From contig CAYFGV010000004.1 of NCBI GenBank assembly GCA_964342845.1, positions 1-40,462 on the forward strand: a DNA stretch of 40,462 bases, read 5' to 3'. This DNA is from Candidatus Woesearchaeota archaeon. GTDB lineage: Archaea; Nanobdellota; Nanobdellia; SCGC-AAA011-G17; CAYFGV01. Both the position numbers and the translations under genes were made by a program. The notes below the pieces were generated by a model. The model did no database searches. It was not told the origin of the DNA and worked only from the letters and a program-made list of their open reading frames with translations. Below, piece by piece: positions 1 to 40,462 of this stretch; within the stretch, counting starts at the first letter, position 1, and the number at the start of each line of letters is the position of its first letter.

Positions 1-20
1 TGTGCCATTGTTGGTTGCAT
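1..20 (-). CDS. 5' end of a gene running off the window (MQPTMAH...), probably proteasome alpha subunit
   Basis: ATG at 20-18 is preceded by a strong SD (GGAGGTGA, overlapping the Pop5 3' end). Pop5-psmA adjacency is a conserved archaeal gene order. Only about 6 codons are visible. Confidence 0.4.
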
Positions 21-21
21 T

Positions 22-315
22 TTAAATTTTCACCTCCGAGGTTTTTTTTATTGATCCTGTAGTTAGAATAGGGTTTAGAACTGGTTTTTTAGATAGTGCT
101 AAAGCTATCTTTATTTTATCTGTGTATTTTGGGTTTGTTTTTAAGATTAACTTATTATTTTTATTTTTTATTATCATTGTTCCTGATTCTGCTAAGCCTA
201 ATTCTCCGATGAATTCTTTTATTTTGTTTGTTACTTCTTTATTTGTTATATTTTGGGATGTTTTGAAGACAATATATCTTTTCTTTTCCCTTAAACTTGG
301 TAACAAAGGTTTCAT
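22..315 (-). CDS. RNase P protein subunit Pop5/Rpp14
   Basis: N-terminal 'LLPSLREKKRYIVF', central 'GELG.A', C-terminal 'TGSIKK' are typical of archaeal Pop5. Confidence 0.85.
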   Translation of the reverse strand: MKPLLPSLREKKRYIVFKTSQNITNKEVTNKIKEFIGELGLAESGTMIIKNKNNKLILKTNPKYTDKIKIALALSKKPVLNPILTTGSIKKTSEVKI

Positions 316-422
316 CTTTGATTTAGAGAAAACACATCTGTTTTCTTCTTCGACAAATTTATTAGGTGAAGAGGTTGTTTATAAATGTTGTGGTTGGAAA
401 TTTTTTATAATTTGGTGTGTGT

Positions 423-1631
423 TTAATTTAAAATTTCAGAATAACCTATTAGTCTCCATCTTGTTCCTAATTTTCTAGAAATAGTAACTCTATCTGCTTT
501 TTCTGCACAAACTGGAAGTTTTAAGATAACTTTGACTGTGTCTTTTTTTAGTTCTGTTACTGTTCCTACTGTGGCTGCTGAATTTACGTTTAACATTAAA
601 ATTTCATTCTTTTTTATTGGTTCTATTGTTAGTTCGTCTTTTGAACCTACCATTCTTTCTAGTAAATGGGTTTTTAGTGTTAGTTCGTTGTATGTTTTTG
701 GTATTTCTCCTTCTAAACCTAATATATTTCCTGTTAGATTGTCTGATTTAACTAAAGAAGGGTCTAGTTTTGTTAAAATTCCTGCTGAACCACCTGGCGA
801 GATTTCTTTTAAGTCTAAGTTTGCTGTGTTTAAGGAAGTGATTTCTGTTTTTAGAGGTTTGTATCCTTTTTGTGTTTTTATTCCAGGTTTTATTTCTACT
901 TTATCATTAATTTTTAAAACTCCTTGTTTCATTGCTCCACCTATGACTCCGCCTTTAAGGCTTTTTATGTTTGAGCCTGGTTTATTTATGTCAAAAGATC
1001 TTGCTATGTAGAAAATAGGTTTTTTTGTTTTATCCCTTTCTGGTGTTTTAAATTTTTCTTGAATTGTTTGGATTAGAATGTCTATGTTTATATTATGTTT
1101 TGCTGCTATTGGTATGATTGGTGCTGATTCTGCTATTGTTCCTTTTGTGAATTCTTTTATTTGTTTGTGATTTTTTAAAATATCTTCTTTTTTTAAGAGG
1201 TCAATCTTATTTTGTACGATTATTATGTTTTTTACGCCCATAATTTCTAAAGCCATTAAGTGTTCTTTTGTTTGGGGTTGCGGACAAGATTCATCTGCTG
1301 CTATTATTAATAAAGCTGCATCTGTTATTGATGTTCCTGAAAGCATTGTGGCCATTAATGTTTCGTGTCCTGGTGCATCTATGAAAGAAATTGTTCTTAG
1401 AGGGATTGATTCTTGATTACAGTGTTTTTTTTCTGTTGTATATAGATTACATTTAGAACATTTATAGAAAGTTGTGTGAGCATATCCTAATCTTATAGTA
1501 ATTCCTCTTTTTAATTCTTCTGAGTGTGTGTCTGTCCAGATTCCTGATAAAGCCTTAGTTAGAGTTGTTTTTCCGTGATCTACATGACCTACTAAAACAA
1601 TACTTAATTCAGGGATTAGTTCTTTTTTCAT
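423..1631 (-). CDS. eif2g: translation initiation factor 2 gamma subunit (aIF2-gamma)
   Basis: [44 protein letters not shown]-terminal WRLIGY. Confidence 0.97.
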
Positions 1632-1679
1632 TAGAATTAGGTTTTTAAGAAGAGTTTATATGTGTTTTGGTAGAGTGTT

Positions 1680-2321
1680 TTATTCTTTCTTAGGTTCTTC
1701 TTTTACTTCCTTAGTTTTTTCTTCTTTTGGAATTTCTTTCTTTTCTTCAGTTTTGGGAGTCTCTTTAGCTTGAGTTTCTTTTACTTCTTCTTTAGGTTTT
1801 TCTTCTTTTTTCTCTTCTGGTTTTGGTTCCTCTTTTTTAGGTTCTTCTACAGGTTTTTCCTCTTTAGGAACTTCTTTTTTCTTTTCTTCGGTTTTAACTT
1901 CCTCTTTTTTTTCTTCAGATTTTGCTTCTTCTTTAGGAGCTTCTTCTTGAACCAATCCTAATGCTTTTTCTAAATCTATTGTTCCTTGTTTTGTGATTTT
2001 TAAGTTAATTTGAACTATTTCTTCACTAATTGTGTTTCCTCTAACTGTTTTTCTTTGTCTTATTCCTTTACCTTTTTTCTTAGCTCCTGTACCAGAAACA
2101 ACTAACGGTCTTTTCCTGCCTGTTGTATCTAAGTCAGATCTCATAGGAAAGCCTTGTTTATCTGAACCACCTGTAATTTCTAGCTCATAATTTTTTAATC
2201 CGAAAGGAGAACCATCTATTTTTTGTTTTAATTTTTTGTTTAAGAATGGAGTAATATCTTCTATTTCTTTTTTGTATGTTTTTTTTGTTTTTGGATCTCC
2301 TATATTTAATTTGATTGCCAT
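1680..2321 (-). CDS. rps6e: 30S ribosomal protein eS6 with long E/K/P-rich C-terminal tail
   Basis: [25 protein letters not shown] motifs followed by about 90 aa of low-complexity tail. Confidence 0.95.
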
Positions 2322-2414
2322 TAAGAAATTTGTGATTTTTAGGAGTTTATATAGTTTTTGGGTTAGGTTTTAGTAAAGGAAAGAGTTATAAGTGTCTGTT
2401 TATTGCTGATTTTT

Positions 2415-2705
2415 ATGAAAAATTTACTTATAGAAGGGTTTGTAGTTGAAGATGATGATGGATTTCTTAGTGAATGGTATAAAGTGAATGGCACTTTGGA
2501 TGAGAACAGTCAAAGGTTAGTTTGTTATTTTGAAAGTCCCGAAGGTATTTCTTTAGAATATAATATATATGAAATTAATGAAGACCAGGTTTCTAAAGGC
2601 TTTTTTTATAATAGAGAGAAAGTTAATTTTGTTGAGTTGGACCAAAAGCTTCCTTCTACTTTGCTAGGACGTTTAGAACGTGCTGAGTTGCTTTTTAATG
2701 ATTAA
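2415..2705 (+). CDS. hypothetical acidic protein
   Basis: Open ORF with TATA-like 'GTTATAAG' at about 2385. ATG 2415 is preferred over the TTG at 2403. Confidence 0.6.
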   Translation: MKNLLIEGFVVEDDDGFLSEWYKVNGTLDENSQRLVCYFESPEGISLEYNIYEINEDQVSKGFFYNREKVNFVELDQKLPSTLLGRLERAELLFND

Positions 2706-4405
2706 ACACCCCATAATGCATTATCTTTTCTTTTCATTTCTGCATATTCTTTTAGTAAATTAATTTCATCTGGAGTTAATAAGTTTTTGAATTTCTTTAG
2801 TTTTTTAAATTCTTCTTGTGTAATTATAGAATATAAAATATCTTTTTCTTTTACTTGTCTGCCTGCAATAATTCCTGGTAATGAAACAGCTACTTGTTTT
2901 CCTTTTTCTGCTTCTGATATGTTTTTCCCTTCTTCTTGTATTGCTTTTACTTCTGTTAATTTTTTATTGTTTTTTTCTACAGGTGTGTTTGTTCTTAATG
3001 TACCTGCTAAAACTTCTACTCCAACTATTGCTGGATTTGACTGTCTGAAAATACAATTTGGTAAAACTTGAATTTTGAAAGGTTTTGTTATTTGTTCAAG
3101 TTGTTTTTGTTCTAATTCTTTCTTTTTTTGTTCAAAGAATTTTTCTAAGTTTTCGATTAATTTGTAAATTACATTATCTGTAATAATCTTAATTTCTTTT
3201 GATGACTCTAAAGTTTTCACATTAAAACCTATAATCACTTTATTTAATTCGTCTAATTCTGAAGATGCTGTAGCAATATCTTTTTTTGTTATATCTCCTA
3301 TTGAAGCTGATTTTATTTTGATATTCTTTTCTTTTAAGAGTAATGTTAATGCTTCTAAAGAACCTAAAGTGTCTGCTTTAATAATTATCCCTTCTTTGTT
3401 TGTTTCAATTAAAACTTCTTGGATTTCTGATTTTAATTTTTGTTTTTCTTGTTCTAAATTACTTTTTACAACTTTGATTGGCATTCCTGCTGTTGCTTGT
3501 TCTATGTTTGGAGCTGAGATTTTTACTCCACATGCCGCATTAACTTGGTTTAGTTGTTTTTTATTTGGTTCAAATAATGCTTTTACTTTTGTTTGGATTG
3601 GTTCTGTTAAGGTTCCGATTAAGATTGTGTCATTTTTTTGTATTCTTCCATTGTAAACTATTACATCTAATGTTGTTCCAATACCTTTCTCTTCTGTTAC
3701 TTCTAGGATTGTTGCTTTTCCTGGTGAGTTTGTAGAAGTTTTTAATGAATCTTCTAAGTATTTTTGTGCTAAACCTGAAATAACCATTAAAAGTTCTGGA
3801 ATTCCTTCTCCTGTTTTTGCTGATACAGGGACTATTGTGATTTCTTTTGCGTGGTCTTTTATTCTATCTAGTCTTTCTGAGTTTAAGTTGTATTTTGCTA
3901 AATCTCCTACGATTTCATAGAGTTTTTGGTCTAGGTAGTTTTGAGTTGTTTCTGCTTGTTCTTTTATGTTTTGTAGTAATGGTTTGTTTGAAGGTCTCCA
4001 GCCTGAAAGAGTATCTATTTTGTTAGCTGCTATTATAAAAGGTGTTTTGTATTTTTTTAAGATTTCTATTGATTCTATTGTTTGTGGTTTTAATCCTTCG
4101 TTTATATCTATAACTAAGATTGCAATATCTGCTATATTTCCTCCTCTTTTTCTTAAGGTTGTGAAGGCTTCGTGGCCTGGAGAGTCTATAAATAAAATTC
4201 CTGGAATTGTGAAGTTTATTTTTTTATCTAATATATTTTTACATATTTTTTTTATTGTTTTTAGTTGAATTGTGTATGCTGAAATACATTGAGTTATTCC
4301 GCCTGCTTCTTTAGCTGTTACAGCAGTTCCTCTAATTTTATCTAAGATAGATGTTTTACCGTGGTCTACATGGGCTAGTAGTATGCAAATTGGCTGTCTT
4401 ATCAT
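2702..4405 (-). CDS. infB: translation initiation factor aIF5B/IF-2
   Basis: HVDHGKT, EAGGITQ, DSPGHEAF..LRKRGG, NKID, KADTLGSLEAL, FRQSNPAIVG. No intein. Confidence 0.97.
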   Translation of the reverse strand: MIRQPICILLAHVDHGKTSILDKIRGTAVTAKEAGGITQCISAYTIQLKTIKKICKNILDKKINFTIPGILFIDSPGHEAFTTLRKRGGNIADIAILVIDINEGLKPQTIESIEILKKYKTPFIIAANKIDTLSGWRPSNKPLLQNIKEQAETTQNYLDQKLYEIVGDLAKYNLNSERLDRIKDHAKEITIVPVSAKTGEGIPELLMVISGLAQKYLEDSLKTSTNSPGKATILEVTEEKGIGTTLDVIVYNGRIQKNDTILIGTLTEPIQTKVKALFEPNKKQLNQVNAACGVKISAPNIEQATAGMPIKVVKSNLEQEKQKLKSEIQEVLIETNKEGIIIKADTLGSLEALTLLLKEKNIKIKSASIGDITKKDIATASSELDELNKVIIGFNVKTLESSKEIKIITDNVIYKLIENLEKFFEQKKKELEQKQLEQITKPFKIQVLPNCIFRQSNPAIVGVEVLAGTLRTNTPVEKNNKKLTEVKAIQEEGKNISEAEKGKQVAVSLPGIIAGRQVKEKDILYSIITQEEFKKLKKFKNLLTPDEINLLKEYAEMKRKDNALWGV

Positions 4406-4430
4406 ACTAAATTAGAAGAAATGTTGGTTT

Positions 4431-5720
4431 TTAAAGGTTTTCTTCTTTATATTTGTCTGATAAAAATAATGCAAATTCTTTCAAATGAGGAAAATGTTCT
4501 GTTCCTTCTAAGAATTCATACATATTTTGTAGTCTTGAGGGTATGTAGACATTAGATCTGCATAATTTGTTATCTTTTATAAATTTGTTTCTTTCTTCTC
4601 TTTTTCTATAATCTCTGAATTTTTCTCTATGGTCCATTTTGAATAATGAATATGTTCCTGCAGTCCTTAATAAGGAATAAGCAATTCCGCTCACTGCTCC
4701 TAATAAAAGCGGATCGAAAGGAATAGTCTTATCTACTCTAGCTAGGACATCCTCTAATTCACTACATTTAAGAAAGTTATGCGCATCTTCTTCTTCTGGT
4801 TTTTCTTGACTAAATAGGTCTGTTTCTTGAAGCTCGGCATAAATCACTAAATTGATTCTGTCTTTTAGACTAATTAGGTCTGAAAAATAGAGTCCTCCTT
4901 CGTAATCTGTGATAAGGGATGCGTAATCTAATAATGGTTTGCTTAAGCATAAGTTTCCGTAGTCTGTAAAAGCCAAAGATTCAATTTCTTTCTCAGATTC
5001 TTTCCTTTTATTGTTTCCAGAGTAAGCTATATGGATATTATCGCTCTTTAAGTCTCCTAAAGATATTATTCTTCTTGAGCTATGAAATGTTGTAGCCATT
5101 GTTTTTAGTTCTTCTAATATTGCTGGATATAATTTAGAAGATATGTCTGTATGTTCCTTTGTATTGTAGCTAGATAGTTCGTTAAATACAAGATTGTCTA
5201 TAGCTGCAACATATAGCTGTAATTTATCAAGATAATGATTTTCTCTTAAAGTAAGGTTTCTGAATAATTCGTGATAGTTAGTTAAGAGGAATTGTTTAGT
5301 GATAGTAAAGTCTAATATATCTTTAAGTTCTGTTTTGATTCTTGTTTCGGAAAGACTTTCTCCTGTTTTTTTCTTTTCTTTTAGTAGTCTTAGAAATCTA
5401 TCTTTGTAATTTCCTTTGAATAATTGCATAAATAGTAGTCTCTCTTTTTGTCCTCTGAATGTACCATCCCATTCAAGACACCTTCTTGTTAAATCTAGCT
5501 CGTCTATTTCTCTGGGTTCGTTGGAATTATGTAAACTGTTGCTTTTTAAGAATTCTTTAACAAAAACTACTTTATTTTTCTCTCCCTTGTAACCTATATA
5601 ATTATTTGAATGAATGCACCTACCGTGATTAATTTGCCTTAGTTCTAATTGTGTATTAGCTAAATCGCCTACTAATTCTCTAGATGGTTCTATTATGATT
5701 TTTTTATTTTTTATTGACAT
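4431..5720 (-). CDS. kinase-like (APH/choline-kinase fold) phosphotransferase
   Basis: VFVKE (beta3 Lys), 'LGDLKSDNI' catalytic-loop-like motif, 'FTDYG' DFG-like motif, 'PLLDYASL'. Confidence 0.55.
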   Translation of the reverse strand: MSIKNKKIIIEPSRELVGDLANTQLELRQINHGRCIHSNNYIGYKGEKNKVVFVKEFLKSNSLHNSNEPREIDELDLTRRCLEWDGTFRGQKERLLFMQLFKGNYKDRFLRLLKEKKKTGESLSETRIKTELKDILDFTITKQFLLTNYHELFRNLTLRENHYLDKLQLYVAAIDNLVFNELSSYNTKEHTDISSKLYPAILEELKTMATTFHSSRRIISLGDLKSDNIHIAYSGNNKRKESEKEIESLAFTDYGNLCLSKPLLDYASLITDYEGGLYFSDLISLKDRINLVIYAELQETDLFSQEKPEEEDAHNFLKCSELEDVLARVDKTIPFDPLLLGAVSGIAYSLLRTAGTYSLFKMDHREKFRDYRKREERNKFIKDNKLCRSNVYIPSRLQNMYEFLEGTEHFPHLKEFALFLSDKYKEENL

Positions 5721-5723
5721 TTT

Positions 5724-6677
5724 TTATGTATAAACACTTCTTGCAATAGTTTTGTGGTAGGAAACAAGTGCTTTTAATTTTTCGCAAATTTTTATTACGC
5801 TTCTATTATTGCTTGTACTATTAGAAAGTTCGTTGCATTCTTTTATTAGTAGTCTGTTTTGATCAGCGACCTCGTATGCTAGCATTGTATCATTTTTATA
5901 GTGTGCTTTCATAACTTTGTTATAATGTTCTTCTACTTTTACATAAAGATCTAAGAATCTATCGACTATTTTTTTATCTATTGTTTCTTCAGTAAGATAT
6001 CTAGAAGTTCTTTTAATCTCATCAGCAATTTTTTCCATGTTGGCAACAATTCGCCAAATGATAAATAAGTCTAAATGGTTTACATTCAGAGATCTAAAAA
6101 TTTGTGGGTTCATAAATGCTTTTCTTATTACTCTAAAAGAAAGATGATAAAGTTTGTTAACTTCTTTATCTCTATCTAACAATTCATTATAATTTTTGTA
6201 ACTAAAACTAGATCTTGATTTTTCAAACATTGATTTGATGATTATGTCCATTCTTCTGATTATATCTTGTAATGAAACTTTATTTATGTCTAGAAATTCT
6301 CTTACTTTTATTGTTTCATTGGTTTGTTCTGTTATTTCTAGAGCAACTAAGCCTGTAATAATATTTTTTATTTCTTTTAGTTTTTTTTCATCAAAATCTT
6401 TTGAGTAACTTATCTGAATTACGTTGTAGCCTTTAATATATGCTGAGACTAATTTTCTAGAGACTTGTTCAACACTATCTTTTGATTTGATGTTTATTTT
6501 TATCTTTTCGACGTCGCTTTTTTCTTCTATAGATGGTGTGATAATTAAGTTTCCTTCAGAGTTTTCTTCGAAGAATACGTTATTTCCTTTTTTTAATTCG
6601 TTCTTTTTAATCCAATAACTAGGTAAAGATATTACAAATGAAGAGTTTCCAAACTTAATTAATTTCCTTTGTTCCAC
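5724..6677 (-). CDS. archaeal phosphate-uptake regulator-like protein (AbrB N-terminus plus PhoU domains)
   Basis: 'RKLIKFGNSSFVISLPSYWIK..L.KG' AbrB motif, then AY..GY, D.EVNKLY and 'MEKIADE' PhoU repeats. GTG start with a purine-rich SD. Confidence 0.85.
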   Translation of the reverse strand: MEQRKLIKFGNSSFVISLPSYWIKKNELKKGNNVFFEENSEGNLIITPSIEEKSDVEKIKINIKSKDSVEQVSRKLVSAYIKGYNVIQISYSKDFDEKKLKEIKNIITGLVALEITEQTNETIKVREFLDINKVSLQDIIRRMDIIIKSMFEKSRSSFSYKNYNELLDRDKEVNKLYHLSFRVIRKAFMNPQIFRSLNVNHLDLFIIWRIVANMEKIADEIKRTSRYLTEETIDKKIVDRFLDLYVKVEEHYNKVMKAHYKNDTMLAYEVADQNRLLIKECNELSNSTSNNRSVIKICEKLKALVSYHKTIARSVYT

Positions 6678-6770
6678 TAATCTTCCCCCTTAAATATATA
6701 TTTTATATTCCAAATATATGTTAATTATATATAAGCAGTTGTATTTAAATGTTTTGTTAAGGGGGTAAAA

Positions 6771-6899
6771 ATGCTACGAGAAGAAGAAATGTGGGAAGAG
6801 GAAGAGGAAGAGAACTGGCAAGAGGCTGTATTAAGTGATTCAATAAGACCAGAAGAAGCTGGATTCATGGCAGGATATAATGAGGAAGAGGGGGAATAA
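6771..6899 (+). CDS. small acidic protein, 42 aa (MLREEEMWEEEEEENWQEAVLSDSIRPEEAGFMAGYNEEEGE), not in the ORF track
   Basis: Translated by hand. SD 'GGGGGT' lies just upstream, and the ORF fills the phoU-ndk gap. Confidence 0.7.
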   Translation: MLREEEMWEEEEEENWQEAVLSDSIRPEEAGFMAGYNEEEGE

Positions 6900-7391
6900 T
6901 TAGAATATATGTTCTTCTTGGCTTGTTTGATAGTTATAAATGTCTTGTTTTTTAAACCAAATAGAAATTTCTTGTTGTGCTTCTTTTTTGTTAGATGAGG
7001 CGTGAATTAGGTTTTGTACGACTTTTTTATTTTTATCTGCTAATTTAAAAGATATGTGGGCGTAATCCCCTCTTATTGTTCCTGGTGTAGCTGATTTAGG
7101 CTCTGTTTCGCCTACAATTTTTCTTGTTACTTCTACTGCTTCAGAGCCTTGTATAACTATTGCTATTACTGGGTTTGAAGTTATGAATTCAAGTAAATTT
7201 TCTCTTACTATTTTTCCTCTTCTTTTTTCTATATCTTCAGTATAATGTTTTTCTGCTAATTCTTTTGCGGGATGTATCATTTTCATAGCTACTATTTTTA
7301 AACCACGTTGTTCAAACCTTTTTATTATTTCTCCGATTAGTCCTCTTTTTACTCCATCTGGTTTTATAAGAACTAGTGTTTGCTCAATCAT
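6900..7391 (-). CDS. ndk: nucleoside diphosphate kinase
   Basis: TLVLIKPDGV.RGLIGEII.RFE, PGTIRGD, N.IHAS (catalytic His). Confidence 0.96.
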   Translation of the reverse strand: MIEQTLVLIKPDGVKRGLIGEIIKRFEQRGLKIVAMKMIHPAKELAEKHYTEDIEKRRGKIVRENLLEFITSNPVIAIVIQGSEAVEVTRKIVGETEPKSATPGTIRGDYAHISFKLADKNKKVVQNLIHASSNKKEAQQEISIWFKKQDIYNYQTSQEEHIF

Positions 7392-7558
7392 TTTTTATAG
7401 TGTGTTGTCCATTTAAGTTTTCTTGCTTTTCTTTTTAGGTTTAGCATGTTTTTTTCACACTTTTTTGCGTGTAGATTTAATGTTTTGCCGTCTTTTTTAA
7501 TTATTTGTTTGCCTGTTCCTTTTTCTATTTCTTTTCCGCAAAATGAGCAAGTTGTCAT
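7388..7558 (-). CDS. rpl24e: 50S ribosomal protein eL24, 56 aa, not in the ORF track
   Basis: Hand translation MTTCSFCGKEIEKGTGKQIIKKDGKTLNLHAKKCEKNMLNLKRKARKLKWTTHYKK. ATGA overlaps with both rps28e and ndk. Confidence 0.92.
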   Translation of the reverse strand: MTTCSFCGKEIEKGTGKQIIKKDGKTLNLHAKKCEKNMLNLKRKARKLKWTTHYKK

Positions 7559-7812
7559 TTTTTAGTTTGTCCTGATAATTTTCTTGCTTCTATTTCTGTT
7601 TCTCTAAGCATTAGAATGTCTCCAATCTTTATTGTTCCTTTTACGTTTCTTCTTAAAACTTTGTTTTGGTCTCTACCTTCAAGAACCTTACATCTAACTT
7701 GAATTGCTTCTCCTCTTGTGCCTGTTCTTCCTACTATATCTTCTATTCTTGCTTGTACTGCTCTTGTGAAAAGAGAAGATGGTTCTTGTTTCTTTTTTGG
7801 TTGTGGTTTCAT
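7555..7812 (-). CDS. rps28e: 30S ribosomal protein eS28
   Basis: GRTGTRGEAIQVRC, RNVKG, GDILMLRETEIEAR. Confidence 0.95.
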   Translation of the reverse strand: MKPQPKKKQEPSSLFTRAVQARIEDIVGRTGTRGEAIQVRCKVLEGRDQNKVLRRNVKGTIKIGDILMLRETEIEARKLSGQTKK

Positions 7813-8132
7813 TTTATTTGTTTGATTAGATCTCTTGCATCACCTTCTTTTGTGATTGCTACAGCTGCAGTTGATACTCTAAGACCTGCTGCTGTTCCTA
7901 ATTCTTCTTTAGAAGGTACCTCTGCGTAAGGGATTTCTTTTTCTTTACATAAAGGTTTTAAATGTAGAATTACTTCTTTAGGTGATGTGTCTTGAGCAAC
8001 TACAACTAATTTTGCAAGGCTTTTTTCTACTATCTTTGTAACTTCATTTGCACCTTTTTTGATTTTACCTGTTTTTTTTGCTATTTCAATAGCTTCATAA
8101 GTTTTATCTGGGTTTGAAACTTCAGCTTCCAT
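7809..8132 (-). CDS. rpl7ae: 50S ribosomal protein L7Ae (eL8)
   Basis: KKGANEVTK, LVVVAQD..P, PSKEELGTAAG. Confidence 0.95.
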   Translation of the reverse strand: MEAEVSNPDKTYEAIEIAKKTGKIKKGANEVTKIVEKSLAKLVVVAQDTSPKEVILHLKPLCKEKEIPYAEVPSKEELGTAAGLRVSTAAVAITKEGDARDLIKQIK

Positions 8133-8245
8133 TTTAACTTTCCTCCTAACTGTTTTTTTGAGAATTTTAGGGGTTTATATAGTTTTTGGGTTGGGTAGAA
8201 TTCTTTTGGAAAGACTTATAATCTTGTTTGTAATTCTTATTAATA

Positions 8246-8521
8246 ATGTCAGAAGGATTAAATTTGATAATGGACGAGTTGTATGAAATTAAGGAAAGAC
8301 TTAATTCTGCTTTTTCTAACGGAGATAACTCTTCTGCAAGGGCACATTTACACTGTTTTTACTGTAAAGAATTTGAACTTTATATTGGATTAGTTGAAAT
8401 GGCTAGAAAAACTGAAGGATCTTGCTCAGATCTTGACTATGCATTGGGTTGTGTGAGGTTGGATTTGAGAAAGCTTATGATAAATTCTTTAAATTACGAA
8501 GATCATATTAATTTTGATTAA
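8246..8521 (+). CDS. hypothetical helical protein
   Basis: ORF with promoter 'GAAAGACTTATAA' at about 8209-8221. Confidence 0.6.
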   Translation: MSEGLNLIMDELYEIKERLNSAFSNGDNSSARAHLHCFYCKEFELYIGLVEMARKTEGSCSDLDYALGCVRLDLRKLMINSLNYEDHINFD

Positions 8522-9534
8522 ATAAATCCCTCTATTTCTTTTATAGCTTTATCTAAGTTGTCTGAGTTTATTGTTAAATTGTATTTATGTGGTTGTTTGT
8601 TGTGAATGTATCTTTTATCGTAATATTCTAATAATATGAATTCAATGAATTTGTTGTATTCTTTATTGTTTATTTGTGTTTTTAGTTCATATATTTTCTT
8701 TTTTCCAAAGAATTTAGTTAGTTTGTCTGTTATCTCTGAAATTTTTTTTATTGAGCTTTCATCTTTAAAGTATTCTTTTTTTATTGTATTTATTCTTGTT
8801 TTTATTGAAGCCTGAACTCTTATTTTTAGGTCTGAGTTTATTTTTTTGTTTATTATTTCTGGGAGGAATATTGTTCCAATTTTTTTGGATTCTCCTTCTA
8901 TTATGACGTATTTTTCATTTTTTAGTTTGTTTAATTCATTATATAATAATGTAGAGAACATTTTTTGAGTTCTTGGGATTAAGTTAATTGAACCGAATAA
9001 AGAGGATCTATGTTGAGCTAGGCCTTCTAAGTCTATTTTTGGTAGGTTTATTCTAGTTATTATTTCTGTTTTTCTTGTTCCTGTATTTCCAAATAAAGTT
9101 ATAAATTTAGGTTTGTATGGTTTTTCTAATTGTTTCCAAACGTAATTCATGTAGTTTTTATGTCCTAATTCTAGTTGGAAGGCTTTTATGTTGTTTTGGT
9201 TTAGTAGGTTTGTTATTACTTTGCTTCTTAGGCCACCTCTCCAACAGTAAACTATAATTGTTTTATTTTTTGGAATTTTTTTGAGGTAGTTGTTAATTTT
9301 TGGTTGGAATAGTTGCATTGCTTTATCTATTGCTTGTGTTTTTGAAACTTGCTTGTAGATTGTTCCTACTAATGCTCTATCTTCGTTGTTTAATATTGGA
9401 AGGTTAATTGAATCTGGAATGTGTGCTTGTTGAAATTCTTTTTGAGATCTTGCGTCTAAGAAGAGAGTGTTTTTTAATTTTAGAGCTTTTTCTAAGGTGA
9501 TTGTTGGAGTTTGATTTTTTAAGAGGTTTTCCAT
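8518..9534 (-). CDS. mnmH: tRNA 2-selenouridine synthase (rhodanese plus P-loop, fused)
   Basis: DARS..EF...HIP, YCWRGGLRS, GNTGTRKT, IDLEGLAQHRSSLFG, EGESKKIG, YYD. Confidence 0.9.
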   Translation of the reverse strand: MENLLKNQTPTITLEKALKLKNTLFLDARSQKEFQQAHIPDSINLPILNNEDRALVGTIYKQVSKTQAIDKAMQLFQPKINNYLKKIPKNKTIIVYCWRGGLRSKVITNLLNQNNIKAFQLELGHKNYMNYVWKQLEKPYKPKFITLFGNTGTRKTEIITRINLPKIDLEGLAQHRSSLFGSINLIPRTQKMFSTLLYNELNKLKNEKYVIIEGESKKIGTIFLPEIINKKINSDLKIRVQASIKTRINTIKKEYFKDESSIKKISEITDKLTKFFGKKKIYELKTQINNKEYNKFIEFILLEYYDKRYIHNKQPHKYNLTINSDNLDKAIKEIEGFI

Positions 9535-9563
9535 AGAATTTGAAGTATATTGGGGTTTAAAAA

Positions 9564-9959
9564 AGTAAGTTTTATTAATTAGGTGTGTTTTCTTGATTTA
9601 TGAAACCAACAAAACTTAAAGGACTTGTTGAAATTGCCTTAGGTGAGAGTGTATATCCTGTTAGTGAAATATCTAAATATATAAGCAAGTTGAGAGCGGG
9701 TTCTTTTTCTATAAAAAAAATAAAAAGTTATTTACAAGAGAATGATGATTTAGTTGTAGATTTTGAAAGATTAGGTATAAATGTTTCTGGTCGCCAGGCT
9801 AATATTATTTATGTTTCTGGTTCTGATTTGGATAGGCTTTTGTTGGGTTTAGGTGCTAATCTTACAAGGGAACAATTTGTAGAAGAAGCTGAAAAACAAG
9901 AACAAATATCTAGATATGGGAGATTTTCTTAAGTGTAGAAGATAGTAAGTTTTATTAAT
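9564..9959 (+). repeat. identical 16-bp promoter repeat AGTAAGTTTTATTAAT at 9564-9579 and 9944-9959
   Basis: Read directly. Each copy starts 36-37 nt before a paralogue ATG. Confidence 0.8.
9600..9932 (+). CDS. hypothetical protein, paralogue A
   Basis: Has its own promoter and aligns by eye with 9981..10343. Confidence 0.7.
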   Translation: MKPTKLKGLVEIALGESVYPVSEISKYISKLRAGSFSIKKIKSYLQENDDLVVDFERLGINVSGRQANIIYVSGSDLDRLLLGLGANLTREQFVEEAEKQEQISRYGRFS

Positions 9960-9980
9960 AAAAGAAATATTTAGAGTTCT

Positions 9981-10343
9981 ATGTCAAAAACTGATGATGT
10001 AAGAAGGATGGTTCAATCTAGGGTTGGTGAAGAGGTTTATTCTATTGGGAAAATAAATAATCTTGTTCAGGGTCTTCCTGGTTATTGTCCTGGTCAAGAT
10101 AAGATGTTGGCTTATGCTAGAGATAATGGTCTACTTTTAAACCTTACAGATCTTGGAATTGATTCTTCAATTAAACCTGAATCTTATATTAAAAAATCTG
10201 ATGTGCCTAAACTTTTAGATGGTTTAGATCTTGCTGTATCTTTAAATCAATTAGAGATAGAATTAGCAGTAGAAGAATTAAACATACCTGAAGATGTTAG
10301 AAAGAAAATGTTAAAAATTAATTATGAGTGTAGACGAACTTAA
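9981..10343 (+). CDS. hypothetical protein, paralogue B
   Basis: Has its own promoter and aligns by eye with 9600..9932. Confidence 0.7.
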   Translation: MSKTDDVRRMVQSRVGEEVYSIGKINNLVQGLPGYCPGQDKMLAYARDNGLLLNLTDLGIDSSIKPESYIKKSDVPKLLDGLDLAVSLNQLEIELAVEELNIPEDVRKKMLKINYECRRT

Positions 10344-11940
10344 AAGTATTATTTTCTATTTTATCTAATTTACAGAATGCAAATCTTTCAAACTGGATGA
10401 TGTCATTTATTTTTAATTTTTTAATTGTTTTTTCTGCTAATCCTTTTTTAATTTTAGAATCTGGCATTAGGATTTCTGTTTTAATTAAATCTTCATTAGG
10501 TAACCAGTGGATTAGTTTTGCTTTTAATTTTTGGTCGTATTCTTTTGAAAGAAATTGATTGTTTTTGAAATTGAATAAGTGCATCAATCTGTAGGTTTTA
10601 TTTTTAACTATTTTTTCTTCTATTAAGAATGTGTCTGAAGTTTTAAATGTTCTGTAACCTTTTTTTGGGAAGTCTGGATGTAGATGAATTTTAACTATTT
10701 CTTTTGTAAAATCTTTTATTTTTATTTTTTTAGGGTTTTCTATGAAAAAGTATCTGTTTGCAATTGGTTCTATTAAAGCTCTGTTTTCTGCATTTAGATT
10801 TTCTATAGAAACTTGAACATCTGTTTTTGTTAGCCTAGCCTTTTTAATGAAATTTTTAATTGCTTCTGGTTGGAAACCTTTTCTTTTTAATGCTTTTATT
10901 GTTCCTAAAGAAGGATCGTCCCAACCTTTGAGTTTTTTTTGTTCAATTAATTTTTTTATTTCTGATGTGCTTTTGATTCCTTTGACTAGTAATTTTCCAT
11001 GGTATTGCGTTTCTGGATATTTCCAGTCAAAATATTTGTAAATGTATTTTTGTCTGTCGTCTGATATACTTAAGTCTATTCCTCTAATTATGTGTGTTAT
11101 TTTAAATTCATGATCATCTATTGCAGAGGCGAAATTTAAGAGAGGCCAGACTTTTGAAGTTTTATCTAAAGGATGTTGTGGTTTGTCTACTATTCTAAAA
11201 GCAGGAAAGTCTCTTACTGCTGGGTTTTTGTGTTTTACATCTGTTTTAATTCTTAGGATGGCTTGTCCTTCTTTGTAATGGTTGAATAGTTTTTTCCATT
11301 CTTCTATGTTGTCTTTAGTGTTTCTGCATTCACAAGGTTGTTTTTTTATAGTTAGGTTTTTCTTTTTTTCTTGGTTGCAAGTACATACATATGCTTGTTT
11401 ATTTTTTATTAGGAGTTCTGCGTATTTGTAGTATATTTTCAGTCTTTTAGATTGGATTATGATTTTATCTGGTTTTAAGTTGAGCCATTTAAGGTCGTTT
11501 TCAATTTCTTTGTAAGCTTGTTTTAAAGGTATTTTATTTTTTGGATCTGTATCATCAAATCTAACAATGAAGGTTCCTTTGTATTTTTTTGCTAAAGTGT
11601 GGTTCCAGTATGCTGGTCTGCAGTGCCCTAGAGAAAGATAACCATTAGGATTTGGAGCAAATCTTAGAATTGGTTTTTTAGGATTTTTTAGTTCGAATTC
11701 TTTTTGGGTTTTTTCTTTTTTTTCTGTTGGACCTATTGCTTGAAGTTCTTGTTTTTGTTGTTCTAGAGTTAAAGAATTTACTTCTTCTGTTAGTTCTATG
11801 ATTAATTTTGAGATTTCTTTGATGTTGTTTTTTTCTTTTGGATGTGTTGAGAGGAATTTTCCTATTATTGCTTTTGGATTAGCCTTTCCTTTATAATTTA
11901 AGGCATTTTCTAGGATTAAGGCTCTTAGTTTTGTTTTCAT
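10318..11940 (-). CDS. gltX: glutamate--tRNA ligase (archaeal type)
   Basis: RFAPNPNG.LSLGH, RFDDTDP, YVCTC, THIIRG.D, GWDDP.L.T, QFERF.F. Confidence 0.95.
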   Translation of the reverse strand: MKTKLRALILENALNYKGKANPKAIIGKFLSTHPKEKNNIKEISKLIIELTEEVNSLTLEQQKQELQAIGPTEKKEKTQKEFELKNPKKPILRFAPNPNGYLSLGHCRPAYWNHTLAKKYKGTFIVRFDDTDPKNKIPLKQAYKEIENDLKWLNLKPDKIIIQSKRLKIYYKYAELLIKNKQAYVCTCNQEKKKNLTIKKQPCECRNTKDNIEEWKKLFNHYKEGQAILRIKTDVKHKNPAVRDFPAFRIVDKPQHPLDKTSKVWPLLNFASAIDDHEFKITHIIRGIDLSISDDRQKYIYKYFDWKYPETQYHGKLLVKGIKSTSEIKKLIEQKKLKGWDDPSLGTIKALKRKGFQPEAIKNFIKKARLTKTDVQVSIENLNAENRALIEPIANRYFFIENPKKIKIKDFTKEIVKIHLHPDFPKKGYRTFKTSDTFLIEEKIVKNKTYRLMHLFNFKNNQFLSKEYDQKLKAKLIHWLPNEDLIKTEILMPDSKIKKGLAEKTIKKLKINDIIQFERFAFCKLDKIENNTFKFVYTHN

Positions 11941-12050
11941 TATAGTTTATTTGTTCTTTGTGTATTTAAATTTATTTATGTTGTTTATTGATAGTAGTTA
12001 CAGAAACGAAAGGTTTATAAAGAGAATTATTCTATGATTATTGATTAAAA

Positions 12051-12425
12051 ATGAAAAATATTGCAATTATCGATGATTATGATTTAATGGCGGAAACTGT
12101 TTATGATTTTATTGAAGATATTTTGGATGATTTGGACAAATCTGATGAATTTAAGATATCTACTTATTCTGATGCACGTGTCGCATTAGGAGAATTAGGT
12201 TCTGGAGATATTGTGATAAGTGATATAGATATGTCTGGAAAGATGAATGGGTTAGATTTTGCTGAAGGGGCTAAGCAAGAAGGTATTAATGTTATATTAT
12301 CTAGTGGAAATCCTGAATATAAAGATCGTGTTAGTGGTAAATTTCCTTTTTTGTCTAAACCTTACTTATATGAAGATATTTCTAATTTAATTATTCCTTA
12401 TTTAAATGGTGGTTCTGATGAATGA
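12051..12425 (+). CDS. stand-alone CheY-like response regulator receiver
   Basis: IIDD, ISDIDM (phospho-Asp), NGLDF, LSSG, KPY. Confidence 0.85.
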   Translation: MKNIAIIDDYDLMAETVYDFIEDILDDLDKSDEFKISTYSDARVALGELGSGDIVISDIDMSGKMNGLDFAEGAKQEGINVILSSGNPEYKDRVSGKFPFLSKPYLYEDISNLIIPYLNGGSDE

Positions 12426-12660
12426 AGAAAATATAGGTATAATTGTAATTGGTCATACAGATCCTGATGATTGCGAGCTTTATTGTAATGTTTTGGGTGC
12501 TGAATTGAGTGAATCTGGTTTTAATGATGCTGTTGTGGTCGGTTATCAAAATTTATGGGATTACCTTAAGTCAAAACATGATGATTTTAGTATTTTAGTT
12601 CCTAGTGCATGCAGTGTAATTGATTCAACTGAGCTTATTTTAAAAATATGTCAATATTAA
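12418..12660 (+). CDS. hypothetical protein
   Basis: Overlaps the stop of the receiver gene and the start of the next gene, suggesting coupling. ATG 12418 has GGTGG upstream. Confidence 0.5.
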   Translation: MNEENIGIIVIGHTDPDDCELYCNVLGAELSESGFNDAVVVGYQNLWDYLKSKHDDFSILVPSACSVIDSTELILKICQY

Positions 12661-13091
12661 ATAAAAAAGAGGTTAAGAATTTATTGAAGGTTTTTGAGAA
12701 ACAGTTTGGTTTTTCTTCAAATTTAGATTATTTGTTTTTTAAGGCTAAAGATAAAATTTATATTTTGAGTAAAAAATTTGGTGAAGTTGATTTAAGGGGC
12801 GTTAATGTTGCGAATAAGGGCCTTTATTTTTGTAAGATTGAGAAAAGCGGTATTAGATTAAGTATTGAAGGAAGTCAGTTGATTGGTGATAGGTGTTCTA
12901 AAGGTGTTTATTCTTTAAATGAAGAAGAGTTTAAAAAATGGATGACTGGCGAGGATGTTGAAGCTAATGTTTCTGAAAAGTTTTTGATTATGAAATATAA
13001 GGAAGATTATTTAGGTTGTGGTATTTTTGCTAAAGGAGAAATTTTAAATTTTGTTGCTAAAGGTAGAAGAGTGAAGGCAGAGAGTTTTTAG
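12648..13091 (+). CDS. NIP7/RsmF C-terminal-like RNA-binding (PUA-like) protein
   Basis: GLYF, RLSIEGSQLIG, W..G.D, LGCG, NFV.K.RR pattern. Confidence 0.6.
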   Translation: MSILNKKEVKNLLKVFEKQFGFSSNLDYLFFKAKDKIYILSKKFGEVDLRGVNVANKGLYFCKIEKSGIRLSIEGSQLIGDRCSKGVYSLNEEEFKKWMTGEDVEANVSEKFLIMKYKEDYLGCGIFAKGEILNFVAKGRRVKAESF

Positions 13092-13231
13092 TGTGAAATG
13101 CTAGAATTTTGGGATCTTGTAGCTATAATTCTTAGTAACGTTGTTTATAGAAAATAGCTAATAAGTTTTTAGCATTGCAAAATTTTCTACACTTGCGTGA
13201 GGTTTATAAGGGTGTTAGTATTATTATAAGG

Positions 13232-14068
13232 ATGGTAAAAAAAGATAAATCTTTGGCTGTTTTTCAAGGGAAGGGTATTAGGAGAATATGGCATAAAGAT
13301 GAGTGGTTTTTTTCTGTGGTTGATGTTGTAGGTGTTTTAATAAATAGTGAGAATCCTCGGAATTATTGGAAGGTTCTTAAACATCGTTTAAATGATGAAG
13401 GGAGCGAGGTGGTTACAAAATGTAACCAACTGAAATTAAAGGCTTCTGATAGTAAATATTATGCTACTGATTGTGCAAATACAGAAAATATATTTAGAAT
13501 AATTCAATCTATTCCTTCTAAAAAAGCCGAACCTTTTAAGAGTTGGTTGGCTAAGATAGGATATGAGCGCGTTCAAGAGATAGAAGACCCAGAGTTAGCA
13601 CAGAAAAGAATGAAAGAAATCTATAAGCAAAAGGGTTATTCTGATGAGTGGGTTGAAAAAAGAGTTAGAGGGATAGCGATAAGAGATGAGCTTACAGATG
13701 AATGGGGTAAACGAGGAGTAAAAGATGATTTAGGTTATTCTATTTTAACTTCTGAAATATCTAAGGCTACTTTTGGAGTGAGTCCTAGAGAGTATAAGAA
13801 GTTTAAGGGTTTAAAAAGAGAAAATCTTAGAGACCATATGGATGATATTGAGCTTGTTCTTACAATGCTTGGAGAGACAACTACAACAAGATTTACTAGA
13901 GATAGAGATTCTAAAAGATTTTTTGAGTTGAAAAAAGATGCTAAAGATGGTGGTGATGTTGCTGGAGATACTAGGAAGAATATAGAGAAAAAACTTGGGA
14001 AGAAAGTTATTTCTAAAGAGAACTATCTTTTGAAGGAAGAGAAGAGGAAGAGGATTGAGAATAAGTAA
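13232..14068 (+). CDS. Bro-N domain (phage antirepressor-like) protein
   Basis: IRRIWH..EWFFSVVDVV, PRNYWKVLK.RL, RIIQSIPS.KAEPFK.WLA. TATA at about 13203 places the start at ATG 13232. Confidence 0.85.
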   Translation: MVKKDKSLAVFQGKGIRRIWHKDEWFFSVVDVVGVLINSENPRNYWKVLKHRLNDEGSEVVTKCNQLKLKASDSKYYATDCANTENIFRIIQSIPSKKAEPFKSWLAKIGYERVQEIEDPELAQKRMKEIYKQKGYSDEWVEKRVRGIAIRDELTDEWGKRGVKDDLGYSILTSEISKATFGVSPREYKKFKGLKRENLRDHMDDIELVLTMLGETTTTRFTRDRDSKRFFELKKDAKDGGDVAGDTRKNIEKKLGKKVISKENYLLKEEKRKRIENK

Positions 14069-14693
14069 AGTTGCATAAGTTTTTTAGAGGACAACTTTCA
14101 CACTCTGGTGTTTTTTTGCAGTTTGTTTTTGCTAATTGAACTATTAAAGCATGATATTCATTGAAAATTTTGTGGTCTTTTTCTAAGTTTGTGTGGAAAA
14201 GATTTTGAAGTTCTTTGTATGTGTTTTCTTTGAAGCCTAATCTCTGGAAGATTCTTTTTGTGTATGCATCTATTACAAAATAAGGTTGGTTGTAAGCATA
14301 TAGAAGGATTGAATCTGCTGTTTCTGGACCTATTCCCCAAATGTTTAGTAGGTTAGTTCTTGTTAGAGTTTCTTTAAATTTTAAAAATTCTTTTATTTTC
14401 TTTGCTTTTTGGTTATGGTACCCAGAAGGTTTGATTATTTTAGATAGTTTATCTGTTTCTATTTTTTCTAAATTATTTTTAATTAATAAATTATTGTTTT
14501 TTAGATTTTTTAAGGCTTTTTCTACGTTTTTCCAAGAAGTGTTTTGGGTTAGGATTGCTCCTAGAATAATTTCTAGTTGTTCTTTTGGGATGGTTTCTTT
14601 ATTATTTATATTGTATTTGTTGTTTATGGGCCACCAGCCTTGAGGGCCGAATTTGTTTAAAAGTAAATTGTAGATTTTTTGGATTTTATTCAT
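14013..14693 (-). CDS. HhH-GPD DNA glycosylase, endonuclease III-related, with [4Fe-4S] motif
   Basis: GAILTQNTSW.NV, GIGPETADSILLY, VIDAY, CX6CX2CX5C. Glu replaces the lyase Lys, so probably monofunctional. Confidence 0.88.
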   Translation of the reverse strand: MNKIQKIYNLLLNKFGPQGWWPINNKYNINNKETIPKEQLEIILGAILTQNTSWKNVEKALKNLKNNNLLIKNNLEKIETDKLSKIIKPSGYHNQKAKKIKEFLKFKETLTRTNLLNIWGIGPETADSILLYAYNQPYFVIDAYTKRIFQRLGFKENTYKELQNLFHTNLEKDHKIFNEYHALIVQLAKTNCKKTPECESCPLKNLCNFTYSQSSSSSLPSKDSSL

Positions 14694-14743
14694 GAAATCA
14701 TTAAAATAAAAAGCTTTTTAAGGTTTGAGGTTATCAAATTCTT

Positions 14744-15349
14744 ATGGAGAAAGAGTTTAAACAGGCTGTTAATACATATAATAAGATAGCTAAGCTTTAT
14801 GCTGATTATACTTATACTAAACTTATGCAATTTCAGTTAACTAAGTTTATTTCTTTGCTGAAAGGAAAAAAGGTTTTGGATGCTGGTTGTGGTGGTGGAA
14901 GAGATGTTGAATATTTTAAAGAAGAGGGTTTGAGTGTGCTGGGTATAGATATTTCTGAAGAAATGATTAAAGAGGCTAAAAAAAGGGTTTCTGGTGCTAG
15001 GTTTGAAGTTATGGATTTTAGTGATATTAAATTAAAAGATTCAACTGTTGATGGTGTTTGGTGTATGGCTGGTTTTTTGCATACTCCTAGAGATGAGATT
15101 GTTAAGGTTTTAAAAGAATTTTTTAGGGTTTTAAAGAAAGAAGGTGTTGTTTATGTTGCTGTTAGAGAAGGTGTTGGCGAGAAGGAGATTCGTAAAGAGA
15201 AGTATGGAAATGAGCCTAGAACTTATGTTTATTTTTCTAAGGAAGAACTTGTTGGTTATTTAGAAGAAGCTGGTTTTTCAATTGTAGAAGCAGAAGTTAA
15301 TGATGATGGTGGGAAGAAGTGGGTTGAGATTTTTGGGGAGAAGAGTTAG
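14744..15349 (+). CDS. class I SAM-dependent methyltransferase
   Basis: VLDAGCGGG, GIDIS, DGVW...FLH, LK.EG. Confidence 0.9.
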   Translation: MEKEFKQAVNTYNKIAKLYADYTYTKLMQFQLTKFISLLKGKKVLDAGCGGGRDVEYFKEEGLSVLGIDISEEMIKEAKKRVSGARFEVMDFSDIKLKDSTVDGVWCMAGFLHTPRDEIVKVLKEFFRVLKKEGVVYVAVREGVGEKEIRKEKYGNEPRTYVYFSKEELVGYLEEAGFSIVEAEVNDDGGKKWVEIFGEKS

Positions 15350-15740
15350 ATTCTTTTTTTGAAACTAAGTATATTAATAATATTGCTCCTATTACGTTAA
15401 CTGAATCTGCTATGTTAAAAATTGGCCAAATTTGTAAATCTATGAAATCTCTTACAAAACCAAAGTAGATTCTGTCGAATAAATTTGATAAAGAGCCTGC
15501 TATTAAGAAAGTTAGAGGCAGATAATATTCTTTGTTTTTTATTAGGTAGTATATTAAGAAAGAGATAATTATTATTGTTGTCAAAATTAGAAATGTTGTT
15601 TGACCTGTTAAAATACTAAAAGCTGCTCCTGTGTTTTCTGCATAGTTTATTATTCCTTTATGTACATCTGTAAATATTATTTTTGTTAATTGATCTAAAA
15701 AAATGATTATAAAAGAAATTAAAAGTATTCTTTTTACCAT
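15297..15740 (-). CDS. lspA: lipoprotein signal peptidase II
   Basis: DQLTK, NTGAAFS, G..SN..DR, VRDFI and FNIAD (both catalytic Asp), hydrophobic segments. Confidence 0.9.
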   Translation of the reverse strand: MVKRILLISFIIIFLDQLTKIIFTDVHKGIINYAENTGAAFSILTGQTTFLILTTIIIISFLIYYLIKNKEYYLPLTFLIAGSLSNLFDRIYFGFVRDFIDLQIWPIFNIADSVNVIGAILLIYLVSKKESNSSPQKSQPTSSHHHH

Positions 15741-15967
15741 TTCAATGCTTCTGGTTTTTCTTGTGGTTGTGGTTGTAATCTTGCTTCTATGTTTTCTAAT
15801 CTAGCTTCAATATTTTTTAGTTTTGATACTATTAAATCTAATTTTGTTGCTACATTTTCGTCTAGAACTGGTTTTTCTTCATGTAAGAAACTAGATGGTT
15901 CGTCTTTTAATAATGATTCTTCTTTTGTTAAATCTATTGGCTCTTCTTTTTTCTTGAATGGAAACAT
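15734..15967 (-). CDS. small coiled-coil protein
   Basis: Heptads KLDLIVSKLKNIEARLENIEARL. TATA upstream, and the 3' end overlaps the lspA start. Confidence 0.7.
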   Translation of the reverse strand: MFPFKKKEEPIDLTKEESLLKDEPSSFLHEEKPVLDENVATKLDLIVSKLKNIEARLENIEARLQPQPQEKPEALKW

Positions 15968-16057
15968 AGAAAGATTTATATGTTAAAGAGTTTAAATAAT
16001 TTTTGGAAATGTTTATGTTTTTCTTGCTGTTATTTTTCTTGGTCTTGGCTAGTTATT

Positions 16058-16714
16058 CTAGTGGCTTTCTTGTTTATTTCCTTTTATGATTATTGTAGAG
16101 TAATCAAACCAAGTTAATTTTTGTAGTTCTTCTAAGTTTTCTTTTCTTATTTTACCTTCTTTAGTTAAACTTATTGGTCCTGTATCATGATATATAAAAT
16201 GAGTACTATCGTATCCTACAAGATATATATAATGTCCTTTTAGTTCATTCCTTTCTTTGTTTAATAGGTTAAAGTTGATTAATAGTAAAGGTATGTTTTC
16301 TTGTTCTAGTGCACATTCTAGATATTCTACATCTATTTTTTTATTTGTTCCTAGTTTTTGTTCTAGGACATATCCCATACATCTAAGAAGGTTTTCCGAA
16401 CTTATTTTTTGGAACATTTTACCTCCTCTTCTATACCCGTAGAACTCTCTCATTTTGTTTTCTAAGTCTGAGTTTAATGTTTCTATAAGTTCTTTTTCTT
16501 TGTATGGGTAATAAAAGCCAATTTTCTCTTGATGGAGAAAAGGTATTATTTCTATGGGAGAAATTAATTTATCTCCTTTTCTGTTTATCCCTCTTATAAT
16601 TTTCTTTGTTGAAAGAGTTATGCTAAAGTATTCTAACATTCCTTTTAAAGAATACTCTGTGCAGTAAGGTCCTTTATTTTGATAAAGTGGGACGGTTAAA
16701 AAGACATTTTCCAT
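16058..16714 (-). CDS. C39-like (papain-fold) cysteine peptidase, stand-alone
   Basis: VPLYQNKGPYC..SL.GML.YF (Gln/Cys) and GHYIYLVGYD...FIYHD (His/Asp). Confidence 0.75.
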   Translation of the reverse strand: MENVFLTVPLYQNKGPYCTEYSLKGMLEYFSITLSTKKIIRGINRKGDKLISPIEIIPFLHQEKIGFYYPYKEKELIETLNSDLENKMREFYGYRRGGKMFQKISSENLLRCMGYVLEQKLGTNKKIDVEYLECALEQENIPLLLINFNLLNKERNELKGHYIYLVGYDSTHFIYHDTGPISLTKEGKIRKENLEELQKLTWFDYSTIIIKGNKQESH

Positions 16715-16730
16715 TCTTTATTACCTTTCT

Positions 16731-17159
16731 CTATTTTCTATATCTTTGTCTGTAGTCATTATAAGTATCTGTATGTTTTCTACTAGTTTCGTCTGTATGA
16801 ATATCATCAAAATCAGTATGACTTCCCCGTCCTCTGTCACCTGCTCCGTAATCTGTTACATCACAGTGCGTTCCTGAAGTAGATTGGCGGTCTGTATGGC
16901 TATCTTCGTACCATGTATCTGAATGTCCATCTGTGTAATCTACATGGTCTTTATATTCTGAATAGTCACTGTGGTCTTTATAGTCTCTTTTGTGATAGTC
17001 TGCATGGTTATCTGAATGGCTGTCTCCGTAATTAAATAAAAATCTTCTTCCATCGTGAACCCTTCTATTGAATATTGAATTTAATCTTCTATTTTTAATT
17101 TTATTTAGATTTATTTTCCCCCCTTTAAATTCTATTATACATTCTTTTTTTTGATTCAT
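16731..17159 (-). CDS. putative RiPP precursor: basic leader plus His/Tyr-X-Asp repeat core
   Basis: 17 aromatic-X-Asp motifs in residues 44-135. SD AGGAGG. Lies between the rSAM/SPASM and peptidase genes. Confidence 0.8.
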   Translation of the reverse strand: MNQKKECIIEFKGGKINLNKIKNRRLNSIFNRRVHDGRRFLFNYGDSHSDNHADYHKRDYKDHSDYSEYKDHVDYTDGHSDTWYEDSHTDRQSTSGTHCDVTDYGAGDRGRGSHTDFDDIHTDETSRKHTDTYNDYRQRYRK

Positions 17160-17177
17160 TTTAATTGCCTCCTTAAT

Positions 17178-18290
17178 TTATTTTACCTCTGCTTTTTCTA
17201 ACTCTTGTTCAATTTTTCCTGCTATGTGTTGGAATAGTAGTTTGTAACTAGCACAATAATGATCTTTAGTATGGATATCTTCTGTGAACATATAGGCGTT
17301 GTGCATACACCCGGAATTACAAATTTTCTTATAATCACAACTAGTGCATTCTTCAATTTTTGAACTTCTTTGTCTTAGTTCACCTCTTTTTTCTGAAGTT
17401 AATACCTCATAAAGGTCGTTTTCATTTATGTTTCCTAGATTAAAATCTTCTATTCCTTCGAATCTTCCGCAAGGATAAATATCTCCTTCTGGACCTATTG
17501 AGATGAAACTACTTTGACATGAGATAGAATAATTACATCCCCAAGGTTCTTCTGTTAGAATATTTCCCATCAATTCTTCAAAAGGATCTATTGATACTGA
17601 TGAATCATCTTGAAACCACACATCAAATAGTTTTGTTAATGCTTTTCCGTATTCTGCTGAGCCAATACCTAAATCATGGTAGTTTATTGTTGCTTTTCCT
17701 GATTTAATAAGAGGGTTTAATTTAAGATTTATATTTTCTGTTTGAGCAAATTCATATATTTCTGTTAGGTAGTTTATGTTTAGCTTATTTACTACAACAA
17801 TAGCACCACCTCCAACATCTCTTTCTTGTGCTTTTTTGATTGCTTTTAGTGTTTTCTTAAAACTACTATTTTTGTTCTTAAAATGCCTTGTTCTATCATT
17901 TATTCTTTTTGGGCCGTCTAAACTAAACCCTAAATCAAAGCTGTATTCTTCACAAAAATCCAAAATTTCTTCAGTTACTAAAGTTCCATTAGTTTGGAAC
18001 CCGTTTGTTGTTTTTTTACCTGGGTATTTTCTTTGTAAATTGAGTGCTTTTTCATAAAATTCTATTGGCATCAACAATGGTTCTCCTCCGTGCCAAATAA
18101 AATGTACTATGTCATGAATTTCTAAAGATTTTGAAATCATATTTTCAAGGGTTTTATCATTCATTCTCTCTTGACTAGAATTATGGTCCGTATAACAATA
18201 TTCACATGAAAGGTTACATTCTGATGTTGGTTTGACTATTATTGAGAGTCTTCTTGGTGGTAATCTTGAATTTTTGGCTTTTTTTACCAT
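17178..18290 (-). CDS. radical SAM/SPASM peptide maturase
   Basis: KPTSECNLSCEYC, WHGGEPLL, QTNG, SLDGP. SPASM Cys set: CNYSISC, YPC, CTSCDYKKICNSGC, HYC. Confidence 0.92.
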   Translation of the reverse strand: MVKKAKNSRLPPRRLSIIVKPTSECNLSCEYCYTDHNSSQERMNDKTLENMISKSLEIHDIVHFIWHGGEPLLMPIEFYEKALNLQRKYPGKKTTNGFQTNGTLVTEEILDFCEEYSFDLGFSLDGPKRINDRTRHFKNKNSSFKKTLKAIKKAQERDVGGGAIVVVNKLNINYLTEIYEFAQTENINLKLNPLIKSGKATINYHDLGIGSAEYGKALTKLFDVWFQDDSSVSIDPFEELMGNILTEEPWGCNYSISCQSSFISIGPEGDIYPCGRFEGIEDFNLGNINENDLYEVLTSEKRGELRQRSSKIEECTSCDYKKICNSGCMHNAYMFTEDIHTKDHYCASYKLLFQHIAGKIEQELEKAEVK

Positions 18291-18323
18291 TTTGTAGGCC
18301 TAAATTAGGTTAACTACTACTTC

Positions 18324-18340
18324 CTTATAAAATTTGTGTT
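18324..18340 (-). promoter_or_regulatory. TATA box of the rSAM operon
   Basis: Minus strand reads CACAAATTTTATAAG about 35 nt upstream of the rSAM ATG, back-to-back with the + promoter AGAAAAGTTTATA at about 18358. Confidence 0.55.
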
Positions 18341-18397
18341 TTGATTAATTATTGGATAGAAAAGTTTATATTGTTTCTAATTTAAATATAATCTAAA

Positions 18398-19960
18398 ATG
18401 GTAGGTAAAAGAGCTAAAAAAATTTTAGAGGACTCTAGAAAAAGAGCTAGTAAAGAAGTTGAAAAGATTTTAGAAGAAACAGAAAAAGAAAAGGATTTTA
18501 TTAGTTTTCTCAGAAAAGAATTAGAAGAGAATAAAGCTTTAACTCCTACAGGTAAGACGGCTTTAAGAAAAATATTAATTAAATTAATTAAAGAGAAAGG
18601 AGAAGTTAAATTAAAATCTAAAGAAGTTCTTGAATATGATATTGTTTATGATACGGTTGGTCAAGGGCTGGAGCCAGTTTATTTTTGGACATTGGATTTT
18701 ATGACTGCACCTAAACCAACTGGTGCTTTACAAATGGAAGTTAATAAGGTAGAAGAGGATTTTGAGGCTAGTGTTGGTTCTGCTTTTTTTTCTGAGATGG
18801 GTCAGAGGGCAGGGATAATGCAGGATAGAGCAATGAAGCTTATGGAAACAGTAAATACTGTGGTTAGAAGCATTATAAATTTGATTTATGATCTGAAAGA
18901 ATTTAAAACTAGATTGGATGTATATGATGCTGCTAAAGGGGATAAAAAGAATGATAGGCTTGCTGCTGAGTTAGCTTTGAAACAGGTATGGCTTGATACT
19001 GTAGATATGAAGAAAGGAAGAGGAGCAATACATGCTATGGGGCAACAGCTTGAATTTGTTACTTTGAGAGATGCTTTTATACAAGCTAAGAGTGTTGATC
19101 ATATTGAAGGGATGGATCTTAATACAAGAGTTAAGAATATTTTAAAACCTAGATTGAAAGAGTTTTTTATTTGGAGAGTTGAGAGTGAGAGGGAGTTAAG
19201 GAAGAGATATCAAATTGAGAGGGGTTATTTGAGAACACAAGCTGATTCTTTAAAATTATACACTCAATGGGCAAAGCCTTTTTTAAAGGCTGCGCAGAAG
19301 CTAGGGATGCATGAATTTAAGACAAAGGCTAATCTACCGAGTCCTGAATTAGTTGCTGCTTTTAATAATATGGTGATGGAGCTGAGATTGTTTGGAAAGA
19401 AAAGAATTCCTCCTGAAACAGCACATAAAAGATTTGGAAATATGAAATTTAAAAATGAGTATTATTCTTGTTTGGATGTAGGTTTTAAGTATAGGTCTAT
19501 TCCTACGTCTGTTCAAGGGCAATATTTGCATAGGGGAACAATTAATGTTAAAATTAAGGCCTATGTTTTTACTGAAAAGGATGTTGAAGATATTGAAAAA
19601 CAGGAACTATTCGAAGGTATGGATTTGGTTGATAATCTAACAGATGTTAGTTTGAAAGAATTATATGAGGATATTGATCATTATATAACAGAGGCTAAGG
19701 AAGAAGGTAAAGAGAAAGATGTTAAGAAGAAGGAATTTAAATTACCTTTTGGAAATATTTTTGAAGGATTTCAAGAGGGTGTTGTTGGGCCTGCTAAGGG
19801 TGCTGCTAAAGAGTTTGTTAGAGTTTTTAAACCGAGCAAGGTTCTGTCTAGTGATTATGCTGAAGACGCGGTTAAGAAGGCTGCTACTGATAAGGCTGTG
19901 GGTCAATGTGTTTTAATTTATGATATTTTTAAGAAAGGTCATAGAATGGTTACTTGGTAG
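18398..19960 (+). CDS. large helical hypothetical protein (resembles a DPANN-conserved family)
   Basis: 520-aa ORF with its own promoter and conserved-looking blocks (LEPVYFW.LD, FVTLRDAF, LKLYTQWAKPFL). No catalytic motif recognised. Confidence 0.8.
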   Translation: MVGKRAKKILEDSRKRASKEVEKILEETEKEKDFISFLRKELEENKALTPTGKTALRKILIKLIKEKGEVKLKSKEVLEYDIVYDTVGQGLEPVYFWTLDFMTAPKPTGALQMEVNKVEEDFEASVGSAFFSEMGQRAGIMQDRAMKLMETVNTVVRSIINLIYDLKEFKTRLDVYDAAKGDKKNDRLAAELALKQVWLDTVDMKKGRGAIHAMGQQLEFVTLRDAFIQAKSVDHIEGMDLNTRVKNILKPRLKEFFIWRVESERELRKRYQIERGYLRTQADSLKLYTQWAKPFLKAAQKLGMHEFKTKANLPSPELVAAFNNMVMELRLFGKKRIPPETAHKRFGNMKFKNEYYSCLDVGFKYRSIPTSVQGQYLHRGTINVKIKAYVFTEKDVEDIEKQELFEGMDLVDNLTDVSLKELYEDIDHYITEAKEEGKEKDVKKKEFKLPFGNIFEGFQEGVVGPAKGAAKEFVRVFKPSKVLSSDYAEDAVKKAATDKAVGQCVLIYDIFKKGHRMVTW

Positions 19961-19992
19961 GTTTTATAAGTAAGTTTGTTTTTATTTTTAAG

Positions 19993-20283
19993 ATGAAAAT
20001 TTTATATGATGGGGAAGAAAAGCATGGAGAATATCTAGTTGATGATAGGATAACACACTGTGTTTTCTTGGAAGCTGGTTTTAAGGATGGAGAGTATTCA
20101 GCTGGCGATTTTATTAATAGAATTGGAAATATTTCTTTGACTGACTTAACAGAACACAGAAGAATAGTAACTAAGAATAGGGGGGCTTTTCTTACTTGTT
20201 ATGCTAAAAAATGTAAGACAGTAACAATTGAAGATTTTGCACTAGATGAAGAAGAAATTGAGTTGTTTATTCAGGGTGTTTAG
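19993..20283 (+). CDS. hypothetical protein
   Basis: TATA 'GTTTTATAAG' at 19961 indicates ATG 19993. Confidence 0.55.
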   Translation: MKILYDGEEKHGEYLVDDRITHCVFLEAGFKDGEYSAGDFINRIGNISLTDLTEHRRIVTKNRGAFLTCYAKKCKTVTIEDFALDEEEIELFIQGV

Positions 20284-20319
20284 AAACTTATTTAAAGTTA
20301 GAATTCTTAAATATAAGTT

Positions 20320-20841
20320 ATGGGTAAGAATAAGAAAAGGATTATAAAGAAGAAAGAAAAAAGATTAAAAGAGAAGAGAGAATTAGAAAAGAAGGAAAAG
20401 TTAGAAGAAAAGGTTAAAAACGAAGAAAAGCAAGAGATAGCTAATATTGATGATTTTGAGAGAGAAAGTAAAAAGGTTTTAAAACTAGAGCCTGTTATTG
20501 AAGAGGTTAGGGTTGAGAGAGGGTTTGTAGAGGAGCAGGTGAGAGGTGTTAGGGTTCCTGAGGAAAAAGAGAAGAAAAATTATTTTGAATCAGGCTATGG
20601 AACAAAGTTTACTGGGTATGATTTACCTGCTAGTGATTCATATGATGTTGGTGGCAGGCTTGCAGAGGCAGTGGCTGAAAAACTTAAGGGAAGTGTTGGT
20701 GAAGGGGTTATTACTGAAGAAAAGAAAAGAGAAATTAATGAAAAATTAGGGGAGATTGTTGGAATGGAAAATGTGACTAAGTATGGAGCTGCTGTTGTTG
20801 ATGCTTTTAAGAAGAAGAGGTTTATGATAAAATATGAGTGA
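20320..20841 (+). CDS. hypothetical charged protein
   Basis: K/E-rich ORF that overlaps the start of the next gene by 8 bp. Confidence 0.65.
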   Translation: MGKNKKRIIKKKEKRLKEKRELEKKEKLEEKVKNEEKQEIANIDDFERESKKVLKLEPVIEEVRVERGFVEEQVRGVRVPEEKEKKNYFESGYGTKFTGYDLPASDSYDVGGRLAEAVAEKLKGSVGEGVITEEKKREINEKLGEIVGMENVTKYGAAVVDAFKKKRFMIKYE

Positions 20842-22717
20842 ATATGAATTTAAAAGGGAATATAGAAGTGTGATGGATAGTGGTGTTCCTCAGAGAAGTA
20901 TTGGTGCTCCTACTAGTATAAAGACTGCTAATCAGCTTTCTGAAGTTAATAAGAGATTAAATGCAGGTGTATACGGGGTGGATGTTTCTATTGTTGATCC
21001 AAAGGTTTTTGAGGCTATTCCTAAGCAGCATTTAAAAGAGATAAGTAGGATGGCTGATATGAATGATGCTAAAGTTACTTTACATGCACCAATAGTTGAT
21101 TTAATTGGTATGGATCAACAGGGAAGAATAACTGAAGAGTCAAGAAAAGATAATGAGATGCAGATGAAGAGTTTTATGGAAAGAGCTCATATGTTGGATG
21201 AAAAGGGGAATATTCCTGTTAATTTTCATGTTAATGTTGGTACTCCTGGAGTGCATAAGATTAAGATGAGTGATGATGATGTTAAGGAGTGGAAATCTAA
21301 GTTAAAGGATTTTGATAAGAAAAGCAGAGAAAAAATAGAAGGATGGATTAAGAATAAAGAATTTATTAGGAGTATGGGAATTTTTGATCAGGCTGAAAAG
21401 AAGGTTAGTGCTGTTGAGACAAAAGTTAAACATAGTCTTCAGGGAGATGTGTTATGGGATCCTGAAAAGAGTATAGATAATCAAAATAGGGTTTCATGGG
21501 ATAATGATAAATTACAGGTTATGAACTGGGAAAAGCAAAAGAGAGAAATTGAGGAAGAAAAAAAGACGATTGAGCTTCCGTTGGTAGAATTAGAACATAA
21601 AGAAAAGTTAGATAGACTTGAGGGAAATGAAAAGAACCAACTTAATTATTTAAGAAATGAGAAAAATAAGTTTGATAGACATATTAGTGAATTTGATACT
21701 CATATTGGTAGTACTGCAATAGAAATGCATGATAAATTTAAAAAGTTTAAATCTGAAAAAGATTATAAAGAAGGAGATAAAGAAGCTTTGAAAGTTCTTG
21801 GTGTGTTAAAGAATAAGTTTATTGAAGTTGGGGATCAGTTGGAAAAAGCAAGAAAAAAAGGTGATGTTTCTAAGTTTAATGAGTTGGTTGAGGAGCAAAA
21901 TAAATTAACTGATGATTCTTCGAGTGCTATAATGAATTTGTCTGCTCCTAGAATTGTGATTCCTGCTGACGAGATAGCTGAAGAAAAGACTGCTGAGAGT
22001 GTAAGTAATGTAGTTTTTGATAGTTATGAGAAGTTTGAGAATGAAGCTCCTACTTTTTGTTTGGAGAATTATATGCCTGGGTTAACTTTAGGGAGTGCTG
22101 AGAAATTAAAGGATGTTATTCAGGAGTCAAGGAAAAGATTTGCTGATAAGTTAGTTGAGAAAAGAGGATTAACAAAAACTGAAGCAAAAGCTGCTGCTGA
22201 GAAGTTTATTGGTGCGACATGGGATGTTGGGCATGCTAATTTTTTAAGGAAGCATGGTTATGGTAAGAAAGAGATTGTCAAGGAAGCGGAAAAGATTGCG
22301 CCTTATGTTAAACAGATGCACATTACTGATAATTTTGGTTTTGATGATAGTCATCTACCTCCTGGGATGGGAAATGTTCCTACAAAAGAACAAATAGAGG
22401 CTATAAGAAAAGGAGGAAAGTTTGATTTTGATAAAGGAAACTTAATTGTTGAGGCTGGTCCGTTTGCTGCTAGTTTTGAAACAAATCCTCATTTGTATGC
22501 TTTAGAAGGGTTGGGATCTCCTGTTTATCCTGGTGGAAGTTTGTGGAGTGATGTAAGAGATTTACAAGGGGCGTATAGAACTGGTTTTGGGGAGATTTTG
22601 CCTGATGTTCATTTTAAGAGTTTGTATGGTGGTGGTTTTAGTAATTTACCTCCTGAGTTAGGTGGACAGATGGGTGGTGGCGCAGGAGAAAAAGGAAGAT
22701 TTGCTCAAGGACAATAG
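20834..22717 (+). CDS. xylose-isomerase-like/AP-endonuclease-2 TIM-barrel metalloprotein with large helical insert
   Basis: TLHAP, NFH, LEN, WDVGH, HITDN....DSHLPPG.GN, VE metal-ligand motifs. Confidence 0.8.
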   Translation: MSEYEFKREYRSVMDSGVPQRSIGAPTSIKTANQLSEVNKRLNAGVYGVDVSIVDPKVFEAIPKQHLKEISRMADMNDAKVTLHAPIVDLIGMDQQGRITEESRKDNEMQMKSFMERAHMLDEKGNIPVNFHVNVGTPGVHKIKMSDDDVKEWKSKLKDFDKKSREKIEGWIKNKEFIRSMGIFDQAEKKVSAVETKVKHSLQGDVLWDPEKSIDNQNRVSWDNDKLQVMNWEKQKREIEEEKKTIELPLVELEHKEKLDRLEGNEKNQLNYLRNEKNKFDRHISEFDTHIGSTAIEMHDKFKKFKSEKDYKEGDKEALKVLGVLKNKFIEVGDQLEKARKKGDVSKFNELVEEQNKLTDDSSSAIMNLSAPRIVIPADEIAEEKTAESVSNVVFDSYEKFENEAPTFCLENYMPGLTLGSAEKLKDVIQESRKRFADKLVEKRGLTKTEAKAAAEKFIGATWDVGHANFLRKHGYGKKEIVKEAEKIAPYVKQMHITDNFGFDDSHLPPGMGNVPTKEQIEAIRKGGKFDFDKGNLIVEAGPFAASFETNPHLYALEGLGSPVYPGGSLWSDVRDLQGAYRTGFGEILPDVHFKSLYGGGFSNLPPELGGQMGGGAGEKGRFAQGQ

Positions 22718-22753
22718 AAAGATTAAAAAAGATTTAAATTTAAAATTAGAAAA

Positions 22754-23710
22754 GTGGTGAAAAAAACTATTAAGAAAAGAGTTGTTTCTAGGAAAAGACC
22801 AGTTCATAGAAGAAAGGTTGTTAAGAAAGGAGTGAGTAGAAAGCCAAGGGTTGTTCAGAGAAATAAACATGTTAAAAAAAGAGTTAAGAAACCTAGGATT
22901 AAGAAGCATTCTTTGATTATAGAGAGTGATAAGTTGAAGTTGGATAAGAATTACGAAGAAGCTTATGATTTTGCCAGTAGTTTGTATAAGAAGATGGGTC
23001 AAATGGTGAAAAGTATAGTATTGTTTGGAAGTGCTGCTAAGAAAAATACTGTTAAGGGTAGTGATATTGATGTTATTGTGATTGTTGATGATTGTACTGT
23101 TGATTATGATGAAGAGATGATTGAATGGTATCGGAAGGAGTTAGGTGCTGTTTTAGCTCACAAAAGTTATAAAGATAAGTTGCATGTTAATACTGTTACG
23201 TTAACTGCTTTTTGGGGAGAGATATTAAATGGTGAGCCTGTTGCTATGAATACGGTTAAGTATGGAGTTAGTTTAATTGATTTTGGTGGGTTTTTTTCTC
23301 CTTTGAAGATTTTATTGGCTCGTGGTAAGTTGAAACCTTCTAGAGAAGCTGTTTATACTTCTTTGAAAAGAGCACCGGTTCATTTGTCTAGGGCTAAGTA
23401 TAATATTTTGGGGGTTGTGGAGGCTTTGTATTGGGCAATGGTTGATGCTGCACAAGCTGCTTTAATGGGTGGTGGATTGGTTCCTCCGAGTACAGAACAT
23501 ATTGGAGATATGTTAAAAGAGAAGTTTGTTAAGAAGAAAAAGTTAAGTATTAGGTATGTTAATTGGTATGAAGAGATGTTTAAGTTAGCACATGGTGTTT
23601 TTCATGGGGAGATTGTTGATTTGAGTAGCACTGATTTGAAAGATTGGAGGTTTAAAGCTGATGTTTTTGTAGGCGAGATGGCTAGATTGGTTGGCGATGA
23701 ATATGAATAA
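22754..23710 (+). CDS. nucleotidyltransferase (Pol-beta-like) plus HEPN-like protein with basic N-terminal tail
   Basis: LFGS...SDIDVIVIVDD, then a helical domain with LYWAMVDAAQAALM. Confidence 0.8.
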   Translation: MVKKTIKKRVVSRKRPVHRRKVVKKGVSRKPRVVQRNKHVKKRVKKPRIKKHSLIIESDKLKLDKNYEEAYDFASSLYKKMGQMVKSIVLFGSAAKKNTVKGSDIDVIVIVDDCTVDYDEEMIEWYRKELGAVLAHKSYKDKLHVNTVTLTAFWGEILNGEPVAMNTVKYGVSLIDFGGFFSPLKILLARGKLKPSREAVYTSLKRAPVHLSRAKYNILGVVEALYWAMVDAAQAALMGGGLVPPSTEHIGDMLKEKFVKKKKLSIRYVNWYEEMFKLAHGVFHGEIVDLSSTDLKDWRFKADVFVGEMARLVGDEYE

Positions 23711-24476
23711 AGTTAGAGAAGAACATAAGATATCGTATGATTTTGCTAGTAAAGTTTATAAACATTTTAGAGAGTTGGTTAAATCTGTGATTTATTTTGG
23801 GCCTGTTGCTAAAGAGTTTGAGCCTAGTGTTATAATTATTGTTGATGACTGTACTGTTAATTGGGATAGGGAGTTGACTTATTGGTATAGGGAAGAGGTT
23901 GCTAGGTTGTTGGCAAGTCAGAAGTATTTTAAAGAGTTGAATATTAATACAATTACTTTGAGTGTTTTTATTGATGAAATTATTAATTGTGAGCCAACTG
24001 CTATTAATGTCTTAAGGTATGGTGAACCTTTGATTGATTTTGGTGGATTTTTTTCTCCTTTGAAGATTTTATTGGCTAGAGGAAAGATTAAACCTACTGC
24101 TGAGTCTGTTTTTAGTAGTTTGCGTCGTGGTCCTATTCATATTACTCAAGCTAAGATGAATGTTGCTAAGAGTATTGAAAATATTCATTTGGGAATGGTT
24201 GATTCTGGGAATGCTGCTTTGATGAGTCTAGGGTATGTTCCTCCTTCACCTCATTTGATTAGTAAAATGTTAGTTGATATTTTTGTTAAATCTAGGGCTC
24301 TAGAAAGAAAGCATGTTAGAGATTATGATGAGATTGGTAGGGCTGCTGAAAATGTTGCTTTAGGTCGGAGAGTTTTTTTGAGTGCTAAAGATATTGATAA
24401 GTATGTTTTGAAAGCTAGAGCATTTCAAAAAGAGATGCAGAGAATAGTTGTTAATATTATGGAAAAAGAGAAGTAG
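23697..24476 (+). CDS. paralogous NTase/HEPN-like protein with degenerate active site
   Basis: Aligns with the upstream gene (IIVDDCTV, LIDFGGFFSPLKILLARGK.KP) but lacks GS and DxD. Start is 23697 or 23703. Confidence 0.8.
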   Translation: MNMNKVREEHKISYDFASKVYKHFRELVKSVIYFGPVAKEFEPSVIIIVDDCTVNWDRELTYWYREEVARLLASQKYFKELNINTITLSVFIDEIINCEPTAINVLRYGEPLIDFGGFFSPLKILLARGKIKPTAESVFSSLRRGPIHITQAKMNVAKSIENIHLGMVDSGNAALMSLGYVPPSPHLISKMLVDIFVKSRALERKHVRDYDEIGRAAENVALGRRVFLSAKDIDKYVLKARAFQKEMQRIVVNIMEKEK

Positions 24477-24503
24477 TTAAATAAGTTTAAGAAAAAAAGA
24501 TTT

Positions 24504-25211
24504 TTATGATTCTGGTTGTTCTTGTTCTGTTACTTCTTCTTGCTCTGGTTGTTGTACTTGTATTCGTGAGTACAGATTTGCCAGGTTTATGTATGAGTTT
24601 TCTTTGTCTTCTGTGTTTTTTACTAAGTGTTCAAAATAATTTTTTGCTTTATTTTCTTCTCTTAGTTTTCCGACTAGTTTTTCTGTGTACATTGATACAA
24701 GCCTTCCGAATGATTTCAGTAATCCTTCTGGAATTGCTCTTGCATGATATGCTAATGTCTCCTGGCTAATATTAAATTTTTCATGTAACTCTTCTACCGC
24801 TTTACCTATATCTTTAGTTTCTAAAATTTCTTGTGCATTTTCTACTTTTTTATGAAGTTCTGTTATTTCTTGGTCTGTTTCATAGTCTACTGCTTTGTTT
24901 GACAAGATATAACCTATTAAATTATCAGTTTCTGCATTAGTTTCAATTTCTGAAAGAATTGTTTCCAGATTTTCGTCAGTTTTATTGACTAAATTATTTT
25001 TAAATTCTGGAATTTTTGGTGTTAAATCATTTTTAAGATATTGGTCTATGATATCTGCATTTAAACCTGCAAAATAGTGCGGTTCTAAGTCTAAAGATTG
25101 AGCTAGACCTATTCTTGCTTGGGAATCATTTAAGTTTTCTTCTAATTTTTTAGAGCTAGTATTAGCTTGAAAATATTTTCCTATTGATTCTTTATAATTT
25201 TCTATTGTCAT
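24504..25211 (-). CDS. hypothetical helical acidic protein
   Basis: 235-aa ORF with promoter GAAAGCTTTATAA on the minus strand at about 25245-25257. Confidence 0.7.
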   Translation of the reverse strand: MTIENYKESIGKYFQANTSSKKLEENLNDSQARIGLAQSLDLEPHYFAGLNADIIDQYLKNDLTPKIPEFKNNLVNKTDENLETILSEIETNAETDNLIGYILSNKAVDYETDQEITELHKKVENAQEILETKDIGKAVEELHEKFNISQETLAYHARAIPEGLLKSFGRLVSMYTEKLVGKLREENKAKNYFEHLVKNTEDKENSYINLANLYSRIQVQQPEQEEVTEQEQPES

Positions 25212-25329
25212 TTTTATTACTTAAAATAGAGAGTATCTACTCCTTTATAAAGCTTTCGGTTGTAGTTATCTAGTGGTAGTTACAATAAAATAGAAAAGTT
25301 TATAAGTAAGAAAATTCTTACAATTAAAA

Positions 25330-25608
25330 ATGAAAACTGTTAAAGTTTCGGATAAAGGACAAATAGCTATCCCTGTTGATATTAGGGAAGAAGCAGGTAT
25401 TGAAAGAGGAGATGAATTAGTTATTCTTGAATCTAATGGCAAAATTTTGCTGGAAAAGAGCGAAATAATTTCAACTAAAATGGAAGATGATTTCAAGGAT
25501 TTGTTGAAAGCTAGTGAGATGTCTTTAGCAAAAGATTGGTTAAGTAAAGAGGATGAAGAGGCATGGAAAAAGTTTAAGGTAAAAAATAAACCTAAGAAAA
25601 ATAATTAA
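25330..25608 (+). CDS. AbrB/MazE/SpoVT-family DNA-binding protein (antitoxin-like)
   Basis: VKVSDKGQIAIP.DIRE..GI..GD, with a C-terminal ASE.SLAKDW...EDEEAW tail. Confidence 0.85.
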   Translation: MKTVKVSDKGQIAIPVDIREEAGIERGDELVILESNGKILLEKSEIISTKMEDDFKDLLKASEMSLAKDWLSKEDEEAWKKFKVKNKPKKNN

Positions 25609-27179
25609 AATTGGGTTGTTAATTCTTTTATTTCTTCAAATTTATTAGAATTTACTAAAATAGAGTCCATATTCTGCTTTTTTAAGAATTCTATTGTTTT
25701 TTTATTAGATGTTTTTGCGTGGATTTCTATGTTATTTTCTTTACAAGTGTTTATTATTTTTTCTATGGTTTTTATTAAAGAAGGGTGTAATTCATCGTAA
25801 AGCTCATTGGTTTTTGGGTTTTTTTTGTCAATTCCCAGTGTTAGCTGGGTTAGGGAGTGGAAATTTATTAGAATTAAAGAAATATTCTCTTTACAGAATT
25901 CTTCTATTAGGTTTGTTGAGGCAGGTGTATCTATTTGTATTCCTAATGGTAATGAAGTTAATTCTTTTACTTGTTTTAGTTCTTCTAAAGAAGAGATAAA
26001 AGGTATTATTATGTTTATATTACTATATTTATTTAAATTAGATATTATTTCTAGTTCTGCTTTTAAAAGCTGTTTTTGGTCTAATGATCTTCTTATTCCG
26101 TGCCATCCTAATAAAGGATTTGGTTCTTTTTGTTTTAGTTCAAATCCAGGAAGATTTTTGTATCTATTAGAGACTAAATTAGTTAAAGATATCAATATTT
26201 TATTTTCTTTTAGTTCTTCAATTATTGGTTCTAAAGAAAGGTAAATTTCGTTTTTATAAGAATCTAAATTATATTCATTTAGATATTTTTCTGGGTGGGC
26301 TTTTAATGCAGAATTTAATGAAATAAGAGTGTCTGTTTTTTGAATTGGGGAGTTTAGATTAATTAATGCTTGGTTTATTTTTGTTGTTTTTAATGGTATT
26401 GTTTCTTTTAGGTTTATTATGTATATTCTGTTTTTTTCTATTGCAAACTCTATTTCTAGGTTTTTATTTAAAAATTGATTTATTTCATTTGTTAGGTTTG
26501 CTATTTCTTTTATTTGCTGATCTGTTAATGTTTGTTGGTTTAAGATAGATTCTGGAACTTTGGTTTTTATTGTTTTTTGGAGATAATCGTCTCTTGTGTA
26601 TAAATATTCTTGTTTTTTTACTTGTTTCTTTTTAATTTCTAGATTGTTTTTATTAATTGTGTAAGCGTTTGATGTTATTTTTGGTATTATTTGTCCTATA
26701 CCATAAGCTGCTTGCATTAGGATTTTATCTTTGTCTGTTTTTGTAATTACTGATTTATCTGGATTGATCATTTGTTGAATTAGTATTTCTGTTGGTTGGT
26801 CTGTTGAAGAATATATTGCTTCTATGGCTTTTATGATTGTGTTTGGTGATTTTATGTTTAGAAATGTTTTAATAGATCTTATTGCAGTGTAAGGTAGGAG
26901 TTTTTGAGATTTTATGAAGTCTATATTTTTTACTTGTTGTGCTAATGTGTTTTCTATATTTAATTTTTGATGGCTTTCTAGGATTTCTTGTTTTGTTTCT
27001 GGTGCTATTGCAGGTGCTGTTATGTTGATTAATTTTTCTTTTTCTTTTAGAAATTCTATGTGCGAGTGGTTTGTTATTATGAATGCGTTTGGGACTGGGA
27101 AGTTATTATTGTATAAATTAGCTAGAAGATTTATTTTATTATTTTCGTAATTATCTATTTCGTTTAGCCAAAGGAGCAT
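25605..27179 (-). CDS. degenerate PEP synthase-like protein (N- and C-terminal domains, no phospho-His domain)
   Basis: FPVPNAF, AAYGIGQ, LEIEFAI, EPNPLLGWHG, IIIPF, IDTPA, LTQLTLGID. Confidence 0.75.
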   Translation of the reverse strand: MLLWLNEIDNYENNKINLLANLYNNNFPVPNAFIITNHSHIEFLKEKEKLINITAPAIAPETKQEILESHQKLNIENTLAQQVKNIDFIKSQKLLPYTAIRSIKTFLNIKSPNTIIKAIEAIYSSTDQPTEILIQQMINPDKSVITKTDKDKILMQAAYGIGQIIPKITSNAYTINKNNLEIKKKQVKKQEYLYTRDDYLQKTIKTKVPESILNQQTLTDQQIKEIANLTNEINQFLNKNLEIEFAIEKNRIYIINLKETIPLKTTKINQALINLNSPIQKTDTLISLNSALKAHPEKYLNEYNLDSYKNEIYLSLEPIIEELKENKILISLTNLVSNRYKNLPGFELKQKEPNPLLGWHGIRRSLDQKQLLKAELEIISNLNKYSNINIIIPFISSLEELKQVKELTSLPLGIQIDTPASTNLIEEFCKENISLILINFHSLTQLTLGIDKKNPKTNELYDELHPSLIKTIEKIINTCKENNIEIHAKTSNKKTIEFLKKQNMDSILVNSNKFEEIKELTTQF

Positions 27180-27338
27180 TTTTTACCTCTTTTTGTTTAA
27201 AATGGGAATTTGTAGAATTTTATAAAGGTTTTTATAGTGTTTGGTTTTTTGGTCTTTTTTTATAATAACTAATAAGTGGTAAATATCCGAAAGCTTTATA
27301 TATTAGTTAATCTATCTTTTTTATAGTGAGGTAATAAA

Positions 27339-27737
27339 ATGAGTATAATGAAAAGAATCGTACCATATGTTATTGGTTTAGCAATTGCTTCTGTAGGATA
27401 TGCAAGTGATAAAGAATATGCAACAGCTGAAGAGGCTATGAAGGTAATTGGGACAAAAAATCTTACAAAAATTGAAAGGAATCTTCCTGATGGTTATAAA
27501 TCATCTAAAGGAGATGGTAGTATTTTAAGAGTTCTGTCAGGATTATATGCAGGAACTGCTAAAATAAAAAGAACAGAAGATGGAAAAGGTTATTGTATGG
27601 GTGGTAAGCCTAGTGCAAAAACTGAAGATTTGTTACTTGTGTTAGAAGAGGCAGATGTTAACAGTGATAAAATTGTTACACCTTCAGAAACAGAAGATTT
27701 AGTAGGTAAATTATTTAAAGAATTTGGGAGAGAATAA
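27339..27737 (+). CDS. secreted protein with a single EF-hand-like loop
   Basis: Signal peptide-like N-terminus, DVNSDKIVTPSE loop, SD GAGGT. Confidence 0.7.
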   Translation: MSIMKRIVPYVIGLAIASVGYASDKEYATAEEAMKVIGTKNLTKIERNLPDGYKSSKGDGSILRVLSGLYAGTAKIKRTEDGKGYCMGGKPSAKTEDLLLVLEEADVNSDKIVTPSETEDLVGKLFKEFGRE

Positions 27738-27883
27738 TTTTCAGATACTAATATTCTTTAATTTTAATCTATGTTTAAGGAATAAGTTTAGTAAATCTAG
27801 AAATGTTTTCTAATGAATTTTATTGCTTGTTCTAGTTTAGATCTATCTGTCATAAAGAAGGAATTTATAAAGGTTTTTATATT

Positions 27884-28234
27884 TTAAAAAGAAACTTGAA
27901 AATTAGGAATATCACCATAGATGTATTTTATATTTTTTCTTTTATCTTCTGGTCTTGGTTGAAATTCTATGACATGTGTTCCCTGTTCTTGTTCTTTTGT
28001 ATTTCTAGCATGTCTAATAGTAAGTATGTGGCGAGAGAAAATATTAGATCCATATCTAGCTATGTAATTATTTGCATCTTCTATACTGCTTTCTTTAACG
28101 AAATAGAGACCTTCGAGTATGTTAGATCTAATAGGTTGGGTTAAGATGCCTTGTTCTACTAATCTCTTTGTTTCATCTACTATATCAGCTAGATTATTTT
28201 TATTTAATGCTTCATATACGTCATTTAGTTTCAT
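27884..28234 (-). CDS. hypothetical protein
   Basis: 116-aa ORF with normal composition. Confidence 0.6.
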   Translation of the reverse strand: MKLNDVYEALNKNNLADIVDETKRLVEQGILTQPIRSNILEGLYFVKESSIEDANNYIARYGSNIFSRHILTIRHARNTKEQEQGTHVIEFQPRPEDKRKNIKYIYGDIPNFQVSF

Positions 28235-28348
28235 TTTCTAAGAAATAAGAGGTTTTGTTTCTTTGTAAAGGTTTTGGTTTTGTATGTTTTCTAAAGTATA
28301 TTTTGTAGTGGGTAAATGTTTATTAATTAGATTTTAGATTTTAAGTGT

Positions 28349-29224
28349 ATGGTATCGATTCGTTCTGCTGGAAAAAAGTTGAGAAGAAAAGTTCATCATC
28401 CTTATAGTCATAAATTAGAAGGTAAAGTTAGAAGGCACATGAGAAAACTATCTGTGAAGAGATTTGTTGTTTTTTTGAGTGCTTTATCAGTTATTGTGTC
28501 TGCTGGATCGGCAAATGCTATGAGCAAGCAAGTAAAAGAAAAGGCAGAAAAACTAGTTCATAATGCCCAGGTTGTTAAGAGTGTTGTTGATGATACGCTT
28601 GGTGATAGTGATTATGAGGTTTCTAAGGAAAATTTGGATAAATTTGTATCGGCTGAACCTAAGTTAGCTAGTACATTTGGAAAAGTATCTTTGGATATTT
28701 CTGAACTTATAGATTATTTAGATAAAGATTATGAAGCTGAAATACAGAAAGAGAAACCTGATTTTGAAAAAATATTGAACGATTTAAAATGGTTAAAAGG
28801 TCTTACTGATTTGTGTGGTTTGACTGATATATCAAAAGAGGTAGTTAAGCTTGAAAAAAAATGTGAAGCTGAGATTACTCAGAGGAATGAAAAAAAGAAA
28901 GAGGAAGAAAAAGTAAAGGCAAATGAAAAATCTGAAGAGATTAGGAGGGGAAGAGCTATTGATTATGTTTTTGATAAAAAAGATGGAGTTTATTATAAGA
29001 AAAGAACAATGGGTGCTTATCTATATATAAAAGTTTCAATTGATACAGATAAGTTTGCTGAGAGTGGCAAATATGTAGTTAATTCATCTTATTTAACTTT
29101 AATTTCAAAATCAAAATATAACGTAGGAAATGCATATAAGGGTGAAGTAATTTTTGAGGGTGAAGTTACTAAAAAGAATAAACCATATAAAGTTTATATT
29201 TTTGAATTACCTTATGAAGAATAA
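28349..29224 (+). CDS. hypothetical membrane-anchored or secreted protein
   Basis: Basic N-terminus, a hydrophobic stretch ending ANA, then coiled-coil and beta-rich regions. Confidence 0.7.
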   Translation: MVSIRSAGKKLRRKVHHPYSHKLEGKVRRHMRKLSVKRFVVFLSALSVIVSAGSANAMSKQVKEKAEKLVHNAQVVKSVVDDTLGDSDYEVSKENLDKFVSAEPKLASTFGKVSLDISELIDYLDKDYEAEIQKEKPDFEKILNDLKWLKGLTDLCGLTDISKEVVKLEKKCEAEITQRNEKKKEEEKVKANEKSEEIRRGRAIDYVFDKKDGVYYKKRTMGAYLYIKVSIDTDKFAESGKYVVNSSYLTLISKSKYNVGNAYKGEVIFEGEVTKKNKPYKVYIFELPYEE

Positions 29225-29227
29225 AAA

Positions 29228-29743
29228 TTATCTTATTTCTGTTATTTGAAATTTTCCTGGTAATCTAGGAATTGCACCTTTTAAAGTTTCTTTAGCAATT
29301 AAAGAATTTTTAGAATCAACTTGTAATGTGATTAATTTAGAACCAATCTTTAATTGTGCTGCTGTTCCTACTGTTTTTCCAAATCCATGGCTCATTCCTG
29401 TCTGCATTCTATCTGCTCCAGCACCTGTAAGCATTTTGTTTTCTCTTAGTACTTGGTGAGGGAAAGAGATTATTCTTAAACAATATTCTTTTCCTATTCT
29501 TTTATTGATATTTCTATTAACCATAACTCTGCAAGATTCTATTGCGTTATGTCTTACTTGGATTTTTCCTTTAGAAACTATAGCAAATTCTTTTTCAAAT
29601 TTTCTTTTAGTGTCTCCTGTTATATGCTTTGCTATTCTAGAAGCTGGGACTGCTTTAATATACCCTTTTTTCTTTTGTTTAGACTTTCTAGTGTAAGATC
29701 TTATTACAGTTCTGTAACATTTAGCTTTTCTTAGTGTTGCCAT
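29228..29743 (-). CDS. rpl10e: 50S ribosomal protein uL16 (L10e)
   Basis: QVRHNAIESCR, FPHQVLRENKMLTGAGADRMQTGM..GFGK. ATG 29743 fits a TATA overlapping the purF stop. Confidence 0.95.
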   Translation of the reverse strand: MATLRKAKCYRTVIRSYTRKSKQKKKGYIKAVPASRIAKHITGDTKRKFEKEFAIVSKGKIQVRHNAIESCRVMVNRNINKRIGKEYCLRIISFPHQVLRENKMLTGAGADRMQTGMSHGFGKTVGTAAQLKIGSKLITLQVDSKNSLIAKETLKGAIPRLPGKFQITEIR

Positions 29744-29767
29744 AGTGTTTTTAGACAAATCGTAGTT

Positions 29768-31177
29768 TTATAAACTTTTTGATTCTTTTCTTTCTTGTTC
29801 TATTTTTTCTAAAGCTTCTGGAGAGACATTTGTTGGATATTCTCCTGTGAAACAGGCTGCACATAGTGTTTTTTTGTTGGTTGCTTTATATAAGGATTCT
29901 ATATCTTGGTAGATTAGTGTGTCTGCCTTTATTGTTTCTTTTATTTCTTTTATTGTTTTTTTTGTTGCTATAAATTCTCCTTTTGTTTGCATATCTATAC
30001 CATAAGGGCAAGGATATTTTAAAGGAGGGGCTGAGGAACAGAAATATATTTTTTTAGGGTTACAGCCTCTTACTTTTTCTATTATTTTTCTTGATGTATT
30101 TCCTCTTACGATGCTGTCATCTACTATTAGGATGTTTTTATTTTCTATTATTTTTTTTGAAGGTGTGAGTTTTAGGCTAACGTCTTTTGTTCTTATTTTT
30201 TGATTTGGTTGGATAAATGTTCTTCCTATGTATTGGTTTCTTATTAATATGCTATTGTATTCTTTGTTTATTGCTTTTGCTAAGCCTATTGCAGATGGTC
30301 TTGCTGCTTCTGGAACTTCTCCTATTGTGTCGATGTCTAGATCTTTACAGTCTTCTGCTAGGTAATGTCCTAGTTTTTCTCTTGCTTGTTGAACTGAAGT
30401 GTTGTCTAAGACTGAGTCTGGTCTTGCAAAATAAATATATTCAAATACGCAAGGGTGATGGGTTTTTTGATTTATTATATTTCTATGAACTTCTGATGAA
30501 ATGAATATTGCTTCTCCTGGTTTAACATCATCTATAAATTCATAGTTTAAGGAATCTAAAGTTGTTGTTTCTGAGGCGAAAATGTGGTTTTCTTGTTTTT
30601 TTCCAAAGACTAAGGGCTTTATTCCGTGTGGGTCTCTAAATGCTAATAAGCCTTGATTTGGAATCATACAGACAATAGAGTAGCTTCCTTCTATTTCTTT
30701 TATTGTTTTATCTACTGCTGCGAATATTTCTTCTTTTGTGAATTTGTGTTTGAATAGTTCTTGTGAATCTTTATGGTTGGTTAGGTGTTTTGTTAGGATA
30801 TGTAGAATAGCTTCTGCGTCACATTCTGACTGGATATAGTATTTTTCTTTTAATGCTGGAAAGTTTGTTAGATTTCCGTTGTGTGCTAAAGCTATAGGTA
30901 TTGGAAAATCATAGTAGAATGGTTGGATGTCTGCTTCTTGTCCTGAACCCACTGTAGAATATCTTGTATGGCCTATGCCTAAGTTACCTTTTAATCTTTT
31001 TATGTTTTTTTGGTTGAAAATGTTTTGTACTAATCCTTTTCCTTTTTTTATGTTTAGTTTTGTTTTGTAAGTGATTATTCCAGCTGAATCTTGACCACGG
31101 TGTTGTAAAGAGATTAATCCGTTATATATCTGGTCTGCTATTTCTTCTTGGCTGCTTATACCTATTATTCCACACAT
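29768..31177 (-). CDS. purF: amidophosphoribosyltransferase
   Basis: MCGIIG, LQHRGQDSAG, GHTRYST, HNGN, CVFEYIYFARPDS, VDDSIVRGNT, CPYGID, CAACFTG. Confidence 0.96.
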   Translation of the reverse strand: MCGIIGISSQEEIADQIYNGLISLQHRGQDSAGIITYKTKLNIKKGKGLVQNIFNQKNIKRLKGNLGIGHTRYSTVGSGQEADIQPFYYDFPIPIALAHNGNLTNFPALKEKYYIQSECDAEAILHILTKHLTNHKDSQELFKHKFTKEEIFAAVDKTIKEIEGSYSIVCMIPNQGLLAFRDPHGIKPLVFGKKQENHIFASETTTLDSLNYEFIDDVKPGEAIFISSEVHRNIINQKTHHPCVFEYIYFARPDSVLDNTSVQQAREKLGHYLAEDCKDLDIDTIGEVPEAARPSAIGLAKAINKEYNSILIRNQYIGRTFIQPNQKIRTKDVSLKLTPSKKIIENKNILIVDDSIVRGNTSRKIIEKVRGCNPKKIYFCSSAPPLKYPCPYGIDMQTKGEFIATKKTIKEIKETIKADTLIYQDIESLYKATNKKTLCAACFTGEYPTNVSPEALEKIEQERKESKSL

Positions 31178-31211
31178 AGAATTTTTTTTAATTTGAGAAG
31201 GTATTTAAGGA

Positions 31212-31472
31212 TTATTGTGATATTGTTACTTTTGTTCCTAATGCTTGGCCTGGAAGTCCTCTTTCGAATTTTGCTCTTACTGCTCCTTTATTTCCGTGTT
31301 CTTTTCTTATTGTTCCTTTAATTTCTTTTCCAGAAGGAGTTTTCCAGGTTACTTGTTTATTTAGAAGTGGTTTAGCTTTTTCTTTAGAGGTTATATTATC
31401 AATACTTATGATTATTTGGTCCATATATTTTGTATGGTGGCTTCCTCTGAAGTTTACTATTTTTCCTTCCAT
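31212..31472 (-). CDS. rpl35ae: 50S ribosomal protein eL33 (L35Ae)
   Basis: G.I...HGNKGAVRAKF..GLPGQALG. Confidence 0.93.
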   Translation of the reverse strand: MEGKIVNFRGSHHTKYMDQIIISIDNITSKEKAKPLLNKQVTWKTPSGKEIKGTIRKEHGNKGAVRAKFERGLPGQALGTKVTISQ

Positions 31473-31521
31473 GGATTTTTAGAGTTTTTGGGGTTTTATA
31501 AAGGTTTTGGGTGGAGAATTT

Positions 31522-32694
31522 TTAACAATCTATTAGAATTAAGGGAACAATAATCTCGTCTTTGCTTATCCCTCCGTGTTTTCCTTTATGAAATTCCTTT
31601 GGTGCTTTATAATTTGCAAGTTTATCTCTTAGAATATAGTTCTTTTTCATAATTAAAACATAATCGCCCACCCTATCAAATAATTTTTTATTTGGTTTTC
31701 CTAATCCGTAGAAATTATCTTTAATTAGTTGTTCTCCTTTGAAATACCAGCAGTAGTCTGACATTTTTGTTTTTACTATCTTTTCAAATTCTTTTGTTTT
31801 ACTTGGTCTAACAAAACAATCCCTTACCCTTGGTTCTCCTGCAAGAGGAATTGTTAAACATTCTTTTAATCCTTTTATATCTTCAACCCAAATTTCGTTT
31901 TCTTTTGAGGCGTCAATTAAACCGTGATCTGCAGTGATTATTAATTTAGTGTTTGTGCCTTTAATTGATTTAGATAAATTTTTAATCTTTTTATCTAAGT
32001 CTAGAAATAACTTATTAACTTCTTTGCTGTTTATTCCTTTTTTGTGGGCTAAAGTATCTAGCTCTGGAACGTAAATATGAAGAAACATTCTTGTTATAGA
32101 TTTCTTTTTTATTATTCTTTTTAATTTTGTAAAAGTATTCTTGTAAGTCTTTGTTGGGATTATTTTAGTATTTTTTGAAACATAGTTTGTAAATGGACTA
32201 TTTGAGAGTTTTTTATCGATTATCGTAAAACACTTTCCTTTAAATCCTTTATGAAATGATTCAATATCCATAATTTGGTTCATTCTAAATCCAGAATCAG
32301 ATAAAGATTCACTACCATGTCTAGGAATAAAGGGTAGTATAGTTGTAATTACTCCTGTTTCTTTTAAATTGATATCCCATGCTGTAAGTGCATGTTGTTG
32401 TGCAGGGTAACCTACGGAGAAAGCAGTATTTGCACATGCGGTTGTAGATAGGAATGTAGAAGTTAGACTTGAGTCTAGATGTTTTAATAAAAAAGAGTTT
32501 TTTTGTTTTTTTAGATAATTGTATCCTAAACCATCTATAACTATTAAAACTATGTTTTTGAATTTTTTTAATTCTTTAGAATCTAATGAATGGAGTTCTA
32601 CATATCGATGTTTTTTCTCAAAGTTATTTGAAATAGAACTCATTAGATTGATAATGCTTTTTCCTTTATAATCGGGTAAAGTAAATGGATACAT
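31522..32694 (-). CDS. alkaline-phosphatase-superfamily phosphodiesterase/nucleotide pyrophosphatase
   Basis: LIVIDGLG, STFLSTT, D..AH, TADHG, GKHGG. Confidence 0.85.
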   Translation of the reverse strand: MYPFTLPDYKGKSIINLMSSISNNFEKKHRYVELHSLDSKELKKFKNIVLIVIDGLGYNYLKKQKNSFLLKHLDSSLTSTFLSTTACANTAFSVGYPAQQHALTAWDINLKETGVITTILPFIPRHGSESLSDSGFRMNQIMDIESFHKGFKGKCFTIIDKKLSNSPFTNYVSKNTKIIPTKTYKNTFTKLKRIIKKKSITRMFLHIYVPELDTLAHKKGINSKEVNKLFLDLDKKIKNLSKSIKGTNTKLIITADHGLIDASKENEIWVEDIKGLKECLTIPLAGEPRVRDCFVRPSKTKEFEKIVKTKMSDYCWYFKGEQLIKDNFYGLGKPNKKLFDRVGDYVLIMKKNYILRDKLANYKAPKEFHKGKHGGISKDEIIVPLILIDC

Positions 32695-32957
32695 ATATTA
32701 TTTTATATTTGTTTCTTTTATAACTTTTTCTAAAAGAGACTGACTTGAATAATTTCTATATAGATTTCGATAGTTTTATAATTGTTTAATTTCCCATAAT
32801 TTTATGGAGAAAAGGTTATCTAAGATAAAAGATGGGCTTTCAGAATATTTTTTTGGGACAGAGACCCAATCTTCATATTTTAGATGTTAATAAAACTCCT
32901 TGGGAAAGGGGTATCCCCGAAAGTTTTATTAATGTTTTTCGTGGAAAAATAGATAAA

Positions 32958-33587
32958 ATGGTAAAATTAATAGCTTTTGATGTTTGGCAAACTCTTGCAG
33001 ATTATCCATTTAATTTGTATGAGGAAGTTCTGAAAATAACAAAATTGCCAATTACACTACAAGAATTTATTTTGAAAAAAGGAGAAGCAGAAGTATCGTC
33101 AAGTTTAAACGATAAAGATAGATTTTTAGAAAAAATGAGAGTTATGGGTGTAAAAGACGAATCTATTTTAGAAAAAGTATCAGATCTTTATTATAAAGCG
33201 CATTCAAATATTTTTCTTTATGATGGCGTATTAGAAACATTAATTAGTTTGAAAAAGAAAGGATACTTACTTGCAATTATTACAAATGTAGATAGTTATG
33301 CTCAAGAAAGAGTTATAAAATTATTTCCCTGCGATTTGTTTGAAGATATAATAGCTTCTTTTGAGGTCGGGTTCAAAAAACCCCAAAAAGAAATATTTTT
33401 AAAATTATCTGAGAAAAAAGATCTCAAACCGAGCGAAATTGTAATGGTTGGAGATGGGGTGGCAACAGATATAATCCCTCCATTAGAGTTAGGATGGAAA
33501 ACTGTATTTATTAATAGAAATGGAGAAATTTGTGATAAAGCAGATTATAATATTTCTTCAATAAGTGAATTATCTAAAATTTTTTGA
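32958..33587 (+). CDS. HAD-superfamily hydrolase
   Basis: FDVWQTL, ITN, KP, VGD....DI. Promoter GAAAGTTTTATTAA at about 32919 indicates ATG 32958 rather than 32832. Confidence 0.85.
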   Translation: MVKLIAFDVWQTLADYPFNLYEEVLKITKLPITLQEFILKKGEAEVSSSLNDKDRFLEKMRVMGVKDESILEKVSDLYYKAHSNIFLYDGVLETLISLKKKGYLLAIITNVDSYAQERVIKLFPCDLFEDIIASFEVGFKKPQKEIFLKLSEKKDLKPSEIVMVGDGVATDIIPPLELGWKTVFINRNGEICDKADYNISSISELSKIF

Positions 33588-33647
33588 AAGCATTTTGGAT
33601 GGTTGGAGTGCTCATTACCCTTTTTCTTCTTAAAGCTTTTCAAGGGT

Positions 33648-33675
33648 TATAAAGCTCTATAAAGCCATATAAAGG
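33648..33675 (+). promoter_or_regulatory. three TATAAAG direct repeats with 10-bp period
   Basis: Copies start at 33648, 33658 and 33668, just upstream of a TATA element at about 33693. Confidence 0.5.
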
Positions 33676-33750
33676 GTTTTTGGAAAGTATGCTTATAAAC
33701 AAAATATTCTATATAATTATTATAAAATTCAAAGGGAGGTTAAAAGCAAA

Positions 33751-34242
33751 ATGAAAATGAATAAAGTATTTGCATTAGCAGTATTGGCTTTATTTGTGTT
33801 TACTATTCCGGTAAATGCAGGAAGTCTGAAAGAGCTAATATTAGGTAGTTACATTGACTCTGCTGAGATTCCAGATGCCATTAGATTAAATGGAAACGGA
33901 ATTTTAACAGCAAACGGTGATGGTTGGGCTCAAATCTCTGGAACTGGAGATATAGTAGTTTCAGGTAATGGTTATGTTTTAGTACATGATTCTATGGCTG
34001 AAGGTATTATAGAAGTTGATGGTTTTGGAGTTAAAGTTAAAGATGGTTCATCTACTTTGTATGAAGGAGAAGGAACAATAACTTTAACTGATGTGAACTC
34101 AGCATCTGTTTACTTTGAAGGAACTGGTATTATGGTTAATGCTGAAGGAACTGGTACAGCTCGTTTTTACGGAGTTGGTGAGTATTGGGTAGGCAACATG
34201 TTTGGTGTTTGGCCAGTAGGTTCTGAAGTTGAATTAGCTTAA
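33751..34242 (+). CDS. secreted Gly-rich beta-repeat protein
   Basis: Signal peptide ending VNA, recurring G.G/GTG beta motifs, SD GGGAGGT. Confidence 0.75.
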   Translation: MKMNKVFALAVLALFVFTIPVNAGSLKELILGSYIDSAEIPDAIRLNGNGILTANGDGWAQISGTGDIVVSGNGYVLVHDSMAEGIIEVDGFGVKVKDGSSTLYEGEGTITLTDVNSASVYFEGTGIMVNAEGTGTARFYGVGEYWVGNMFGVWPVGSEVELA

Positions 34243-34249
34243 TGACAGC

Positions 34250-34284
34250 TTTTTTGAGGTCAAAAAATATTTTTTTTCTTTTTT
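34250..34284. terminator. possible terminator between convergent genes
   Basis: TTTTTTGA-GG-TCAAAAAA inverted repeat followed by a T-tract. Confidence 0.35.
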
Positions 34285-36005
34285 TAATAATTCATTAAAA
34301 TTTCCACATCTCCAAATAATTTTTTAAGAGATTCTATTGTTTTAGATTTAAGAATTAGTTCTTTAGGTGGTTTTATCTTAATTATCTCTTTTTCTAATTC
34401 TTCAGGATTTGCTTTTTGAAGATTAACTAATTCATCATTTTTTATGTCTGCTTTTTGGATTTCTTCTTTAGTTAGTATAAACGCTTGTTTTTCAAATAGG
34501 ATCAAATCACCAATTTCTTTTCTATACTTGAATTTAATAGTACATTTTTCAAGTTCGTTTCTTCTTAACCTTTGTATGTGTTCTGTTAATATTCTCATTA
34601 AAGTGGATGATTTTCTTTTTATTCTATCTAGTTCTGCTTTTGTTAGTTTCTTTTCTTGGAAATCTTTTCTAGCTTTTAGGATGCTTTTGAATATGTTTGG
34701 TAAGGAATCTGGTAGTTTGTTAGTTTCACAGTATTTTTTGAAAGCGGTTTCCATATTTTTGTATTTAATGCCTGATAAAACATCTCCAATAATTTGTGTA
34801 GAATCTTTATGTATTTTACTTATTGAATATTTTTCTTTTTTTCTGTTTATTTGATCGAATAGCTTCTTTATTCTTTTTAGATAATCTTCAGCTTTGATAA
34901 TTAAGTCATCTACTTCTTTTCCTTGTATTTCTTTTAATTTTCTGTGTTCTACTTTTTTGAATGTTACCCTTAGTTCTTCTAATATATCAATATATTTTTG
35001 TTCTAAAAGTTTCTCTTTTTTTACAAATATTTGTTGTAAAAGTTTTACTGTTTCTTTAGGTGATGGAGGAGCTATACCATAAAGCATTAAAGCAGCTTGT
35101 GATGGATTTAAGGCTGCGTAATAAAGATCTTCCATTACAATACTTATTAGTTTTGCTTTTGCTCTTTTAATTAATCCTTCACCTACTTCCATGTTCATGT
35201 CAATTGCTTCTGGAGAAGGTTTTATTCTTCCCATCTTAAGTAATAATTTCCAAGGTGTAAATGTTCCTCTATCAAATATTGGAACACCATCTCTTAATAG
35301 AGTGAAAATAACAGGGTTTGCTTCTTTAAGTGATTCCCAGAAATCTGTAAGGATATAAACTTGGATATGAAACTCTTTTTTTACTTGAGTGATCATTGAT
35401 GCTTCATCACCCATTGCAAGCATCATTCTTCTTAATCTATCTCTTAGTTCCATTCTGGACATTCTTTTTACGTCTGTGTCGTCTACTACAACGTATACAT
35501 CTATGTCATTAGCTTTTTCACCTCTGAATAAAGAACCAGCAGCAACATAACTGACAATATATTTTTCAAATTTCTTTACAGCCATGGTTTTGTGAACTTC
35601 TGATATTTTTAAAGCTGCTAACATTTCATTTGGATCATATATAGGGGCTCCAATTGCAATTAATTGTAATATTTCATATTTGCCATCAAAACACATTTCT
35701 TTTAATTCTGAAGCAAGAAGGATTTCTAAATATATTTTTTTGTCTATAGAGTTAGCTATTTTAATTAATTCAGGAGAAACTTTGTCTTTTATTTTATAAT
35801 CTGGTTGTTGTTCTGAGTTTGTATCATTTAAAAGAACAAGAACATTTATTTTGTCTTTTTGATCTTCTTTTGGAGGTAGTAAGGATATTCCTAGAACTTC
35901 TTTTTTGTGTTGTTTTACTGCTTTTTCTTTAAATTTTTCTAGTTTTGTTTTTATTTGTTTAAACTTTTCTTTTACATCTTTTGGAATTTCCTGTGGTGGG
36001 TTCAT
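34284..36005 (-). CDS. tandem nucleotidyltransferase plus HEPN-like multidomain protein
   Basis: Degenerate first NTase-like domain, intact second (GSLFRG...DIDVYVVVDD), then K.LLKMGRIKPSPEA and LYYAALNPSQAALM as in the 22.7-24.5 kb paralogues. Confidence 0.82.
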   Translation of the reverse strand: MNPPQEIPKDVKEKFKQIKTKLEKFKEKAVKQHKKEVLGISLLPPKEDQKDKINVLVLLNDTNSEQQPDYKIKDKVSPELIKIANSIDKKIYLEILLASELKEMCFDGKYEILQLIAIGAPIYDPNEMLAALKISEVHKTMAVKKFEKYIVSYVAAGSLFRGEKANDIDVYVVVDDTDVKRMSRMELRDRLRRMMLAMGDEASMITQVKKEFHIQVYILTDFWESLKEANPVIFTLLRDGVPIFDRGTFTPWKLLLKMGRIKPSPEAIDMNMEVGEGLIKRAKAKLISIVMEDLYYAALNPSQAALMLYGIAPPSPKETVKLLQQIFVKKEKLLEQKYIDILEELRVTFKKVEHRKLKEIQGKEVDDLIIKAEDYLKRIKKLFDQINRKKEKYSISKIHKDSTQIIGDVLSGIKYKNMETAFKKYCETNKLPDSLPNIFKSILKARKDFQEKKLTKAELDRIKRKSSTLMRILTEHIQRLRRNELEKCTIKFKYRKEIGDLILFEKQAFILTKEEIQKADIKNDELVNLQKANPEELEKEIIKIKPPKELILKSKTIESLKKLFGDVEILMNY

Positions 36006-36193
36006 TATAGTTCTAGGTCTCCATTTTCTATTGGATCTTCAAGGTCTAAACTTTCTTCTAAATCTTCTAAAGATTCAATGTCATCATCTAAATCTAGATC
36101 AAGATCTTCCTCTTCTTGTGTTTCTGTTGGTGTACAAGCAGTTACGCTTATTACTAAAGCAATTAAGAACAATGTAAATATTATTTTTTTCAT
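36005..36193 (-). CDS. small acidic lipoprotein (lipobox VTA-C20)
   Basis: MKK, hydrophobic h-region, VTAC. SD GGAGGTGA. TAATG overlap with the downstream gene. Confidence 0.75.
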   Translation of the reverse strand: MKKIIFTLFLIALVISVTACTPTETQEEEDLDLDLDDDIESLEDLEESLDLEDPIENGDLEL

Positions 36194-36283
36194 TTTTCGG
36201 ATTCACCTCCAAATTAAAATTTGTTTTTTACTTTATATAAACTTTTTGGATAAGTTTATAAGCGTTTCTATTTATATTTTTAT

Positions 36284-37018
36284 ATGGATCCTGTTGCATT
36301 TAGTGTTTTTGGCTTAGATGTAAGGTGGTATGGGATAGTATATGTTCTTGGTTTTTTATTTGGTGGTTGGTTAGCTGCAAAACTTGGTAAAGAAAGAGGA
36401 ATTAATAAGGAAGATGTTTATGATTTTTTAGTTTATCTAGTAATTGCTGTTATTGTTGGTGCTAGAATAGCTCATGTTTTTGGTGCTTTGGATTATTATT
36501 CTAGTAGATTAATAGAGGTCTTTTATGTTTGGAATGGTGGTTTGGCATTTCACGGCGGTTTAATAGGGGCAGTTTTAGTTGGATTGTGGTTTTGTAAGAA
36601 GAGAAATATTAAGTTTTATGATATGGCAGATATATTTTGTGTTCCTTTGGCTTTGGGCTTAGCTTTTGGAAGGATTGCTAATTTTATTAATGGGGAGTTA
36701 TATGGGAAGATTAGTGATGTTCCTTGGGCTGTTGAATTTGAAGGTGTTGATGGGAAAAGACATCCTAGTCAGATTTATGAGAGTTTGAAGAATTTCTTTA
36801 TTTTTATTGTTTTATGGAATTTGTATAAGATTAAGAAGTTGCCTTCTGGGTTTATCTTTTGGAGTTTTATATTTATGTATTCTGTGTTAAGGTTTTTTGT
36901 TGAATTTTACAGGGATTGGGAAACTGCTTTTATTGGATTGACTTGGCCACAGTTAGTTAGTGTTCCTTTAGCTGCTGTTAGTTTTTTCATTTTGTATAGG
37001 TTGTATAGGAAGATTTAA
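36284..37018 (+). CDS. lgt: prolipoprotein diacylglyceryl transferase
   Basis: RWYG, GARI, GGLAFHGG, GRIANFINGELYG, HPSQIYE, Y...RFFVEF.R. Archaeal TATA TTTATAA at 36255. Confidence 0.95.
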   Translation: MDPVAFSVFGLDVRWYGIVYVLGFLFGGWLAAKLGKERGINKEDVYDFLVYLVIAVIVGARIAHVFGALDYYSSRLIEVFYVWNGGLAFHGGLIGAVLVGLWFCKKRNIKFYDMADIFCVPLALGLAFGRIANFINGELYGKISDVPWAVEFEGVDGKRHPSQIYESLKNFFIFIVLWNLYKIKKLPSGFIFWSFIFMYSVLRFFVEFYRDWETAFIGLTWPQLVSVPLAAVSFFILYRLYRKI

Positions 37019-37043
37019 ATATGATTTGTGAATTCTCGTTTAG

Positions 37044-38117
37044 ATGGAAAATTTTGAAGAAAATAAAATAGAAGTGAATATAGACGAAAAGACAGATGAT
37101 GCAAAGACTGAAGAAGTGAAGACTGAAACTAAAGAAGCAGGAACAGAGGAAGAAAAGACTGAAGAAGTGAAGAAAGATGTTGCTGAAGAGCCTGTTGTTC
37201 AAAAACCAACTGTGAAGAAAAAAGTTAATCACTGGAAGATTGCTAGTGCTGTTCTTTTGGTGTTGTTTTTAGTATCTCTTTTTTCTGATGGGTTTACAGG
37301 TGCGGCTGTTTTTTCTGGCGAAGATATAGGAAAAGATGTTGCTGCAGAAACAACAGAGGATTTTGTTAACACACTACTTGCAGGACAAGTAACAGCAGAG
37401 GTTTTAGATGTTAGTGAAGAATATGGGTTGTATAAGGTTGAACTTGATATTGCTGGAGAAGAAACTGTTTCTTATTTATCTCCTGATGGTGAGCTTTTTT
37501 TCGCACAACCGATCGATATTGGAGAATACTTGAGTTACGTAGATAATACTGATACTTATGTAGATGATACTGTTGATGACGTAGAAGATGTAGTAGTTAT
37601 TGAGTTGACTTCAGAGGATAATATATTAGGGGAAGAAGATGCTCCTGTGACAGTAATAGAATATAGTGATTTTGAATGTCCTTATTGCGCTAATTTCTGG
37701 TCAGGTACTTTGCCATCTATAAAATCAGAGTATGTAGATACTGGAATGGTTAAGTTTGCTTATAGACATTTCCCGCTAAGTTTCCACGCAAATGCACAAA
37801 ATGCAGCAGAAGCTTCTGAGTGTGCTGGAGACCAAGGAATGTTTTGGGAGTATCATGACAAACTATATGAAAACCAAAACTATCTAGATATAGAGAGTTT
37901 GAAGCAATATGCTATTGATTTAGAATTGGATACAGAAGAGTTTAATGATTGTTTGGAATCTGGAAAGTATACAGAGAAAGTTAACGATGATATGGCATCT
38001 GGAGCACAGTACGGAGTTTCAGGAACACCTGCAACATTTGTTAATGGTATTCTAGTTACTGGAGCACAGCCATTTAGTAGTTTTCAAGCGATAATAGAGG
38101 CAGAACTTTCGTCTTAG
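37044..38117 (+). CDS. membrane-anchored DsbA/thioredoxin-fold oxidoreductase
   Basis: One TM helix, EYSDFECPYC, RHFPL, A.ASECA..QG.FW, GTP. Confidence 0.9.
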   Translation: MENFEENKIEVNIDEKTDDAKTEEVKTETKEAGTEEEKTEEVKKDVAEEPVVQKPTVKKKVNHWKIASAVLLVLFLVSLFSDGFTGAAVFSGEDIGKDVAAETTEDFVNTLLAGQVTAEVLDVSEEYGLYKVELDIAGEETVSYLSPDGELFFAQPIDIGEYLSYVDNTDTYVDDTVDDVEDVVVIELTSEDNILGEEDAPVTVIEYSDFECPYCANFWSGTLPSIKSEYVDTGMVKFAYRHFPLSFHANAQNAAEASECAGDQGMFWEYHDKLYENQNYLDIESLKQYAIDLELDTEEFNDCLESGKYTEKVNDDMASGAQYGVSGTPATFVNGILVTGAQPFSSFQAIIEAELSS

Positions 38118-38686
38118 TTAAAATTATTTTTTATTCCTTTTTTTAATATTTTTAAAATTAGAATTAAAGCTATTGCTTGGAAAACTATTACTGTTAAAAG
38201 ATTTTGTATTATTTCTTGGAAATAGGTTAAAGGGAATGTTTGGATTAGTTTTGTAGAAGAATCTAACAACCAATTGTTTGTTTCAAAAGTTAGAATATGG
38301 AATCCTGTGAAGAAGTTGCTGAAGTCTATTGTTGAGAGGAAAATGAAAATTAAAGTGATTATTAGAGTTAATGTTGTACCTGTTGATATAGAATTTAATA
38401 ATTTTGTTTTTTCTATTTTTACTAAGAATAGGGATGATAATGTTATAAGTATGAAAGTGATTGATACTATATAGCTTGATTTTGCTAATAAATCCTTGAT
38501 TTCTTGTAGATGTGTTTTTTCTTTTTCTGTGTAATCGTCTGACAAAGGTTGATCTTGGTTGAAAAAGTCGTCTAAGTCCTGGTGTTCTTCTATTTCATTG
38601 TAGAAAGTTGAATTTATGTTTAATAAGATTATAAATAGAGGGATTGAGATAATTATAAGTGTTGATAGTATAAATTTCTTTACCAT
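38114..38686 (-). CDS. DUF1461/Lit-like (lipoprotein intramolecular transacylase-like) membrane protein
   Basis: Four TM segments, 'E..HL.EIK.L' and 'F..FF..FH...F...NW......LI..FP..YF' with two His. Confidence 0.65.
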   Translation of the reverse strand: MVKKFILSTLIIISIPLFIILLNINSTFYNEIEEHQDLDDFFNQDQPLSDDYTEKEKTHLQEIKDLLAKSSYIVSITFILITLSSLFLVKIEKTKLLNSISTGTTLTLIITLIFIFLSTIDFSNFFTGFHILTFETNNWLLDSSTKLIQTFPLTYFQEIIQNLLTVIVFQAIALILILKILKKGIKNNFN

Positions 38687-39357
38687 AGTGTGATTGATAG
38701 AAAGAAAAGAGTTATAAGTATTCCTAATAGAAAGAAGAACGTTTTTTCTATTTTTTCTTCTTGGGGGATTATGTCACGAGCTACTATGTAAATTAATGTT
38801 CCTGTTATAAAACTGAATAAAGGATAGTATATTTGAGGGTTTAATGTTATAAATGTGGCTGTTAACGCACCTATAGTAGTTGAAGAAGCTAAGATTATTT
38901 TTATGGTTTTAGATTTTGATGTTTTGTGAATAACTTGAAGTAAAATTGAAGATGATATGGTTAATAGGATGAATGGGATTAATATTATGAAGCTTATAGC
39001 TGTTGTTAATAAAACTAATGTTGCACCTATAATGAAATGTTCTAGAAAGAATGCTAGAGAGTGTACATTTGTTATTTCTTTTTGAAGTATTTTTTTGTTG
39101 TGGATGTGGTGGCAAATTTCTTTTTCTAGTAAATGGAAAGAAATGAAGCCTAAAAGTAAGAAAATGTATACTTTATCATTTATAATTTTTGTTCCTTCTA
39201 TTATTTGGGGAAGTAGTTCTAAGAATATGATTGTTAATAAAATTCCCGCACTTAAACTTAGAAGTTGTTTATAATATTTTTTTGTTAGATTTGCGAAGTA
39301 GTCTGAGAATAGATGTAGTAAACTTAAGAGTATTGCTAGTATTATTGGAATGTACAT
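38680..39357 (-). CDS. ZIP-like divalent metal transporter (divergent)
   Basis: SLSAGILL...FLELLP, FHLLEK, His loop, G.LIYIV..DIIP. Confidence 0.65.
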   Translation of the reverse strand: MYIPIILAILLSLLHLFSDYFANLTKKYYKQLLSLSAGILLTIIFLELLPQIIEGTKIINDKVYIFLLLGFISFHLLEKEICHHIHNKKILQKEITNVHSLAFFLEHFIIGATLVLLTTAISFIILIPFILLTISSSILLQVIHKTSKSKTIKIILASSTTIGALTATFITLNPQIYYPLFSFITGTLIYIVARDIIPQEEKIEKTFFFLLGILITLFFLSITLW

Positions 39358-39372
39358 AGAATGATTTTATTT

Positions 39373-40462
39373 TTAGTCTTTATAAAAATTTTCTTTTATT
39401 TTCTCAAATTCGTGTTTTCCTCCCAAGAGGGCTAAAGAGATTGCTTCTGTTTCTTGAGCTAGAGATGTCATTTGATTTGCTATATTTCTTATATCCCATT
39501 GTGCATGTTCATCTTGTCTCATTCTTGATATGTGGTAGAGTTCTCTTATGTTTGTGGTTAGTTTGACTCTTCTTCTATGTGCGTTTGTTAATACATAAGA
39601 AGATACAGTTGTTCCATATTCTTTTTGTAATTTGCAGAAGAGTTCTGAGCTTTGATCACAGATTTCTGTTAGTCTTGGTTCTAGGCCTGTTTCTGTTATT
39701 GATTCTGGGATTGTGCAACTTAGTCCGGGATTATAGTCTTGAGATAATAAGGTTGACATTCTGTGTCTTTTTAGTTGTGCGAAAGCAGATGCACTTAGAA
39801 TTATTTCATAGGATACTTTTGCTTCTTCAAATTCTCTTGGTAAGGAATCATGTTTTCCTAGTGGTTCAAATACTTTTCTGAAAAATTCTTTATTTCTTTT
39901 TTCTGAGCTTTCTATTTCCTGGGCTTTTTGAAAACAATTTTCCCAAGATTCTTCTGAATATTTATGAAGGATTGCAGTGACTATATATAAGTCAGTAGGG
40001 TCTCTGTCTGTTAATTTTACTTCTTTTTGAGGTGAGTTAAAATAATTTTCCATTGTGTGTTCTTTAACCAGACTTTTTAGGTTCTTTCTTGAGAATTTAT
40101 ACATATCATCTTCTAATGGTCTTTTAAATTCTTTTTCAAATGTTATTGGGTCTGTTAGTTTTATTAGTGAAGGTGCTATTTCTGAGGCTTGGTCATAGAG
40201 TTGTTGAGCTAGGTTTTGTACTTCTATTAGTTCTGAATATTTCATTGTTCTGATTGCGTGTTCTAATGTTCTTGCGCTAAATGTTAAACCTAATTGTCCT
40301 TCTGTGGCTAAGCTTAACACATATCTTGCATCTTCTTTTGCTAGGTTTTCTAGGTCTTTTTCTAGGTTTTTTCTTTCTTCTGGTTTAATTTTCTTTAGTT
40401 TTTCTTGATTTTTTGCTTTTTGATATTCAAATAAGATGGGGTGGGCTTTATCATAGAATTGA
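39373..40462 (-). CDS. thyX: FAD-dependent thymidylate synthase, duplicated-domain type (5' partial)
   Basis: Frame stays open to the window end and gives EDARYVL.LA (first domain). Second domain has QLKRHRMST, N.REL.H..R.R...HAQWDIR. Confidence 0.85.
   Translation of the reverse strand, partial: QFYDKAHPILFEYQKAKNQEKLKKIKPEERKNLEKDLENLAKEDARYVLSLATEGQLGLTFSARTLEHAIRTMKYSELIEVQNLAQQLYDQASEIAPSLIKLTDPITFEKEFKRPLEDDMYKFSRKNLKSLVKEHTMENYFNSPQKEVKLTDRDPTDLYIVTAILHKYSEESWENCFQKAQEIESSEKRNKEFFRKVFEPLGKHDSLPREFEEAKVSYEIILSASAFAQLKRHRMSTLLSQDYNPGLSCTIPESITETGLEPRLTEICDQSSELFCKLQKEYGTTVSSYVLTNAHRRRVKLTTNIRELYHISRMRQDEHAQWDIRNIANQMTSLAQETEAISLALLGGKHEFEKIKENFYKD

Follow-up and report, generated by a model that had tools for sequence, protein, structure and literature searches.

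Triceptides are defined by an aromatic-X2-X3 layout (PMC11499958), and the His-modifying enzymes HtkB, HaaB, YhhB and MicB are RRE-less radical SAM (rSAM)/SPASM proteins of about 370 amino acids, with precursors that carry several such motifs, have His or Tyr at position 1 and leave position 2 free. A protease is encoded in some of the clusters, and according to two reports (PMC12912966, PMC11499958) the cleavage of characterised triceptides takes place ahead of the first motif that forms a ring. Here we describe a locus of a Candidatus Woesearchaeota archaeon, located in a window of 40,462 nucleotides (the whole stretch of DNA that was analysed), that shares with the triceptide systems the size and domain make-up of the enzyme, the motif layout and the presence of a protease. 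However, position 3 is Lys, Arg, Ala, Ser or Asn in the characterised triceptides examined and acidic, Asp or Glu, in the window family, and the one to three motifs of characterised examples compare with up to 17 in the window peptide. The window family also has a leader family of its own and is hosted mostly by DPANN archaea.

Several other systems resemble the locus in part. The dynobactin maturase (model NF041298 'DynA'; DynB in PMC10288494) and its Pandoraea relatives provide the best curated model for the window enzyme, and the dynobactin precursor gene directly follows the enzyme gene, the same order as in the window. According to PMC10288494, this maturase forms three-residue links, one a Trp-Asn C-C link and one an N-C link from His to Tyr. 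Unlike the window precursor, dynobactin precursors have just one core, which is short and C-terminal, and no profile similarity connects their leaders with the window leader. Sulfatase maturases (anSME; TIGR03942; structures 4K36-4K39) match the window enzyme in length and domain order and are the closest solved structures, but canonical members occupy a separate long branch. The His-Xaa-Ser system (HxsA, HxsB and HxsC; TIGR03978) likewise places many His-x-residue repeats in a small protein beside an rSAM/SPASM enzyme, although it employs two rSAM enzymes where the window has one, and the window repeat is HxD or YxD/E. Finally, the rSAM/SPASM enzyme QhpD, which matures quinohemoprotein amine dehydrogenase, acts on the C-beta of Asp and the C-gamma of Glu in a small acidic substrate (PMC13692751), but it forms thioethers with Cys and relies on an RRE, whereas the window cores are almost without Cys.

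Gene layout and flanking DNA

The cassette consists of three minus-strand ORFs in the same orientation, and the coordinates give spacers of 18 and 16 bp, in line with the 16-18 bp of the first-pass annotation of this DNA. The features are as follows.

17178 to 18290, minus strand: rSAM/SPASM maturase, 370 aa (ORF list; Pfam Radical_SAM and SPASM)
17160 to 17177, minus strand: 18-bp spacer between rSAM and putative precursor, with AGGAGG 8 nt ahead of the precursor ATG (read from the sequence)
16731 to 17159, minus strand: putative precursor ORF, 142 aa (ORF list)
17031 to 17159, minus strand: precursor leader, residues 1-43 (leader alignments and leader profile)
16734 to 17030, minus strand: precursor core, residues 44-142, with 17 aromatic-x-Asp motifs (motif count and shuffles)
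16731 to 16733, minus strand: precursor stop codon
16058 to 16714, minus strand: candidate C39-like (papain-fold) cysteine peptidase, 218 aa (Pfam C39_2 match below cut-off, conserved Cys and His)
18325 to 18332, minus strand: TATA-like octamer TTTTATAA, candidate promoter only, 35-42 nt upstream of the rSAM ATG
15966 to 15998, unstranded: left copy of a 33-nt promoter-like direct repeat (family D3), 73% identical to the right copy
18356 to 18388, unstranded: right copy of the same repeat, just upstream of a 520-aa gene

The single TATA promoter proposed earlier corresponds to one copy of the octamer, but TTTTATAA occurs 20 times in the window with 15.9 copies expected; as a promoter it is plausible, and its occurrence does not go beyond chance. 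The two copies of the 33-nt repeat bracket the cassette, and one other genome (G310) shows a comparable duplication at its two junctions; the repeat may be due to chance or to a common promoter consensus. The neighbouring 520-aa gene has no Pfam family and no usable ESM Atlas match. No exporter gene is located among the cassette genes, as was noted earlier. The DNA stretch was present, by at least half of the sampled words, in four sequencing runs, three of them marine metagenomes and one labelled 'organism A', with no RNA run among those listed as containing it. Contigs of four runs (X1, X3, X4 and X6, of which X3 and X4 are maybe one data set) match the stretch with 0-1 differences, an observation that is silent on selection or expression.

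The rSAM/SPASM enzyme

Pfam places a Radical_SAM domain at residues 20-182 and a SPASM domain at residues 259-319 of the enzyme, and because the same search gives no N-terminal match the protein is taken to have no RRE. The CX3CX2C motif is composed of C25, C29 and C32, to which are added eight auxiliary-cluster cysteines (252, 258, 274, 315, 318, 324, 328 and 346), and all eleven are invariant across 30 homologues. The enzyme therefore has what is expected of the domains of triceptide enzymes, namely SPASM and full cysteine sets for three [4Fe-4S] clusters, and both Pfam and the 30-homologue alignment bear out the full SPASM cysteine set and missing N-terminal RRE that had been read from the sequence.

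The first-pass annotation had proposed scoring the enzyme against XyeB, GrrM, FxsB and anSME models. Among the NCBIfam models, the best match is the dynobactin maturase NF041298 'DynA', at 332.3 bits against a cut-off of 450, followed by the sulfatase maturase TIGR03942 at 267.1 bits against 349.45. Lower scores were obtained with the cyclophane-synthase models XyeB (100.5 bits, cut-off 450), GrrM/OscB (145.6, cut-off 310), FxsB (107, cut-off 370), YhhB (154.1, cut-off 445) and AmcB (118.3, cut-off 425), as well as with HxsB (104.2, cut-off 370) and QhpD (111, cut-off 453), and the window enzyme does not reach the cut-off of any named curated family. The DynA model matches all 30 family members that were tested; for comparison, NF041298 gives 609 bits for the Photorhabdus enzyme and 588 for that of Pandoraea. 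The window enzyme is 35% identical to the dynobactin maturase and to the Pandoraea homologue that passes the DynA model, and 30-31% identical to canonical sulfatase maturases. We also attempted to map the specificity residue of HtkB/HaaB (D214/H204, PMC11499958) onto the window enzyme, but the mapping is unreliable, as the Pandoraea homologue comes from a different strain and has Ser at residue 214.

In a carefully built tree the dynobactin maturases form a separate clade with support of 100/100, and the groups relied on here are those of 8 rows (100/100) and 25 rows (92/91). A 36-row clade seen in an unfinished quick tree did not reappear with support when the tree was built carefully. Another quick tree, of 63 rows, splits two added canonical sulfatase maturases and three other sequences (SH-aLRT 94) from 58 rows that include the window enzyme; grouping with the sulfatase maturases, the outcome that the first-pass annotation had named as counting against its reading, is thus not what was found. 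Assignment of a 19-row Bacteroidota clade to the sulfatase maturases could be ruled out, given scores of 210-235 bits on the sulfatase-maturase model as compared with 260-302 on the DynA model, all of them below the cut-offs; the canonical sulfatase maturases added to the tree came from the genomes of this clade. Judged by these sequence comparisons, the window enzyme is related to the cyclophane synthases and outside the canonical sulfatase-maturase group.

Precursor, peptidase and distribution of the family

The 142-aa peptide contains 17 aromatic-x-Asp motifs (10 HxD, 6 YxD and 1 FxD), all of them from residue 44 on, as compared with means of 4.5 in shuffles of the whole peptide and 5.0 in shuffles of the core. 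Residues 1-43 form a leader that is basic, with 12 Lys/Arg versus 3 Asp/Glu, and both the leader of about 43 residues and the 17 motifs had been correctly described from the start. In the family, the leader is characterized by a Gly followed by I-D/N-L-x-K-I-x-N-x-x-L and by F-L-F at its end, and N23 is invariant in alignments of 23 and of 30 sequences. The N-x-x-L element looks by eye like that of dynobactin-type leaders, but kinship with these was rejected with an hhalign probability of only 1.7%. The precursor matches no NCBIfam model, whereas a profile of the leader retrieves 162 representative small proteins among 1.84 billion.

Core motifs were counted in the best 150 of these 162 leader-profile matches. 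In this set, the residue two positions after His is Asp in 426 cases, Glu in 169 and next Tyr in 30, and after Tyr it is Asp in 422 and Glu in 218. Asp, given earlier as the end of the motif, is accordingly the commonest residue there, but across the family Asp and Glu both occupy the acceptor position. The middle residue of HxD varies widely, with Thr (145), Ser (76), Arg (33) and Lys (32) joined by others that include Asn, His, Val and Ile. In one close pair the enzymes are 85% and the leaders 90% identical while the cores share only 31%, and such a conserved leader beside a divergent core is typical of RiPP precursors.

Examination of gene neighbourhoods shows that the pairing of enzyme and precursor is conserved. 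Where the rSAM is at least 40% identical to that of the window, a leader-bearing small ORF with a core rich in [His/Tyr]-x-[Asp/Glu] lies adjacent or is fused in 37 of the 45 assessable loci, as compared with 2 of 84 loci with rSAM enzymes below 40% identity; HxD/YxD ORFs beside homologues of the enzyme, which the first-pass annotation had suggested looking for, are thus the rule. In four loci (L049, L065, L131 and L145) enzyme and precursor are fused as a single ORF. Conversely, no precursor was detected by profile in 8 of the 45 family loci, and in one genome (G284) a precursor is present but a search found no rSAM. Among 401 genomes of the phylum the leader profile matches in eight, with six of the matches right beside the rSAM, and precursor orthologues are located at the same position in other genomes. 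In the remainder of the window genome, the only other rSAM match is a distant one on another contig (E 7.5e-6).

A cassette of this kind had been thought unexpected in a reduced DPANN archaeon. This view has to be reversed: the genome loci whose rSAM shares at least 40% identity number 29, of which 23 are archaeal and 6 bacterial, and the family is patchy and mostly at home in DPANN archaea, with a few bacteria. Neither a curated model nor a specific name or paper was found for the family, although an unnamed cluster in published triceptide networks could already include these enzymes, and in the literature on archaeal, DPANN or Woesearchaeota triceptides, radical SAM RiPPs and HxD cyclophanes we found no description of it.

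The third gene is a candidate C39-like cysteine peptidase with a putative triad of C18, H161 and D177. Pfam C39_2 (PF13529; the C39-like clan is composed of PF03412, PF13529 and PF11814) matches the window protein at 20.9 bits (E 5.7e-4), under the cut-off of 24, and is matched by four of seven relatives, with a best E of 3.6e-6. In weak PDB profile matches (E 0.023 and 0.22), C18 and H161 fall on the regions around the Cys and the His in 3ERV and in the peptidase domain of ComA, and an ESM Atlas model (pTM 0.87) has only C39-like nearest neighbours, with a feature score of 0.96 and structure TM scores of 0.78 and 0.84. All seven peptidase sequences conserve a Cys close to the N-terminus and a His that belongs to a G-H-aromatic motif. 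Of the triad claimed earlier, C18 and H161 hold up as invariant in the seven relatives, but the third member is less certain, as position 177 is Asp in four relatives, Asn in two and Glu in one; D204 is invariant too. A word-based search with the peptidase retrieved the protein itself and one relative of 51% identity, and nothing else. Peptidase genes beside the rSAM homologues, also anticipated earlier, are found directly after the precursors in 9 of the 45 loci and are absent from 36, and the peptidase is an optional part of the cassette. Classical C39 domains cleave at a double-glycine site where the leader ends. At the leader-core border of the window family, Gly-Gly is not conserved in 23 or 30 aligned precursors.

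Proposed chemistry, alternatives and significance

All the computational checks proposed with the first-pass annotation agreed with its reading, and the comparisons between genomes support a RiPP cassette. We put the probability that the locus is a RiPP maturation cassette of the triceptide kind at roughly 60%. The most likely chemistry, as suggested by sequence, would be triceptide-like cross-linking of His or Tyr to the Asp or Glu two positions later, with a loss of 2 Da per motif. The 142-aa product would be the precursor, and its basic leader of about 43 residues would dock on the RRE-less rSAM/SPASM enzyme. Reductive cleavage of SAM would yield a 5'-deoxyadenosyl radical, which would take a hydrogen from what is probably the C-beta of the Asp or Glu at motif position 3, and the resulting carbon radical would add to the ring of the position-1 His or Tyr, presumably through a C-C bond, giving a three-residue cyclophane that is lighter by 2 Da per motif. 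The window peptide could carry up to about 17 such rings, and the C39-like peptidase would then remove the leader or cut the core into pieces. In favour of this reading stand the linkage of enzyme and precursor, the motif pattern, the contrast between conserved leader and divergent core, the relationship and gene order shared with the dynobactin maturase, the peptidase genes that recur after precursors, and the precedent of QhpD for an attack on Asp C-beta and Glu C-gamma. Thioether formation by the window enzyme is unlikely, because Cys makes up only 1.0% of the family cores (best 150 of the 162 matches). As the precursor is rich in His, Asp, Glu and Tyr, our guess is that the product is a metal-binding peptide.

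It is important to point out what speaks against a triceptide. The characterised motifs HTK, HAA, HNR, YDR, YSK, HAS, FTK and WPR end in Lys, Arg, Ala, Ser or Asn, and no Asp or Glu acceptor was found among the characterised triceptide motifs in the literature examined. Also counting against it are the model scores below every cut-off, the dissimilarity to dynobactin-type leaders, the 8 loci with no precursor by profile and the precursor of G284 with no rSAM, the 36 loci that lack the peptidase, the missing double-glycine site and the missing exporter. The cassette and its pairing could be as described and the chemistry another, such as oxidation of a middle Ser or Thr (formylglycine or keto type), epimerisation, a modification of Asp/Glu by hydroxylation or otherwise, or a link through C-O or C-N in place of C-C. 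We regard this as unlikely, though deserving real weight. Sulfatase maturases supply both the second-best model and the best solved structure, Ser and Thr account for 221 of the 426 middle residues of HxD, which leaves room for an oxidation at position 2 like that of sulfatase maturases, and a cyclophane synthase was reportedly seen by Ma et al. in 2021 to make formylglycine and aminomalonate in vitro. The dynobactin maturase itself forms an N-C link (PMC10288494). Against these points, the motif is constant at positions 1 and 3 and open at position 2, where Arg, Lys, Asn, His, Val and Ile also occur, which points to a relation between positions 1 and 3. In addition, the Asp that follows Y-P-C in the solved sulfatase maturase, which we take to be the proposed catalytic base, is replaced by Gly in the window enzyme, and this Gly is nearly invariant in the family.

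There is a further alternative that we consider very improbable, in which the enzyme is a sulfatase-maturase-type protein maturase with another substrate and the 142-aa ORF is an unrelated, metal-binding neighbour. Full-length similarity to 4K36-4K39 (E 3e-43, with all eleven cluster cysteines aligned) and the 267 bits on TIGR03942 would fit such an enzyme, and a composition rich in His and Asp would bind metals. Nevertheless, that score falls short of 349, the model's cut-off, the enzyme is apart from the two canonical maturases in the tree, and the sulfatase family PF00884 has no match in the window genome (84.8% complete), in a search whose control was positive in 10 of 14 genomes; moreover, the small ORF tracks the enzyme (37 of 45 loci as compared with 2 of 84) and is fused to it four times. 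We give almost no credence to the idea that the 142-aa ORF is no genuine gene and owes its motifs to composition or to the other strand. Nothing specific favours it beyond a short ORF in AT-rich DNA, whereas the motif count was reached in none of 20,000 shuffles, the ribosome-binding-like AGGAGG precedes the ORF, the leader is common to the 162 representative homologues, and orthologues occupy the same position in other genomes.

Returning to cross-linking of His or Tyr to Asp or Glu, there is a bolder proposal that we hold tentatively, at somewhat less than even odds. The family would represent the first archaeal triceptides and a new cross-link, from a His or Tyr ring to an Asp or Glu side-chain carbon, made up to 17 times per peptide; the product would be a rigid, densely ringed and strongly metal-binding poly-cyclophane of ultra-small symbiotic DPANN archaea, encoded by a small cassette that is gained and lost at a single place in the genome.

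If this chemistry is true, radical-SAM cyclophane formation extends to acidic acceptor residues and to peptides with more than a dozen rings, and it reaches archaea whose genomes, at about 0.6 Mb, are believed to retain hardly more than the essential functions. Four features delimit the family clearly: the profile of its leader, the rule for its motifs, naturally occurring fusions of enzyme and precursor, and a dedicated peptidase that is optional. Its genes are short. That so small a genome keeps a 2.2-kb cassette suggests that the cassette earns its place, for example through metal capture or dealings with a host cell. The family is a sizeable, unnamed group of ribosomal peptides that are likely cross-linked, and it belongs mostly to DPANN archaea.

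Cassette genes and the precursor family

The window corresponds to contig 4 in a 28-contig, 573-kb genome with an estimated completeness of 84.8%, and the ORF listing places three genes of the cassette on its minus strand:

17178-18290, minus strand: rSAM/SPASM enzyme, 370 aa
16731-17159, minus strand: precursor peptide, 142 aa
16058-16714, minus strand: C39-like peptidase, 218 aa

Gaps of 18 and 16 bp separate these ORFs, in agreement with the three co-oriented genes 16-18 bp apart described in the first-pass annotation. The sequence reads AGGAGG 8 nt upstream of the second start codon, that of the 142-aa ORF. The TATA promoter was the sole weak point of that observation, as its TATA-like octamer occurs in the window at about the frequency expected by chance.

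Residues 1-43 of the precursor are basic and all 17 aromatic-x-Asp motifs (10 HxD, 6 YxD and 1 FxD) lie beyond residue 43, confirming the basic leader of about 43 aa and the motif count read earlier from the sequence. Shuffled versions of the peptide contain about 4.5 such motifs, and 0 of 20,000 reached 17. A 46-position profile of precursor leaders, searched against 1.84 billion representative proteins at E ≤1e-3, matches 162 proteins. The best 150 of these 162 range from 45 to 167 aa, and almost all are matched close to the N-terminus; 132 contain three or more aromatic-x-Asp motifs and 101 contain five or more, and the window's peptide has the highest count among them. In the same best 150 of 162 matches, the residue at position +2 from His is Asp 426 times, Glu 169 times and then Tyr 30 times, the residue at +2 from Tyr is Asp 422 times and Glu 218 times, and the middle residue is variable. 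As judged by sequence comparison, the leaders are conserved and the cores are drifting; in one close pair, identity is 85% for the enzymes, 90% for the leaders and 31% for the cores. Of 30 precursors compared with NCBIfam models, none gave a match; one of 30 has a weak Pfam match. Public records that name the precursors call them "hypothetical protein".

Pairing of enzyme and precursor across genomes

The enzyme (E ≤1e-30) is present in 22 of 401 genomes of the phylum, including the window's own, with a patchy distribution. Among eight genomes whose enzyme is 34-66% identical, seven have one to four small ORFs directly after it, which have a common N-terminal leader and a His/Tyr/Asp-rich core. 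In a larger pool, made up of 80 reference-genome loci and 80 metagenome loci and yielding 143 different enzymes, the leader profile detects a precursor adjacent or fused to the enzyme in 37 of 45 assessable loci at 40% identity or more to the window's enzyme versus 2 of 84 loci below 40%. The HxD/YxD ORFs that the first-pass annotation proposed looking for beside rSAM homologues are therefore present. In four loci, enzyme and precursor form a single ORF of 439-501 aa, an rSAM with C-terminal leader and core (L049 5920-7425, L065 3202-4611, L131 and L145); one such fusion belongs to an Anaerolineales bacterium.

Within the phylum, the leader profile matches 8 of 401 genomes, and six of the matches adjoin the enzyme. 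The other two are a 26-codon frame containing a stop and an orphan precursor in genome G284 (G284:C6, locus L199 4832-5119, minus strand), which is 95 aa long, matches the leader well and contains nine HxD motifs. In G284 (93% complete), neither the DNA within 7.6 kb of the orphan nor, with the query used, the rest of the genome yielded an rSAM.

Relatives of the enzyme and the peptidase

The 370-aa enzyme contains Radical_SAM and SPASM domains with no domain before residue 20, and is therefore without an RRE. C25, C29, C32 and eight further cysteines are invariant across 30 homologues and align with those of a solved sulfatase maturase (4K36-4K39); the full SPASM cysteine set and the lack of an N-terminal RRE extension, both noted at first reading, thus stand. 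The enzyme scores 332 bits with the dynobactin maturase model (cut-off 450 bits), 267 bits with the sulfatase maturase model (cut-off 349 bits) and 100-154 bits with those of the named cyclophane synthases YhhB, GrrM/OscB, FxsB and XyeB (cut-offs 310-450 bits), a pattern seen in all 30 family enzymes tested. The dynobactin cut-off is exceeded by a Pandoraea homologue and by the true dynobactin enzyme, from Photorhabdus australis, each 35% identical to the window's enzyme; the corresponding identity for two canonical sulfatase maturases is 30-31%. In a careful tree, the window falls in an 8-row clade (100/100 support) nested in a 25-row group (92/91) with leader matches at 19 of 25 rows; the dynobactin/Pandoraea clade is separate (100/100) and the backbone is unresolved. 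As for a grouping with sulfatase maturases, which would have counted against the original proposal, the enzyme is below their model cut-off, they occupy a long branch apart from the window's group in a quick tree, and a search of the window's genome (84.8% complete) detected no sulfatase gene. According to two papers, darobactin- and dynobactin-type cyclophane synthases are closest in sequence to sulfatase maturases with a different chemistry (PMC10288494), and triceptide and daropeptide maturases have a common origin (PMC12912966).

Several other homologues were encountered. P0017, P0019, P0021 and P0029, 446-490 aa in length and 50-52% identical, have TPR repeats at the C-terminus. Sister-clade enzymes are followed by small ORFs differing from the window's type (L052, L058, L064; L077, L081, L100, L110), one set with a Tyr/Phe-rich C-terminus (…Y-K-Y-A-F-F) and the other with a Cys/Gly-rich tail following K-H-S-D-W; both sets may represent additional precursor families, as yet without a name, that go with this superfamily of enzymes. 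A well-supported Bacteroidota clade contains dynobactin-maturase-like rSAM enzymes under all curated cut-offs (L070, L075, L091 and 16 others; L201, L202), found together with a canonical sulfatase maturase in two of five genomes searched.

The peptidase is narrowly under the Pfam cut-off for Peptidase_C39_2, a model matched by four of its seven relatives. Cys18 and His161 are invariant, and weak profile matches align both to C39 domains of solved structures. The ESM Atlas places it among C39-like clusters (features 0.96; structure TM 0.78/0.84). The search for C39 genes beside rSAM homologues was also positive: in 9 of 45 family loci a peptidase homologue comes directly after the precursors, and the peptidase is therefore a recurrent but optional part. 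The aligned precursors contain no conserved double-glycine site. The form of the peptidase at L056 (2807-4126) has 439 aa, with about 220 extra residues at its N-terminus.

Genomic setting and proposed chemistry

On one side of the cassette are a signal-peptidase-II-like gene and a conserved 77-aa ORF, and on the other is a 520-aa gene without known family. The region and its elements are:

15297-18397: cassette region with flanks, compared with loci L004 and L114-L118
15966-15998: promoter-like element of about 33 nt, left copy, at one cassette junction
18356-18388: right copy, 73% identical to the left, at the other junction

In four related genomes (G320, G088, G101 and G027) the same flanking genes are direct neighbours and the cassette is absent. 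In G310, a fifth related genome, this site holds the enzyme and three precursors in opposite orientation, without the peptidase. A similar element is present at both G310 junctions (L004) and as a single copy in the empty site of G088. The bracketing element could be only a shared promoter consensus, or a duplicated target or promoter; the junction elements and empty sites together fit an accessory cassette gained or lost at one site.

Homologues of the 520-aa protein (18398-19960) adjoin rSAM in 11 of 50 family loci, and those of a 627-aa protein (20834-22717), which partially matches a xylose-isomerase-like TIM barrel, in 8 of 50; both also occur in relatives without the cassette, and their proximity may reflect either a gene order conserved among DPANN or a link in function. 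The signal-peptidase-II (Peptidase_A8) homologue (15297-15740) lies in an archaeal genome of DPANN size. A Bro-N domain protein is encoded 2 kb from the cassette (13175-14068); viruses and mobile elements commonly carry proteins of this type.

In the precursor motif, the first and third positions are fixed and the second is free. Triceptides are defined by the same aromatic-X2-X3 layout, the enzyme bonding the ring of residue 1 to the C-beta of residue 3 (PMC11499958), and His-based triceptide motifs are known (HTK, HAA, HNR and HAS). An acidic acceptor was not found among characterized triceptide motifs in the literature covered; the rSAM/SPASM enzyme QhpD attacks Asp C-beta and Glu C-gamma (PMC13692751). 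The motif layout, the His-based examples and the QhpD precedent lead us to favor a chemistry in which the enzyme would join His/Tyr to Asp/Glu as three-residue cyclophanes, with a predicted loss of 2 Da for each motif. Another modification is a live rival because Ser/Thr is common at position 2, although the fixed outer positions around a free middle one, as in triceptides, point to a relation between positions 1 and 3.

No curated model for the family was found, nor any paper on it in the literature covered. The kind of system, an rSAM/SPASM cyclophane-type RiPP, is already known. What appears to be new is the precursor family, together with the acidic acceptor position of its motif, the number of motifs per peptide and a mainly DPANN distribution, with 23 archaeal versus 6 bacterial among the 29 genome loci at 40% rSAM identity or more.

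Follow-up and report, generated by a model that had tools for sequence, protein, structure and literature searches.

A bacterial-type lipoprotein maturation set of Lgt, LspA and Lit in a DPANN archaeon and across its phylum

The locus considered here raises the question of how lipoproteins may be matured in an archaeon that carries homologues of the bacterial enzymes Lgt, LspA and Lit, and of what kind of lipid these enzymes would use. The question concerns the membranes of uncultured, lipid-auxotrophic DPANN archaea, and whether some of them have bacterial hosts. The first-pass annotation of this DNA had offered two answers, i.e. that the enzymes were adapted to ether lipids or that ester phospholipids come from outside the cell, and the evidence presented below leans towards the second. 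The reading that we prefer, with a probability of roughly 0.6, is that a bacterial-type pathway would act on acquired ester phospholipids and give lyso-form lipoproteins.

The enzymes and candidate substrates in the archaeal genome

The window analysed, 40,462 nucleotides long, is an entire contig of a tiny marine DPANN archaeon. The genome (573 kb, 30% GC) has a completeness of 84.8% and a contamination estimate of 0.07%, and the named relatives closest to it are Nanoarchaeota/Woesearchaeota MAGs. It had been claimed that a bacterial-type Lgt, LspA and Lit together with a lipobox substrate stand here amid archaeal genes, and all four genes were found in their places (Table 1).

Table 1. Features of the lipoprotein maturation genes and their surroundings in the window.
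Feature	Position	Strand	Basis
lspA, lipoprotein signal peptidase II homologue, 147 aa	15297..15740	-	PF01252, S. aureus LspA match
Small lipoprotein candidate, 62-aa ORF, signal peptide and lipobox VTAC, very acidic mature part	36005..36193	-	ORF list
Shine-Dalgarno-like GGAGGTG	36204..36210	-	Read from sequence; 10 nt upstream of the ATG of the 62-aa ORF
TATA-like TTTATAA	36255..36261	+	Read from sequence; centre 26 nt ahead of the ATG of lgt; weak evidence
lgt, prolipoprotein diacylglyceryl transferase homologue, 244 aa	36284..37018	+	PF01790, E. coli Lgt match
Membrane-anchored DsbA-like thiol:disulfide oxidoreductase, 357 aa, CPYC	37044..38117	+	Thioredoxin_4 123.5 bits, DSBA 76.3 bits
lit, lipoprotein intramolecular transacylase homologue, 190 aa	38114..38686	-	PF07314, residues, fold; convergent with the dsbA-like gene

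The profile search left the earlier identification of lgt standing, as the protein matches PF01790 over its full length (245.4 bits, cut-off 24.9, profile positions 1-239 of 240). Against E. coli Lgt (5azb) the E-value is 1.4e-37, and the WYG, FHGGL, GRxxNFxNGELxG and RxxVEFxR stretches align. Residues Y16, H90, G91, G92, R130, N133, E138, G141, Y199, R203 and E207 do not vary among 15 archaeal sequences, and all of them except G91 and G92 are, in the 5azb alignment, the counterparts of the E. coli residues that we take to be essential (Y26, H103, R143, N146, E151, G154, Y235, R239 and E243 in E. coli numbering). Every aligned essential residue is thus kept, including both arginines, R143 and R239, which Hong et al. 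(PMC12462473) name as essential. Unlike the E. coli enzyme, with its 300-residue solved chain, the archaeal protein is short; about 22 residues of the former have no counterpart, and the alignment breaks at query 154/158 versus chain 169/195. Its identity to the closest bacterial Lgt sequences, among the matches listed, is 35-44%. As to the claim that lgt stands under an archaeal TATA promoter, the signature motifs held up, but the TATA-like string carries little weight, since such strings are common at 30% GC.

The lspA gene reported at 15.3 kb was recovered both with PF01252 (92.3 bits, cut-off 25) and with S. aureus LspA (6ryo, E 5.2e-18). Its NTGAAF, GSLSNLFDR, RDFID and FNIADS stretches align with the conserved boxes, and these include both aspartates, presumably the catalytic dyad. 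In contrast to S. aureus LspA the protein is short, and the gene lies 20 kb from lgt rather than adjoining it.

The gene convergent with dsbA had been described as a two-histidine, DUF1461/Lit-like gene, and sequence, catalytic residues and fold all agree with this. Its product matches PF07314, formerly DUF1461, with 62.7 bits (cut-off 24) over profile positions 73-176 of 176 only; the first extracytoplasmic loop is shorter than that of B. cereus Lit, and this is why only the C-terminal part reaches the profile. The single protein matches B. cereus Lit (7b0o) with an E-value of 1.3e-7, and a profile of 49 archaeal homologues matches it end to end (profile positions 5-210 of 214, E 2.4e-35). 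In B. cereus Lit the catalytic dyad is His85/His153, and Val89, Phe149, Phe157 and Trp162 are conserved (PMC8275575). Although the overall identity of the homologues is only 15-32%, H59, F122, H130 and F134 are invariant in 49 of 49 archaeal sequences, and both histidines are present in 51 of 51, i.e. in the window protein, the 48 homologues aligned with it and the two loci dropped from the alignment (L015 and L038). At the positions equivalent to B. cereus Val89, Phe145, Phe149, Phe152, Phe157 and Trp162, conservation in the 49 sequences is 90% or more: the V63 equivalent in 48 (Ile in the window protein), F126 in 46, F134 in 49 and W139 in 47. The AF2 model (pLDDT 96.7, pTM 0.89) has four transmembrane helices and an extracytoplasmic cap. 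In a Foldseek search each of the top six matches was a Lit chain (TM 0.73-0.82), followed by a match with an E-value of 1.6, so that Lit alone lies below E 1. The protein resembles B. cereus / Enterococcus faecalis Lit (7b0o; PF07314) in its fold (TM 0.82), in both histidines and the aromatic pocket, and in the four-helix and cap arrangement of the model; it differs from the solved B. cereus enzyme in its archaeal host and in an identity of only about 19-20%.

A divergent peptide with a lipobox had been noted beside lgt, and the pattern search returned it. Its N-terminus reads MKKIIFTLFLIALVISVTAC, it shares one base, at its stop, with the start of the next gene (34284-36005), and it matches no Pfam family. 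The first-pass annotation held that a small number of lipobox proteins in the genome would speak against the pathway. Among the ATG ORFs of the genome there are 17 matches to the pattern, and the 14 judged convincing, the peptide adjoining lgt included, compare with about 0.4 expected; for the 742 called ORFs there are 15 matches against a mean of 0.41 and a maximum of 4 in 300 shuffles. Cysteine at position +1 of the lipobox is 9.1-fold above its proteome frequency. Thirteen of the candidates lie outside the window, and 8 of these have extracytoplasmic-type domains, namely cupredoxin, SNase, beta-helix, GHL15, thioredoxin, PIG-L, arylsulfotransferase-like and transglutaminase-like. The Lnt N-domain (PF20154) had no match in the window genome (84.8% complete).

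Distribution in the phylum and exclusivity with AliA

The set is not a peculiarity of one archaeon. In the sample of 301 genomes of the phylum that was used for all counts, 265 have Lgt, 266 have LspA and 223 have Lit, and the set is a lineage trait that is near universal in the phylum. Compared with the named bacterial controls, of which 1 in 10 has it, the Lit family is far commoner here. In an Lgt tree built from a biased sample from among the matches listed (at least 600 rows), a branch with 99% support separates all 23 archaeal rows from 70 of 71 bacterial rows.

It can be asked whether lgt, lit and lspA came into this genome by bacterial contamination or by a chimeric join, as all three families are typically bacterial. 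In addition, the independent contigs that match the region are short, and the pieces that bridge it all derive from a run made on the sample that is also the possible source. We consider this explanation very improbable, and it is already contradicted by the data. The contamination estimate is low, and GC is uniform both along the window (0.27-0.35) and over the 28 contigs of the genome (0.29-0.32). The same contig carries archaeal eIF2-gamma, S6e, aIF5B, L7Ae and L10e, located on the upstream side of lgt, and pieces of lgt and lit with 0-1 differences are present in a run of another study. Moreover, most members of the phylum, single-contig genomes included, carry these genes, often as lit-lgt operons, and the archaeal Lgt proteins form a separate group in the tree drawn from among the matches listed.

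A second explanation is that Lgt and LspA mature lipoproteins while the Lit-family gene has some other membrane role, e.g. in metal or envelope stress, its position close to them being incidental. Indeed, in the window lit is convergent to lgt-dsbA, with separate transcription, it adjoins a ZIP-type metal transporter gene, and its product matches just the C-terminal 104 positions of the profile. According to a hand comparison of the tables, Lit is present in 214 of the 265 Lgt-positive genomes and was not detected in the other 51, so Lit is not obligatory. Seen from the other side, 214 of the 223 Lit-positive genomes have Lgt, and LspA is present in 8 of the remaining 9 (hand comparison). Furthermore, lit overlaps lgt in the operons of three relatives (L017, L018 and L021) and adjoins lspA in another (G253), and the match to the characterised enzyme is full length at the level of the profile and extends to the fold. 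A separate role of Lit is therefore improbable in our opinion.

It is instructive to compare this distribution with that of the archaeal lipidation enzyme. The Pfam family DUF63 (PF01889), which we take to be AliA (arCOG02177, supercluster COG01967), an assignment backed only by its pattern in the controls (found in M. jannaschii, H. volcanii and M. acetivorans, and not in Sulfolobus), occurs in 8 of the 301 genomes, and neither Lgt nor LspA occurs in any of these 8. DUF63 had no match in the window genome. The two sets are thus mutually exclusive in this sample. In the part of Supplementary Data 3 of Hong et al. that was considered, AliA/AliB are scored 0/0 in 24 of 25 Pacearchaeota rows and in 10 of 10 Woesearchaeota-type rows. 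The Lgt/LspA lineages correspond to these AliA gaps in the table, which nevertheless have predicted lipoproteins. Two recent primary papers on how archaea make lipoproteins, PMC12462473 and PMC13631571, state that no homologue of Lgt or Lsp has been reported from archaea, and their case for AliA/AliB rests in part on this absence. AliA/AliB of Haloferax volcanii (arCOG02177/02178) perform the same task, i.e. the lipidation of lipobox cysteines in an archaeon, but they are unrelated to Lgt or at most marginally similar to it (HHpred probability 29%; Hong et al., PMC12462473).

The lipid that the enzymes would use

We propose that the cell would export precursors whose signal peptide is of the Sec type and whose lipobox reads L-[AST]-[GA]-C, after which Lgt would move the glyceryl-lipid moiety of a phosphatidylglycerol-type lipid to the cysteine thiol, LspA would cleave before the lipidated cysteine, and Lit would shift the sn-2 acyl chain to the freed alpha-amino group, giving lyso-form lipoproteins. 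The set may have replaced an archaeal AliA-type enzyme early in the phylum and may have been inherited vertically since. That the three enzymes mature lipoproteins is very probable, and the uncertain part of the scheme is the lipid. A match to the stretch was found in none of the RNA runs, which weighs in neither direction.

The window genome (84.8% complete) matched none of ten lipid-synthesis markers tested, among them PcrB/GGGPS, UbiA, CarS, CDP-alcohol transferase, PlsC, PlsY, CdsA, the GpsA N-domain and Fe-ADH_2/G1PDH; GGGP synthase and G1PDH, to which the first-pass annotation had pointed as informative, are thus both among the genes not found. Since no lipid synthesis of either kind is seen in the genome, the donor would have to be acquired, taken up from other cells by this presumably host-dependent nanoarchaeon. 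The Lit step needs an ester bond, so the donor would most likely be an ester-linked, bacterial-type diacyl phospholipid. On balance we hold an ester-type lipid to be somewhat the better guess.

The competing explanation is that bacterial enzymes were adapted to the ether lipids of an archaeal host. Lgt would then transfer archaeol from archaetidylglycerol, with cleavage by LspA unchanged, but Lit would not be an sn-2-to-N transacylase; for example, it might use another acyl donor or just bind the lipidated N-terminus. After all, the cells are archaea, and the archaeal lipoproteins studied so far have thioether-linked archaeol, according to PMC12462473. Published reconstructions (PMC11537232) presume that the lipids of Pacearchaeota are archaeal and come from neighbouring archaea. 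Either head group would suit the phosphate-binding arginines of Lgt, and its sequence speaks neither for nor against the acceptance of sn-glycerol-1-phosphate ether lipids. A further counterpoint to the ester reading is that the window genome lacks a PlsC-type acyltransferase gene and that such genes occur in only about one third of the phylum sample.

Nevertheless, several observations make adaptation to ether lipids unlikely, although it is the most serious of the alternatives. Firstly, the Lit dyad and the aromatic pocket were kept in 51 of 51 sequences at the low identity given above, which is hard to explain if the original chemistry was lost. Secondly, a full-length GGGP synthase is found in 1 of the 301 genomes, and this genome is DUF63-positive and Lgt-negative, i.e. 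it belongs to those lineages of the phylum that have an AliA-type gene without Lgt or LspA. Thirdly, bacterial-type acyltransferases of the PlsC type are found in 96 of the 301 genomes by PF01553, a broad acyltransferase family whose profile was positive in all 10 bacterial controls and in none of the 4 archaeal ones. Finally, fatty-acid-activating fusions adjoin lgt: beside lgt-dsbA, the relative G002 encodes an 809-aa protein that joins AMP-binding, carrier and acyltransferase parts, together with a phosphopantetheinyl transferase. It is the conserved Lit active site, the rarity of GGGP synthase relative to PlsC and the fusion beside lgt on which our leaning towards ester lipids is based.

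Wider meaning and a neighbouring thiol oxidoreductase

Automatic annotation (the Atlas cluster names) already names the Lgt, LspA and Lit proteins, so the enzymes themselves are not new. The novelty lies in how they are distributed, in their mutual exclusion with AliA and in the consequences for lipids. One of the largest archaeal phyla has canonical Lgt, LspA and Lit in most of its genomes, which closes a gap in our view of protein lipidation in archaea and provides a natural case of non-orthologous replacement. We tentatively speculate, at rather less than even odds, that at an early stage of the Woese-/Pacearchaeota-type radiation of the Nanoarchaeota AliA was replaced by Lgt-LspA-Lit as the cells adopted ester-type bacterial phospholipids, the lipids coming from bacterial partners or being rebuilt from scavenged fatty acids via Aas-like fusion enzymes. 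If this is true, a large and abundant archaeal clade stands on the bacterial side of the lipid divide, and the presence of AliA or of Lgt/Lit in a DPANN genome would report the type of membrane as well as the domain of the host. Because the chemistry of Lit needs an ester bond, the question of membrane type becomes a concrete assay on three small genes.

The surroundings of lgt have one more feature. The gene of the DsbA-like protein is on the same strand as lgt and follows it downstream after 25 nt. A DsbA-like gene adjoins lgt in the relative G002 (L157) as well, and in G118 (L160) a GILT-like thiol reductase is found next to lgt.

Lipoprotein-maturation genes of an archaeal contig

Homologues of the three bacterial enzymes Lgt, LspA and Lit are found in the window together with a small candidate substrate beside lgt, as listed in the table. 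The Lgt protein aligns with E. coli Lgt (PDB 5azb) at an E-value of 1.4e-37 and the known motifs line up, and LspA aligns with the S. aureus enzyme (6ryo, E 5.2e-18) including the boxes NTGAAF, GSLSNLFDR, RDFID and FNIADS, i.e. the first-pass annotation was right about both genes. The lipobox peptide that it had placed beside lgt is also taken as a real gene, in view of its signal peptide, its VTAC lipobox, a GGAGGTG motif 10 nt 5' of the ATG and a stop codon that shares one base with the start of the next gene. A TATA-like TTTATAA, earlier read as an archaeal promoter, is present 26 nt before the lgt ATG and proves little in DNA of 30% GC.

Lipoprotein-maturation genes of the window and the genes beside them
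Feature	Position	Strand	Description
lgt	36284-37018	+	PF01790, 245.4 bits, profile 1-239 of 240
lspA	15297-15740	-	PF01252, 92.3 bits
lit	38114-38686	-	Pfam Lit (PF07314), 62.7 bits (cut-off 24), last 104 profile positions only
lipobox peptide ORF, 62 aa	36005-36193	-	textbook signal peptide, lipobox VTAC, then very acidic tail
DsbA-like membrane-anchored thioredoxin-fold protein	37044-38117	+	between lgt and lit
573-aa ORF	34284-36005	-	no Pfam family
radical SAM/SPASM protein	17178-18290	-	beside lspA
142-aa ORF	16731-17159	-	beside lspA, no family
protein with weak matches	16058-16714	-	beside lspA, sub-threshold Peptidase_C39-like and guanylate-cyclase-like matches

The Lit-like protein matches B. 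cereus Lit (7b0o) directly with an E-value of 1.3e-7. A word-based homologue search returned only the protein itself and one other, and the family was therefore built from genome loci: 50 homologous loci were taken from genomes of the same phylum and 48 of them were aligned with the window protein, leaving out one locus with an over-long called ORF (L015) and one with no matching ORF of at least 130 aa (L038). The archaeal homologues share only 15-32% identity with the window protein. In this alignment H59, F122, H130 and F134 are invariant, D62, V63, F126, F129, W139, P152 and F156 are conserved in at least 90% of the sequences, and the two histidines are found in 51 out of 51 sequences when the dropped loci are included. 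According to alignments to 7b0o the conserved positions map to His85, His153, Val89, Phe145, Phe149, Phe152, Phe157 and Trp162 of the B. cereus protein, where mutagenesis showed the catalytic dyad to be His85/His153 and the remaining residues belong to the reported conserved set (PMC8275575). The archaeal family profile covers 7b0o over its whole length (profile positions 5-210 of 214, chain residues 20-229 of 237, E 2.4e-35), and the window protein as modelled by AlphaFold2 (pLDDT 96.7, pTM 0.89) matched only Lit in the PDB (six chains, TM 0.73-0.82, next match E 1.6). As the profile spans 7b0o and the confident model matches Lit alone, the partial Pfam match reflects a shorter first extracytoplasmic loop and not a truncated or different protein; residues, profile and fold all bear out the earlier DUF1461/Lit-like label. 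LhaT, a Bacillus N-acetyltransferase, was considered as a relative and rejected, since it is described as a member of another family, DUF1405 (PMC12345273).

The window covers contig C4 in full, and this contig is archaeal, as it carries eIF2-gamma, ribosomal S6e, L7Ae and L10e, and aIF5B. Its GC content is about 30% along the window and lies at 0.29-0.32 in each contig of the genome, a 573,122 bp assembly of 28 contigs with an estimated completeness of 84.8% and contamination of 0.07%. Among the matches listed, the window Lgt has its closest named public relative in an unclassified 'archaeon' MAG (53% identity), followed at 43-46% by MAGs that bear the label Nanoarchaeota or Candidatus Woesearchaeota. 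Other marine metagenomes contain short, low-depth contigs over the region, with pieces of lgt and lit recurring unchanged in a run of another study; no single metagenome record covers the whole region, and the bridging pieces come solely from a run whose sample is possibly the source itself. Among RNA runs, none is listed as containing positions 35800-38800. Contamination or an assembly chimera as the origin of lgt, lit and lspA is practically excluded. The window also encodes, at 13175-14068 (+), 5724-6677 (-) and 25330-25608 (+), one Bro-N protein, whose family is frequent among viruses and mobile elements, as well as two proteins with a MazE/AbrB-type DNA-binding domain, one of them with PhoU fused.

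The question whether the genome has enough substrates, set as a test beforehand, was addressed by scanning ATG-initiated ORFs of at least 40 aa of the window's own genome with a published lipobox pattern. Seventeen ORFs matched, three of which were set aside as probably spurious or doubtful (contigs C2:18153-18371, C5:4563-4709 and C10:1536-1766), so that 14 candidates remain, almost all of them with L-[SAT]-G-C. A greedy set of 742 ORFs gave 15 matches; when the N-termini were shuffled 300 times, the mean was 0.41 and the maximum 4. At +1, cysteine showed the strongest enrichment of all residues (9.1-fold relative to its proteome frequency of 1.18%). Exported-type domains (beta-helix/NosD, cupredoxin, staphylococcal nuclease, GHL15, thioredoxin, PIG-L, arylsulfotransferase-like and transglutaminase-like) occur in 8 of the 13 candidates outside the window; the other five have no family. 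With about 14 convincing cases, lipobox proteins are not few in this genome.

Distribution in the phylum and relation to the AliA/AliB pathway

The phylum sample comprised 301 genomes, i.e. G000 and 300 genomes at least 90% complete, evenly drawn and all 'same class'. Lgt (PF01790) was found in 265, LspA (PF01252) in 266 and Lit (PF07314) in 223 of them. Two of the genomes counted (G243 and G244) are unpublished; both are positive for Lgt, LspA, Lit and PlsC, and no other claim depends on them. A hand count within the window's own order gave Lgt in 57, LspA in 58 and Lit in 40 out of 58 genomes. The set is thus a phylum trait: the co-occurrence that the first-pass annotation asked about is widespread, with Lit tied to Lgt, and the set is not a peculiarity of one archaeon. 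Lit is also much commoner here than in typical bacteria, given that Lactococcus alone among 14 named control genomes has it.

By hand comparison, 214 of the 223 Lit-positive genomes are also Lgt-positive, 8 of the other 9 have LspA, and neither Lgt nor LspA is present in 25 of the 301 genomes. The lit and lgt genes overlap as an operon in three loci (L017, L018 and L021), and at least seven further genomes have them side by side or no more than about 3 kb apart; lspA abuts lit in G253. A role of the Lit homologue unrelated to lipoproteins appears improbable next to these linkages.

A quick maximum-likelihood tree was built from 94 Lgt sequences (23 archaeal and 71 bacterial rows, a biased sample of the best matches listed). 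In it, a branch with 99% SH-aLRT support separates all 23 archaeal rows from 70 of the 71 bacterial ones. The exception, a long-branched sequence on a 5,964 bp contig of an 'Armatimonadota' MAG (L100), stands next to the window's Lgt. The Lgt of a 'Methanosarcinales' MAG (L085) also groups with the nanoarchaeal proteins. These two placements could stem from nanoarchaeal contigs binned wrongly, from long-branch attraction as an artefact or from true transfers. We name no bacterial donor, because the sample is biased and candidate donors such as CPR bacteria are absent from it.

AliA and AliB were the first archaeal lipoprotein lipidation enzymes to be identified (Hong et al. 2025, PMC12462473). 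Their Supplementary Data 3, in its part 3, scores both 0/0 in 24 of 25 Pacearchaeota rows, in all 7 Woesearchaeota rows, and in AR15, AR20 and one 'Nanoarchaeota archaeon', and at least one of them is recorded in Nanoarchaeum, Nanobsidianus, Aenigmarchaeota, Nanohaloarchaea and most Micrarchaeota and Diapherotrites. Rows of Supplementary Data 1, such as 12/42 and 20/49, still list predicted lipoproteins in the 0/0 genomes. The words Lgt, LspA and prolipoprotein are absent from five supplementary files of that paper.

Among the controls, the Pfam family DUF63 was found only in M. jannaschii, H. volcanii and M. acetivorans. This fits DUF63 (PF01889, COG1967) being AliA, as we presume it is; a literature search on the three names returned no paper bearing on this equation. 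DUF63 has no match in the window's own genome and occurs in 8 of the 301 genomes. As none of these 8 carries Lgt or LspA, the two machineries are mutually exclusive in this phylum with DUF63 as AliA proxy, and the bacterial set fills the published AliA 'gaps'. Seventeen genomes, e.g. of families f32 and f37 and of 0.5-0.9 Mb, have neither Lgt, LspA nor DUF63 by hand comparison.

Lgt, LspA and Lit are here ordinary members of known families and have already been named as such by automatic pipelines. In the literature searched, which covered few subscription journals, supplements in part and some papers by title or abstract, we found no report of Lgt or Lsp in Woesearchaeota or DPANN, and an earlier mention elsewhere is possible; searches for Lit/DUF1461 in archaea gave unrelated papers only, and the main text of Castelle et al. 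2021 (PMC8204110) does not contain 'diacylglycer' or 'signal peptidase'. That these enzymes are nearly universal in a major archaeal phylum was likewise not found there, nor were the exclusivity with AliA and the inclusion of a conserved Lit, and it contradicts statements in two recent papers, Hong et al. and a 2026 follow-up, that no archaeal Lgt or Lsp homologues are reported (PMC12462473, PMC13631571).

Ester or ether lipids

Ten lipid-synthesis markers (archaeal-type: GGGPS/PcrB, UbiA-type prenyltransferase, CarS, Fe-ADH_2/G1PDH; bacterial-type: PlsC, PlsY, GpsA N-domain; shared: CdsA, CDP-alcohol phosphatidyltransferase) and Lnt have no match in the window's own genome. At 84.8% completeness each absence alone is weak; combined, the ten make it likely that the organism is a lipid auxotroph, as published Pacearchaeota reconstructions also indicate (PMC11537232).

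Across the sample, full-length GGGPS/PcrB (PF01884) is found in a single genome (G277), which is DUF63-positive and Lgt-negative; 19 others show nothing beyond short matches that score no more than 26 bits. A PlsC-type acyltransferase (PF01553), present in 10/10 bacterial and 0/4 archaeal controls, occurs in 96 of the 301 genomes. We inspected six of these loci (in G002, G100, G117, G041, G118 and G058). The order in G002 is lgt, DsbA-like, cupredoxin, an 809-aa fusion of AMP-binding, phosphopantetheine-carrier and acyltransferase domains (locus L157:4324-6753, -) and a phosphopantetheinyl transferase (L157:6750-7088, -). G100 has the same type of fusion (823 aa, L162:487-2958, +), G117 two short PlsC-like genes in tandem, and a PlsC-like gene lies at most 3 kb from lgt in G041 and G118 and beside lspA in G058. 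At least 9 of the sampled genomes have an open frame of fusion-like length around the PF01553 match. Judging from their domain order, the fusions look like enzymes that activate free (scavenged) fatty acids and esterify them onto glycerolipids.

An ether chain cannot be moved by the Lit reaction. In that reaction an ester-bound sn-2 acyl chain is passed to the alpha-amino group via a cyclic intermediate (PMC8275575). We predict that the cells carry ester-type phospholipids and that Lit produces lyso-form lipoproteins; this is the most likely reading, with a probability of about 0.55-0.6. It is based on a Lit active site that is strictly kept in a very divergent family and linked to lgt through operons and co-occurrence, and on a phylum that lacks full-length GGGPS in all sampled genomes save one and has acyltransferases. 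The main rival would have Lgt and LspA adapted to ether lipids taken from archaeal hosts and the Lit homologue doing something else; faced with the conserved Lit dyad we regard it as rather unlikely, while ranking it above a Lit role unrelated to lipoproteins. For some Woesearchaeota, Castelle et al. 2021 describe a bacterial G3P dehydrogenase and genes of fatty-acid metabolism, and they raise the question of bacterial hosts for DPANN (PMC8204110). The distribution of the three enzymes is relevant to the type of membrane that lipid-auxotrophic DPANN archaea have and to the domain of their hosts, a link not found in the literature searched, and makes the open question on DPANN lipids directly testable.

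Neighbouring genes

The one-base overlap between the lipobox peptide ORF and the 573-aa ORF suggests that a small acidic lipoprotein may be co-transcribed with a large protein having no evident signal peptide. The layout at 16058-18290 (-) resembles a peptide-maturation cluster. A thiol:disulfide oxidoreductase repeatedly adjoins lgt: it is DsbA-like in the window and in G002 (L157:1858-2538, -), a GILT-like thiol reductase in G118 (L160:1471-2565, -) and a small CPYC thioredoxin-like ORF in G251 (L018:283-588, -). These oxidoreductases may keep the lipobox cysteine reactive or serve in the folding of exported lipoproteins.
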